64,000 nucleotides of DNA from a virus: positions 1-64,000 of the IMG/VR virus record IMGVR_UViG_3300020438_000014. One strand, given 5' to 3'. Position numbers and translations under genes: made by a program. Shown one piece after another: positions 1 through 64,000 of the stretch. Below the pieces are notes generated by a model that was given only the letters and a program-made list of their open reading frames with translations, ran no database searches and was not told the DNA's origin. Numbering within the stretch: position 1 is the first letter of the stretch; every line of letters starts with the position of its first letter.

Positions 1-104
1 CTTCCGCATTCCTTGGCGAAGTTGTAGAGTCCTTCGTCGTTTTGTATCCATAGAGCGACATTCCAAGTTGCTCTGTTTGCCCATCCGTTGTATGTATCGC
101 TCAT
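1..104 (-). CDS. conserved phage hypothetical protein, truncated by window edge
   Basis: ATG at 104; reads [27 protein letters not shown], a recurring phage YNGW..TWNVALW..NDE motif. Confidence 0.7.
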
Positions 105-106
105 AA

Positions 107-694
107 TTAGCTTGCCTTTCCGATTGTATAAGGTGAATGTTCCGTGAGTCTGTCGATGTGAGACTCAAGTTGTTGGATCAAGAAGATCACGCTTTCAAGT
201 GGTCGTGGCTCGAAGTCCATCGCTTTTCCGTTTTTTAATATAATATACATTTTAAATGTCGTTTTGGTGAACATAAACTGATTCGCCTTCAAACTTTAGC
301 GTCTCATGTTTAATGAAAACTTTTTCTTGTATGTTTCTGTCAAGGGTTGCTTGAGATATAAAGAAATCATTTTGATGTGTTTTCTTTTCTGCTTTAACGA
401 TTACAACGCAGTTGTCGTTGCTTTTGGTGAGTAGCCATTTCTTCTGATTCATTAGTTATTAGTATAAGGAGAAGTGTTGTCTTTGTCAAGCATTTTCTCG
501 TAGCAACGAGCCTTTCTTGCTATGATGGTAAAAGCGTCTGCGACTGTCCCAAGCATCTCTGCTTGCTCACCATCAAGCAGATCGTTCGCAATCGCAGGCT
601 CAATAAGTATGTTGGAGAGAACGCTCATGCACGCCTCCATTGCTTCTTCGGAGTTTCCTACTCCATCTTTATCATATTCAGAATTAATGTTCAT
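107..694 (-). other. three small coupled hypothetical CDS (107-292, 252-452, 452-694)
   Basis: abutting or overlapping minus-strand ORFs. Confidence 0.6.
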
Positions 695-800
695 AACTTT
701 TTTTGTGTTTTGGTTTTCTATTGTACTTGATGAGATTCTTGTGAGGACGAGCCTTAGTGAAGATCATCGTCTTTCTTATCTTGATTTCCCTCGTCTTCAT
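684..800 (-). CDS. 38-aa basic peptide with ArfA-like C-terminus (not in ORF track)
   Basis: MKTREIKIRKTMIFTKARPHKNLIKYNRKPKHKKSYEH; ATG lies 7 nt downstream of a -10 box. Confidence 0.65.
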   Translation of the reverse strand: MKTREIKIRKTMIFTKARPHKNLIKYNRKPKHKKSYEH

Positions 801-807
801 AGTTATA

Positions 808-835
808 AGTATGACAGATTTTGGCGTGATGTCAA
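808..835 (-). promoter_or_regulatory. early sigma70-type promoter, leaderless
   Basis: TTGACA-16nt-CATACT with TG extension; one of many near-identical copies. Confidence 0.8.
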
Positions 836-924
836 CCACTAAATCCAAAAAAATGTGCAATTATCATGCCGATCATTATGATTAGGAATGCGAGTGAGAA
901 TGTCTGTTGTTGTGTCATAGTAAA

Positions 925-1163
925 TTGGTATCGGTTTTTGACAAATGAGAACCGACGGAAAACTCTGAATCTGCTACCTTTTTCATCCATGGATTCGTCC
1001 TGCTTGGATATCAATCCTTAGACCAAGTTTCGTACTTGGCGGTTCAGAAGAGCCAAGATTACTTCCATGTAGCAAAAGTGTGAACCTCTTTCTCTCTCCC
1101 TTTCGGGTTGTAGGCGTGTTCTGACGCCTCGTTGTTCAATGCGTTTGCATCTACAGAAAGAGC
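925..1163 (-). ncRNA. putative structured ncRNA directly 3' of the tRNA-like element
   Basis: nested helices CUCUUUCU/AGAAAGAG, AGGCGU/ACGCCU, CCC-GAAA-GGG, UGCUAC/GUAGCA, CAUGGA/UCCAUG, CUUGGC/GCCAAG, UCGGUU/AACCGA; no convincing ORF. Confidence 0.55.
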
Positions 1164-1281
1164 AGGAGCGTGGGAGACTCGAACTCCCTTATTCAATCGC
1201 TATCCAATGATCAGTTGGTTGCGGGCTTAACATGTATACCGCACGAGGATTGACGCATTAACCAACATATGCTAACGCCCC
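1164..1281 (-). ncRNA. tRNA-like RNA with expanded, branched anticodon arm
   Basis: acceptor GGGGCGU/ACGCUCC, D arm GCAU..GG..AUGC, T arm GGGAG-UUCGAGU-CUCCC, stem UCAAUC/GAUUGA enclosing two hairpins. Confidence 0.75.
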
Positions 1282-1316
1282 ACAAATGAAATTGATTATC
1301 AAAAGAACTAAATACA

Positions 1317-1344
1317 ATTATGACAGAAAACGCCCAAAGGTCAA
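1317..1344 (-). promoter_or_regulatory. early promoter driving the tRNA-like RNA
   Basis: TTGACC-16nt-CATAAT. Confidence 0.75.
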
Positions 1345-1426
1345 GCAAACAATTCAACTAAGTTTGTGCACAATTCTACTGCGGGGGGCCCCTTGGCCCG
1401 CTAAACTCTTGATAATCAATAAGTTA

Positions 1427-2149
1427 CTATCTAATTGAGATTGCTTCTCCAAATAGCTTGTGAGAATATGGGTGAGTTATTCTAAAGAAAAATGAACCCC
1501 ATTGAGTGTGAGATTGTAGAACTATAAGCCCTTGCTTGAACATCTCGATAAATTTATCTGTGTTTACGCTCAAGTGAAGATTGACTTTAATATACTTGAA
1601 CTTGAGTTTGCCATGCTCGACTTTCTTGATCGCATCGCAAGCTAAGACATTCTTGAATTTAGTTTTGTAAGCATCCAAAACTCGGTCTAAATCCCAAGAG
1701 TATAGCTTGCCAAGATTTTCTTGACTAACTACAATATTCTTCTTGGTAACTTTCATTTGCAGTCCCAACTCTCGTTGCTTGGGAGCGATCTTACTGCATT
1801 TCATGTCTGCGGAATTAGGAGTAACTAGAGAACACATATCCTCTTTTGATATGAACCTTTCGGAAGGTGACTGAGTAAATAGAGATAGTTTAGAAGTAGT
1901 TGGAAGAACTCTAGTTTTGCATTCAAGTATGCCTCCCAAGTCTGCTCCTTTGTCTGAATTTGGAACTGAAGTTGGATCACATAGAAGCTCCAAAGTTTCT
2001 CCGCAAAGCCCATAATACTTATGATTATCTTGTCTGTGCGAATCATGCCAATTATCGATACCGACTTTGTCAAAGTTGTTTACCCAACCCTCTATGCTCA
2101 GTCTCTCAAACGAACTTAGGGAACAATCTCTACCTTTAATCTTTATCAT
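1427..2149 (-). CDS. MvaI/BcnI-family PD-(D/E)XK endonuclease
   Basis: GETLELL...NSDKGADLGGILECKT...LSLFTQSP pattern. Confidence 0.65.
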   Translation of the reverse strand: MIKIKGRDCSLSSFERLSIEGWVNNFDKVGIDNWHDSHRQDNHKYYGLCGETLELLCDPTSVPNSDKGADLGGILECKTRVLPTTSKLSLFTQSPSERFISKEDMCSLVTPNSADMKCSKIAPKQRELGLQMKVTKKNIVVSQENLGKLYSWDLDRVLDAYKTKFKNVLACDAIKKVEHGKLKFKYIKVNLHLSVNTDKFIEMFKQGLIVLQSHTQWGSFFFRITHPYSHKLFGEAISIR

Positions 2150-2252
2150 GTATACAAGTATGACAGGTTTTGCCTAGAAGTCAACAAGATAATTCAACAA
2201 ATTTTTTGCACCATTCAACTGCGGGGGGGCCCTGGCAGAATAGGTCAACTTT

Positions 2253-2417
2253 TTAGTATCCTAACCAAACAAGCACTTCTTGTGCATTATACTCTTGCCG
2301 ATCTCCTAAGTCATCAAAGAATTGCTCTAAGTCTTCACAGCTGTGCCTTGCTAATTCAAGCAAAGCTCTTTCTCTCGTTATGATTATATCCTCGGCTGAT
2401 TCGTAATAGTCTATCAT
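2253..2417 (-). CDS. 54-aa hypothetical protein (not in ORF track)
   Basis: MIDYYESAEDIIITRERALLEL...VLVWLGY; ATGA overlap with upstream stop. Confidence 0.65.
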   Translation of the reverse strand: MIDYYESAEDIIITRERALLELARHSCEDLEQFFDDLGDRQEYNAQEVLVWLGY

Positions 2418-3136
2418 GAGTTTACCCCTTCCAATACAAAACCCGATTCATCTTTTTTGGCTTTACCTTTTTCAATCAAGCCAACGACCACGCCACGCTT
2501 GTCAAGAAAACGCAAGTCGGTGTCATCACCATTGACAACTTGAAAACCTTTCCAAGTGTCAGGTAATTGGTTGCGAAATACTACGGCAACATTACCGCCC
2601 ATAGCAAGAACCATTTGGCATTTGGTATCATTGTTTTCCGAGCGACTAAAAGTCAAATGATAGTTTTCGGGAAACTCTTCATGTTTGCCAAGAAACTTTG
2701 CCATGCGTTGAAATGACTTTGTATAATCGTAAAATTGAGTATCCTTGAAACGCTCAAAGATAGTCAATCCTTCTGCGTCCTTCTCTTTTTCCCACATGAT
2801 GTCGCTCGTAAGGTTGAGGCGAAAGACTGCTTGCATCTCTTTCTTTAAAGCTGACTTGACCGAAGAAGAAATTTCTTTCGATAGTTTAACAAAGAAATCC
2901 ATCTTTTGCTCAAAGAAAAGTTTTGTCTTGGCAATGCGTGATTCTTGAATAGTATTCATTTGCCCACGACCTGCCGTGTTAAGGCAAGCCATCGTGCAAC
3001 CTTTGGAACGCCAACGGCAAACTTCAAAGCCCGAAAGATTAGCAGGTGCAAGGTGAATTCCCTTGGTGATGTAACCGAGCTTTTCTCCTTTGAGAATTTT
3101 TTGATTACCTGATGTGAGTAGAGTTGTCTTAATCAT
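2414..3136 (-). CDS. phage Gp88-like Cys-cluster protein
   Basis: LAPA..SG..VC.....GC...CL..AGRG, RLNLTSDI.W, FYDYTK, YHLTFS motifs. Confidence 0.7.
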   Translation of the reverse strand: MIKTTLLTSGNQKILKGEKLGYITKGIHLAPANLSGFEVCRWRSKGCTMACLNTAGRGQMNTIQESRIAKTKLFFEQKMDFFVKLSKEISSSVKSALKKEMQAVFRLNLTSDIMWEKEKDAEGLTIFERFKDTQFYDYTKSFQRMAKFLGKHEEFPENYHLTFSRSENNDTKCQMVLAMGGNVAVVFRNQLPDTWKGFQVVNGDDTDLRFLDKRGVVVGLIEKGKAKKDESGFVLEGVNS

Positions 3137-3177
3137 AGGTTTATAATGACAGAATCAAGTGAACTTGTCAAGCCTTT

Positions 3178-4394
3178 TTAGCAAAGTCTAAAAAGAAAGT
3201 CTTCAAAGAAATCGGGTTCTAAGCCAAACTCATCCATAAACATATGCTCCCATTCGGAAAGATCACCGCCATGCTCCCAATCTGCTCGCATTTCGTTGAA
3301 AAAGTTAACCACTTGCTTGACCGCCTCAGCTTGACTCAAGCCATCACGGGACATTAATACTTTTACTGTTTCTTTCATGTAATTAAGTATGACAGAATCG
3401 CTCGTAAAGTCAAGGCTATAATTCAACTAAATAGTTGACCAATCCGGCTGCGGGGGGCCCTTGGGGGTTATAACCCCTTGGGAATCAGTGGTTTACAAAA
3501 CTTGATTGCCGACTCTATATACCGACCACTCTCCGTGATCGCAATAAGGATAAGAGCCTTCAGCCCATGAAACCGCACCCTTGAGAGAGGGAAAGTAGAT
3601 TGGTGGATCACTCGGACTCGCATTATCTACAAGCATATAGACACCCTCGCGGACATCAGTAGGGGAAAGCAAAACCTCTTTCTTGTGTTGAGCCTTCCAC
3701 TCAAGGTATTCGAGTTGTTCTTGTGCGTAGCTCATGCGTCAATTGCGGTAAGAGTTCCAAGCTCAGAAGTCCACTCGTCAACGAGTTCGCAATACTCAAT
3801 ACCACCAAGGGCATTGTAATGAGTGCAAACGATCTCGATAGAGGAGAGTTCTTCTGCTCTCTCATTCATGATCTGCTCGACCTCTTGGTAGGCTGAATCC
3901 AAGCCTTCTGCGTTCTTGTCAAAAGACAGATAGGTAATTCCGTCTTCAATGATTTCATACTTTTTCGTAATCATGCTTTAATTCTATGAAATTTTTTGTT
4001 AGTTGTCAAGCCCTAATTCCTTGCGAGACTCATCTCTTAATGAGTGAAGCAAGGTTACCCAAGCAAAGTCATTGAGCTGAGCTTGGTGCATAAGCTTGGT
4101 AACTTGATCGGGAGTTTGCCAACCAAGGACATCATCAAACCTTCCCAAGGGAAGCATGGTGTCTCGATCTTGAAACCACATTGCAACTTCGTAAGTATTG
4201 TCGTTGATGTGACCATACAAGCCTGTGCCGTCATTAAGGTTTTGAACAACCGAGATCGTGAATTGATCTTGATTGTCTTTGTCTCGTTGACCGAAGGTCA
4301 ATTTTGCTTGACGAGCTTTGCCGTCTACGAATCCTCCATGTTGACCGAAAGTCAAATCATCGAAGCCTTTTAGTTGGGTCTTATTCTTAATCAT
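3178..4394 (-). other. four small hypothetical CDS (3178-3378, 3493-3735, 3732-3974, 3999-4394)
   Basis: starts reassigned to the ATG 6-7 nt after each -10 box. Confidence 0.65.
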
Positions 4395-4437
4395 GTATAT
4401 CATTATGACAGATTGTGGGTTAAAGTCAAGGCTTAAT

Positions 4438-4929
4438 TTAAACTTTTTTTGCTTTCAATGGGAGGTCGCTTGCAAGCTCAATGTTTCTTGAGTCATCATC
4501 AAAGAACCAAATCTTATCGAAGTTCTCAATGATTGAAAGTAATACTTTACGCTTTGCTTTGGCAACATTAGAATCTCCACCAACACAATGAACCTCTTGA
4601 ACCTTTACCCCTTTTGAGTAAAGAAAGTTTTTAATAACATTAGCAACGCAAGCGTTTCTTGCAGTAAGAATAAAGACAGAATGCCCTTCATCGGAGACAT
4701 CTTTTGCCAAGTCCATAAGCTTGGTTGGCTTGCCATCAAGAATCAAACTTGCCTTGTCAAAGTCAGAGAAATCATAAGATTCTCCTTCTCTTAATATGTT
4801 GGAATTGAATTCTTGAGGAGTCAACCCTTTGCGAACTAATCTTGTTGGACTCAAGACATAAACCTTTGCATCAGTAAAAGCAAGGGTATCATCAAAGTCG
4901 AATACGAAAGCCTTGTTTTCTTTAATCAT
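4438..4929 (-). CDS. HAD-superfamily phosphatase
   Basis: FDFDDTL motif I, ILTAR motif II, FFDDD motif IV; start moved to MIKENK. Confidence 0.8.
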   Translation of the reverse strand: MIKENKAFVFDFDDTLAFTDAKVYVLSPTRLVRKGLTPQEFNSNILREGESYDFSDFDKASLILDGKPTKLMDLAKDVSDEGHSVFILTARNACVANVIKNFLYSKGVKVQEVHCVGGDSNVAKAKRKVLLSIIENFDKIWFFDDDSRNIELASDLPLKAKKV

Positions 4930-5059
4930 ACTAACACTATAACCTACCAATGCGAAAAAGTCAAGGCTATAATTCAACTAAATAGTTGCACTATACGCTA
5001 GAGGGCCCCCCCGAGAGGATCGGTCAATAACCCTGCGGAATAAGTCAATCGTCTTTCGC

Positions 5060-5086
5060 AAAAAAAGCCTCTCCGAAGAGAGGCTT
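5060..5086 (-). terminator. intrinsic terminator
   Basis: GCCUCUC-UUCG-GAGAGGC followed by U7. Confidence 0.85.
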
Positions 5087-5139
5087 AGTATTTAGCTCCG
5101 TATTTGGAGCAAATGGCTCTTTATTTCGAGCCTACCAAC

Positions 5140-5370
5140 TTAACTCACCGATCTCTTGAAAGATTTGTCAGCACAAGTGGCACGAAGCACATGGCGACGA
5201 TTCACTCGACGATTACCTCCGTTGGTATCGGTAAACATAACATGACGAGAAGTCACGCCATTGACTTTAGCAGAGAACACCTTGCGTTGCTCTCCGTTTT
5301 TAACGAGAAGGGAAACGAATCGTCCCTTGAGGTTATCTACTACATTTTGAAGGTACTTTTGCTTTTTCAT
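5140..5370 (-). CDS. small basic hypothetical protein
   Basis: ORF between DUF932 gene and terminator. Confidence 0.6.
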   Translation of the reverse strand: MKKQKYLQNVVDNLKGRFVSLLVKNGEQRKVFSAKVNGVTSRHVMFTDTNGGNRRVNRRHVLRATCADKSFKRSVS

Positions 5371-5415
5371 AATTAGATGTTTTTCTTTATCGATTTAGTT
5401 TTAGTTTAGGTTAAA

Positions 5416-6162
5416 TTAGGCAACCGCTGAAGTCAATCCCACTTCGGAATCGAGAACTCCATGAAGAGCGACAGAGCGATTAGGTAGAGCATGAACACCA
5501 CCTTTAAGAACATGAGTAAACCCATTGTACAACGAGTGCATGGTTCTGTCCGAAAAGTCATCGTGTTCGGGAGTGTGCCATTGCTCGACAACATCCGCAA
5601 TCTTAGCCTTGCTGATCGCACCATTTTGGTAGGCACGAATTACGAGGTCATGGGCTTGCTCATTGCCAAGCTCATATTCCTTGTACGCTTCGATGCGTTG
5701 CTCGTCACTTGTCCAAGTCTCGGTCATCTTGCCAAGAGTCCTTGCGATAACTTGCGAAAGATCGTTAAGAATGTTCTTGGTATGTCTACGAGCGAGAGTC
5801 ACTTCGTTGGTGAAGATGAGGTTGGAGCAAACGAAAGGTGCGTTACCCATGCACAAACCTGCAGGAAAGCACTTGTCGTGAGAGTTGCGAAGACCAAGGA
5901 TCGTGCCTCGATCATCGTTGTCAGCTTCAGTTCCTTTGATGTGGAACAAGCCGAAGTAGCGTTGACCAAAGCGGTGAAGCGAATGGTAGGTATCTACAAT
6001 TTCCCATCCGTTGTCTTGGATTTGGTCTTGTACTCGATTAACGAGAAACGAGTGACCGATTGGTCGCCAAGACTCGGTTGCTTCGGGAGTTTCTACCGAC
6101 TTGACTTCGCTGAAGTCAACTTGCTTTGTGCCACATACTGAGAGATCAATTTTCTTTGTCAT
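5416..6162 (-). CDS. DUF932-family protein
   Basis: LRNSHDK....LCMG...FVCSNL...RRHT motif. Confidence 0.75.
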   Translation of the reverse strand: MTKKIDLSVCGTKQVDFSEVKSVETPEATESWRPIGHSFLVNRVQDQIQDNGWEIVDTYHSLHRFGQRYFGLFHIKGTEADNDDRGTILGLRNSHDKCFPAGLCMGNAPFVCSNLIFTNEVTLARRHTKNILNDLSQVIARTLGKMTETWTSDEQRIEAYKEYELGNEQAHDLVIRAYQNGAISKAKIADVVEQWHTPEHDDFSDRTMHSLYNGFTHVLKGGVHALPNRSVALHGVLDSEVGLTSAVA

Positions 6163-6239
6163 AATTTTTTTTGAGTTTATAGTTTGTCTTTGATGTATAT
6201 AATTATACTAAATTTTTTGGTTTCTGTCAAGCTTTTTTT

Positions 6240-7020
6240 TTATAAAACTACCTGTACTCGATAGACATTATAAGCGTTGTGATCGAGGTTGAGTTCTGCC
6301 CATGCGACTGAGTCATCAATAGAAAGAAAGCTACCGATTATATCTTGATTACCTTTATCATATCCCTTCCAACAATTTCTGTTGTCAACGATAATATATC
6401 TTTGATTGACCAAGTCAACTCTCTTGGGTTCAACCAACTCGTCTTCTTCAATATACTCCTTGTACATTTCGGGGTTTCTTTCCATGTCCTCTTCGAGAGA
6501 GAACTTTCTTCCTTCTTCATCGTTAATCATACCTATAGTATGACAGAAAATAACATAAAGTCAACACTTTTTTTTCACTTTGGTGAATTATGCAGCAATA
6601 TAGGAGAATAGGTCAGCCGGGGGGCCCCTCTCGGGGATTGTGCAACTTTTAGACTTTTTTCTGCAGTGAGTTAAGTTCTTTTAGTAGAAGGTTGTGCGCC
6701 AACCTTTTTCCAAAGAAGTCTTCGCATCGCGTGCCACGGTCTTGCGCTCTTCCAAGCTCGAAACCTAAGGCCCTAATTTGCTTAGTTAGTTTATCTATTT
6801 TTTTCATGACTTAGCATTCTGTGGGTTGTGAATAATGGTTGTAAGCACTCTCTGCTTCCGTTTGAGACTCGAAATGTACTTCGATTAGGTCTCGATCAAA
6901 ATAAGGATGCCAAGGAGTATCTGACTCTTCAAACCATAAGCTCCAAGTATCGGAATCCTCATCATACTTTGGTGGTTCTAAAGGAACTCCTTCGCAAACT
7001 CCATCAATATAATCGTTCAT
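6240..7020 (-). other. small hypothetical CDS (6240-6530, 6811-7020)
   Basis: acidic ORFs on the coding strand; 6530 start is leaderless. Confidence 0.55.
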
Positions 7021-7234
7021 TTAACTTATGCGTTGTATATAGCTTTGAACATTTCGACATCAGCACCATCGCTATCTTGCTCATGCTCCTCGCCAAGTGC
7101 AATATCAAACTTCTCGCTTGTGATTGTGATTTTTCCTCCACCACAATTTTGCAATCGTAGTTGAAGGGCTTTGATTTCTTCCATTAGTTCTTTCATATAA
7201 ATAAGTATGACAGGTTATGCTTGAATGTCAAGCG

Positions 7235-7639
7235 TTAATACCAACAAGAGTAGAAAACTTTCTTGCCTTGCTTGAGAGCGTGGCGAGCATCACTAACAAA
7301 CTGATAGTCAGATTCCTTGTAGAAGTAATTTGCCGAAGACTTGTTTCCGTCTTCACTCTCCCACATATAAGAGTCGCTTCCGAAGAAGAACCCATTTGTT
7401 TCGGGCAAATTGAAATCATCGAGGTCTGCTTCAAGCCTGTCGATGTCATCCAAATCAAGCTCCAAGGGAACGCAGTTGAAGTCACCCATTGGGTTGTTTT
7501 CAGTTTCTGCGTTTGGTCTACCTTTATCATTCCAAAGGTCTTCCATCCATCCTTGCAGACGATTGTGCTTTCTCCATTCTGCGAGATGTTCGTCTTCTCC
7601 GTTAGTGTCTTGTGCGTATGCGTTTTGGTCTAATCCCAT
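7235..7639 (-). CDS. conserved phage hypothetical protein (MGLDQ...WRKHN family)
   Basis: MGLDQ start, WRKHNRLQGWME, LPETNGFFFG, VFYSCWY. Confidence 0.7.
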   Translation of the reverse strand: MGLDQNAYAQDTNGEDEHLAEWRKHNRLQGWMEDLWNDKGRPNAETENNPMGDFNCVPLELDLDDIDRLEADLDDFNLPETNGFFFGSDSYMWESEDGNKSSANYFYKESDYQFVSDARHALKQGKKVFYSCWY

Positions 7640-7641
7640 TT

Positions 7642-7818
7642 TTATTCCTTGTTGTGTTTGAGTATATCTAAAACTTTTTTCCATGCAGTATTCACATCTT
7701 TCATGAATTCATCTGTTCCCATTTCGGGGTATACATGGCTTATGTCTTGTGGTTCGTAAACATTGAGGACATCAAAGATTGCCTCAAGTTCTTTTAGAGT
7801 TAGTTCTGTCTTAATCAT
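7642..7818 (-). CDS. hypothetical protein
   Basis: MIKTELT start behind promoter. Confidence 0.55.
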   Translation of the reverse strand: MIKTELTLKELEAIFDVLNVYEPQDISHVYPEMGTDEFMKDVNTAWKKVLDILKHNKE

Positions 7819-7850
7819 AGTATATATACTAAAGTAGTTCTGCGATTGTG

Positions 7851-8288
7851 TCAAGCAATAAAAACTTGATCGTCAAGTAATCTTGTAAAAGATCCAAACC
7901 AACGAGGAGTTCTATCATCTGCATGAACGAATGAGTCGTACTTGTAGGGGTTATAAGTAATCTCTCTCATTTGCGAATTTGGTAATCCCTCCCAAGCTCG
8001 TTGGAATATTTTTACTTCGTCAGTCAACTCTGCTTCGTGAGACAATCCCAAGTGGTATGGCTCAAGATAACCTTTTATCCCTGCATGGACATTCTTACGC
8101 TTTTCTTTGCGTACTCTTGTTTGACCCGCTCGACTGACTTTGATTGCGCAATCATAAAGGTTTAGCTCAAGGGCGTGAGCCTTAACCAATCCACCTTGCT
8201 TTACGCTCCAACAGTTCTTGTGAAGGTTCTTGTAAACAAAGACCTTCTTGCTGAAGTCGATCTTGTATCGGGAGTCTTGCTTAATCAT
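7851..8288 (-). CDS. conserved phage hypothetical protein
   Basis: VYKNLHKNCWSV, KRKNVHA, ITYNPYK motifs. Confidence 0.7.
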   Translation of the reverse strand: MIKQDSRYKIDFSKKVFVYKNLHKNCWSVKQGGLVKAHALELNLYDCAIKVSRAGQTRVRKEKRKNVHAGIKGYLEPYHLGLSHEAELTDEVKIFQRAWEGLPNSQMREITYNPYKYDSFVHADDRTPRWFGSFTRLLDDQVFIA

Positions 8289-8561
8289 ACCTTAATTATG
8301 ACAGAACTAACCTCAAAGTCAAGAAAACAATTCATTTAATTTCTTACACTATTCTACTTCGGGGGGGCCCGAGCTGCACAAAACTTTTAATTAAGTTAAG
8401 TATCAGTTTATCGGGCTAATTTAATTTTTTATTTTATATATTTAGATCATTGATATTTGTCTTCTATATATTTTAGTTCCAAAAGTCGTCATTATTATCT
8501 TGTATTGCTTTATATATCCCTGCAAGAAAACTTATTACTAATATGATTGTAATTTCGATAA

Positions 8562-8825
8562 TTATTTATTGTTTGTATTGAGTCCTAATACTTCTTCAAG
8601 TTTACGGAACTGAGCTGATTCAATAAAAACTTCTCTGCAATAGTCTCCGTGAAGGTCTTCCTTCTGTTTAATGTGAAAGGCTACTTGCGATGCTCGTACC
8701 TTTTCTCTTGGGGACATACCCCACTTTATGATTAGTTCCATATCGGGGAAATAGCAAGCGAGTTCTTTTATCTGCTTGCTATCTATAAAACCCCAATTAT
8801 TCATGATGTCTTTTAGCAATTTCAT
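8562..8825 (-). CDS. hypothetical protein
   Basis: leaderless promoter directly upstream. Confidence 0.6.
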   Translation of the reverse strand: MKLLKDIMNNWGFIDSKQIKELACYFPDMELIIKWGMSPREKVRASQVAFHIKQKEDLHGDYCREVFIESAQFRKLEEVLGLNTNNK

Positions 8826-8861
8826 ATAAGTATTATCTCAAATTTGTTGATGTTTGTCAAT

Positions 8862-8898
8862 AAAAAACCCACCCAAGGGGTTTATTCCTTGGATGGGT
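8862..8898 (-). terminator. intrinsic terminator closing the ncRNA unit
   Basis: ACCCAUCCAAGG..CCUUGGGUGGGU followed by U tract. Confidence 0.8.
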
Positions 8899-8920
8899 AA
8901 GTTATGATTAAGAAAATTAG

Positions 8921-9126
8921 TGTGGGAAGGGATTACTGTATACCCTCGACTTTTCGGGATGAACATCAGTTCATAGTGTTCCTACTTCGCACCACAAATT
9001 AGACTTGGTATTCGTCATCAGCTCATCCGATTGGACTCTGCTACCCCACCACAGGGAATTTGCGTACCTTAGCCCGCTCATCACAGGCTTGCTCAGTCAC
9101 CCACAGGAAGGATTATAAGCCCTTCC
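8921..9126 (-). ncRNA. manA-motif-like structured RNA
   Basis: closing stem UGUGGG/CCCACA; GUGACUGA..AAGGU 5' part and GGUAUACAGUAAUCC 3' hairpin recall the manA RNA of marine phages. Confidence 0.55.
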
Positions 9127-9134
9127 AAAGTGAA

Positions 9135-9226
9135 TTGAGAGTCGAATAGCCGATTCGATAAATGCTACCCTGTCTTACCAAGGATGTGACACTATGTGCC
9201 AATAAGGCTTTGTACTGCACTCTCAA
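9135..9226 (-). ncRNA. multibranch RNA domain upstream of manA-like RNA
   Basis: UUGAGAGU/ACUCUCAA closing stem with internal hairpins UGGCAC/GUGUCA and CGAAU/AUUCG. Confidence 0.45.
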
Positions 9227-9288
9227 AAATAAAATGTTAAAGATCGAATATTTGTTTTGATTGAGTTTCTTTCTCAAATTATGTATAT

Positions 9289-9317
9289 ATTATACTATAT
9301 TAAATGATATTTGTCAA
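9289..9317 (-). promoter_or_regulatory. consensus sigma70 promoter for the ncRNA unit
   Basis: TTGACA-17nt-TATAAT. Confidence 0.85.
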
Positions 9318-9470
9318 GTATTATTTTGCTTTTCTTGAATTTCTTTTTTATCTTCCAACTCATCATGTATTAAAGCTTGTATTCTCCATAGTCCATGATT
9401 GTTAATAGTAAGATCTAATTTTCTTTGAAGTAAGTCTCTTATCTGCATAACAAGATAATGATGTTCTGTA

Positions 9471-12048
9471 TCAATCATGTGCAGTCTCGTAAAACTCCTT
9501 GTTTACTTCTCCGTCTTGCTTGACTACTCTAAGTTCTTCGGTTTCGGCAGGGTATACATGACAAGGTTCGTCTGCTCCGTTTTGCTTGATGTACCAAGCA
9601 GGTGGATCGAGAGGTTGTACAAGCATTCCGATAAAACCATATTCTACAAAATACTTCTTGACGATTGATTCGCCAATTCCATTAATTTTTACATTCAGCT
9701 TAGTTCCAATCTTTGGAATGGCGTGAGTACTTACCCATGCGAGTTGTTCAAACTCGGTATATGAGCCTACAGGTTGTTCTACTTTTGGATGCATAATTAA
9801 ACAATAATTCCTTTTAATCTAAGTCGTGCCTTCATCTCGGCATACTTTTGTTTTCTTTCTTTGTCGGCTTTTTCTGCCAACATTGTATGATAATAGATAC
9901 TATCTTCGGGGATTGATCCATAATTGGCAAACTTACCTTGCTTGTTCGCAGGGGTATACTTACCATTCTGAATCTCGTTCATAACTTGTGATGCTCTCGC
10001 ATTTTTCGCAATACTCATAATTTCCTTTCTTTCGCAATTAGTGGTTGATGTCTTTAATTATAGCAGATTACTTGGAGTTGTCAAGCCTTTTTTTGTTGAA
10101 CTTGCTTTTTCCTCCGAAAGCTCCTGTTGGAGTAGCTTGTCCACCTTTCGATCCACGCATTCCTTTGCCCAATTTCTTCTTGCCGATAAGATATTTGTTC
10201 ATATTCATTGTATAAATTATTTTATGTAATTAAATTCGGGCGATTCAGTCCACATTCCTTTCGCCCTCTTTCCATTGTCTGTCTTTAGGTTGATCGTTCG
10301 CTCTAAATGCTCGATCATTGCCTTGTCTTCATCATCCATTCCACCTTGCATCTCAGATGTGGTTATTATTTCGTTTATTTGATCTAATATTTCGTCAATC
10401 TCTCTTCTTATATGTGTCATTGTTATTTAGACCTTAATATTTGTGCAATTAAAATTAGATTCTGATTCATTTTTTCTAATTCTTCGGCAATTTTCTTTAT
10501 ATTATCTTCCATATTATATTTCGTTTGTTATTTTCAGTAAATATTTCTTCAAATTAACTGACTCACTTAATGCTCGCTCAGTATTATCTTGCTCTAAGAA
10601 GAATTGTATTGACTCATTGGTTGTAATAATAGTCTCAGACTCAACTGCACTAAAATTAACAATATTTTGTTCAATTAATTCTAATATTTCTTGACTCAAT
10701 TCGAGAACCTTGATTACATCTTCGTCTAAATCGTCAATCATTAAAAATCTTTTGTTATATTAAGTAGATATTTAAGAGTATGCTTTGCGTTCCACAATGC
10801 TTTGTCTTTATCTTTTACTTCAACATAGTATTCCATGCTCTTATTGCATAGATTTAAGTATTCAGCTTGCTCATCTGTGAGCGAATCAACTTTGTTTTGA
10901 AATATGTCGCATATTTCGCCACTTATTCTTTGTATTTCATCCATATTTTTGTGCAATTAAGTGTTATCTTCTTGTTCTTTTTCTTCTAATAGTTTTATTT
11001 TTAGTTCCAAAACCTGTTTTACCTCATCGGGAGCATCTTCGCTCATCTTTCTGAGCATTTCAAGCTCATTATCGTAAGGAAAAGGTGGAACTTCGGGAAA
11101 TTCTTGTTCTGTATTACTATCTTCTTCGCTCATTTATACATATATTCTACTATACTACATTGAGAATGTCAAGAAAAAAATGTAAATAATTGATAATAAA
11201 CAATTTAATCTATTAATCTTTGTAATAAGTTGGAAATCCGTGAGAATTTCTTTTAATACAAGGCTTCTTCTGCGATTTGGTCTGCTCTGTCTTCGGAGAT
11301 TTCTTTATTTGACATAATATTTTCTTCGATTGAGCGGTTATTTGCCTTGCTAATTTGAATAATTTTTTCATTTAATTGAGTTATTTGGTCTTGTAAATTT
11401 TGTATAGTATTTATTTCATCATTATTTGTCAAGCAATGCTCAACCAATTTTTTAAGACAATAATCTAATGTAGAAGAATAACAAACTAAATGCCACTTAT
11501 ATTCAATATTATTTGATGAATTATTTTGTACGATTGCCCCATCAACAGGTTTTCCGTTTCTTCCATACGGATTTTTTGCTTTTTGTTTTACTTTCTTTTC
11601 TTCAACACACAAGTTTAAAGAATCATATCTTCTTATTCTGTAATTTCCTATTTCGAGTTGCATTATTTTTTATTTGTTGTTAGCACTATATTATATAATA
11701 TTTTTTATATATTTAAATCGGGTACTCCACTTTAACCCATTTCGACCCAATCCTTACCACGCAATTTCCTGTATAAATTCATAATTATTTGCATATTATT
11801 AAGTTTTATAATATTTGGTTGGTGTTATTTGTATTGTATATGTTATTCTTTGTTATTAATTCCTTGATGTTATTAGACTCTATATGTTTTTCTATACTAT
11901 TATGTATATAATTTGATTGAGCTACATATCTACAAGGTTGAAGGTTGAGGCTCAAAAGTTGATTAAGACTATATGCCGTTTCCTTGTCGAGCTTTATATT
12001 ACTCTTGAGGGTTTTTCCGTTCTCCCAATTAATATAAGAATAAAGCAT
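9471..12048 (-). other. run of small hypothetical CDS (9471-9794, 9797-10018, 10217-10420, 10514-10741, 10741-10956, 11253-11663, 11806-12048)
   Basis: co-oriented ORFs, no recognisable motifs. Confidence 0.55.
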
Positions 12049-13244
12049 TACTCATAATCCCGAAATCCGATTGCATACGGAAACCTTGGGATTCCATCGG
12101 GAGTAAGCTGAAAGAATTTGATGGTTGCTAATTGACCAATATAATGTTTGCGATTGTCGTAGATTTCCTTGAGGTAGTCAAACGAACCTTTGATATTGGA
12201 ATTGAAAGTCTGCTTGGTCTTGTCGCAAAAGCATACAAGGTGCTTTGCAGTACCACTACGATTGCCATTGCCTACATCAATGTCGATTACTCGATACTCT
12301 GCATCAATGAATTCCTTACGCTTGAGAAGAGTCGTGCTACGCTTGTTCTCGTAACCTTCGTCCTTGCGAACCATTTGACCTTCGTAACCCAAGTCAAGGT
12401 ATTGACCATACAGATTGTCGAGATCATCTTCGGTATGAACTTCGGATGTTTCAACAAGCAATACATTATGTTGAATTATATTAGAGTTTTTATTCAACGC
12501 ATTTTTTAGTTGAGTAAAACGCATATCGAATATAGTTTTCTCTGTGCATGAGTCATCAAGATAAGGAACATCATATACATGATATTCGATAGTCTCTTCT
12601 GCTTCTGAGAGTCTTTCTTCGTATTCAGTAACCTTCTTGGCGAAAGCATTGTCTGTCATCTTTGCTGACTTGACAGGTTTTTGCTTGCGAACAAGTGAGG
12701 TGATCTTGTTGAAATTGTCTCGCAGATCGTGATTGTACAACTCTCCATCGAGGATAGCGTTTGGATAAGCGAGAAAGAAGCTATTGAGGCTTTTCAGAAT
12801 GTGAGGAATACATTCTATCTCCTTGCCATTGCGAGTGCGTCCTACGAGCGTATCGTCTTCCATGCGAACAACGCAACGAATACCATCGAGCTTTGGTTGA
12901 GAATAGATAGGATACTTGAGTTCACTTTTACGATCCTTGTAGTTGTGTGCAAGCATCGGTTCATAGAACTTTTTTTCTTGTGCATCTATCTCGTTGAGGG
13001 CATAGCCCGAATCGAGTTTCTTTTGAAACTTTGATTGAGCTTGCAAAACTGCTTGCTCTTCGGGAGTCGTTTCGTTTGAACGACCAACATTCTTGGAAAT
13101 TGTTTGAGTCGGCTTGTCTTGAGTCTTCTTGCCTTCGACAAGACCCTTGACTGCATAAAATGAATTACCATCTATATGCATAGTCCATTCACGCAATTTA
13201 CCTTTGGTATCTACTTTGTAGAGTGTTTGCAATTTTTTCGTCAT
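12048..13244 (-). CDS. lig: ATP-dependent DNA ligase
   Basis: KLDGIR motif I, LDGELY, EGQMVR, LLKRK, GIPRFP. Confidence 0.95.
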   Translation of the reverse strand: MTKKLQTLYKVDTKGKLREWTMHIDGNSFYAVKGLVEGKKTQDKPTQTISKNVGRSNETTPEEQAVLQAQSKFQKKLDSGYALNEIDAQEKKFYEPMLAHNYKDRKSELKYPIYSQPKLDGIRCVVRMEDDTLVGRTRNGKEIECIPHILKSLNSFFLAYPNAILDGELYNHDLRDNFNKITSLVRKQKPVKSAKMTDNAFAKKVTEYEERLSEAEETIEYHVYDVPYLDDSCTEKTIFDMRFTQLKNALNKNSNIIQHNVLLVETSEVHTEDDLDNLYGQYLDLGYEGQMVRKDEGYENKRSTTLLKRKEFIDAEYRVIDIDVGNGNRSGTAKHLVCFCDKTKQTFNSNIKGSFDYLKEIYDNRKHYIGQLATIKFFQLTPDGIPRFPYAIGFRDYE

Positions 13245-13283
13245 AAGTATATAATACTAAATTTTGGCTTGCTTGTCAAGCAT

Positions 13284-16200
13284 TTAAATTAACTTTTGTA
13301 AAACTCGCAACTCTCTCATTCCAAGATAGTTAGACAAGTATACGCAAAAATCTATTAAATTAGCTCGATTTGAAAATGTAACATCATGTCGAATGTAATC
13401 TGCTACTTGAGCATATTGACCATCTTGCCAACGCTCTGTTAGTTGTAAAAATAAATTACTTTGATTATCTTCTGCCATTGGTTTAATTAACTTCTTCATT
13501 GTCCCAAGGGAATGTTTCAATTTGATCTAAAATTTCGTTCAAGCAACTTAGTTCTAATATATATGCTTGCTCTTCTGCTTGATCGTTTGTTTGTGCGTAA
13601 GCACAATACTCCATTCTTTCGTATATTTTATTTATTATTTCTTGCATTTAATTTCTCCAACTTGATTGTTTTAATGAAAGTTTGATTTGTTTGAAATTCA
13701 AGAAAACATGATTAAGTTTATTTAAATAATTTTTGTTTTTATTTAAGTAGTCAATCATGTTCATCTTTGAATGAAATCCTATTACTTCAGTTTCTTCCCC
13801 TACTTTATGTGATATATTATATTGGAACTTCTTCAATGTGTCAAGCCTTAATTACCTTGATCCACCATTGACTGCATCAGCAAGACTTTCTTTTGCTTGC
13901 CTTCTGTTTGCCTCTGCGAGTTCTTCTTGCACTAAGACATTTATTCTCTCCATATCTTCCACATAAATTTCGGGGTAATATTTTTCGAGAACCTTCGCAA
14001 TGTCTTCTGTGCAGTCGTAAAATGTCTCCATTGTGCTTTTTTCTTTTTTTGTTTCCATAAAATTTTCTATTGGATTAGATATTGATTGTCTAATGCAACC
14101 TTCTATTGTGGAGTATCCTAACATAAATTTTTATTCAATTAAGGCGAAAGACCTTCTTCTCGGTCTTGCTCTTGTTGATCTCTATATCCTTCTATATTGT
14201 CGATGTTTAAGCTATATACTCTGCCTACTGCCCTTGATGCAACGATAAGTTCATGCTCGATCTCATCTTTGTTGGTTGGGCAATGCTCTGCTTCAATAAG
14301 CAAGTCTTCAATTAGGGAATTGAGTTGATCCTCAATATCCATTACTCTTTCAAAAATTTTGTTCATGCTTACAATAGTAGATCAAAAAGTGGATTGTGTC
14401 AAGCTTTTTTTACCAAACAAGGCAAACTCTGTTTCCATCTTCGTCTTCATGTCCACCACTACAAACCCAATTCCTCATAAAAACTACTGCATTTAATTGA
14501 GCATGAGGTATTCTACCCGACTCCGAATCCATCTTCTCTGCTTTTGCGTGAGTCCTATATTCGTGGATCACTTCGTCTATGAGTTTAAGAACCTTATCCT
14601 GTGCATAAGACTTTCCCAACTCATATCCATCCTCTACTCCACCTTCATGCCCATTGTGCAATCCTGCTTCTTCGCCATCTCTATATCCTTTTTCATATCC
14701 TGCATCGTAATCATCCATTATTTCATGCGACATATTTTTTTAATACTCCGTTTTCCATATTTAATTCTCGCTCAATCTCAGACATTACTTTTTCACCTAT
14801 TTCAATGTCATTCATAATGTCAACACTTAAAGTGTCAAGCAATTTAATAAGATTTTCTCCCATTTTATTTCGGTTTTCTTCTCCGATAAAAAAAATATTG
14901 TCAGCAGTTACAAGCATAAGATCATCCATTTTAATGATGATCGCATTTACTGCATCTGAATTACCTCTTAATCCTAATTTTATTTTCATCTTTTACTTTT
15001 AAAATTAAATCTGCTCTTGAGCTTTCTTTCTTTTCTACATTCTCCCATACAATATTATTTTTATCAAGACTGATACTGATTAACATTAACTTTCTATACA
15101 ATGGATAGAACATTATGCTTGTTATGTTGTACTGCAAGAGATGAGAAACTAAGTCTCCTAAAAAATAGAAGACCATACTCAAATATGTTTTCATTAATAT
15201 TTTACTTTATTTCCACCTAAAAAATAATTAGGTTCTTTTTTAAGTTCTTCGGGAATATCCAATCTCTCAACATCAACATATTCTTGAAGAAAAAATTTAA
15301 AAGCATCTGTATCGTTATTCTCTTGAGCGATTCTGATTTGTTCTAAATATTCTAATTCAAGTAATTTATTTTTCTTGTCTTGAACCAAGAGAGAATCTAT
15401 TTCTCTTTGAATTTCTTTTGGCTTTTGTTCTTTGGTTTCAGTTTCAATTATAGCAGATTGATTGCATCCTGTCAAGAATAAAAGTATAATTAGGGTAATC
15501 TTGTTCATATTATATATTATTAGTTACACTCCATGCTTTCCACTAATTCTAATAATTTGTTTCATTATTCGTTCGTGATCTTTAATGTATTGTAGCATTG
15601 GCAACAAGACATTATTTATCAAGCTAATAGTTTCTTCGCTATGATCGTCACTCAATCGAAGGATTTCTTTTTTTATTTTATCTTTTAAGCTCACTTTTTT
15701 TCGATTGGTGGAAATCTTCCCCAATCTCCCATTCCATCGTAATCTGCTTCGTCTCCTAACTGCTCTAAAATTTTTTCGTGTTTATCTATCAAGTTATCAA
15801 TTTCAGATTCAGTCAGATTTGGACTTTTCTTTTTTACGAATAAATTAAATCTATGTAAATGAAATAACTTTAATATTTTTTTTATAAAGTTCATTATGCA
15901 ACCATTCCTATATCTTCTCCATTCTTAAAAGGAACGACAACATCAATCAAGAATCTACGAACGGACTCAGTTATATCTAAAATTTCTTGGAATTGAATAT
16001 GACTCATTGGATTTGAGTCTCCTTGTCCACCATAACAAAAGCGATAACCTTCATCAAGTGGAGCGGAATTTCCGTTACTAACTCTCGCATAGTTTCCGTT
16101 TTGATCTCTCTGCCATTCCCAAGGTTGATGAAAGGATTGAATGTAAATCAACGCATCTACGGAAGCGATATTGTTACCGACACTATCTTTTCTTGGTCTG

Positions 16201-18254
16201 TAATCAATAAAATCTAAATTCGCTATCGGGTATTCTGACTTCATATCCTTGAGCCACACATGAACTGCACGATAGTTTTCACGACCATAGTGCCTTGCGT
16301 TGTGATAATTGTTATGGTATACCTTCCCATTAGTGAGTTTGCACATTTGAACATCACGATCACTCTTGCTCTTATAGCTCAATACATTTTCTTGTGGAAC
16401 TACCTTCTTAACAAGATTATTACTTTTGAAGATAATATCTTGCGGAGTCCATGTGTTCCAATTTACTTTAGCTTTATCAAAATAATTATTCATTATATTC
16501 CTTGTTGTTTTTTTGTTCGCTTCGTGTTAGATTGTATTCTGTTTCCTTTATGAAAGGATGTTTTTTTAAAAATTGTTCTTTACTTAGTTCTTCAAAATCT
16601 TTCATCTTTTTATGGTCATCCAAGAAGTCGTGAATCTCGTATCCATCTTTGGTCATCTCGTCCCATATCTTTACATCATCTGCAACCCAAGAAAAAAAAT
16701 CATTCACTAATTCGATTGACTTCAATACATCAAGTTGAGTATCGTCTCTATTTCCCAATGCAGAAACTTCTGCTTCGTTCAATACAATATCAATCGCCCT
16801 TCTTAAATTCATTCTACTTCAACTTTGTCTTCGTTGTCTTCAGAGGTTGCAACTATTAATAGTTTAACATCCTTGCCTTCTCCTGTCAAGCCTAAAGTTT
16901 GTACAACTTCCCCAAAGATTGATCCATCTTCGGGACTAATGCTGACCCAAGCACAATTCTGTTCGCCATCATCGGTTGTGTAAACATCCCATTCAAATTC
17001 CTTGAGTCTTGCTTTTTGGTATTTTGTTAATCTCATAATAATTTTTTTACATTAAGAACATTCAAAACTCGATAGCTCCCAAGCATCTTCAAAAGAAATT
17101 AACGCTTCAGTATCTCCACCAATATAATCTCCGTAAAAGCCATAATCATTTTCAACGATCAATGTATTCCTTGACCTATGAATAGATTTTACTTTACCTT
17201 CCTGTTCAATATCGCTTTTAAAGCCAACCCAATCGCCAACTTTAATCTCAAAAGTTTCATCCCATTTATTAGTAATTTTCATAAATCCCATTCTCCTTGT
17301 ATAATGTTATCTATATCTTGCATTGCTTTATCATAAGCAGTATTTTCGCTTGTGTCATCGCATTCATCATCATAAAGCTCAAGTACATCCTCTGCATGAT
17401 GTTGAGGTATTTGCTCTCGCTTTACCAACTCTCTTAAATGTGCAATTAGATATTCTCTCATTGCTCATGTGATTGCTCAAATGTCTCATCAATCTCTTCT
17501 GCTAAGTCATAGAGAGCGTCTATACGCTTTTCGAGGTGCATGATGTACTTGACCTCATCTGATTCACGACTATACATCCATTCTAACTCCATTTCCAAAT
17601 CCTTAATTTCTTTTCGGATTTCGATGAATCTTTCTCTGCTTTCTTGTACTTTATTCAAAATCTTAAAATCCATTAGAAAATAAATTCGTCATAGACGAAC
17701 AAAGGCTTGTTAGGGTTATCCATTGGCTGAATTGTCCCAAGCGTATTGTATTCAAAATATTCAATAGCTTCCTCTTCGGTCATGCCGTCTTCATCCATAA
17801 ACGCACGAATAATTTTATTCGATGAGTATACAACTCTTCCATCGGGATCAATCCCAATGATTGCACAATTAAAGGTTGAGCGAGGCTCAAGCACTATTGA
17901 ATCGGGGTTGATTTCTGATACTTGATCTAAAATATATTCTTGTTCTGTTTGTATGTCTTGCATAATTTCGTTTGTTAGTTTTTCTTCAAAGCAATCGTCC
18001 GAAAGGTTTTCAGAGTCATCCATAAATTTATCGTTTATCATGTTATGATTCTACGAAATACTTTCGAGTTTGTCAACACTTAAATTCATACATTCTGATA
18101 ATGTCAAATCATCCTTTGAGTGATTAATACTAATGCTGATTCTATCATCGTATTCGGTATCCTCTGTTGGAATAAAGTTAAACCCACAAATTTCTCCGTT
18201 CAGTAAACTTTGAATTTCTTCTTGTCCTAAAACTAATTTTATATTATATTCCAT
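13284..18254 (-). other. dense cluster of about 17 small hypothetical CDS
   Basis: abutting minus-strand ORFs of 60-200 aa with stop/start overlaps. Confidence 0.6.
15194..15508 (-). CDS. putative lipoprotein
   Basis: signal peptide ending LTGC; similar to 38591-38836. Confidence 0.6.
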   Translation of the reverse strand: MNKITLIILLFLTGCNQSAIIETETKEQKPKEIQREIDSLLVQDKKNKLLELEYLEQIRIAQENNDTDAFKFFLQEYVDVERLDIPEELKKEPNYFLGGNKVKY

Positions 18255-18410
18255 ATTACTTAATACTCTCTAAAAAACTTTTCATTAATTTTACATGATA
18301 GTGCATTAACACTAACTCCGATTTATCGTATTGATCTTGTATGTGACCGATAAGTAAATAATGCTCTGTGCAATCAATTAAATCTTGTAATGCTAATTTT
18401 TCTTTGTTGT

Positions 18411-19175
18411 TCATGCTTCTAAGCAGTAACTCCAATAGCGAGAATTCCTTCTGCCTTGAACCTTATTCCAATAAATTTCTCTTGCAACATTTGGAGCGAC
18501 TCCATACTTGTCGCAACGAGCAAGCCACTCGTTTTCCATTTCTTGATAATCCTTAATGTTTTTTGTATGACCCTTAGTAAGATCATGCCCCATAAAGCGA
18601 AGTAAGTGAACATCAAGACAACATAATTGTGATTCAATGGGATTTGATAACGCAATAGCATAAGTAGTTTTTGCATTACCTAATCCATAAATTGATCCAA
18701 TTAAACGATTGCGACATTCTTGCCAAGTCTCGTTATCTTGTTTGTAAAACTGATTAGGATTTTCACGAAACTTTTCTACAAGTTGCCAAAGTCCAATGTT
18801 CCTACGCTTGTTGATTCCAACTCTTGCGTCAGTAACCATCTTAGCTAAGACATCCTTGTCAAGAGTCCAAGACATATCTCTTGTTGCGTATTCGTATCCA
18901 CGCACATTAGACTCCCAAGTCGTATGAACAGACATGATTGCAAATACCCAACGCTTAAAGCATTCTGCATGAGAATCAACGCTAAGTGAATTCCAATAAT
19001 CTGTTTCAGTCTTAACTAATTTCAGCGAAAGTTTATCAAAAAACCTATCAAGGTCTTTACTTGACTTGGTTTTCTGTAATGCAATCGCATTTTTTTGTAG
19101 GCTTTCGATTGGGCTTACCGAATCAACAATCTTTTCGACTACTGACTTTTTCAATGTGTGTTCTGCAATGTTCAT
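18411..19175 (-). CDS. HhH-type DNA glycosylase/AP lyase (Ogg-like)
   Basis: IYGLGNAKT helix-hairpin-helix with Lys, LDVHLLR catalytic Asp motif. Confidence 0.65.
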   Translation of the reverse strand: MNIAEHTLKKSVVEKIVDSVSPIESLQKNAIALQKTKSSKDLDRFFDKLSLKLVKTETDYWNSLSVDSHAECFKRWVFAIMSVHTTWESNVRGYEYATRDMSWTLDKDVLAKMVTDARVGINKRRNIGLWQLVEKFRENPNQFYKQDNETWQECRNRLIGSIYGLGNAKTTYAIALSNPIESQLCCLDVHLLRFMGHDLTKGHTKNIKDYQEMENEWLARCDKYGVAPNVAREIYWNKVQGRRNSRYWSYCLEA

Positions 19176-19210
19176 AATATATAGTATGACAGGTTTTTCG
19201 GGAATGTCAA

Positions 19211-19246
<36 letters not shown>

Positions 19247-19252
19247 ATTTGG

Positions 19253-19657
19253 TTAAATTTCTGCGAAATCGAATACAACAGGCTTATCTTTAATTGATCC
19301 ACAATTTTGTGGAATTACATCCAAGTGCTGACAAGCATGGTATCCTAATTTTTCTAAAATTTTATTGTAATTAAGTTCTTGGTTTTTTGTATTTGCTCTT
19401 TGTTGAATCACGATTTGATTGTCTGCAAAATATGGTTTAACATAAAAATCTTTTAGCTTATTTGGAACTTCTGAAAACTCATCGTTGAGGGAGTCGGCTA
19501 TTTTAATTACATAACCTAACTTTTTTTTCGAGTAAACTGATTTGTAAGAACCACAACCAATTTTCTTGAACCCTCTTTTGATGATTTGTTTTAGGAATTT
19601 TTTTGTATCTTTAAGTTCCAAGTAGAGGCATAATGCCTGTGACTTGGTGAACTTCAC
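19253..19657 (-). CDS. minimal protein-kinase-like protein
   Basis: IGCGSYKSVY Gly loop, VIK, LDVIPQN, VVFDF. Confidence 0.6.
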   Translation of the reverse strand: MKFTKSQALCLYLELKDTKKFLKQIIKRGFKKIGCGSYKSVYSKKKLGYVIKIADSLNDEFSEVPNKLKDFYVKPYFADNQIVIQQRANTKNQELNYNKILEKLGYHACQHLDVIPQNCGSIKDKPVVFDFAEI

Positions 19658-19909
19658 TCAAGAAACTCCGATAAGAGAATCGTGAATCATGTGGCGAGTC
19701 TTATAGTCCAAAATTCTGCCCTCTTCGTCTTGAGGTAATTGATCCAACACCTCTTGAAAGTCAAGGTTTAAAACTTCGCATATACAAGCAATCTTGCGGT
19801 AGATTCCGATTTCTTTATACTTTAGGATTGCCCAAACAGAGTCTACTTGGGCTTCATTTGCTTGACTAATATGATCGAGCAAAAGCACATTTGTGTTTGT
19901 GTTATTCAT
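19658..19909 (-). CDS. hypothetical protein
   Basis: ORF downstream of rIIB. Confidence 0.6.
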   Translation of the reverse strand: MNNTNTNVLLLDHISQANEAQVDSVWAILKYKEIGIYRKIACICEVLNLDFQEVLDQLPQDEEGRILDYKTRHMIHDSLIGVS

Positions 19910-19927
19910 AATAAATTTTTCTTTCGA

Positions 19928-21004
19928 TTAAAATTCTTGTTGCACTCTCCACATTGACCTTGGAGTTCCGTAGTCTTCTGCCACATAATATCCTAAGTCA
20001 GATACAATGTCAAGGATTTCTCCGCAAGTCAGTTCCGAGCCTTTCATTCTGCTTTGAATCTGCTTGAGCGTTGGGGATTCTCCAACCTCATGCTTATTCT
20101 CTACATAATTTCTTATAGCTAAGATATTCTCGTTCTGCTCGTCATCCCAATCTTGGTCATCCGAATCATTGTAATCGTCATAATGATCGTCTTCATCCGA
20201 ATCCGATCCATAAATAGGCTTATTAGCCTCGTAGACAGGCTTATCAATCTCTTTGCGAGTATCGGTAATATCTGCCACTACCTTGTACTTGCAAACCCTT
20301 AGTTTTTGAAAATCACAATCCGTAGGAACAGAGACTGCATCTTCGGGGTCAAATTCGACAATAAGAAGTTTGCCATCGCTTCCCGCCCAAGAGTCTGCAT
20401 AATCGTAAGAACCGATATGGAGTCCGTAAGAGCAATGGTGACTACTATTGTCATCCACGCATCTACGAGCAATTTCAATGGTTTCTCCAACTCCGTTGTA
20501 AATTTGGTGACGAGCATTAGTCTCTCCTTTGACAACGATAGTATCTGCGTTGCCTGTGTTTGACCAATAGTCCGACTGAACACCCTTGTAACCAAGAACC
20601 TTTCCTTCGGGAGTCGTAGGTAAAGACTTGTAGCTTAAAAAGCTATACAATTCATTTACTGAATTTGCAGATGGATTCGATTGTAGCCTTGAGATGAAAT
20701 TCACCAATGGTGCAGAGTCTCTCATTCCCATTCGTAGCATCTCCAATAGCTTGTCTACAACGACTCCATGCAACCTATGACCCTTGTAATAGACCAATTC
20801 GTCTTTGACCTCAATATCTCCTTCGATAAAGTTTTCAACCGACTTCTTAATGTCGATTAAATCGCCAAGGTCTTCGTACCTTGCGTCAAAAATAGCTTGA
20901 CGAGCAAGAACGAAGTTAGGATGGTCACTCCTAAGAGTGTATGGCTTGCCATCCCAAAATATCGTTAGAGAACTTTCGCTTAGTGTGTATGGTACTTTCT
21001 TCAT
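19928..21004 (-). CDS. rIIB: rIIB-like protein
   Basis: GYKGV, CSYGLH, PEDAVSVPTD, KLRVCKY motifs; follows rIIA. Confidence 0.85.
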   Translation of the reverse strand: MKKVPYTLSESSLTIFWDGKPYTLRSDHPNFVLARQAIFDARYEDLGDLIDIKKSVENFIEGDIEVKDELVYYKGHRLHGVVVDKLLEMLRMGMRDSAPLVNFISRLQSNPSANSVNELYSFLSYKSLPTTPEGKVLGYKGVQSDYWSNTGNADTIVVKGETNARHQIYNGVGETIEIARRCVDDNSSHHCSYGLHIGSYDYADSWAGSDGKLLIVEFDPEDAVSVPTDCDFQKLRVCKYKVVADITDTRKEIDKPVYEANKPIYGSDSDEDDHYDDYNDSDDQDWDDEQNENILAIRNYVENKHEVGESPTLKQIQSRMKGSELTCGEILDIVSDLGYYVAEDYGTPRSMWRVQQEF

Positions 21005-21036
21005 ATTATATAGTATACTTAATTTTTATTAGTTTG

Positions 21037-32727: not shown

Positions 32728-33297
32728 TTAGGAAAATTCAAACTTAACTATATAACATTGTATTGGTGAATCAGAAAAAATATCTTCAATCATAGCTTTT
32801 ATTATACCCCAATTACCTCCCGCAAGACCACAAGAGATGCCATAAGGCAAGCCAAGAACAGGTGGAGCGGAACCATCGTATTCATGCTTTGCCACATTCA
32901 TTTCGTAAAGGTCTTGCTCAACTCTTTTTAGTGCTTGCCAAAACTTTTCATAATGAACTTGTCTTGAGCCATCTCCAATACTTGCTTGGGTGTACATATT
33001 ATATATATAACCTTTGTCGTTGGGTAAAAATTTAGAGTTTATTTCGGCTTTAGAAAACTTGCCTAGCCAATGAACATACTGACCATCTTTATCGTATTCA
33101 GTATTAAAAGCCTTTGTGTCTGCCTCATATGCTTGAGGGTAACGATTCTTTATTTGCTTCGCAATTCCTCCTCCCATAATGTTTCGGGTATTACATGAAT
33201 GTGCAATGGCATTAATGCCTGTATATTTATCGGGATCGTCTTTGCAATATGGGGGAAAATCTAAAAGATTCCCGTCAATTGTTGTCACTTCGCTCAT
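32728..33297 (-). CDS. macrodomain (ADP-ribose processing) protein
   Basis: AHSCN...MGGGIAKQIK..YP, GISCGLAGGNW. Confidence 0.9.
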   Translation of the reverse strand: MSEVTTIDGNLLDFPPYCKDDPDKYTGINAIAHSCNTRNIMGGGIAKQIKNRYPQAYEADTKAFNTEYDKDGQYVHWLGKFSKAEINSKFLPNDKGYIYNMYTQASIGDGSRQVHYEKFWQALKRVEQDLYEMNVAKHEYDGSAPPVLGLPYGISCGLAGGNWGIIKAMIEDIFSDSPIQCYIVKFEFS

Positions 33298-33728
33298 TAG
33301 TTGTCTATAAAAATCTCTTCTTCTTTTTCGAAGGGCGCCACGATTTCTTCTTGATTCCTTATTTGCTTAGGGAACAGCCAGCCTTCTCCGCTATGAATTT
33401 CGGCGGTATCTTCGGGCTGCTCAAATTTTAGATTGAGAGTTTCTGCCAAATTCCGAGTTTCCTTGGGGCTTAGTTTAAGTTTTTTTCCGTCAACCCAAAT
33501 AGCATAAGGCATAGAGCCATTCAAATTGAATGGATGAGGAAGCCTGTTGATCTGAATCTCTTTATATTTCATTGCGAACAAGTCTAGGTCGGGCTCGAAA
33601 CTCGGTGCGGGAGGTATAAAATCCACTTTGGGAGGAGGCGGAGGGGCTTCAGGTAAGGTAGCTTCTTGAAGCTTGCTTGAGTTGCAGCCAGCTAGTAGAA
33701 TTATAGATAGTAGTATATTATATTTCAT
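33297..33728 (-). CDS. putative lipoprotein, Pro-rich
   Basis: LAGC lipobox. Confidence 0.6.
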   Translation of the reverse strand: MKYNILLSIILLAGCNSSKLQEATLPEAPPPPPKVDFIPPAPSFEPDLDLFAMKYKEIQINRLPHPFNLNGSMPYAIWVDGKKLKLSPKETRNLAETLNLKFEQPEDTAEIHSGEGWLFPKQIRNQEEIVAPFEKEEEIFIDN

Positions 33729-34039
33729 TTAAGTGTTGTTTTACGAATTTTTCTGCCTCAACAAAGGCTTCGGGGTGATACTTTTCGCACCACATTAATA
33801 CCCAAGCCTTTATGTACACCTGAGAAAGCTCTTCTTGAGATATATCTAGTTCATATTTTTGCATAAGTATATATGGTATCATAAATATTGAGGTTTGTAA
33901 AGAATAAAATTCTATTTTTTTTCGGATAAATGTAATTATATGTATATGATTCATCACGTTACAACAAAACAAATAATTTTATTGTTAGGAATCGCTTCTA
34001 TGTTGGCTATATTTTTCTGAAAATAGTGTAAGTAGTTTC

Positions 34040-34219
34040 ATGCCAAAAGAAGATATGCGCAAAGTCGTGCTCGATTTTTTGTATCGAGAATGTATGTCTA
34101 AATCGAAAGATATGTTCGTAATTAGGAGAAAAATGACATGCAAGCTAGAGGCTGGTCTTAAATATGACCATCTGTCTGATTCGGAAAAAAATAAAATTTA
34201 TAAAAAAATAAATAGCTAA
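34040..34219 (+). CDS. 59-aa hypothetical protein (not in ORF track)
   Basis: MPKEDMRKVV...KKINS; GTGTAA motif at 34026. Confidence 0.5.
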   Translation: MPKEDMRKVVLDFLYRECMSKSKDMFVIRRKMTCKLEAGLKYDHLSDSEKNKIYKKINS

Positions 34220-35970
34220 AACTCGCTCAACTGTTTAGATAAAAGATATATGCCTTTCCATCTAGAAATCCAGTTTTCTTCAATTTTATTCTCATCACAG
34301 TAAGGATTGAGTCGAAGTATAGCAGAAAGAGTTTCTATTTGTGCTTTTGGAAAATTTCTTGGTTTTATTCCTAGCCTAGTATATTCTTGCCAATTATTCC
34401 ATTTACCTTGAATATTAAGAGCGGTAAGAAGCTCTGCTTTCGGAGCCAATCCGTATGGAATGGATTCATTAAAGGTAATATTTGAAGTATGTTTAAATGC
34501 TAACTGGGGCTCTTGAGTTGGTAAATATTCCAACAATGTTTCGAATCCCTTGCAAAGTACAATTTGATTTGGAAGATCTCCGTCTTTAAGCCTCTTCTGC
34601 GGAATGGCAATATAATCTAAGTTTGAGGTGATGTTATTTACTATTTCATTAAATAATTTTTCAGTTAAAAAACTATTAGAATCAAGCGGAAAAGTCCAAT
34701 CATAATTATTTGCTTTGCCGTATTGTATCGCAAAATTTCTGCAAGAATTGTTATTAACTAAATATAAATTATGTTGAAACAACTGTTGAATTATAAAACC
34801 ATATCGTTCTTTAATTTGTTTTTCGGAAAGCCTTAAACCTTTATCAGTATCTCTCCAATGTAATTCCTGAAAGTATTCCCATGTCAGTTCTGAACTAATC
34901 TTAGGAAGCTGTTTAAAAGCTTCCCTGCAAAACGGAATTTCTGTGTAGTTTGCTTGATATGCTTCTAGTATGTTAATAATTTTTTGTTTTTTATCATCGC
35001 AAACAATTCTGTTTAAAATGAAAAGCTTATCTGTGTTATCAAAGTCTGGTTCTTCCTTAAGAGTGAACTCTAGATTTCGCAAGGTTTGCTCTTCTCCATG
35101 AAGCCCGCTCAAGTCATTACCGAGCATTCTGGTTATCAAATTTTTTTTTCTTTTTTTAATGATTTCCCAATTTTTTAATTGAAAACGGGCGCGCATTCTA
35201 TTCTTCTCGCAAAAATTTTTCCATGTGACGCTTCTATATTCAGCTCCCTCTATGTTCATAAGCTCCCTCCCGCTTATCTCTGTTGGTTCTTCAAGGAAGT
35301 CTTGAAGTTCAGCTCTTTTTTCGTCGCTCATAAAGTATTTCGATAAATAGTCTATATTATTCAGTTTGCATAAATCTAAAGTTTTTTGGGGTAATGGATT
35401 TATCACTGAAACTTCATCAAAAAGAGCATATCTATTTTTGGCAGCGTGACCCAATATTTGAATGTAATAAAAATCTAAACCCCAGCCAATAAGAGAATCG
35501 TCGTAGTGTTTCATAAATTTGTTTATAGCAAAGTTAGAAAATAGAGAGGTATTTATCTCCACAAAATTGACATATCTAAAAGACGCACTCTCATCTGTTT
35601 GAGTTAAAGCATGAGAAATTTTTCCGAAAGGCTTAAATGTTGGTCCACAAATCCAAGTTGATTGATCTCTTGCGAAATTAAACATTTTATTAATATCTTT
35701 ATAAGAATCAAAAATTATATCATCGTCTAAAATAAAAAATCTTTCATATTCATTTAACTCTGAATGGAACTCTTTCCATATGAGATTAAAATTCTGAAAC
35801 TTAGAACCCTTGGACTTTTTTATGAATTGAGTATACTGCTTGTAGTGATTGTATTTGTTTTCATCGTCACCATAATAGGTTGCCCAGATATCATAATTTT
35901 GATCTGACCCAATCCAGTTTGGCAGTTGGGCGGCATCTCCAATTGAGCTGAAAATTAAATTTTCTTTCAC
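34216..35970 (-). CDS. two-domain glycosyltransferase-like protein
   Basis: ILDDDI, FVEIN, GWGLD in N half; RNFAI..PLDSN in C half. Confidence 0.6.
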   Translation of the reverse strand: MKENLIFSSIGDAAQLPNWIGSDQNYDIWATYYGDDENKYNHYKQYTQFIKKSKGSKFQNFNLIWKEFHSELNEYERFFILDDDIIFDSYKDINKMFNFARDQSTWICGPTFKPFGKISHALTQTDESASFRYVNFVEINTSLFSNFAINKFMKHYDDSLIGWGLDFYYIQILGHAAKNRYALFDEVSVINPLPQKTLDLCKLNNIDYLSKYFMSDEKRAELQDFLEEPTEISGRELMNIEGAEYRSVTWKNFCEKNRMRARFQLKNWEIIKKRKKNLITRMLGNDLSGLHGEEQTLRNLEFTLKEEPDFDNTDKLFILNRIVCDDKKQKIINILEAYQANYTEIPFCREAFKQLPKISSELTWEYFQELHWRDTDKGLRLSEKQIKERYGFIIQQLFQHNLYLVNNNSCRNFAIQYGKANNYDWTFPLDSNSFLTEKLFNEIVNNITSNLDYIAIPQKRLKDGDLPNQIVLCKGFETLLEYLPTQEPQLAFKHTSNITFNESIPYGLAPKAELLTALNIQGKWNNWQEYTRLGIKPRNFPKAQIETLSAILRLNPYCDENKIEENWISRWKGIYLLSKQLSEF

Positions 35971-36812
35971 GAAAGCTCGCCCCAGTCTAGGTTTTTGTTT
36001 GATATCATTAATGAAATGTCATTAGTTTCTTGGAATTGATTTTTAATTTTTCTGGTAAGCTCTCTGTTTATAATCCGTGAACCATGAAGTTTGAAATAGT
36101 CCTCAAAATCAATGCCCAATGCTTTCGCTTTCTTTTTGTGAAATCCCAGAGCTGCGCTAAAATTTTCAAAATCTTTTTTAGAATTAATTGGTGGGACTGC
36201 AATTAATTTTGAATTTGAGTTTCTAGACTCGTCGTCATGTTGTATAATTGATTCGTCTTTTATATCGGGTGCGATTTCCAATATATTATCAAAATAATGC
36301 GTAAATCTGTAATAAAAATCTGAATCTTCGTGCCCCCAACCCTTCATTCGTTCATCAAATCCACCGATTTCTAGGAAATCTTTTTTTTCAAAAGCCATTC
36401 TTCCTCCTTTTCCTCCTTCTGCCTTTGGTCTAGATATTTTGTGTGAGTCGGGCTCTTGGTTAAAAAAAAGTAAATTTCGCTGAACGTAGCGCTTGGTTAA
36501 AAAATGATCCGCATCTAGTAGGCAGACAATATCCGCATCTGCATGCTTGCTTGTTATGTTTTTGGTATGAGCCTGTGAAAATTCTTGTGGGGTAGATGTG
36601 TGCAAATACTTAAGCGTCCCTTTTTGAATGTGGTTGGATAAATTCTCTTGCACCCACTCATGCATTCCATCTTGAGAATTATAATTTAACAAAACGAATT
36701 TTGAATTACGATCTACGCTTAATGCGGTTTCTATATTTTGCATATAAGTTTGACTCAAATGGTTGAGTCTGCCCATACAACTAGTACCAAAAGATATTGA
36801 GTTATAAGCCAT
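35967..36812 (-). CDS. GT2/GT7-like glycosyltransferase
   Basis: LLDAD, GGFDERMKGWGHED. Confidence 0.85.
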   Translation of the reverse strand: MAYNSISFGTSCMGRLNHLSQTYMQNIETALSVDRNSKFVLLNYNSQDGMHEWVQENLSNHIQKGTLKYLHTSTPQEFSQAHTKNITSKHADADIVCLLDADHFLTKRYVQRNLLFFNQEPDSHKISRPKAEGGKGGRMAFEKKDFLEIGGFDERMKGWGHEDSDFYYRFTHYFDNILEIAPDIKDESIIQHDDESRNSNSKLIAVPPINSKKDFENFSAALGFHKKKAKALGIDFEDYFKLHGSRIINRELTRKIKNQFQETNDISLMISNKNLDWGELS

Positions 36813-36848
36813 TATGTGCCTTAAACGATATGGATGTATACTTTTGTA

Positions 36849-38594
36849 TCATATATCTCCGTTGAGAAGTAGATAAGTTAAGTATGCGACAATTTTACAT
36901 TTTAAGTCAAAATCAACTTCAGACTTTGACTCTTCAAATATTAAATGCATATTTTCTTTTATAAACCAATGCATATTGCTATTTTCGCTCAATTGCATTT
37001 CGCCTGCAATCATGTTTGAAACTGCCTGCCACACATTTCTTTTGATAAACCAACCTTGATTTAATCTGGACTCTTGGACAAAATGAAATACTTCAGAGTT
37101 TGGGGTGTACATTGAGAAATAATTTTTTCTGATTTTTTTAGCAAGATCATCTTCTTCACCGCTCAATAAGCTGTCAGTTCCGCCTTTCCGCCCCAAGGAT
37201 TTGTTGAAACCCCCAGCTTTTCGAGCATATTCTGTTCTGAAGCATATGTTTGTGCCAACCAACCATATTGGAAATTCACATTCATTTAAAAATAAATCTT
37301 TTTCAGAAAAATCACACATGGAAAGATTGTGGAGCTGTTCATTACTGAGCCAACTAGGGCGATCTAATTCTCCCCAGTCTGGTGTAACTTTTCCTCCTAC
37401 AACCCCAATATCGGGAGAGACAAATTTAGAAACCATGTTTGTTACAGAATTGGGTTGCAGTATTGCATCGTCATCTATAAAGTAGATTAAGTCTGTGCTG
37501 CACAAATTCAAACACTCGTTTCGAGCTCCAGAAAGACCATTGGTGGTTTTGTGATAGTATTCTGCTCCAGACCTAGTATTAATCGACTGATTTTCAGCAA
37601 TATTAGCTTCCCAAAAATTTTTGTTATAATTTGCTACTAATTGTTTTATTGCACAATTATTCAGTAATTTCTTAGGAGTATTATCTACTATTAGAATCTT
37701 ATATTCATAATCTCCTAATTGATTCGTGCAAGAAATAAAAGCCTTCTCCAGTAGTTCATAATTATTGTAAGTGCAAATACAAACTGTGATTGATGGATTT
37801 TTTCTCCAATATTCAAACCTCCAAGAATTAAATAATTCTTGAATCTTTGTTTCTTTTTTTTCATAAAAATTTTCAGAATTTATTAAGCGATCTTTTTGGG
37901 GTTTTAGATGTAAGTCTATAATTGGCTTCAGTTTATAGTTGAGCCTGCACCAATCACTAACAAGACTTGAACAGCAGTACATAGCAAAAGTATTAACTGG
38001 GGAAGATATATTGTTTTTATGCATCCAATCAAATTCAGGGTTTTGTTGAATAACTCTTTCAAAGTTGGGTTTTTCAGAAAAAACTAAAGAATTAGAATGT
38101 GACTGCTTGGAGGGATCAATTTTGAGCAACGGAGCATTGTCAAGTGTTAATTCAATTAGTTTGGTTGCCCCCATGTAACTTACAACATAAGCCTCAAGCC
38201 CTTTCCAATTATTTTTTCCAAGATGCATGAATTCAATTGATTCTTGCAAGTCTGGATTTTCAAGCAAAAATTGAACAACATCGCTTAAAACCACATCCTC
38301 TTCAAGAATTAATGCGAAATCAAGTTTTTGCTCTATAACTTGCTGCCACGCGAAAAAATGGCTTAGGTAACAACCTGAAGCGCCTGGATTTTCGGAAAAA
38401 TAAAGCTTGTTTGTTATCCCTACGGGATTTAAATTTAAGCCAAAGTCTTTTAATGGTGATAAACTTTTTCTAGTATCTATAGCATCAATACGTTCTAATT
38501 CTAAGCCGTCGGGAAGAAGGGAAAAAACGTTCTGAGCTTTTATCCATGGCTCAGGATTATCCTTTAAATTTATAAAAAATATTTTAAAATTCAT
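36849..38594 (-). CDS. GT25-GT2 fusion glycosyltransferase
   Basis: FINL, GCYLSH, ILEEDV; then ICTYN, VDN, GLSGARN, FIDDDA. Confidence 0.85.
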   Translation of the reverse strand: MNFKIFFINLKDNPEPWIKAQNVFSLLPDGLELERIDAIDTRKSLSPLKDFGLNLNPVGITNKLYFSENPGASGCYLSHFFAWQQVIEQKLDFALILEEDVVLSDVVQFLLENPDLQESIEFMHLGKNNWKGLEAYVVSYMGATKLIELTLDNAPLLKIDPSKQSHSNSLVFSEKPNFERVIQQNPEFDWMHKNNISSPVNTFAMYCCSSLVSDWCRLNYKLKPIIDLHLKPQKDRLINSENFYEKKETKIQELFNSWRFEYWRKNPSITVCICTYNNYELLEKAFISCTNQLGDYEYKILIVDNTPKKLLNNCAIKQLVANYNKNFWEANIAENQSINTRSGAEYYHKTTNGLSGARNECLNLCSTDLIYFIDDDAILQPNSVTNMVSKFVSPDIGVVGGKVTPDWGELDRPSWLSNEQLHNLSMCDFSEKDLFLNECEFPIWLVGTNICFRTEYARKAGGFNKSLGRKGGTDSLLSGEEDDLAKKIRKNYFSMYTPNSEVFHFVQESRLNQGWFIKRNVWQAVSNMIAGEMQLSENSNMHWFIKENMHLIFEESKSEVDFDLKCKIVAYLTYLLLNGDI

Positions 38595-38836
38595 TGACTA
38601 TCAATTACACGAATTATGATAGGCGATTGCTTGCTTTTGTCTAATTCTTTGATATATTCTGGCCAAAAAAAATAAAATGCATCGTTGTCTCCGTTGGCCA
38701 AGGCAGACTTTAATTCTTCCGCATAGATCTTAAGCCAATCTCTTTGATCTTCACGAAAAAAAGTATCAGAAACTTGAGGGCTGGGCTTATGTGCACAGCC
38801 GTTTACAAAAAACAGAAGCAATAAAAGTGTTCGCAC
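38591..38836 (-). CDS. putative lipoprotein
   Basis: VNGC lipobox-like; similar to 15194-15508. Confidence 0.55.
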   Translation of the reverse strand: MRTLLLLLFFVNGCAHKPSPQVSDTFFREDQRDWLKIYAEELKSALANGDNDAFYFFWPEYIKELDKSKQSPIIIRVIDSQ

Positions 38837-39576
38837 ACATAATGTTACACTTTGTTTTATTCATCAAAAGTATATTCGTCCATATCTTTTTTTATGGCTT
38901 CATATATCTTATATAATAAATCTTTTTGTGTGTTATATTGTTCGTAAGCATAACACCAGCTTTTTTGATTATGATCTTCTTCTTTCGGGTACTCTATTTC
39001 TCTGTCGAAGTCTCTAAGAATGCGTAGGGAACTAGAGTACCCCGATTGCATTCCGCTATTATATTCGTCGTGCGCCACTATTTTTTAAATTTATTGTCTA
39101 TCCACACTTTGTAGGTATAGAGGGCCATCAACATGAATGTTAGAAGTAGTCCGTCTGCCCATGATAGATCCCATAATTCTTTTAATTCACTCATTTATTA
39201 GTTCTTTTTTTATAAATTCAATTTGTCTTTCTACATCCTTGATTTCTGAAAGTATTCTTTTTTTATTTTTCTTTCTTGGTTTATTTACTGCAAATAAAAG
39301 CTCCAAAGAAAGCTCAAGGATTTCTTCGGAGCATTTTAGAAAAAGATCTCTCTGATAATCAGAGAGACTCATCTGGGTTTTTGGATAAATCTATTCCTTT
39401 GCACTCGCAGTAGGCAACTGAGTATCCGATTTTATAATTAAATCTTTCCATGAAAAACATTAACCCTAGGATAATGTATGGCTCCATCTTCATATAACCG
39501 AAGTTATAGAAGAGGAGAAACCCTACAATTAGCCACGGGCAAAACTTGTTAGCGGCATAATTAACTATTGTTAGAT

Positions 39577-39825
39577 TCACGATGCCCTAGTGAGCGAAAC
39601 AATTCTGTCGTGCCTAAAAGACCTGACTTCATTTCGCGCGAAACAAAATGCTTTAAATCCAATATTGTTTCTAACTTCACCCTTGTTTCCGAAAGATTCA
39701 GATAGATCTGGTCTTCCGATTTCATATGTCTTGACTTCGCTGTCGGCGTTCTTGTATACGATAAAATATCTTTGATTTTCGTTTTTCATATTTTTACTTT
39801 TTGATTTTCTTGTAATATTAAACAT
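39577..39825 (-). CDS. stand-alone WYL-like domain protein
   Basis: AFCFARNEVRSFRHDRI. Confidence 0.6.
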   Translation of the reverse strand: MFNITRKSKSKNMKNENQRYFIVYKNADSEVKTYEIGRPDLSESFGNKGEVRNNIGFKAFCFARNEVRSFRHDRIVSLTRAS

Positions 39826-39863
39826 GAGACTATTATACTATATATAGTCTTTAATGTCAAGCA

Positions 39864-40304
39864 TTAATTTCCAGTACTACCAAATCCTCCTTCGCCTCTA
39901 TCAGAGGACTCAAGATCATCTACCTCTTCGATTTCAACCCAAGGAAGCTTTACTATTACTAATTGAGCTATTCTGTCTCCAGTGTGATAGCACGGCGCCC
40001 CAAGATGGGGAATGCTCATCCTAATTTTAATTTCTCCTCTATAGCCCGAATCAATAACTCCTACAGAGTTCTTGAGGAAGTGATCTGTCTTAGATATACT
40101 AGAGCGAGGAAACAGCAATCCCACATATCCTTCGGGGACTTGCATTGCGAGTCCCGTTCCGTACTCCCAATAACCCGATTCTTTTTTTAATGAAATTGCA
40201 GTCAAGTCCATTCCCGCGTCACCTTTTTTTGTGTAGCTAGGGAGCTTTGCTGTCGAAAAAATTTTTTTGAATTTGAGTTTTATTTGATTCTTACTTCTTT
40301 CCAT
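39864..40304 (-). CDS. dut: dUTPase
   Basis: AGMDL, PRSS, GVIDSGYRGEI, RIAQL, RGEGGFGSTG. Confidence 0.97.
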   Translation of the reverse strand: MERSKNQIKLKFKKIFSTAKLPSYTKKGDAGMDLTAISLKKESGYWEYGTGLAMQVPEGYVGLLFPRSSISKTDHFLKNSVGVIDSGYRGEIKIRMSIPHLGAPCYHTGDRIAQLVIVKLPWVEIEEVDDLESSDRGEGGFGSTGN

Positions 40305-40846
40305 GATACTAATTTTTGGTTAACTAAATCTCTTATGTGTCTTTGCTTACTGCTTAATTGAGCGTTGCCACTTTTAACTTCTATAAATGTAATCTCATCA
40401 TCACCAAAAGAAACGTAATCTATGGGCTTACCCATGAAGCAACAATTTTCTGGATCAAAATCAAACTGATCTAAGAATGGAGCAAGAGTCTCTGCGATAT
40501 GACCTAATCTAACTTCACCGCTTTTCTTTTGTGATAAAACTTTTTTACGTTGTTCGGTTTCTTGTTTTAATTTTTCTTCGGTATCAGATAGTTGTTGCTC
40601 AAGCTGCTTGGAATGCAATCGCTCGTCTTCAAGAAATTCTCTGCTAATTTTTGCATGATTTTCTGAATCGGCTTTGTTCGTGCGCTCTTCTTCGACTGCA
40701 AGTTCCAGCCTCCAAGTTTTTTCTTTAAGCTTTCTGACTTCAGAAGCTTCTTTATTCTTTAAGTCTTTTATATAAAATAAAAGAATAATAATGCCAATGA
40801 ATAAGACTCCTTCTAACATATAGTGATGATAATTTAAATTAAACAT
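40280..40846 (-). CDS. Holliday junction resolvase-like endonuclease with N-terminal TM helix and coiled coil
   Basis: GHIAETLAPF, GKPIDYV, FIEVKSG. Confidence 0.8.
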   Translation of the reverse strand: MFNLNYHHYMLEGVLFIGIIILLFYIKDLKNKEASEVRKLKEKTWRLELAVEEERTNKADSENHAKISREFLEDERLHSKQLEQQLSDTEEKLKQETEQRKKVLSQKKSGEVRLGHIAETLAPFLDQFDFDPENCCFMGKPIDYVSFGDDEITFIEVKSGNAQLSSKQRHIRDLVNQKLVSWKEVRIK

Positions 40847-41271
40847 TCTTCAACATCAATCGCTGCTTTTTTTAGCAAGTCTATTCCATTAGAATTTTTG
40901 TACAACTCTGCGTATATTACTCTTTTGATTCCAGCTTGTATAATTAGTTTCGCGCACTCCAAGCAGGGTGACGCAGTTGTGTATAGCGTTGCCAGGTCGC
41001 TAGACTGGGTTGACTTGGCGAGTTTGGTTATAGCATTACTCTCTGCGTGAAGAACTTCTGGCTTGGTTACCTTATGGGTAAAACAAAGCTTTGGGTCTTG
41101 ATGCTCGCATTGATTATCGAAGCCTCTTGGTGTGCCATTATATCCATCAGATATAATCATTTCATCTTTTACAATCAAGCATCCTACTTTTTTTCTTTTA
41201 GCCTTGGAGAGTTGCGCCCACTCAAGGGCCATTTTTAAGTATGTCTTGTCTAGAGAGTGTGGGTCAGGCAT
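40834..41271 (-). CDS. dCMP deaminase
   Basis: GYNGTP, HAESNA, PCLEC. Confidence 0.92.
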   Translation of the reverse strand: MPDPHSLDKTYLKMALEWAQLSKAKRKKVGCLIVKDEMIISDGYNGTPRGFDNQCEHQDPKLCFTHKVTKPEVLHAESNAITKLAKSTQSSDLATLYTTASPCLECAKLIIQAGIKRVIYAELYKNSNGIDLLKKAAIDVEECLI

Positions 41272-41755
41272 TCTTTTTCCAGAGCTGAAAAGATTTTAGC
41301 TTTTTTAAGTCTTGAACGTTAACTTGAGAAGTTTCTTCTTTTTTTTCAGCCCTTTTGTATATCCTGTACTTTGCGAGCTTTGCGAGGCTAACGAATGGAA
41401 GATCATACCTAATTTTATTAGCTGCTCCAAGCCAAGAAACTAATTCTTTTCTGTTGACTATGATAAAATCGTCAAACCTCTCGAAGGCTATAAAATGTGC
41501 GTCACCGTGAATCCATCCAGATCCCCCTTTTGCATTCTTGAATTCAATCCAAAGCCAATCGTCATTTTTCTTTTTATTTTTGACTTTTTTAACATCGAAT
41601 CTAAGCATTAAGGGTTTACCCTCTTTGCCTTTACCCTTTAAAATGTGAGATACATTCCTAAACTTTCTTCTCGGGGCTTTTTCTGGAGAATATCCCTTTG
41701 ATTTCGCAATCTCTTCGAAAGGAGAGAGATTTTTCTGTCGCGTTGAGTCTAACAC
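41264..41755 (-). CDS. PD-(D/E)XK-like phage protein
   Basis: FDVKK...WIEFKN..G..GW. Confidence 0.5.
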   Translation of the reverse strand: MLDSTRQKNLSPFEEIAKSKGYSPEKAPRRKFRNVSHILKGKGKEGKPLMLRFDVKKVKNKKKNDDWLWIEFKNAKGGSGWIHGDAHFIAFERFDDFIIVNRKELVSWLGAANKIRYDLPFVSLAKLAKYRIYKRAEKKEETSQVNVQDLKKLKSFQLWKKNA

Positions 41756-41942
41756 TATCTTATCCTTGATGGACTATCTGTGTGGACAACCTCAACTTTT
41801 CTTTGGTCTGGGTCTTTCCACTTCTTTAGAACTTTTACTAATTGCTCAGCTCTTTTTTGTGCTTCTTCTTCGGTGCTGTAATTTTCTTCTTCGATTCTTC
41901 GCTTGTTTCTTGTTACTACATAAACGCTTTTTTTATTTTTCA

Positions 41943-42872
41943 TTAAGATATTGATTTAATTAATTGTTTTCCGTTGTTTGTGATTTTTCTTTCTCCGTCG
42001 ATTTGCATAAAATTTCTTCTAAGAAGATACACTTCATGATCTCTCCTGAGAGCAGTAGGGCTCAATCCAGTTACTGCAGAAAGAGTTTGTAGCTTGCAGC
42101 TTCCTCTCTTTGATAGTATTTCTAGAATTTGCCTTTCCGTACATGTTATTCCAAATGGTAAAATTCCAAGTAGATCTGTCAACTGCAAGTAGTCTTTTTC
42201 TTCAAAAGTGTTCTGATTTTCTGACTCACAGTAAAGAATTATTTCTTTCGAGCGCATGACTGCATTCCTCGCATTTCCTCTGACTGTAGTAGAAAGCATT
42301 TCTATAGACTCATCTGAAAAATTAATTCCTTCGCAGTTAAGCTTAATAATATCTCCAAGATTATCTTTCGAGTAAGGCTCAAAATCTACAGTGGTAAGCC
42401 TATCCTTAAGTGGAGGGAAAAGCTTATCGCTCTCAGTTGTTGCAAAAATGAATGTTTGTTTCGTGAAATCAAATGTAAACGTCTGATCCTCAAATACGAA
42501 TTCTTTTGAGTTGGTCTTCTCTGTATTAAAAATAGTCAGGAAAGCCATTGTTAGGTCTTTTGGTAGGGCATGAGCCTCATCAAAAAGAATAGTTATCTCG
42601 TTATTCATAATAATCGGAATAAAAATTTGTTCAAAGAATTGCCTATTGTTTTTGATTGTTGAACAGTTGAGTTCAAGGAAGGGTCTCTTGCTTCCGTCTG
42701 AATTATGAAGATGCTTTGCAAACTCTTTAGCAAAAAGAGTCTTGCCTAAGCCTTTGGCTCCAACGAGATTGAGGAATGGGCATACGCTCGTAGCTTTATA
42801 TGCTTTTATATAGAAGTTAAGCTTCTTCTTTACGTTGCCTTGGCCTATAAGGTGTTCGAAATAATTATTCAT
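41943..42872 (-). CDS. ruvB: RuvB-like AAA+ ATPase
   Basis: LIGQ, GAKGLGKT, DEAH, FATTE, PLKDR, C-terminal winged helix E.YL. Confidence 0.8.
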   Translation of the reverse strand: MNNYFEHLIGQGNVKKKLNFYIKAYKATSVCPFLNLVGAKGLGKTLFAKEFAKHLHNSDGSKRPFLELNCSTIKNNRQFFEQIFIPIIMNNEITILFDEAHALPKDLTMAFLTIFNTEKTNSKEFVFEDQTFTFDFTKQTFIFATTESDKLFPPLKDRLTTVDFEPYSKDNLGDIIKLNCEGINFSDESIEMLSTTVRGNARNAVMRSKEIILYCESENQNTFEEKDYLQLTDLLGILPFGITCTERQILEILSKRGSCKLQTLSAVTGLSPTALRRDHEVYLLRRNFMQIDGERKITNNGKQLIKSIS

Positions 42873-44277
42873 TGTCAAATGATGTGATTGCGTATTCAAT
42901 TTTATCCTCTACAGACTGTAACTCGCTAAAATCCTGGGAGGCGCTTTTGTTTTGCAGGTAGTTTGCATAAAGTCTGCCTTTTACCCATTCTTCGCTAACT
43001 GGAACTTGCGTCGATTCTTCGCAAGCAAGCTCGAGAATTTCTTCTAACGAAAGGCTTACAAGAGTCATACCGCCTTTTTTGGAAGAGTTTCTTGTCTTCC
43101 GCGGAGTACCATCTTTGTTTAAGGATATTTTTTTCATGCAAGTATTATCGCATTTTAAGGGCGATATGTCAAGCATAAATTACTTTAATTTCTTTGCGAG
43201 ATTTTTAATTTGCTCTTCTAACTGAGAAATTTGCTCTGATTGGGTCTCTACTAAATCTTTTAGGTCAGTTACCTCATTTATATACAGTAACATATCTTCG
43301 TCTGGAGAGAATACTATATCGTATTCTTCGTCATCTTCGTCTTCGAGCTCTTCTTCGTCTGTCATAATTGTTTATAATATTTTTTTAAAAGATCAAAGCC
43401 TTGATCTATTTTTGTTTGTCTTCTTATTCTTTTAGCTTTTGATTTAAATGGAAGCATGTCTTTTCTAGATTGAAAAGCATACCGAATTTTAACAAGAATA
43501 TTATTCCATTCTTCCTTTGAAAGTTCGTTTGGTTTGTTGCCTAAATCTAATTGCCTTTTTTGAATAATCCGCTCCACAGAATCGGAGATTTGTATATGTA
43601 GCGGCAAGTCTTGATGGGTTTTCTTTTGTTTAAAAACATTTGAAATTTTCTTGAATAAATTCATTTGTATCTTTTAATTCCCCACCAGCACCTTCTCAGC
43701 AGGCTTTTTAGTTTTATTGCTTTATACCACTCGCCAGCCATGCAAAGTTTTTTTATTTTTTTCTCTGTGTCTTTGAATTTTTTCGATACTTTTTTTCTAA
43801 CAGACCAAGAAAGCTTCCAAGGCTCGCTCCTATTTTTTCTCGAGTTGTTGGGTATGTATATCATATCCAAAATTTTTTTATAAGATCAATAGATAAACCC
43901 TCTCGAAGCTCCCAAAACTGACAGCAGAAATTTCTTTTACTTGTCCAATCCATAACGTTCTGTATCATATACACTTGAGAACCAAAGTTAGGCGGAGAAA
44001 AATCAAAGAAAAGACACTCTAGCTCCAATCTTTTTTTGCTTATTAGCCTAGCCGAAAAATTATTTTCAAGTCTTTTTGCCACAAAAACTAGGGCTTGGTA
44101 AAATTCATATGGATGCCCAGAGGTTTTGGAGAATGGAATTTCTTCGAGGTCTGCTCCGTTATCAGAAACTCCACACATAAGCATTTTGCTTACAAAATTA
44201 TCGTGAAAAAACTCAAGCTTCTCGTAGAAATCAAGATTTGCTTCGTCTAAGTAGATACTCGTGTTTTTTAATATCAC
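42865..44277 (-). other. five small hypothetical CDS
   Basis: abutting ORFs (42865-43137, 43180-43365, 43362-43664, 43661-43870, 43861-44277). Confidence 0.55.
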
Positions 44278-44425
44278 TAGAGATTTCTCGCTGTTTTTGC
44301 TTTAGCTTTCTTATTTTGCTGAGTATGATTTTTCTTTGTCTTGACATAAAAAATAAAGTCTTAAAAATGAGGTGTTGAACCTTAATTAAATAAGATGACC
44401 TTTTGAATTTTTAAAACTTTTAAAG

Positions 44426-44788
44426 TGGTGGAGGTGGCGGGACTTGAACCCGCGTCCTCTGCTCTTCAACAGAATCACCTCTACAAGCTTATCCGATTTT
44501 TTTTAGAGTTATGATATCGGCATCCAACTCCTTGTTTCAATTATTTGCAGTTTGTGGAACAAATAAACTTTTATCTGTTTTGCAGATTGATGACCCCTCG
44601 TTCAATTTATCTGCGTCAATCGAGGAGAGGTTGCAGCTTTAGGCTGCAAGGGCGAGACCCTCTGGGGAGAAGGTCTCTATAGAATTAATGTTTTTAGCAT
44701 TTATTCTGCTTGTGCCTTTTAGCGAAGCCTGGCACCTCTTCGGCTTGCAGTGATCTAATCCAAACAAAGTCGAATCCGAAACACCCCC
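44426..44788 (-). ncRNA. ssrA: tmRNA
   Basis: 5' GGGGGUGUUUCGGAUUCGAC, 3' GCGGGUUCAAGUCCCGCCACCUCCACCA, G3.U pair, tag ORF 44698-44639 AKNINSIETFSPEGLALAA. Confidence 0.95.
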
Positions 44789-44819
44789 ATAAATTTTAAA
44801 GAACTATTTAATGATACAA

Positions 44820-45140
44820 TCAGAACAACTCTTCGGGAACTTCTTCCGTGTTGTTGTCTGTAGCAGTTTCTTGAATTGCTTCGTCAACTGCCTTGGTAAC
44901 ATTTTGTGTCTGCTCTCTGTCTTCGGAGCGGTAGACTACGTAGTCAGGAGCCTTTTCGTTCTTTTCTCTACCCTTGTTTGTGAAAACAACGACCTTTACC
45001 GTTTCGGTAACTCCAGGCATTGTCTCGACTTTGATACTTCCAGAAAGATACTTTTGATTCTTTCCGCTGCGAACCCAAAGAGCTCCTAGCTCTCGGTTGC
45101 GCCACTCTGATTGCTTTTCTTGTGTTTGATTTTCACTCAT
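44820..45140 (-). CDS. DUF736-like putative ssDNA-binding protein
   Basis: LGALW, YLSG, APDY, acidic tail. Confidence 0.6.
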   Translation of the reverse strand: MSENQTQEKQSEWRNRELGALWVRSGKNQKYLSGSIKVETMPGVTETVKVVVFTNKGREKNEKAPDYVVYRSEDREQTQNVTKAVDEAIQETATDNNTEEVPEELF

Positions 45141-45368
45141 AATTAATTTGATTGTTGATATATTTCTGAAAGTTCTTGGAGAAAAAGAATTTTAGCTCCT
45201 TGACTTAATTTATTGTATTGTTTTTTTGCGCGAGAGTAAACTCGCTTTTGTGTTGATTCCGAACTATTCGGATCGTAGTTTAAAATTTTTCTTATTTGCT
45301 TTGCTTTCTTTTGATTCATACCGATGATTATATAATATATTTGATAATATGTCAAGTCTTTTTTTGAT

Positions 45369-46124
45369 TTATCCTGAAAAACATGATTTACTCCAATCAA
45401 AGCATCCAAAATATATTTTTTGAAACTTATTACCTGATGTATAACCTTTAGTTACTGGATACGAATTTTCTGTATCTAGATGAATTTTAAAAACCTGTTC
45501 TTGCCCTCTAGGAAAATGTTGAGATAAGGATTTCAAAAATTGTGACTCACAATATTTTTTAGATTCATTTAGGTCCAAGTTGCTTCTATTAATTCTTGGA
45601 AATATCGAGCAATGGGCTATATTTTTTCTGAAAGACAGCTCTATTCCTTCATTATGATTTGGCATATTAAGCCTTAATGATTTGTTCAAGATGTTTATAA
45701 GGAATTTATTGTATATATAATAATATCTTTTTGAATATAAATTGTTATTAAGTTGGTGAATTACTGTTGAGGAGTAATTTTTGTCTCCAAAATAAAAAGA
45801 CTTTGTGATTTCTTCTGTGTTTAAGTTATACTTTATGCCGAAATTGAGTCCTAGAATTGAATTTTTATTTGGTTTGGGCTTGGATGAGAGTAATTCTGAT
45901 ACATGTCCATATAGTTTTCCGTCGCAAAACCATTTAAAGAAATCAGAATCTAATATTCTTTTTTGGCTATATATTTTGTAGTAAAGTTTTACTGCGGTAA
46001 TTGAGTCATTAAAGTCAAAAGCATAACCGTCTAGAGTTTTAAAACTAGATTTTAATGAACTTGAAAAATCTGTAAATTTTAGTAGATTTTCATCCTTTGC
46101 AGATATGTATCTTTTAAGATTCAT
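45369..46124 (-). CDS. hypothetical protein
   Basis: 251-aa ORF coupled to citrate-synthase-like gene. Confidence 0.6.
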   Translation of the reverse strand: MNLKRYISAKDENLLKFTDFSSSLKSSFKTLDGYAFDFNDSITAVKLYYKIYSQKRILDSDFFKWFCDGKLYGHVSELLSSKPKPNKNSILGLNFGIKYNLNTEEITKSFYFGDKNYSSTVIHQLNNNLYSKRYYYIYNKFLINILNKSLRLNMPNHNEGIELSFRKNIAHCSIFPRINRSNLDLNESKKYCESQFLKSLSQHFPRGQEQVFKIHLDTENSYPVTKGYTSGNKFQKIYFGCFDWSKSCFSG

Positions 46125-46722
46125 TTTTTATGTTTTCGAATGAAGGAACAACTTTGCTGAATTTATTTTTAGTTTTATTGTATAGCTTTAACCAGCCAAA
46201 AGATCTTCCTAGTAGGGGAAGAAATAAACAATTCTTTGATTCTATGCCATTATCTAGAGACAAGCTTGCAATGATGCATCCTATGTTCATGGGTACAGGC
46301 ATGGACTCCTCTAATAAAACTGAAAATTTCATATGGTCTCCGAATAGATGTTTAAATTTACATTTTAAATGTAAAACTCTAGGGTCTTCTCCTTTTATTG
46401 ATGGGTGTCCGAATCCTGGAATTTTCTTTCCATTATTTTCTGAAAGTAATTCGTTAATATCTTTTGTGTGATTATTAGATATAAACTCTGCAATCTGTCT
46501 TATGGGTAAATGCTCATCAGTTATGCAATTTAATCCTGACGCAATTGCGTTTGGTAGATCTGCTCCACAATTGGCGGCAAGAGCCACAACCGCTGAACTT
46601 GGGGGTTCGTTATCTATTGGGAATTCAATAAAAACAGAAGATAGCTCACTAAATAGTTCGAGTTGGTCATTGGATGGTATACTATCCCCTGTTAAATAAT
46701 TTACAATTTCATTGAATATCAT
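46114..46722 (-). CDS. citrate synthase/citryl-CoA lyase-like protein
   Basis: PPSS, AIASGL, KIPGFGHP..KGEDPR. Confidence 0.75.
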   Translation of the reverse strand: MIFNEIVNYLTGDSIPSNDQLELFSELSSVFIEFPIDNEPPSSAVVALAANCGADLPNAIASGLNCITDEHLPIRQIAEFISNNHTKDINELLSENNGKKIPGFGHPSIKGEDPRVLHLKCKFKHLFGDHMKFSVLLEESMPVPMNIGCIIASLSLDNGIESKNCLFLPLLGRSFGWLKLYNKTKNKFSKVVPSFENIKNES

Positions 46723-47212
46723 CTGCTTTTGCCTCAAATCTAAGGTATTTTATATCAGCATCCTTACTAAGCTGTTTTGCGATTTTTTGAGCGTTACATA
46801 GTGACGCTTTGTTCTCGCATTTGATCTCAAATATAAACTTCTTGATGCCCATTTTATAAAGTTGCCTGCCTAGCTCGAGCCTTAGTTCTGAGCCAATACC
46901 TTGGTTTCTAAAATCTGGGTGGCATATTGTCATCAGCCCGATGGCACAAGCCTCTTTGAAGTCATAGAATCGGTTTAACTTAGTCGAACAAAATGTGACT
47001 CCTAGCAAATCATCGTTCTCGAATATACCAATCGCAGGATCTCCGTCAGAAATGATCGGGAATATTTCTGTTGCGAAAATAGCCTCTGCGTTTTTTTCTG
47101 TTGGTAAAAGTTCGGACAAGAAGAATTGATCTTTATTTTTTAGACTTATAAGAATTAAGTCATTGATTTTTTCTTCATCATCGAAAGTTAGGCTTCTTGT
47201 GTTTCTGTTCAT
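46709..47212 (-). CDS. GNAT acetyltransferase
   Basis: HPDFRNQGIG motif A, ENKAS. Confidence 0.8.
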   Translation of the reverse strand: MNRNTRSLTFDDEEKINDLILISLKNKDQFFLSELLPTEKNAEAIFATEIFPIISDGDPAIGIFENDDLLGVTFCSTKLNRFYDFKEACAIGLMTICHPDFRNQGIGSELRLELGRQLYKMGIKKFIFEIKCENKASLCNAQKIAKQLSKDADIKYLRFEAKADDIQ

Positions 47213-48198
47213 ACTTGATGATATAAAACTTCTTTAAATATGTCAAGATTATTTCTGTGATCTCCTCCTGCATAGGAGATTGAGCTTTGAAGGTCTTGTT
47301 TTATTTCGCATAGCTTTTGTTCGTACGTCATTCCATTCGAGCATACATTGGTTAGCTTGCCTTCTATATTATTATTATGACCTTTATTTTCTGCGCTTGC
47401 AGAGCCAAAATAGGCTTTATGAGGAATACCATTAATTGTACTATTGACCGCAGGGCTATCCGTACACGAAGCAAATATACCTCCAGCCATGCTCATAGTT
47501 GCTCCTGCAACCAATGATTTTGCAATATCTCCGTTGCACTTTATTCCTCCATCTGCTATAATCGGTATTTTATCGCTAAGCTCTTCTTCAAAACCACCGA
47601 GGTATACATTTGAGCAAGACTTGGCGCAACTGAACATAGGCATGGTGAACCCAGTTTTATCTTTTGTTGTGCATGGAGAGCCTTGCCCTATTCCAACTTT
47701 AACTATGTTTGCGCCCCAGCTAGCCAAATCTTTGACTGCTGTGGGTGTGGCTACATTTCCTGCGATAATTTTTGTATTGGGTAAAAATTTCTTTACTGCA
47801 TCAATCATAATTTTCATTCTGTCGCAATGGCCGTGAGCAATATCAATTGTAATGTAATCAACTCTTTGACCTGACTTTGAAATAGCGACTAAATCTTTTT
47901 TATCACGCATTTGAACTCCTGCGCTGACTGATACTAAATCCCAGTTTTCTTTGTTCATTTCTTCAACAACTTCTTTTAATGATTGATTGAATCTATGCAT
48001 GATGTAAAAGTAATTGTTTTCGCTCATCCATTTTGCTAGGCGCATGTCGATGACGGATTTCATGTTCGCAGGAATAATCGGTAGGTTAAATTTCTTGCCG
48101 CAAAGTTCTACGTCGGTGACACAGTCAGACCTGCTATAGCATTCTGTATAATTAGGTATTAAGCAAATATCTTGGTATCTTAATGCTTTATCTGCCAT
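47209..48198 (-). CDS. guaC: GMP reductase
   Basis: PANM, IDIAHGH, AGNVAT, KVGIGQGSPCTT, IADGG, YFGSAS, LQSSISYAG. Confidence 0.93.
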   Translation of the reverse strand: MADKALRYQDICLIPNYTECYSRSDCVTDVELCGKKFNLPIIPANMKSVIDMRLAKWMSENNYFYIMHRFNQSLKEVVEEMNKENWDLVSVSAGVQMRDKKDLVAISKSGQRVDYITIDIAHGHCDRMKIMIDAVKKFLPNTKIIAGNVATPTAVKDLASWGANIVKVGIGQGSPCTTKDKTGFTMPMFSCAKSCSNVYLGGFEEELSDKIPIIADGGIKCNGDIAKSLVAGATMSMAGGIFASCTDSPAVNSTINGIPHKAYFGSASAENKGHNNNIEGKLTNVCSNGMTYEQKLCEIKQDLQSSISYAGGDHRNNLDIFKEVLYHQV

Positions 48199-48312
48199 AG
48201 AAATCATCCTCTTCTTTATCCCTTTTCCACCAAAAATAAATTCCTATTCCTCCGAAAACAAGAAAGTCTCCAGGGAAGAATTCAAAATAACTTGTTGTTG
48301 CTATAATTTCTA

Positions 48313-48867
48313 TCATCTAAATTCTTTTCTTAATAGTCTCCATCTGTCTGAGTCTATTGGTTTATTGCCTTCGTCAATTGCATATAGCATTTCTACTATT
48401 TCTTCAACGCTGTTGTAAATATATTTATGTGGAAACATGCCTAGCATCCATAGAGGAGTCTTTGCCTTGCCACCTTCCATGCTAACAAACACGGGTTTTT
48501 TTTCTCTTACCGCAGTTACAATTTCTTCTGCGCTTCCCCAGCTTGCAACATCAGGTACAAGATGAGCAATTATAAAGTCGCTACGATCTACAAGATTTAA
48601 GTCATAAGCTCGAACCATTTTCATTCGCTCGGATACTCTGTCATACTGCTTAGTTTTCATCCATGTTTCCATTTCTTGTCTAGAAGCTTCGTCTTCTTCA
48701 ACATCCTTCATGAAGGGTTTTTTGTAGGGATCAAAGCAGGTGATGCTAAGTGGCTTGAGTTTTTGAGTAACTTCATCCCTCCAATCTCTGCCGCTTACAT
48801 ATTGCATATGACCAACCAAATAGCATTTGGTTTTGTACAATAAATTTTCTCCTTCTATTTTTACCAT
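48313..48867 (-). CDS. nucleoside 2-deoxyribosyltransferase-like protein
   Basis: YLVGHM, FDP, DL..V.RSD, SWGSAEE. Confidence 0.7.
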   Translation of the reverse strand: MVKIEGENLLYKTKCYLVGHMQYVSGRDWRDEVTQKLKPLSITCFDPYKKPFMKDVEEDEASRQEMETWMKTKQYDRVSERMKMVRAYDLNLVDRSDFIIAHLVPDVASWGSAEEIVTAVREKKPVFVSMEGGKAKTPLWMLGMFPHKYIYNSVEEIVEMLYAIDEGNKPIDSDRWRLLRKEFR

Positions 48868-48898
48868 GCCACTATTATAGCAGCATTTAATCAAGGAG

Positions 48899-51800
48899 TC
48901 AAGACAATTTTTTCTTTAATTCTTCGACCTCTTCAGATAGGTCTTTTATTGCCTCGATTAAAACAGGAACTAATTTTGCATAATCTACTGTTTTATATTT
49001 TTCTGTATTTTCACAAAACTCTCCAACACATGGGACTTTTTCGCTTACAACTTCGGGTATAACTTGTTCAACTTCTTGAGCTATAACCCCGATATCCTTT
49101 GTTCCTTTGCGGGAAGTGGCATTCCAATCAAACTCTACTCCACGAAGTTTTTTGACTTTTTCTAGGCCGCTTTTTATTTGTCCTATATTGTCTTTAAATT
49201 TTTCGTCAGATACTGTTGTCGAGAAGGCCACAACATCTCCCTCTACATGAAAATCTCCGTCTTCTTCAAGCTTAGATATAAGGTTTCCTCCTAGATAGGT
49301 TTCTGCTTTTTTAGAGAAGATTCCGTGAATTATAAAATAGCTCTGATCGTTTTGTCCAATAGCGTAAACACCTGTTGATGGATCTGTTCCTCCTCTTAGG
49401 TCTCTATTTACAGAAAATTCAGTGCCTGTTAAGGTTAAATGGTTGCCATTGCTATAAGTAGTGTTTGTGTCGGTGTTGATTACCGTTTCTGTTGCGGTTC
49501 CTATTGCTGTAACGTGACCATAAGTATCAAGAGTTATGTCTTGAATGTAGGTTCTACCGCTGTTATTTGACGAACCTTGTGATGAAGTGTCTTGGTGGTT
49601 TATTGTTATCGTCTCTGCAGAGGATTGATTTAAATTTAAAGTTCCTCCTCCTGTTAAAGCGTTGCCTGCTGTAATTGTAATTGCAGCATTCGAAGCAACC
49701 ACTGTTTCTGATGCGGTTCCTATTGATGTAACGTGACCATAACCATCAAGGCTTATGTCTTGAATGTAGGTTCTACCGCTGTTATTTGACGAACCTTGTG
49801 ATGAAGTGTCTTGGTGGTTTATTGTTATCGTCTCTGCAGAGGATTGATTTAAATTTAAAGTTCCTCCTCCTGTTAAAGCGTTGCCTGCTGTAATTGTAAT
49901 TGCAGCATTCGAAGCAACCACTGTTTCTGATGCGGTTCCTATTGATGTAACGTGACCATAACCATCAAGGCTTATGTCTTGAATGTAAGTTCTGCCGCTA
50001 TTATTCGACGAGCCTTGCGATGACGTATCTTGGTGATTTATGGTGATCGTTTCAGCAGAGGATTGATTTAAATTTAAAGTTCCTCCACCTGTGAGGGCTC
50101 CTCCTGCTGTAATTGTAATTGCGGAATTTTTGATGTCACTCGTCATCGCAACCGTGCCGCTTTGATTTGGCAAGGTATATGCGCGATCTGCAGTTAATGT
50201 TCCTGCTTTTAAAGTTCCTTCATGATCGTCTGTGGCGCTACCTTCGAATACTACTCCGTTTGAGGTACTAACTGTTTCTACATTATTTGTGGTTGTCTTT
50301 CCTGTAACCACAAGATCGCCAGGAATTTCGACTGTGCCATTTTCTTTGATTCGCATATTCACAGTGGTTCCTGTGCCAAGGCGTATATCTCCAATCATGT
50401 TCCAGATACTAAATTCTTTATTAGTTGAGCTGCCAAATCCAACATAACCTCTTTGTGCATCGTTTTGATCTCTATAGTCAATAAATCCATTTTGAGAATT
50501 TACATCCCCACCATCTGTGTCCTTAAGGACTAATACTGGTCCCGAGCTTTCAATTGTTGCTTTTCCAACAACGTGAAGTGCTGATTCTGGGGTTGCGGTA
50601 CCAATACCTACATTGCCGTTATTAAGGATTGTCATTTTACCAACACCGCCGATTCCAAAAGCCAAATTATTTCCAGTGCTAGAGCTTATTCCAAAATCAT
50701 TCGCGCCTAAACCGTTAACCGCATAAGCTCCTCCTCCAATATATCCTTTTGATTGCGACTCTCCGATATCTCCAAACCAAAGACCTTTACTTCCTCCATC
50801 GTCGTCTACCTCAACAGTTGCTTGTATTTCAATTTTGCCGTTCGCGCAAACACAAAGTTTTGCATTAGAGCTCTCAAGCAATGTCGTGCCATAAACATGA
50901 AGTTTTTGTGATGGAGTCGTAGTACCAATGCCGACACTGCTCCCGTGGAATGTCATGTATTGAGCAAATGAACTTTTGTTTTGCCCTATATGTAAATAAT
51001 CACCCTCCGACTGAAACCTCCAAGGTTCTCTTCCGCCACTCACGGGAGTGCCGCCCATGTATAGATTTACATCTGTAGCAGTAGATGATAACTCTAATGT
51101 ACCTGCAGGAGTTGTAGTACCAATACCTACATTGCCGTCAGATTTGATAAAAAAATCGGGGACGTTGTTTTGACCTGTGTAGTCGGCATAAAAACTCAAA
51201 CCTTGTCCGGCAGGCCAAGAGGAACTTGGATTGGCATATAATATTCTTCCAATTGCGTCTCTTGTTGTGTTTGAGAAATCTATGTATGCGTTTTCACTAT
51301 CAGCGGAAACTATGGAAACATGGTGAGATGGGGAATTTTCGGATTTACCTAAATACACACCAGCAGCGGGTGCGATATTCGGTACGGAATCTCCTGCAAA
51401 ATAACCATCACCAGCAACATGCAACTGATGATCAGGAGTCGTAGTACCAATACCTACATTGCCGTTGTCCGTGATGCGTAACTTTTCCTCAGCAGTACTT
51501 GTGCCTTGGGTTCGAAAGCTTATAAATGGATTTGTACCCCCTGCAGTGGAATCTGCTACAAAGATAAGACTACCCATTCCAGTATCTGCATGTAATAGTG
51601 AGGATAGATTTGTATTAGTGTCTGTGAGTTTTATAATCGGTGTAGTGCTCTTGATGTGTAATACCTCCTCTGGACTCGTAGTACCAATACCTACATTGCC
51701 GCTGCTTTCAACGCAAAGTGCAGCGTAATTGTAAGGGCGACTAGCTTCATTGGTGGTAGAAGCAGCATAATTTTTTGTTAAAATTCTGAATGCATCATTC

Positions 51801-53365
51801 TCATCATTACCGCGAATACCAAATATCATTTGGCCATTCGGATCAGTTTCAATAATAGTGCCAAATTTAGAAGTATTTGTTGCAGGAAGTAAATCGCCAA
51901 TAACTCCTGCAGTTGCTTCTGTAAAGCTGCGTATATCTAGGTCGGCAAGTTTTGCACGAGTTGCTTTTACGGTTCCGCTAATATCCAGCTTCTCTGAAGG
52001 GCTCGTAGTACCAATACCTACATTGCCTGAGCTATCGATACGCATTCTTTCGGTAGCTGAAGTTGAAAAGTGCAAGTGATCATCACTGTTGTCATAATCA
52101 ATTCTGCCTTGGCCATCTGAATCGGTATCACCAAAAAATATCGCGCTTCTAGAGTCATTTTTTGAAACTATAGAAACGAATGCATTTGAGCTTGAATCTT
52201 CGACACTCAGAAGTCTGGCAGGGCTCGGGGTACCAATACCTACATTGCCGTTGGAGTCGATTGTAAATCTATTGTTTACATTATTAGTTTTAAAACTTAA
52301 TGAATCATCCACATGGCTATAGATTATCCTACCTGCCGCTGCATTGTCTTGGTCACCAAAATTTACCGCACTCATGCCAAGAGAGTCAGATGCAGTCAAT
52401 CTTAGTTGTGTATTTGTGCCTCCATTTACATCCAAGTCAACGAACGGATTCGTAGTACCAATGCCTACATTGCCACCATCTTCAATAAAAATTCCATTTC
52501 CATTACTATCTTGAAGTAATAATCCTGCGTTATCTCTTGCGCGCACTTTATCTGTAAAAAGATGTTTGCCATCGGCAATTCCTAGATGCTCACTAGAATT
52601 CCATGAATTAGATGCGTTGGTCCATTTAAATTCTTTGTCTGTCGCGCCTTTTAAAGTAATTCCTCCGCCATCTGCGGTAGTATTTGTGGGAGTATCAACT
52701 GATCCGAGTTCTATATTTTTATCATCAACAGTAACCGTGGTTGAATTTACCGTAGTAGTTGTTCCATTAACCGTAAGATTTCCACCAATTGTAACATCTT
52801 TTGCAGTTGTTACGCTTCCGGATCCATCTACTTTAAATTTAATGTCTGAGCTTCCTCCGCCACCAATATGCACTATTGCATTTGATGAAGCATTATTTGT
52901 TTGCACTCGGATGCCATTTGCACCAGCTCCAGGAGCCGCAACGTCAAGATGATATCCGTCTGGATCTTTACCAATACCAAGCAAATCATTGATCCTGACA
53001 TTACCATTTCCATGGTTAATTGCGAATCTATTTTGAACATAAGCATCTGCATCGCTTACTGTGTCAATCTCAAAAACAGAATTGTTGTTTCTAATTAGGG
53101 TATTTAAATCTGTTTGATCAGTTTCTCTTAGCCATATTCTTGGTTGCGAACCTTCAAGTTTCATCGATGGAGTTCCACCAGCAATATGTAAGTTATGAGA
53201 TGGGTCAGTAGTACCAATACCAATGTTTCCTCCGTCTTCAAGAAACATTCCGTTGTCTTCGTCATCTACGATGTGTAATCCTTGAGGTGTTCTTGCTATA
53301 AGCTTGTCTGAGTAAAAATGTTGACCGCTTACTATGTCGGAAGTAAATATGTTATTCGAGATCAT
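48899..53365 (-). CDS. long tail fibre with C-terminal S74 intramolecular chaperone
   Basis: GNVGIGTT repeats; SDEKFK cleavage motif, GVIAQEVE, VDYAKL, coiled-coil end. Confidence 0.9.
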   Translation of the reverse strand: MISNNIFTSDIVSGQHFYSDKLIARTPQGLHIVDDEDNGMFLEDGGNIGIGTTDPSHNLHIAGGTPSMKLEGSQPRIWLRETDQTDLNTLIRNNNSVFEIDTVSDADAYVQNRFAINHGNGNVRINDLLGIGKDPDGYHLDVAAPGAGANGIRVQTNNASSNAIVHIGGGGSSDIKFKVDGSGSVTTAKDVTIGGNLTVNGTTTTVNSTTVTVDDKNIELGSVDTPTNTTADGGGITLKGATDKEFKWTNASNSWNSSEHLGIADGKHLFTDKVRARDNAGLLLQDSNGNGIFIEDGGNVGIGTTNPFVDLDVNGGTNTQLRLTASDSLGMSAVNFGDQDNAAAGRIIYSHVDDSLSFKTNNVNNRFTIDSNGNVGIGTPSPARLLSVEDSSSNAFVSIVSKNDSRSAIFFGDTDSDGQGRIDYDNSDDHLHFSTSATERMRIDSSGNVGIGTTSPSEKLDISGTVKATRAKLADLDIRSFTEATAGVIGDLLPATNTSKFGTIIETDPNGQMIFGIRGNDENDAFRILTKNYAASTTNEASRPYNYAALCVESSGNVGIGTTSPEEVLHIKSTTPIIKLTDTNTNLSSLLHADTGMGSLIFVADSTAGGTNPFISFRTQGTSTAEEKLRITDNGNVGIGTTTPDHQLHVAGDGYFAGDSVPNIAPAAGVYLGKSENSPSHHVSIVSADSENAYIDFSNTTRDAIGRILYANPSSSWPAGQGLSFYADYTGQNNVPDFFIKSDGNVGIGTTTPAGTLELSSTATDVNLYMGGTPVSGGREPWRFQSEGDYLHIGQNKSSFAQYMTFHGSSVGIGTTTPSQKLHVYGTTLLESSNAKLCVCANGKIEIQATVEVDDDGGSKGLWFGDIGESQSKGYIGGGAYAVNGLGANDFGISSSTGNNLAFGIGGVGKMTILNNGNVGIGTATPESALHVVGKATIESSGPVLVLKDTDGGDVNSQNGFIDYRDQNDAQRGYVGFGSSTNKEFSIWNMIGDIRLGTGTTVNMRIKENGTVEIPGDLVVTGKTTTNNVETVSTSNGVVFEGSATDDHEGTLKAGTLTADRAYTLPNQSGTVAMTSDIKNSAITITAGGALTGGGTLNLNQSSAETITINHQDTSSQGSSNNSGRTYIQDISLDGYGHVTSIGTASETVVASNAAITITAGNALTGGGTLNLNQSSAETITINHQDTSSQGSSNNSGRTYIQDISLDGYGHVTSIGTASETVVASNAAITITAGNALTGGGTLNLNQSSAETITINHQDTSSQGSSNNSGRTYIQDITLDTYGHVTAIGTATETVINTDTNTTYSNGNHLTLTGTEFSVNRDLRGGTDPSTGVYAIGQNDQSYFIIHGIFSKKAETYLGGNLISKLEEDGDFHVEGDVVAFSTTVSDEKFKDNIGQIKSGLEKVKKLRGVEFDWNATSRKGTKDIGVIAQEVEQVIPEVVSEKVPCVGEFCENTEKYKTVDYAKLVPVLIEAIKDLSEEVEELKKKLS
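49482..50125. repeat. three tandem 219-nt (73-aa) repeats inside the tail fibre
   Basis: repeat starts at 49482, 49701, 49920. Confidence 0.9.
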
Positions 53366-53390
53366 CTTTCTGTATTACACTAGTTTTTGT

Positions 53391-55409
53391 TTATCTGACT
53401 GCGTGAGTATGAATTTTATAATTTGCAGGGGTATTTGCTCCGAATTTAACGAAGTAGCTTTGTTCTGTTACTCCTGAAACCAAGTATGGTATTAAATATT
53501 TGTTTGTTTCTACTGTCGCAGACACAACGGGCGGAACGGAAAAAGGCTCTGGAAACATTATTTCGTGAAGATCTTGCCCCACAACAAGGTCTGTCGCGAA
53601 TGATTGAGTTACGGTTCTATATTGAGAGCTTTTTGCTGGCCGAGCTGTAGTATGAACTATATATGTATCATGTGCAAGAAAAGTTGTAAATAAAAGATTA
53701 AATTCTGACTGAGTGACTCCTGATATCATATGAGGAACAATTGGGGCTCCATGATCGTTTTGTAACCCAATAGATAAAACTGGTGTCGATCCAAATGTTT
53801 TTGGAAAATCAATCTGATAACGATCTTGCCCTCCCATAATTTCAGTAGCAAAAGTAACCGTTTCATCTGACGTGCCCATAACTTGCAGCCACTCTCCTGT
53901 GCAACCAGTTACGAAAAGTCTCTCAAGGTATGAATCTCCTGTTACAGAAAGCTGACCTAGCGCTTCTGTGCTATTTATTGCAAATTTTCCGTCATTTAAA
54001 ATTCTCGCTCTTTCTTGACCTGAAGTTGTAAAAGAAATAAAATCTCCATCTCCGGACTCCCTTATTTTTATTTGAGTTTCATCTCCAGCAGATATCGTTA
54101 TTTGGTTGTCTGTGAAGCGCAAGTATGTATCTTCGTCTTCGTTATGATATAAGTATTCGTTGAGCCCTATATCACCTGTAACCATAAGGTCTCCATAAAT
54201 ATCTACATCCCCAGTAACATTTAAGGTGCCACTTAAATAGGCATCTCCAAATCTTGTGTTATCTCCAGTTTGGGTAAAATCTCCAGTCTGTCGAATATCT
54301 CCTCTAAAAAAAGAATCTCCAACTACCCTGTTGTTGCCTGTGATAAATGTATTTCCAGAAATAGTTACATCTCCGACAAATAAAGAGTCTCCCGAGATGT
54401 GTAAAGTGTGCGTCGGATTCTGAGTGAATGGCCTGCGGAGATCTTTAACTCCTCTAAAATTAAAGTGTTTAATTTTCCATTGATCTGCATTTATTATTTT
54501 TGTTGGAACATATCTGTAGTGAGAGAATCCTGTTGTAAGATAATCTTGAAGAAAAAATTGGTTTCCGCTTGTAGAGGAGGGATAACTGGCGGCGTCAAGT
54601 CCAGATTCTACATGAAGCGTAGTCCAGCTTTCTCCGTTATTTGAACCAAGAACCTTAAAGTCCTCCGCTGCAAAATCTAAATTGTCTGAGGGGAAGATGT
54701 TTATGCCTTTATAGAAAAAAGGTTCTTCAAACTCTATGCCAACCCAAGCCCCTCCCATTTCATAGTGAAGTTCGTCAGGAAATAGGTCATGGTCGTCAAG
54801 AAATGTATCTAAATTATTTTGATGCGCATCTGGTATCATCGCCGCATAATATCCTGAGGGCTGATATACGTTTTTAGACTCTGATTCTGTTGACAGGTTT
54901 ATTTGCTCGCCGCTAAAATCGCTTCCAAAAAGATAAGTCGGCTCTTGAACTCCTCCTCCAAAAGTTATTGATTTCCAGTCTCCGCTTTTAGAAGGTCGAT
55001 TAAAAAAAGACTCGTCAAGCATTTCTCTTCTGGTAAAGTGAAGTCCTACTCCGACCTTTTGGAAAAGACCGCTTTCTCCTACGAATACATTTCCGCTTAT
55101 ATCTCCAGTTTCTGTAATGTCAATAATTTCATTGATGTTTGTTCTGCTTAAAAATGTGGTTACATCTGCGAAGGTTTTTTCTCCGCTAATAAGCTGATCT
55201 CCAGTAAGACAGACAACATTGTCTAATAACGAATTCTTAAAGTCTCCATAGCTTATTTTTTCATTATGAGAGCCAGATCTAGAAATTAAAAGTAAAGCTT
55301 GATCGTCATTGTTTCCGCTTGGTTGGGGAATGTAGCTTGCGGGAACATTTATGTCTGCAAAAAGACGAGAAACCTCTTGCATGTTTGACGTTCTGTTATC
55401 TTTGTTCAT
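53391..55409 (-). CDS. tail-associated structural protein
   Basis: Gly-rich beta repeats, discoidin-like insert, C-terminal FP..F...P modules; start MNKDNR. Confidence 0.65.
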   Translation of the reverse strand: MNKDNRTSNMQEVSRLFADINVPASYIPQPSGNNDDQALLLISRSGSHNEKISYGDFKNSLLDNVVCLTGDQLISGEKTFADVTTFLSRTNINEIIDITETGDISGNVFVGESGLFQKVGVGLHFTRREMLDESFFNRPSKSGDWKSITFGGGVQEPTYLFGSDFSGEQINLSTESESKNVYQPSGYYAAMIPDAHQNNLDTFLDDHDLFPDELHYEMGGAWVGIEFEEPFFYKGINIFPSDNLDFAAEDFKVLGSNNGESWTTLHVESGLDAASYPSSTSGNQFFLQDYLTTGFSHYRYVPTKIINADQWKIKHFNFRGVKDLRRPFTQNPTHTLHISGDSLFVGDVTISGNTFITGNNRVVGDSFFRGDIRQTGDFTQTGDNTRFGDAYLSGTLNVTGDVDIYGDLMVTGDIGLNEYLYHNEDEDTYLRFTDNQITISAGDETQIKIRESGDGDFISFTTSGQERARILNDGKFAINSTEALGQLSVTGDSYLERLFVTGCTGEWLQVMGTSDETVTFATEIMGGQDRYQIDFPKTFGSTPVLSIGLQNDHGAPIVPHMISGVTQSEFNLLFTTFLAHDTYIVHTTARPAKSSQYRTVTQSFATDLVVGQDLHEIMFPEPFSVPPVVSATVETNKYLIPYLVSGVTEQSYFVKFGANTPANYKIHTHAVR

Positions 55410-55410
55410 T

Positions 55411-57129
55411 TCAGTGTTCGTGGTTTGGCTCGCATCTAGAGTATGTTCCTGCAAGGCTTGAGGTTGTGTGTATCTTATAGTCGTTCTTAAGTCGTGTTCC
55501 GAAGGTTATATTGTATCCTTCTGTTGTTATTCCTGAAATAAGATGCGGGAGAAATTTTTCTTCTCCCTCAACTGTAGTGGATACAATTGGCGTCGATTCA
55601 AAGTTAATCGGAAAATTAATCCGATACGAAAAAGATCCAGCGCTAATGGGTTTAGTAAATCTTTGAATTTTATCAAGAAACATTGCTCTTTCATAGCAAT
55701 CTGGGTCCCCCGTAGACATCGCTATAGTGTTTACTTTATAGTTATTGTCTGGAAGGGGGCTTGTAAAATTTATATTAAACTGAGATTCTGTAAGTCCGGA
55801 TATCATGAAAGGTATAATTACACCTCCTTTTTCATGTTTGACCGAAACAGATAAAACTGGAGCGCCATCAAAAGTTTTTGGGAAATTTATTAAATAACTA
55901 TCCTTTCCTTCTCTGAGGGCAGTATTATAGCAAATCGTTTCATCTTCAGGCCCAGGATATACGTGACCCCACTCTCCATATGCGTGGGTATCTACGTGGG
56001 TAATATAAGCATCTCCACTCATCGAAAGCTGAGCAAATGGATCTTCAGCGTTAACTCCAAAACTTCCTGATTTTGTTATGGATATCGCTTCTTCATTCTC
56101 TGCAACGTAAAATCTTATTGACTTTTCTAAATCATTGTCCATTATGATTGACGCAGCTTTGCCTGTTTCCGAGGTCACTCCGCTTACAAGAGGGGCAATG
56201 CCCGACCCTCCTTGCCTCTCCCATAATTCGTGCGCATTATTTGGGTTATATGCGGCGCCGCTCATGAGCATAAGTCCTGATTCTAGGTCTTCAAACCATC
56301 TGATACTTGATTCTTTTGAATTAGACGCTTTTAACTCTATTGAGTCTGGCTCAAATCTTAAAAAAGTGTGCGGCTGACCGATTACGTTGTCTGGAAAAAA
56401 TGTAGTAATACTTTCTTCATCAACTTTTTCAAAAAACTGTTCGTGCGCACGGTCATGATGGCTGAACATGTACTCTCCGAGCCTTATGTCTCCGTAAACT
56501 TTTAGTTCTGAGTGAAAAAAACCGTTTCCTGTTTGAGTTATATTTCCCAATCTTTTGGAGTCTCCCAGTAAATCAAAATCACCTTTTTGAAATTGATCTC
56601 CAATAAAACTTATATCTCCTATATATTCTGAATTTCCATCAAGATGATGTTCCTTGCCATTTCTATAAGCGTCTCCAGTAATTTCTACCGAGCCGTGAAA
56701 AAAAGAATCTCCGTCTATTTCTAGGGTTTTTGTTATATCTGATTCTCTTAAAAAATATTTATCTCCAACGCCTATTTGTTCAAATAAACCTGTCTCTCCG
56801 ACAAAAATATTTCCACTAATATCTCCTTGATGTGTTATGTCAATTATTTCGTTTATTCTTGTAGTACTAAGAAATGTGCATTCATCTACGAAAGTTTTTT
56901 CTCCACTGATTAACTGCTTTCCCGTTAGATATGCAACGTTGTCTGTGAGGGAAAATTTTAAATCTTTATATTTTATTTTTTCATTATGGGAGCCTGACCT
57001 CGCTAGAAGAAATAAAGCGTCCTCGTCCGCATTGAAAGTAACTAAAGCAGAACTTCTGAAGGGATACCCTAATTGATTAGAAGTTAGAGGAAGCGTCTCT
57101 GTGAGGTCTGAAATTCTTTTATTTGGCAT
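55411..57129 (-). CDS. tail-associated structural protein, paralogue of 53391-55409
   Basis: shared RSGSHNEKI, QLISGEKTF, GDISGN.FVGE.GLF; start MPNKRIS. Confidence 0.65.
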   Translation of the reverse strand: MPNKRISDLTETLPLTSNQLGYPFRSSALVTFNADEDALFLLARSGSHNEKIKYKDLKFSLTDNVAYLTGKQLISGEKTFVDECTFLSTTRINEIIDITHQGDISGNIFVGETGLFEQIGVGDKYFLRESDITKTLEIDGDSFFHGSVEITGDAYRNGKEHHLDGNSEYIGDISFIGDQFQKGDFDLLGDSKRLGNITQTGNGFFHSELKVYGDIRLGEYMFSHHDRAHEQFFEKVDEESITTFFPDNVIGQPHTFLRFEPDSIELKASNSKESSIRWFEDLESGLMLMSGAAYNPNNAHELWERQGGSGIAPLVSGVTSETGKAASIIMDNDLEKSIRFYVAENEEAISITKSGSFGVNAEDPFAQLSMSGDAYITHVDTHAYGEWGHVYPGPEDETICYNTALREGKDSYLINFPKTFDGAPVLSVSVKHEKGGVIIPFMISGLTESQFNINFTSPLPDNNYKVNTIAMSTGDPDCYERAMFLDKIQRFTKPISAGSFSYRINFPINFESTPIVSTTVEGEEKFLPHLISGITTEGYNITFGTRLKNDYKIHTTSSLAGTYSRCEPNHEH

Positions 57130-57145
57130 GGCAAGTCTTTTATAA

Positions 57146-57173
57146 ATACACTTAATAAGGCAAAAGTGTGTAA
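57146..57173. promoter_or_regulatory. back-to-back GTGTA late-promoter-like motifs
   Basis: GTGTAT on - (57146-57151) and GTGTAA on + (57168-57173) before divergent ATGs. Confidence 0.55.
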
Positions 57174-57181
57174 TAGGTTTA

Positions 57182-58300
57182 ATGGCTAAATGCACTCCTA
57201 CAAGATTGACCTATGAGCGACTGGGTATTCTGGCGACAGACTTTCCTGGCTACAAGGCAAACGGAACTACATCTGGAAACTTAATAAGAGTACAATCTAT
57301 GGACTATGGGTTCAATCATCCTGCAGTAGATATAAAGTCTATTGGCTCTGACTCTTTTATGCAACAAGATGGAGAGTCTCCTATTATCAGAAACGCTGAT
57401 GTGGAATGCAACATAGAGTATTTATTCTCGAGTGGGGAAAATGAGAAATCATTAGGAATTCATGTTGGTGAAGATGGAAGTATTCTGAAATCTAGGTTTG
57501 ATGCAAATTATTCAAGATCTTCTGATGATATCAACATCATTGCCGTCGCATCAAACGAAGGGCTTCATAGAGACTTGAGTAATGAAATTAACTATTCTGG
57601 ATATCACGTTATTGGAATCGGCAACTGTTTTTTGACAAACTATAATTATACCGCTGCTGTAGGACAACTTCCAAGGGTGTCTGTTTCATTTAAAGGAAGC
57701 AACATGACTTTTGAAACTTATGATCCAGAAGAACTTCCTACCCTGCCGTCAATAAAGCTTGGAATGGATAATCAAAAATCAGAAGAAAAACTAAACTTAA
57801 ATGAAGAAAGTTTTGGGTACGACATTGTTCCTCAAGCAAACGTTATAATGCCTGGAGATATAATGTTAAACATTCAAAAAATGGCGGGAGGATACGGAGG
57901 AATACCATTGGAAGCTGAAGATGCTGCGATTCAGAGCGTTTCGTTAAGCGTTCCTATTGACAGGCAGGATATATATGGATTTGGAAGTAACTATGTTTTT
58001 GATAGAAAATTAAAATTTCCTATTATGGCTGATATGTCAATGGATGTAATTCTTAGAGAATACGATACTGGCTCAATAGAATCTTTTTTTACCGAAGGCG
58101 CCAAGTATAATATGACTATTGATCATACTAACAGATATAAATATAGTGGTCAATATCATGATGTAGTGAATCAATTTGTTATAGAAAATGCGCAACTAAG
58201 AAGTCAATCTTACAAAAAGCAGATCGGTGGGCAAGTAGAAGTATCCACTCAATTTGCAGTAGGAATAAGCTCTTCTGGTGGATTCAAGATTTTGGACTGA
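57182..58300 (+). CDS. tail tube-like protein, paralogue of 58359-59798 (ORF track strand is wrong)
   Basis: plus strand reads ATG GCT AAA TGC at 57182 and TGA at 58298-58300. Confidence 0.75.
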   Translation: MAKCTPTRLTYERLGILATDFPGYKANGTTSGNLIRVQSMDYGFNHPAVDIKSIGSDSFMQQDGESPIIRNADVECNIEYLFSSGENEKSLGIHVGEDGSILKSRFDANYSRSSDDINIIAVASNEGLHRDLSNEINYSGYHVIGIGNCFLTNYNYTAAVGQLPRVSVSFKGSNMTFETYDPEELPTLPSIKLGMDNQKSEEKLNLNEESFGYDIVPQANVIMPGDIMLNIQKMAGGYGGIPLEAEDAAIQSVSLSVPIDRQDIYGFGSNYVFDRKLKFPIMADMSMDVILREYDTGSIESFFTEGAKYNMTIDHTNRYKYSGQYHDVVNQFVIENAQLRSQSYKKQIGGQVEVSTQFAVGISSSGGFKILD

Positions 58301-58304
58301 AGCG

Positions 58305-58336
58305 AAAAAAACCCGCCCCTTTTGGGGCGGGTTTTT
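58305..58336. terminator. bidirectional intrinsic terminator
   Basis: A tract-CCCGCCCC-TTT-GGGGCGGG-T tract between convergent genes. Confidence 0.9.
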
Positions 58337-58358
58337 AAAGTACCTTATAGAGTAATTT

Positions 58359-59798
58359 TTATTGACCAAATGGAGGTGAGCCAAGATCTTTGAAGTCGAA
58401 CTTGTTTGCGTATTCTCCTGTAATTGTCAATGCGTTTCTTGACCCAAGAACCCTTAGTCCTCTTGCATCATCCTCTGGGCCGCCGATTTGAGCGGTAAAG
58501 GTAAGGTCAACTGATTTGTTATCTCCAATGCTTGAGCTAAAGGATTCTCCTTCAAGAAGTGCTCCTTTAACAATGTATTGCATTGCTACATCTCCGGTTC
58601 CATAGCGATCTGGCTCGCGAAGAGTGAAAACCAAGTCGTGCTCTTCTGTGTCCCAAAGAAGATCTGCAATATTGCCTTCTTTTAGGTCTGCCATGATTGC
58701 GCTAACACTAACGCTGATATTTACTGGGTATTCTACTACTCGGCTGTATCCGTATGGTGTTCCAAGTCTGTTGAGAACAGTTCTCGAAAGTGGAACATCA
58801 ATGCTAAAGCTTTGAACGTGTGCCGAACCTGGGGTTGTGTAGTCTTTGGCTGGATCGTCATTAACTCCCTGAGCAAAAGCTCCTGTTGCGATTTCAGATC
58901 CACCTACAGTTTCTCCATGTCCAACAGCGCCTCTTGGGTCACTACCTGGAAGAAGTTCAAATTCGCCAGCTCTTCCGTCTGTACCAAGAGAAAGCGTGAT
59001 GTCTCCAGGACGTAAGCAAGCCCAACCTTCTGTTTCTGCAGAAACGTCTGTAGCGCTATCATTTAGTACGCCACTGACCGCAGGAGGAATGCTGAATTCA
59101 ACATCCTTAATTGGAGTTCCAAAATTTGTGTTTACCGCAGGAACATCAAGATTTTGTGTGCCTGTGTAGCTTCTAAGATTTAAGCCGTCAACAGTAACCG
59201 AAGCTGTTGGCATCGAGCCAACTGAAGCTTCAATAGAGTAGTTGGATACATATCCATTTCCAAGAGCAATAACGCTCTTGTTTTCTTCTGAGTCTGTGTT
59301 TCCTACTGCATCGTGCCCTTCACATGTAGTGAGTATAAAAAAGTTTTTTCCGTCTGCATTTAAGTTTGCGCCGCAAGTTACGCCTCCAACGATTTCATCG
59401 TCAAGAGCGCTTTTGTCTCCGCCAACATGCATTCCTAGAAGTCTTTCATTAACTCCATTTGTGAGATAATAAGAAAAATCAAGAGTAACTGTTGGGGGAT
59501 CAATTGCTACAGCGTCAATTCTTGCAAGTTGGCCAAATTGATTGACGTCTTGCCTGTTAATAGAAAAGCTATAGTTTGCACTTTGAACCCGGCGAAGCTG
59601 TTGCACTCCTGTTCTGACGTTTCCTGCTCCTCCTGCGCCTGCTGCAGCTGCTGCTTGCGTGGCGTAGGATTGATAGTCTGAATCGTCATTCCAGTCAGTA
59701 GCGTTGGCGAAGTGGTGGCCTGTGGCATCCACTGTTCCAACATACAAAGCTTCACTTTGATAAATTACTCTTGCGCGTCCTGGTAATTGTTTTGCCAT
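58359..59798 (-). CDS. probable major tail tube protein
   Basis: beta-rich RVQSANYSF...RQDVNQFGQ; position after neck-like genes. Confidence 0.6.
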   Translation of the reverse strand: MAKQLPGRARVIYQSEALYVGTVDATGHHFANATDWNDDSDYQSYATQAAAAAGAGGAGNVRTGVQQLRRVQSANYSFSINRQDVNQFGQLARIDAVAIDPPTVTLDFSYYLTNGVNERLLGMHVGGDKSALDDEIVGGVTCGANLNADGKNFFILTTCEGHDAVGNTDSEENKSVIALGNGYVSNYSIEASVGSMPTASVTVDGLNLRSYTGTQNLDVPAVNTNFGTPIKDVEFSIPPAVSGVLNDSATDVSAETEGWACLRPGDITLSLGTDGRAGEFELLPGSDPRGAVGHGETVGGSEIATGAFAQGVNDDPAKDYTTPGSAHVQSFSIDVPLSRTVLNRLGTPYGYSRVVEYPVNISVSVSAIMADLKEGNIADLLWDTEEHDLVFTLREPDRYGTGDVAMQYIVKGALLEGESFSSSIGDNKSVDLTFTAQIGGPEDDARGLRVLGSRNALTITGEYANKFDFKDLGSPPFGQ

Positions 59799-59852
59799 AA
59801 TAAATAAGGTTTAATTCTGTTCTGATTACATTTTTTATAAAGAAAAGGGAAG

Positions 59853-60698
59853 TCAAGATCTTGGAAAGCGCAAATTGCTAACTTCAAAATCTATGAATCC
59901 AACGAATAAAGATGGATCAATATTCTGATTTACTCTGTCGCTGAGTTTAGAAGCTCTTACTTGTTCTATGTGAAGAAAGGTTGAGGTTTTTTTGTCAGAC
60001 AAATTTCCGTAATTGAATCCAGTTACATCTCCAAATTCATTGAGCGGATAATCTTCAAAATTTAATTTTTTAAATACTTCATTTTTAGAATCTGCAAAAA
60101 TAGATAATGCTCCATCTAGTTGATAGCTATTTTCTGCAAAAACAACGCATCTTATATTTGTCGTGGTTTTATCTTCTCCTCCGAATGAAAATGGTTCGTT
60201 CTCTGCTAGTTCTGGGTTGATAAAAATTGCAGGAACTACTTGGCTGTATGGAGCAATGCCCGAAGGTTCTTGTTTGAATCTGTTGTTAACATCAAATTTG
60301 CTGTCTATTAATAACTGCTCTTCTGTTTGATTTGTTATATAAAAATTAAAATCTTTTACAGCATACTCACCTGACAGGGTGTGCGAGTCTCCAAAAGATT
60401 GATCAAAAATTACTCTGCCGTTGTCAAAGTCAAACATAAGGCCGTCTTGCCCTCTTGGAATGAATGTTCCGTTTTCATAAACTCCACTTGGTATAACTGC
60501 TCCTTCTACGTCTTCGTCAAAAATCCATTGTTTGTGTGGACTGCTGTAAGAAATATATCCATCGCTAAGTCTTGAGTCTGAGCTGTTTGCATAAAACATT
60601 CCGGTTTGATTGCTGAACGCGTCTGCCCTCGATGATATAAAATTATCCGCCCACAATGTAAAGCTTGTTGTTAGTTCATGTTGAAATTGGGGTTTCAT
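59853..60698 (-). CDS. putative tail completion/neck protein
   Basis: synteny only. Confidence 0.4.
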   Translation of the reverse strand: MKPQFQHELTTSFTLWADNFISSRADAFSNQTGMFYANSSDSRLSDGYISYSSPHKQWIFDEDVEGAVIPSGVYENGTFIPRGQDGLMFDFDNGRVIFDQSFGDSHTLSGEYAVKDFNFYITNQTEEQLLIDSKFDVNNRFKQEPSGIAPYSQVVPAIFINPELAENEPFSFGGEDKTTTNIRCVVFAENSYQLDGALSIFADSKNEVFKKLNFEDYPLNEFGDVTGFNYGNLSDKKTSTFLHIEQVRASKLSDRVNQNIDPSLFVGFIDFEVSNLRFPRS

Positions 60699-61309
60699 TT
60701 TATTTTCATTGCTCCAGTTATGTTATTTAAATTCTTTTCAAATTCTTTGAGCATTGGCTTAAGGTAGGGTATCTTTAATCTCCCCGAGCCTTTTGCGTCC
60801 TTTAATTGTATGCCTGCGCCAGATCTACTAGAGTCGACTCTCTTAAACAAATATTGCCCTAGCCCTGATATTCCCGCGCCTTCTATTTGCTCTAACCAGC
60901 TAGCTCCTTTTGCCCAAGGCATAGGAGAGGCGCTATAAAGTGCCGTCATTTGCGGAGTATTGACGCTAAATGTAGTAAGTAATCCCCTGGTTCCCATAGA
61001 TTGTCTTTTTATTAAAATATTAGTTCCTCTTAATAATTTTTCTATGGGAGCAATGGGATTATAGTCTGCATCAAATCCTATAAATCCAAATACATTACCA
61101 TTTCTAAGTGTCCCTGTTACGTTTGAAGCTCCTGGACCATGCTTTAATTCTCTGGTGAGGGGATGAGATTCAAAGTCTCCCATAAATTTATCAAACGCCA
61201 CTCTGAATTGTTTTTCAACAACAATTCTTGTTTGATTTCTTACTGTCACATCTTTTTTTAGCTGTCTAGTAAGCGCAGCCTTAACAGTTATGTTTGACTT
61301 TCCCTTCAT
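60695..61309 (-). CDS. putative neck/tail completion protein
   Basis: synteny, basic composition. Confidence 0.4.
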   Translation of the reverse strand: MKGKSNITVKAALTRQLKKDVTVRNQTRIVVEKQFRVAFDKFMGDFESHPLTRELKHGPGASNVTGTLRNGNVFGFIGFDADYNPIAPIEKLLRGTNILIKRQSMGTRGLLTTFSVNTPQMTALYSASPMPWAKGASWLEQIEGAGISGLGQYLFKRVDSSRSGAGIQLKDAKGSGRLKIPYLKPMLKEFEKNLNNITGAMKIK

Positions 61310-61767
61310 TGCTCTAGCGGTCTCAGGAAGATTGTATAAAATTGCACTTCGTCAAATAGTCCATGGGCTCTTGCGTCTGAAGCGATATGAAACATTCTTC
61401 CGTCAAGCTCAATTCTTTTTGCTTCTTTAATATAAAGAAAGTCATCTTTTAATAATTTTATTCTTACTAAACTACTTGGATCAACTCTTGTTGTCTTTAT
61501 TTGTGCATCTGTCTCTCCAAAATTTTCTAAAGTTCTGTCTGTGTCATATCGAATTCTTGCTTTAAAAACTTTTCTTTCTGGCACATTTTTTACACTTGGC
61601 GTGGTTTGGCCTGCACTATTATATAAATGATTATAGCTTGGGTCGGTACTAATTACAACTTTTTTAGCTTCTTTATATACAACTATCTCTCTTCCGAATG
61701 TATCGTGAAGATCGAGTAGCTTTGAAGCCAAGTCTCTCCTTTGGGCTTTGTTTAAAAATTCTGCCAT
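61306..61767 (-). CDS. putative head-tail joining protein
   Basis: size, beta pattern, synteny. Confidence 0.45.
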   Translation of the reverse strand: MAEFLNKAQRRDLASKLLDLHDTFGREIVVYKEAKKVVISTDPSYNHLYNSAGQTTPSVKNVPERKVFKARIRYDTDRTLENFGETDAQIKTTRVDPSSLVRIKLLKDDFLYIKEAKRIELDGRMFHIASDARAHGLFDEVQFYTIFLRPLEQ

Positions 61768-61775
61768 GCATACAT

Positions 61776-61802
61776 TTACACTAAACGATTTTTTTTGTGT
61801 AA
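61776..61802. promoter_or_regulatory. back-to-back GTGTAA motifs
   Basis: 61776-61781 on -, 61797-61802 on +. Confidence 0.55.
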
Positions 61803-61824
61803 ATCAAAATAAGGTATAAGGTAC

Positions 61825-62112
61825 ATGGACGCAGAAGACATTCTAAAAAAATGTTGTAATCGGAATACGGTCTCCCTTTTTAAGGGTTTTCTCGTAATGC
61901 TCGAGGATCTACATAAGGAACATCAGATTAATTTTAATAAATTAAAAAAGAATCTGCCTGAAGGTTGTGTGCCTATTATTGAACAAGCCGATTATTTCGA
62001 CAATGATAAATTACAATACTTAAGAAAAAGAACTTTAGATATTGGTAATGAAACAATTAGAAATATTGAATCGGAATTAGATTATTATAGTATAGGGTTC
62101 ACATTTAAATAA
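61825..62112 (+). CDS. hypothetical protein
   Basis: AAGGT upstream, GTGTAA motif. Confidence 0.7.
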   Translation: MDAEDILKKCCNRNTVSLFKGFLVMLEDLHKEHQINFNKLKKNLPEGCVPIIEQADYFDNDKLQYLRKRTLDIGNETIRNIESELDYYSIGFTFK

Positions 62113-62120
62113 AAAATATT

Positions 62121-62930
62121 ATGGCAGAAGCAGCAACAGAAACAATGGATGATACTCGCAAAAAAATGCGAGAAATATATAGCTTTACTTTCGAAAAGGA
62201 AGAAAAGACAAAACAGACCGAAGAAAAGGTCGTCAAGAATGACGAGACAGGAGAAGAAGAAACCGTCTCAGTTACCAAGGACGTGGTAGAACCTGTTCCT
62301 TATAGGGTAATTATGAAACAGCCTACTCGAAGGCAGATCGAAGAGGCAGAGCTTGAGTTTAGCGTAGAAATTAGCAAGTGCATCAAGCGCGGAATTTTAA
62401 CGAAGGCTATGCTTGCGAAAAAGTATAGCGACACAGGTGGGCTTCTGGCCGAAGAAGACGCCAAGGCTCTTACCGAAATGTATATCAAGTACGGAGAGCT
62501 TTCTCAGGAAAGCGAAAAACTTCAAATCAAAAACAAGAAGAGTCAAGCCGACCAAAAGCGAATCGACGAAATCTCTGGGCAAATAGCCTTGTTGAGAAAA
62601 GACATCGTTAATGTCGAAACTTCGTATTCAAATTTATTTAATCATACTGCAGATGTGCGCGCAGAAAATAAGGTGATTCAGTGGTATATTTTACATCTAA
62701 CGTTCATTCAAAAAGAAGATGAGGAAGACAGCTTACCTTTGTTTGCTGGTCAGAATTTTGAGGAACGTCTTAGAACATACTACGAACTTGAGGAAGATGG
62801 CGACGAACTGTATGATATCATTGGCGGAAAAGTTGCTGCTTTGTATAGCTTTTGGTATTACAGTTCGGGCGCCGTCTCCAAGCAAGACTTTGAACAGCTG
62901 GACTCTGACATAGAGGAAGGCAAGGTTTAA
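62121..62930 (+). CDS. putative tail assembly chaperone
   Basis: acidic, helical; precedes a likely long tail gene. Confidence 0.4.
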   Translation: MAEAATETMDDTRKKMREIYSFTFEKEEKTKQTEEKVVKNDETGEEETVSVTKDVVEPVPYRVIMKQPTRRQIEEAELEFSVEISKCIKRGILTKAMLAKKYSDTGGLLAEEDAKALTEMYIKYGELSQESEKLQIKNKKSQADQKRIDEISGQIALLRKDIVNVETSYSNLFNHTADVRAENKVIQWYILHLTFIQKEDEEDSLPLFAGQNFEERLRTYYELEEDGDELYDIIGGKVAALYSFWYYSSGAVSKQDFEQLDSDIEEGKV

Positions 62931-62933
62931 TAT

Positions 62934-63920
62934 GTGGACACTGTCAGGCGAAGAAAAATATTTAGAGATGTAGTCAGAGGATACTCTACTGCAACTCTGG
63001 ATAATGAATTTGTTTACATCAAACATTTAACTCCTCACGATCAGGTAGAACTTGAGGAAATAGAGGAAAAGTATCACAATGACGCCTTGAGAAGAGGCGT
63101 TCCAACTGAGGAGGATATGCTTATCTTTCTAAAAGATGAAGGGCAGTGGAGTGATGAAGACGATAAGTTTATAACAGATAAGCAGTTCTTCATTGAAAGC
63201 TTGAAAACTGCAAAAAATAAAATGGTTCTCAAGCAAGAGATCGATAAGCAGGCTGAACTAATTGAGCAAGAAACCAATGAGCTTGTTCAAAAGCAGGCAC
63301 AAAAAATACAGCTTCTTGGTAATACTTGCGAAAAATATGCCAAAGATAGATTGAATGATTTTTATATGATTAAAAGTTTTTATAAAAATTCTGATTTAAG
63401 TGAAAAGCTTTTTTCTGAAAATGAATTTGATGAACTAGAGCATACTGATATAAAAAAAGTTGTTGTTAAATATAATGAAATATTTGAAGTATTTACCGAA
63501 GAAAGTATACAATATACAATACTAGAAGATTTTTATAGTCCTTATTTAAGTTTTGCTGAAGATAGTATGCAGTTTTATGGAAAACCATTTTGTGAATTGA
63601 CGTACAATCAAGTTAGGTTAATTGTTTATACTAGGGTATTTAAGAATATATTTGATACAAATGAAAATATACCAGAAAGTATGAAAAAAGATCCTGCAAA
63701 ATTATTAGAATTTGGTAGTAGCTCAAAAGAAGAAAGAGATAAAGCTAAAGACAAGCTGTCTCAAGGTGACGCAGGAACTCTCGTTGGAGCAAAAGATGAA
63801 GATTATGAATACCTTGGAGTAGAAAAACCGAGGGGTGGAGTAAGTCTTCATGAGGAGGCCAAAAAGAAGGGCGGCACATTAAATATGGATGATTTAATGA
63901 AATTGCATGGCGTGATATAA
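62934..63920 (+). CDS. putative tail assembly chaperone-like protein
   Basis: acidic coiled-coil, synteny. Confidence 0.4.
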   Translation: MDTVRRRKIFRDVVRGYSTATLDNEFVYIKHLTPHDQVELEEIEEKYHNDALRRGVPTEEDMLIFLKDEGQWSDEDDKFITDKQFFIESLKTAKNKMVLKQEIDKQAELIEQETNELVQKQAQKIQLLGNTCEKYAKDRLNDFYMIKSFYKNSDLSEKLFSENEFDELEHTDIKKVVVKYNEIFEVFTEESIQYTILEDFYSPYLSFAEDSMQFYGKPFCELTYNQVRLIVYTRVFKNIFDTNENIPESMKKDPAKLLEFGSSSKEERDKAKDKLSQGDAGTLVGAKDEDYEYLGVEKPRGGVSLHEEAKKKGGTLNMDDLMKLHGVI

Positions 63921-63958
63921 TTTTGGTGTATTATACCTTATCACAGGAATAAGGTAAA

Positions 63959-64000
63959 ATGGCTATAAACTTAGACGTACACGGCAATACTCAGCCGCTC
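63959..64000 (+). CDS. start of next gene, possibly tape measure (truncated)
   Basis: MAINLDVHGNTQPL after GTGTAT and AAGGT. Confidence 0.35.
   Translation, partial: MAINLDVHGNTQPL

What the first reader, a model, noticed from the sequence alone, without database searches (positions are those of the whole stretch)
1164..1281. tRNA-like RNA whose anticodon loop is replaced by a two-hairpin domain
Seen: acceptor, D and T arms are canonical, but the anticodon stem opens into about 50 nt holding GCGG..CCGC and CCAA-CUGAUCA-UUGG hairpins. The acceptor has a G3.U pair (the AlaRS identity element) but the discriminator is U and no CCA is encoded. It has its own early promoter, and the insert is far too short for a group I intron. 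Inference: a tRNA mimic (decoy for anticodon nucleases or a ribosome/synthetase ligand) or a processing handle for the RNA downstream.
Basis: partly seen in the sequence, partly recalled or inferred. Interest (0 to 1): 0.8.

Follow-up and report, generated by a model that had tools for sequence, protein, structure and literature searches.

The report
Non-decoding tRNA-shaped phage RNA domain
An uncultured marine phage encodes a tRNA-shaped RNA that cannot decode: two hairpins with self-complementary tips replace its anticodon loop, and it is fused to a very conserved folded RNA, forming a widespread, uncatalogued phage RNA family of unknown function.

Summary
On the minus strand (1281-1164) lie a 7-bp acceptor stem, D arm, T arm and anticodon-proximal stem. 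A 51-nt domain with two hairpins sits where the anticodon loop should be. All six helices covary in 13 homologues (96.9% paired; slid controls about 40%).

It is not a working or intron-bearing tRNA. Default ARAGORN and Rfam miss it. With introns allowed, ARAGORN assigns 40 family members inconsistent anticodons and intron sites. G3.U70 is absent from the nearest relative. No CCA is encoded.

Two nucleotides after the acceptor stem begins a conserved four-way-junction RNA (1163-1086). This junction occurs in more than 70 viral contigs, once per genome in the four records checked, and distantly in cultured Pseudomonas phage D6.

The insert's loops carry 6-nt palindromes (ACAUGU and UGAUCA here). 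In relatives these change but stay palindromic (25 of 45 loops against 4.9 expected).

My best reading is a tRNA-shaped scaffold, trimmed by RNase P, that displays kissing loops for self-association. That mechanism is inferred, not shown. No RNA-seq was available.

The scan has found this family before on other DNA (e1-5934690, e1-5814127).

The parts
1317..1344 (-). Promoter of the RNA gene: TTGACC, 16-nt spacer, TG-extended CATAAT
   Evidence: Consensus scan, 10 of 12 matches. Both hexamers are conserved in most close homologues (alignment).
1282..1310 (-). 5' leader of about 29 nt, with a boxA-like AGUUCUUUUGAUAA and U(-1) before G(+1) of the acceptor stem
   Evidence: The leader motif AGUUCUUU and the U|G junction recur in many family members. 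The likeness to boxA and to RNase P sites rests on my memory of those consensus sequences and was not tested.
1164..1281 (-). tRNA-shaped domain. Acceptor 1281-1275 with 1171-1165. D arm 1272-1255. Anticodon-proximal stem 1253-1248 with 1198-1193. T arm 1188-1172. Discriminator U at 1164.
   Evidence: Covariation in all helices. Model R1 scores it 119.9 bits. ARAGORN finds it only with the intron option. Rfam gives no hit at E<=10.
1243..1247 (-). Hypervariable 5-nt segment (CUCGU) where an anticodon would lie
   Evidence: Among homologues it reads CUCGU, AUUCC, UACA, UACU, UGCA, CUCG or CACG, even within one tRNA body type.
1221..1242 (-). Insert hairpin 1: stem GCGG/CCGC, 14-nt loop UAUACAUGUUAAGC holding the palindrome ACAUGU (1235-1230)
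   Evidence: The stem covaries (GCGG/CCGC, GCAG/CUGC, GUAG/CUAC, GUGG/CCAC). At the same loop position relatives have ACUAGU, UCUAGA, CCUAGG or GUUAAC.
1204..1218 (-). Insert hairpin 2: stem CCAA/UUGG, 7-nt loop CUGAUCA holding the palindrome UGAUCA (1213-1208)
   Evidence: The stem covaries (CCAA/UUGG against GCGA/UCGU). Relatives have UAAUUA, UAGCUA or UGUACA in the loop. CGAUCA in L082 and L094 is a partial break.
1086..1163 (-). Conserved four-way junction, starting 2 nt after the acceptor stem. P1 1162-1155 with 1093-1086. GUAG 1154-1151. P2 1150-1139. UGAACAACG 1138-1130. P3 1129-1112. ACAA 1111-1108. P4 1107-1098. AGAG 1097-1094.
   Evidence: Model R2 scores the window 107.2 bits. In 51 distinct sequences P1 has 8 of 8 and P2 4 of 4 pairs changed on both sides, with 97.2% pairing. 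The junction strands and the P3 sequence are nearly invariant.
925..1085 (-). Further structured, more variable 3' modules of the same transcript, ending in the hairpin UCGGUU...AACCGA (about 958-933)
   Evidence: Shared with L057, L055 and L054. 7 of 25 predicted pairs show compensatory change. Other members carry different modules or tRNAs here.

Best explanation
The feature is the 5' domain of a non-coding phage RNA of roughly 370 nt, made from its own sigma-70-type promoter. It keeps everything that gives a tRNA its L shape: a 7-bp acceptor stem, U8, A14, the GG of the D loop and the UUCGA T loop. It has lost what is needed to decode or be charged. It has no 7-nt anticodon loop, no conserved identity elements and no CCA. 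Its 3' end also runs after 2 nt straight into helix P1 of a very conserved four-way junction. I read the tRNA body as a stable scaffold and maturation module, with RNase P cutting at the U(-1)|G(+1) junction. The scaffold holds out two hairpins whose loops are self-complementary hexamers. The most likely job of those loops is loop-loop ('kissing') pairing with the same loops of a second copy, giving a dimer or larger assembly. The four-way junction would be the conserved effector part. Shown: the fold, its conservation, non-decoding status, fusion to the junction, one copy per genome in the four records checked, and palindromic loops kept through double changes. Inferred: RNase P trimming, self-association, and any effect on the host. 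The stated confidence is for the whole statement. For 'non-decoding tRNA-shaped domain of a composite phage ncRNA' alone I would give about 0.9.
For: The fold is real: six helices covary. It is non-decoding. None of 40 distinct members is called a tRNA by default ARAGORN. With introns allowed, anticodons and intron positions (31-43) disagree even among members with the same body. Rfam gives no tRNA hit at E<=10. The fusion is real: P1 begins 2 nt after the acceptor stem in 23 of 40 members by a naive count, including every member where P1 pairing is unambiguous, and P1 and P2 covary. The four-way junction occurs once in each of 4 phage records, two of them at least 90% complete. Palindromes: 25 of 45 hairpin loops of 6 nt or more in the anticodon domains hold a 6-nt palindrome, against 4.9 +/- 2.0 (maximum 11) when loop letters are shuffled. 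At homologous positions the word changes by paired substitutions and stays self-complementary: ACUAGU/ACAUGU/UCUAGA/CCUAGG and UGAUCA/UAAUUA/UAGCUA. Members without a tRNA body (L059, L061) still show a hairpin with UCUAGA or GAUUAAUC in front of the junction. It is phage-specific: only 4 matches in 185,579 prokaryote genomes, all on MAG contigs.
Against: The palindrome counts come from related sequences, so the shuffle test overstates independence. Some members break the rule: CGAUCA in L082 and L094, no palindrome in L072 and L103, and a plain 7-nt loop UGAAAAU in L124. In L116 two copies of ACUAGU can pair within one molecule, so palindromes can also arise as stem halves. The flanks of the hairpin 1 palindrome (UAU...UAAG) are conserved too, which simple kissing does not require. 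The minimum free energy is no better than that of shuffled sequence.
Confidence: 0.45

Rival explanations
1. Processing handle only. The tRNA shape exists so that host RNase P and RNase Z (or RNase E) cut on either side of it. This gives the downstream four-way-junction RNA an exact 5' end. The released tRNA-like piece has no function of its own.
For: U(-1)|G(+1) at the 5' junction and the lack of an encoded CCA (an RNase Z determinant, from general knowledge) recur across the family. The window's genuine tRNA-Thr(UGU) does encode CCA. The junction also occurs without a tRNA body in front (L059, L061, Tetrasphaera phage TJE1). In some phages the unit sits inside a tRNA cluster (phage D6, L064, L074).
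Against: A mere handle does not explain why the insert hairpins covary and keep palindromic loops. It also does not explain the preferred 2-nt distance from the acceptor stem to P1, which leaves almost no single-stranded trailer for RNase Z.
Confidence: 0.2
2. Mimic or decoy. The L-shaped body binds and titrates a host factor that recognises tRNA elbows or acceptor stems, such as a defence nuclease, a tRNA-modifying toxin, a synthetase or the ribosome.
For: The elbow and acceptor features are strictly kept while decoding features are lost. The promoter looks like an early one. Phage tRNAs that counter tRNA-targeting defences are known (general knowledge).
Against: Anticodon nucleases need an anticodon loop, and none is conserved. 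With no free CCA end it is not a substrate for enzymes that act on the 3' end. Acceptor sequences and discriminators vary widely, so no single synthetase identity is kept. Nothing tested here points to any partner.
Confidence: 0.15
3. A real tRNA-Thr(CGU) with a 42-nt intron at position 37/38, removed by an unknown phage or host activity.
For: ARAGORN with introns allowed draws a loop with U33, anticodon CGU and G37 in the window. 'Enigmatic' tRNA introns are reported in Lak megaphages (PMC6784885).
Against: The loop is not conserved. L055 and L066 have A at position 33. The L003 group gives Val, Ile, Ala or Lys depending on single changes. The predicted introns start anywhere from position 31 to 43. 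By inspection there is no bulge-helix-bulge at the junctions, since the 5' site lies inside the stem of hairpin 1. Rfam finds no group I intron. No RNA ligase or splicing endonuclease appeared among the 27 larger window proteins scanned. The 3' end is not free.
Confidence: 0.03
4. The palindromes act in DNA. They would be binding sites for dimeric proteins or restriction-type enzymes, or scars of a small palindromic mobile insert in a dead tRNA gene.
For: All the words are classic 6-bp palindromes (TGATCA, ACATGT, ACTAGT, TCTAGA). In this window a MvaI/BcnI-family endonuclease gene lies directly upstream. Earlier scan notes describe hairpin inserts that disable tRNA copies next to nuclease genes in other phyla.
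Against: Protein sites keep their sequence, whereas here the sequence drifts and only self-complementarity is kept. The surrounding stems covary and use G.U pairs, which points to RNA. The tRNA body is under structural selection, not decaying. The endonuclease gene is absent from all relatives. No nuclease gene recurs near the RNA.
Confidence: 0.05

Closest known systems
Phage T4 species 1 and 2 RNAs (rnaC, rnaD); phage T5 RNA1/RNA2 is a comparable case that I did not examine
   Same: They are small stable phage RNAs of unknown function encoded beside tRNA genes. T4 rnaC carries a tRNA-type T arm and 3' end. The window phage is also an rIIA/rIIB-bearing large phage.
   Different: Model R2 gives no match in the T4 tRNA region. 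The T4 RNAs have no two-hairpin palindromic insert and no conserved four-way junction, and rnaD ends in CCA.
tmRNA (tRNA-like domain with a large insertion)
   Same: It is a tRNA-shaped acceptor/T-arm module in which the anticodon side is replaced by other RNA.
   Different: tmRNA has no D stem, ends in CCA, is charged with alanine through G3.U70 and carries a tag reading frame. Here the D arm is canonical, G3.U70 is not conserved, and there is no CCA and no frame. The window has a separate genuine tmRNA at 44426-44788.
tRNA genes with 'enigmatic introns' in Lak megaphages (Devoto et al. 2019, PMC6784885)
   Same: They are phage tRNA-like genes that gene finders accept only when introns are allowed, with an insert conserved between genomes.
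   Different: The Lak cases keep a definable tRNA type and anticodon. This family does not, and it is fused to a second RNA.
ROOL, GOLLD and OLE RNAs (homo-oligomeric RNA assemblies; PMC12286853)
   Same: They are large ornate RNAs that form homo-oligomeric complexes (abstract seen). That ROOL and GOLLD are often phage-borne, lie next to tRNAs and are partly held together by kissing loops is from my memory.
   Different: Rfam models give no match. This RNA is much smaller and has a tRNA scaffold. Assembly is only inferred here.
HDV-like theta ribozymes trailing phage tRNAs (PMC10879173)
   Same: They are a structured RNA placed immediately 3' of a phage tRNA and could define its 3' end.
   Different: Here P1 closes a four-way junction, with its 3' strand at the far end. 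That is not the nested double pseudoknot of HDV-like ribozymes. No Rfam ribozyme family matches at E<=10. Cleavage was not tested.

Membership tests
tRNA (Rfam RF00005) | Cloverleaf with 7-bp acceptor stem, D arm and T arm with a UUCRA loop | tested here: met
   All three are present and covary.
tRNA (Rfam RF00005) | 7-nt anticodon loop with U33 and a purine at 37, conserved among orthologues | tested here: not met
   A 51-nt domain takes its place. The candidate anticodon positions are hypervariable, and U33 is absent from L055, L066 and the L003 group.
tRNA (Rfam RF00005) | Recognised by the tRNA covariance model or by default ARAGORN | tested here: not met
   cmscan gives no hit even at E<=10. 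Default ARAGORN finds 0 of 40 members.
tRNA (Rfam RF00005) | Free 3' end with CCA, encoded or added | tested here: inconclusive
   No CCA is encoded, and P1 of the next domain starts 2 nt after the acceptor stem. Processing and CCA addition could not be examined because no reads were available.
Intron-containing tRNA (group I or bulge-helix-bulge type) | Group I core (P3-P8, over 200 nt), or a bulge-helix-bulge motif at both splice sites | tested here: not met
   The insert is 42-51 nt. No Intron_gpI hit was found. By inspection the junctions do not form two 3-nt bulges around a 4-bp helix.
Intron-containing tRNA (group I or bulge-helix-bulge type) | Same intron position and same anticodon in homologues | tested here: not met
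   Predicted intron positions range from 31 to 43, and about 15 different 'anticodons' appear in 37 calls.
tmRNA (RF00023) | tRNA-like domain with G3.U70 and CCA, plus a tag reading frame and pseudoknots | tested here: not met
   Neither Rfam nor ARAGORN calls it tmRNA. G3.U70 is not conserved.
HDV-like / theta, hatchet, twister-sister and other self-cleaving ribozymes (for the fused junction) | Match to the family model and its defining topology | tested here: not met
   No Rfam match at E<=10 over 700-1600. The topology is a plain four-way junction. Catalysis itself cannot be tested with these tools.
ROOL / GOLLD / OLE | Match to the family model; homo-oligomer formation | tested here: not met
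   No Rfam match. Oligomer formation could not be tested here.
T4 rnaC / rnaD | Sequence or structure likeness to the T4 species 1 and 2 RNAs | tested here: not met
   R2 finds nothing in the T4 tRNA region L114. BLAST of window 1-6000 against 50,697 phage records gave one unrelated 78-nt match to a Pelagibacter phage and none to T4. A BLAST of the junction alone found only TJE1, D6 and a weak match (E about 0.7) to Arthrobacter phage Waltz.

The most novel reading that the evidence does not exclude
This is a new class of self-assembling phage RNA. A tRNA scaffold displays two orthogonal self-complementary kissing loops that join copies into a dimer or a closed multimer. That assembly arrays the ultra-conserved four-way junction as the active surface. 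It would be a small, tRNA-based counterpart of the ROOL and GOLLD RNA cages, present once per genome in many large marine phages and in Pseudomonas phage D6.
Probability: 0.3. Interest if true: 0.85.

Novelty: new variant of a known kind. Interest (0 to 1): 0.7.

Why it matters
Phage-encoded tRNA-like RNAs of unknown function have been known since T4 species 1 and 2, but none has a mechanism. This family is large: more than 70 viral contigs here, from about 2 kb fragments to 459 kb records. It is single-copy in the four records checked and promoter-driven. It combines three features under clear selection: a tRNA fold, palindromic loops, and a four-way junction whose junction strands are invariant across very different phages. 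That degree of conservation suggests contact with something universal in bacterial cells, or an intrinsic activity. A distant member sits in a cultured phage (Pseudomonas phage D6, annotated 'tRNA-OTHER'), so the question can be taken to the bench. For annotation, such genes should not be called intron-bearing or 'other' tRNAs, and they should not be counted in phage tRNA repertoires.

Tried and rejected
Rfam at gathering and at E<=10 found nothing over the locus. It found only the window's tmRNA, manA RNA and tRNA-Thr elsewhere.

No whole genome is held for the window. A relative search with the upstream 240-aa protein found nothing. An exact pattern built from the window's own acceptor, D and T arms found nothing in IMG/VR.

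Most relatives of the neighbouring GP88-family gene lack the RNA within 8 kb, so that gene is not a reliable marker for it.

A neighbour-gene survey of 51 loci found only small hypothetical proteins at shifting distances and no conserved partner gene.

Pfam or PHROG scans of 27 of the larger window proteins showed no RNA ligase, splicing endonuclease or reverse transcriptase.

I considered pairing between the two insert loops. I rejected it because ACAUGU or ACUAGU is not complementary to UGAUCA, and the window's change in loop 1 is not matched in loop 2.

I considered pairing of the variable CCUCGU segment with ACGAGG of the junction. It fits the window, L052 and L090 but not L003, L024 or L055, so I dropped it.

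I considered an HDV-like fold for the junction and rejected it on strand order.

The likeness of UGCUCUUU (P1) to boxA is probably chance, since that strand covaries with its partner. The leader's AGUUCUUU motif is the better boxA candidate, but it is untested.

Literature searches found no description of this family. A 2026 preprint on three bacterial tRNA mimics concerns other motifs.

Full report
**What is there**

The window is a large phage-like contig. GC is 36.5% and nearly all genes lie on the minus strand. It carries rIIA, rIIB and a DNA ligase. It also holds a one-piece tmRNA, a manA RNA and a tRNA-Thr(UGU). No whole genome is held for it.

The finding lies on the minus strand, 1281 to 1164. 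Its parts are:
- acceptor stem GGGGCGU/ACGCUCC, with G3.U70
- U8 and A9
- D arm GCAU/AUGC, with a 10-nt loop containing GG
- a 6-bp stem UCAAUC/GAUUGA
- a 4-nt variable loop
- T arm GGGAG-UUCGAGU-CUCCC
- discriminator U, with no CCA

The 6-bp stem encloses 51 nt. These are CUCGU, hairpin 1 (GCGG, a 14-nt loop, CCGC), AA, hairpin 2 (CCAA, CUGAUCA, UUGG) and AUAGC.

Default ARAGORN and Rfam miss the element, even at E<=10. Its folding energy is no better than that of shuffled sequence (z = -0.03). The sequence alone therefore proves nothing.

**Homologues and covariation**

Relatives of the neighbouring GP88-family gene and two DNA patterns brought in IMG/VR loci with the same element.

In 13 close homologues:
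- 96.9% of cells pair.
- 21 of 30 pairs change on both sides.
- No shuffle of 500 reaches this.
- Slid registers give 37-45% pairing.

All six helices are supported, including both insert hairpins. G.U pairs fit transcription of the minus strand.

**Not a decoding tRNA and not an intron**

With introns allowed, ARAGORN calls the window's element tRNA-Thr(CGU) with a 42-nt intron at position 37/38. On 40 distinct family members the same option gives about 15 different anticodons. Intron starts range from position 31 to 43. Members that share one tRNA body come out as Val, Ile, Ala or Lys.

Several more points count against decoding or splicing:
- The 5-6 nt between the stem and hairpin 1 are the most variable part of the molecule.
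- U33 is not conserved.
- G3.U70 is confined to the window. Its nearest relative L053 has G3-C70.
- The insert is far too small for a group I intron.
- It shows no bulge-helix-bulge.
- No splicing or RNA-repair enzyme appeared among the 27 larger proteins scanned.

**It is one domain of a longer RNA**

Upstream lies a conserved TTGACC-16-CATAAT promoter at 1344-1317. A leader of about 29 nt follows, with AGUUCUUUUGAUAA and a U|G junction at the acceptor stem.

Downstream, only 2 nt after the acceptor stem (N73 plus G), a helix P1 begins. P1 closes a four-way junction:
- P1 CUCUUUCU/AGAAAGAG
- GUAG
- P2 hairpin
- UGAACAACG
- P3 AGGCGU-loop-ACGCCU
- ACAA
- P4 CCC-GAAA-GGG
- AGAG

The junction spans 1163-1086. 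A pattern from its invariant strands found 59 IMG/VR loci. A looser pattern found 77, including P3 variants such as AGGCGC/GCGCCU.

In 51 distinct sequences aligned to model R2, P1 has 8 of 8 and P2 4 of 4 pairs changed on both sides, at 97.2% pairing. P3 and the junction strands are almost invariant, although the searches were biased toward that.

The linker between the acceptor stem and P1 is 2 nt wherever P1 pairing is unambiguous. Beyond the junction the window carries further structured modules, down to about 930. L057, L055 and L054 share them, while other members have different modules or tRNAs there.

**Distribution**

Nearly every junction is preceded by a tRNA-shaped element with a canonical acceptor stem, D arm and T arm. 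The anticodon domain of these elements ranges from about 40 to 150 nt.

Variants exist:
- A few members have a plain long hairpin instead of a tRNA body (L059, L061).
- One lineage has a normal-sized but non-canonical loop, UGAAAAU (L124).

The junction occurs once in each of four phage records of 167-459 kb. Only four matches exist in 185,579 prokaryote genomes, all on MAG contigs.

Among cultured phages, Pseudomonas phage D6 has a distant member inside its tRNA cluster. There a gene annotated 'tRNA-OTHER', with a 14-nt loop, is followed by a junction with its own covarying P1 and P2. Tetrasphaera phage TJE1 has a partial match. The T4 rnaC/rnaD region does not match.

**The palindromic loops**

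The loop of hairpin 1 contains ACAUGU. The loop of hairpin 2 contains UGAUCA.

| Loop | Window | Relatives, at the homologous position |
|---|---|---|
| Hairpin 1 | ACAUGU | ACUAGU, UCUAGA, CCUAGG, GUUAAC |
| Hairpin 2 | UGAUCA | UAAUUA, UAGCUA, UGUACA |

These words differ by paired substitutions that keep self-complementarity.

Across 40 anticodon domains, 25 of 45 hairpin loops of 6 nt or more hold a 6-nt palindrome. Shuffling the loop letters gives 4.9 +/- 2.0, with a maximum of 11 in 2000 shuffles. The sequences are related, so this overstates independence. Exceptions also exist (L072, L082, L103).

A hexamer cannot pair with itself inside a 7-nt loop, and the two loops are not complementary to each other. 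The simplest reading is pairing between two copies of the RNA. A protein-binding site in DNA would be expected to keep its sequence, not merely its symmetry.

**Mechanism, and how sure**

I am about 90% sure that this is a non-decoding, tRNA-shaped domain of a composite phage ncRNA.

Three further steps are inferred:
- RNase P trims the leader.
- The tRNA body serves as a stable scaffold.
- The two loops drive self-association.

For the whole statement I give 0.45. The main rival, at 0.2, is that the tRNA shape is only a processing handle for the junction RNA. A decoy for a tRNA-binding host factor gets 0.15, splicing 0.03 and DNA-level palindromes 0.05. The function of the junction is unknown. 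Its invariant strands suggest either contact with a universal host component or an intrinsic activity.

**Comparison and novelty**

The closest known things are T4 species 1 and 2 RNAs, tmRNA, the Lak megaphage 'intron' tRNAs (PMC6784885), theta ribozymes behind phage tRNAs (PMC10879173) and the self-assembling ROOL and GOLLD RNAs (PMC12286853). The element fails the testable membership criteria of each. It is best described as a new family within the known kind 'phage tRNA-like stable RNAs'.

Earlier follow-ups in this scan reached the same family from other genomes. I re-derived the fold, the fusion and the palindromes independently here.

Noticed in passing
window 1427-2149 (-): The gene directly upstream of the RNA's promoter encodes a MvaI/BcnI-family restriction-endonuclease-like protein (Pfam PF15515, E 1e-11). 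It sits between the GP88-family gene and the RNA gene only in this phage. In relatives the RNA lies 400-600 nt after GP88, and no relative of this protein was found in IMG/VR by the pattern search.
   Followed up: partly
window 44426-44788 (-): A complete one-piece tmRNA gene in a phage contig (Rfam 160.6 bits; tag AKNINSIETFSPEGLALAA).
   Followed up: no
window 8917-9126 (-): A manA RNA motif (Rfam RF01745, 77.1 bits).
   Followed up: no
window 32650-32725 (-): A genuine tRNA-Thr(UGU) with an encoded CCA. This contrasts with the CCA-less tRNA-shaped RNA.
   Followed up: no
window 925-1085 (-): A second structured part of the same transcript. It has a closing helix around a variable core and a terminal hairpin UCGGUU...AACCGA whose loop overlaps the -35 box of the next promoter (944-917). 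L057, L055 and L054 share it. Other members have other modules here.
   Followed up: partly
window 1282-1310 (-): The leader motif AGUUCUUUUGAUAA recurs about 20 nt upstream of the tRNA-shaped domain in many members. From memory it resembles the boxA antitermination element of rRNA operons.
   Followed up: no
L073 5440-5640 (-): In this relative the junction is followed by a second tRNA-shaped RNA with different palindromic loops (UCUAGA, GUAAUUAC). After it comes a repeat of UGCUCUUUCAGUAG. Then comes a 66-nt piece that looks like the tRNA-like domain of a tmRNA alone (GGGGGUG...GGGUUCAACUCCC...CACCUCCACCA), without a tag frame.
   Followed up: partly
L113 1386-1589 (Pseudomonas phage D6, OQ363659.1 10533-10736): A gene annotated 'tRNA-OTHER', with a 14-nt anticodon loop, sits inside the tRNA cluster of a cultured 307-kb phage. 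An unannotated distant member of the four-way junction follows it directly (R2 28.9 bits).
   Followed up: partly
L124, L126, L136 (about 100 nt upstream of the junction): In this lineage the element before the junction is a normal-sized cloverleaf with a 7-nt loop UGAAAAU (G at position 33). The expanded insert is therefore not universal in the family.
   Followed up: no
window 29299-30354, 31970-32482, 46114-46737, 47209-48207 (-): Auxiliary genes: UvdE UV endonuclease, inorganic pyrophosphatase, a citrate-synthase C-terminal-like protein and an IMPDH/GMP-reductase family protein.
   Followed up: no
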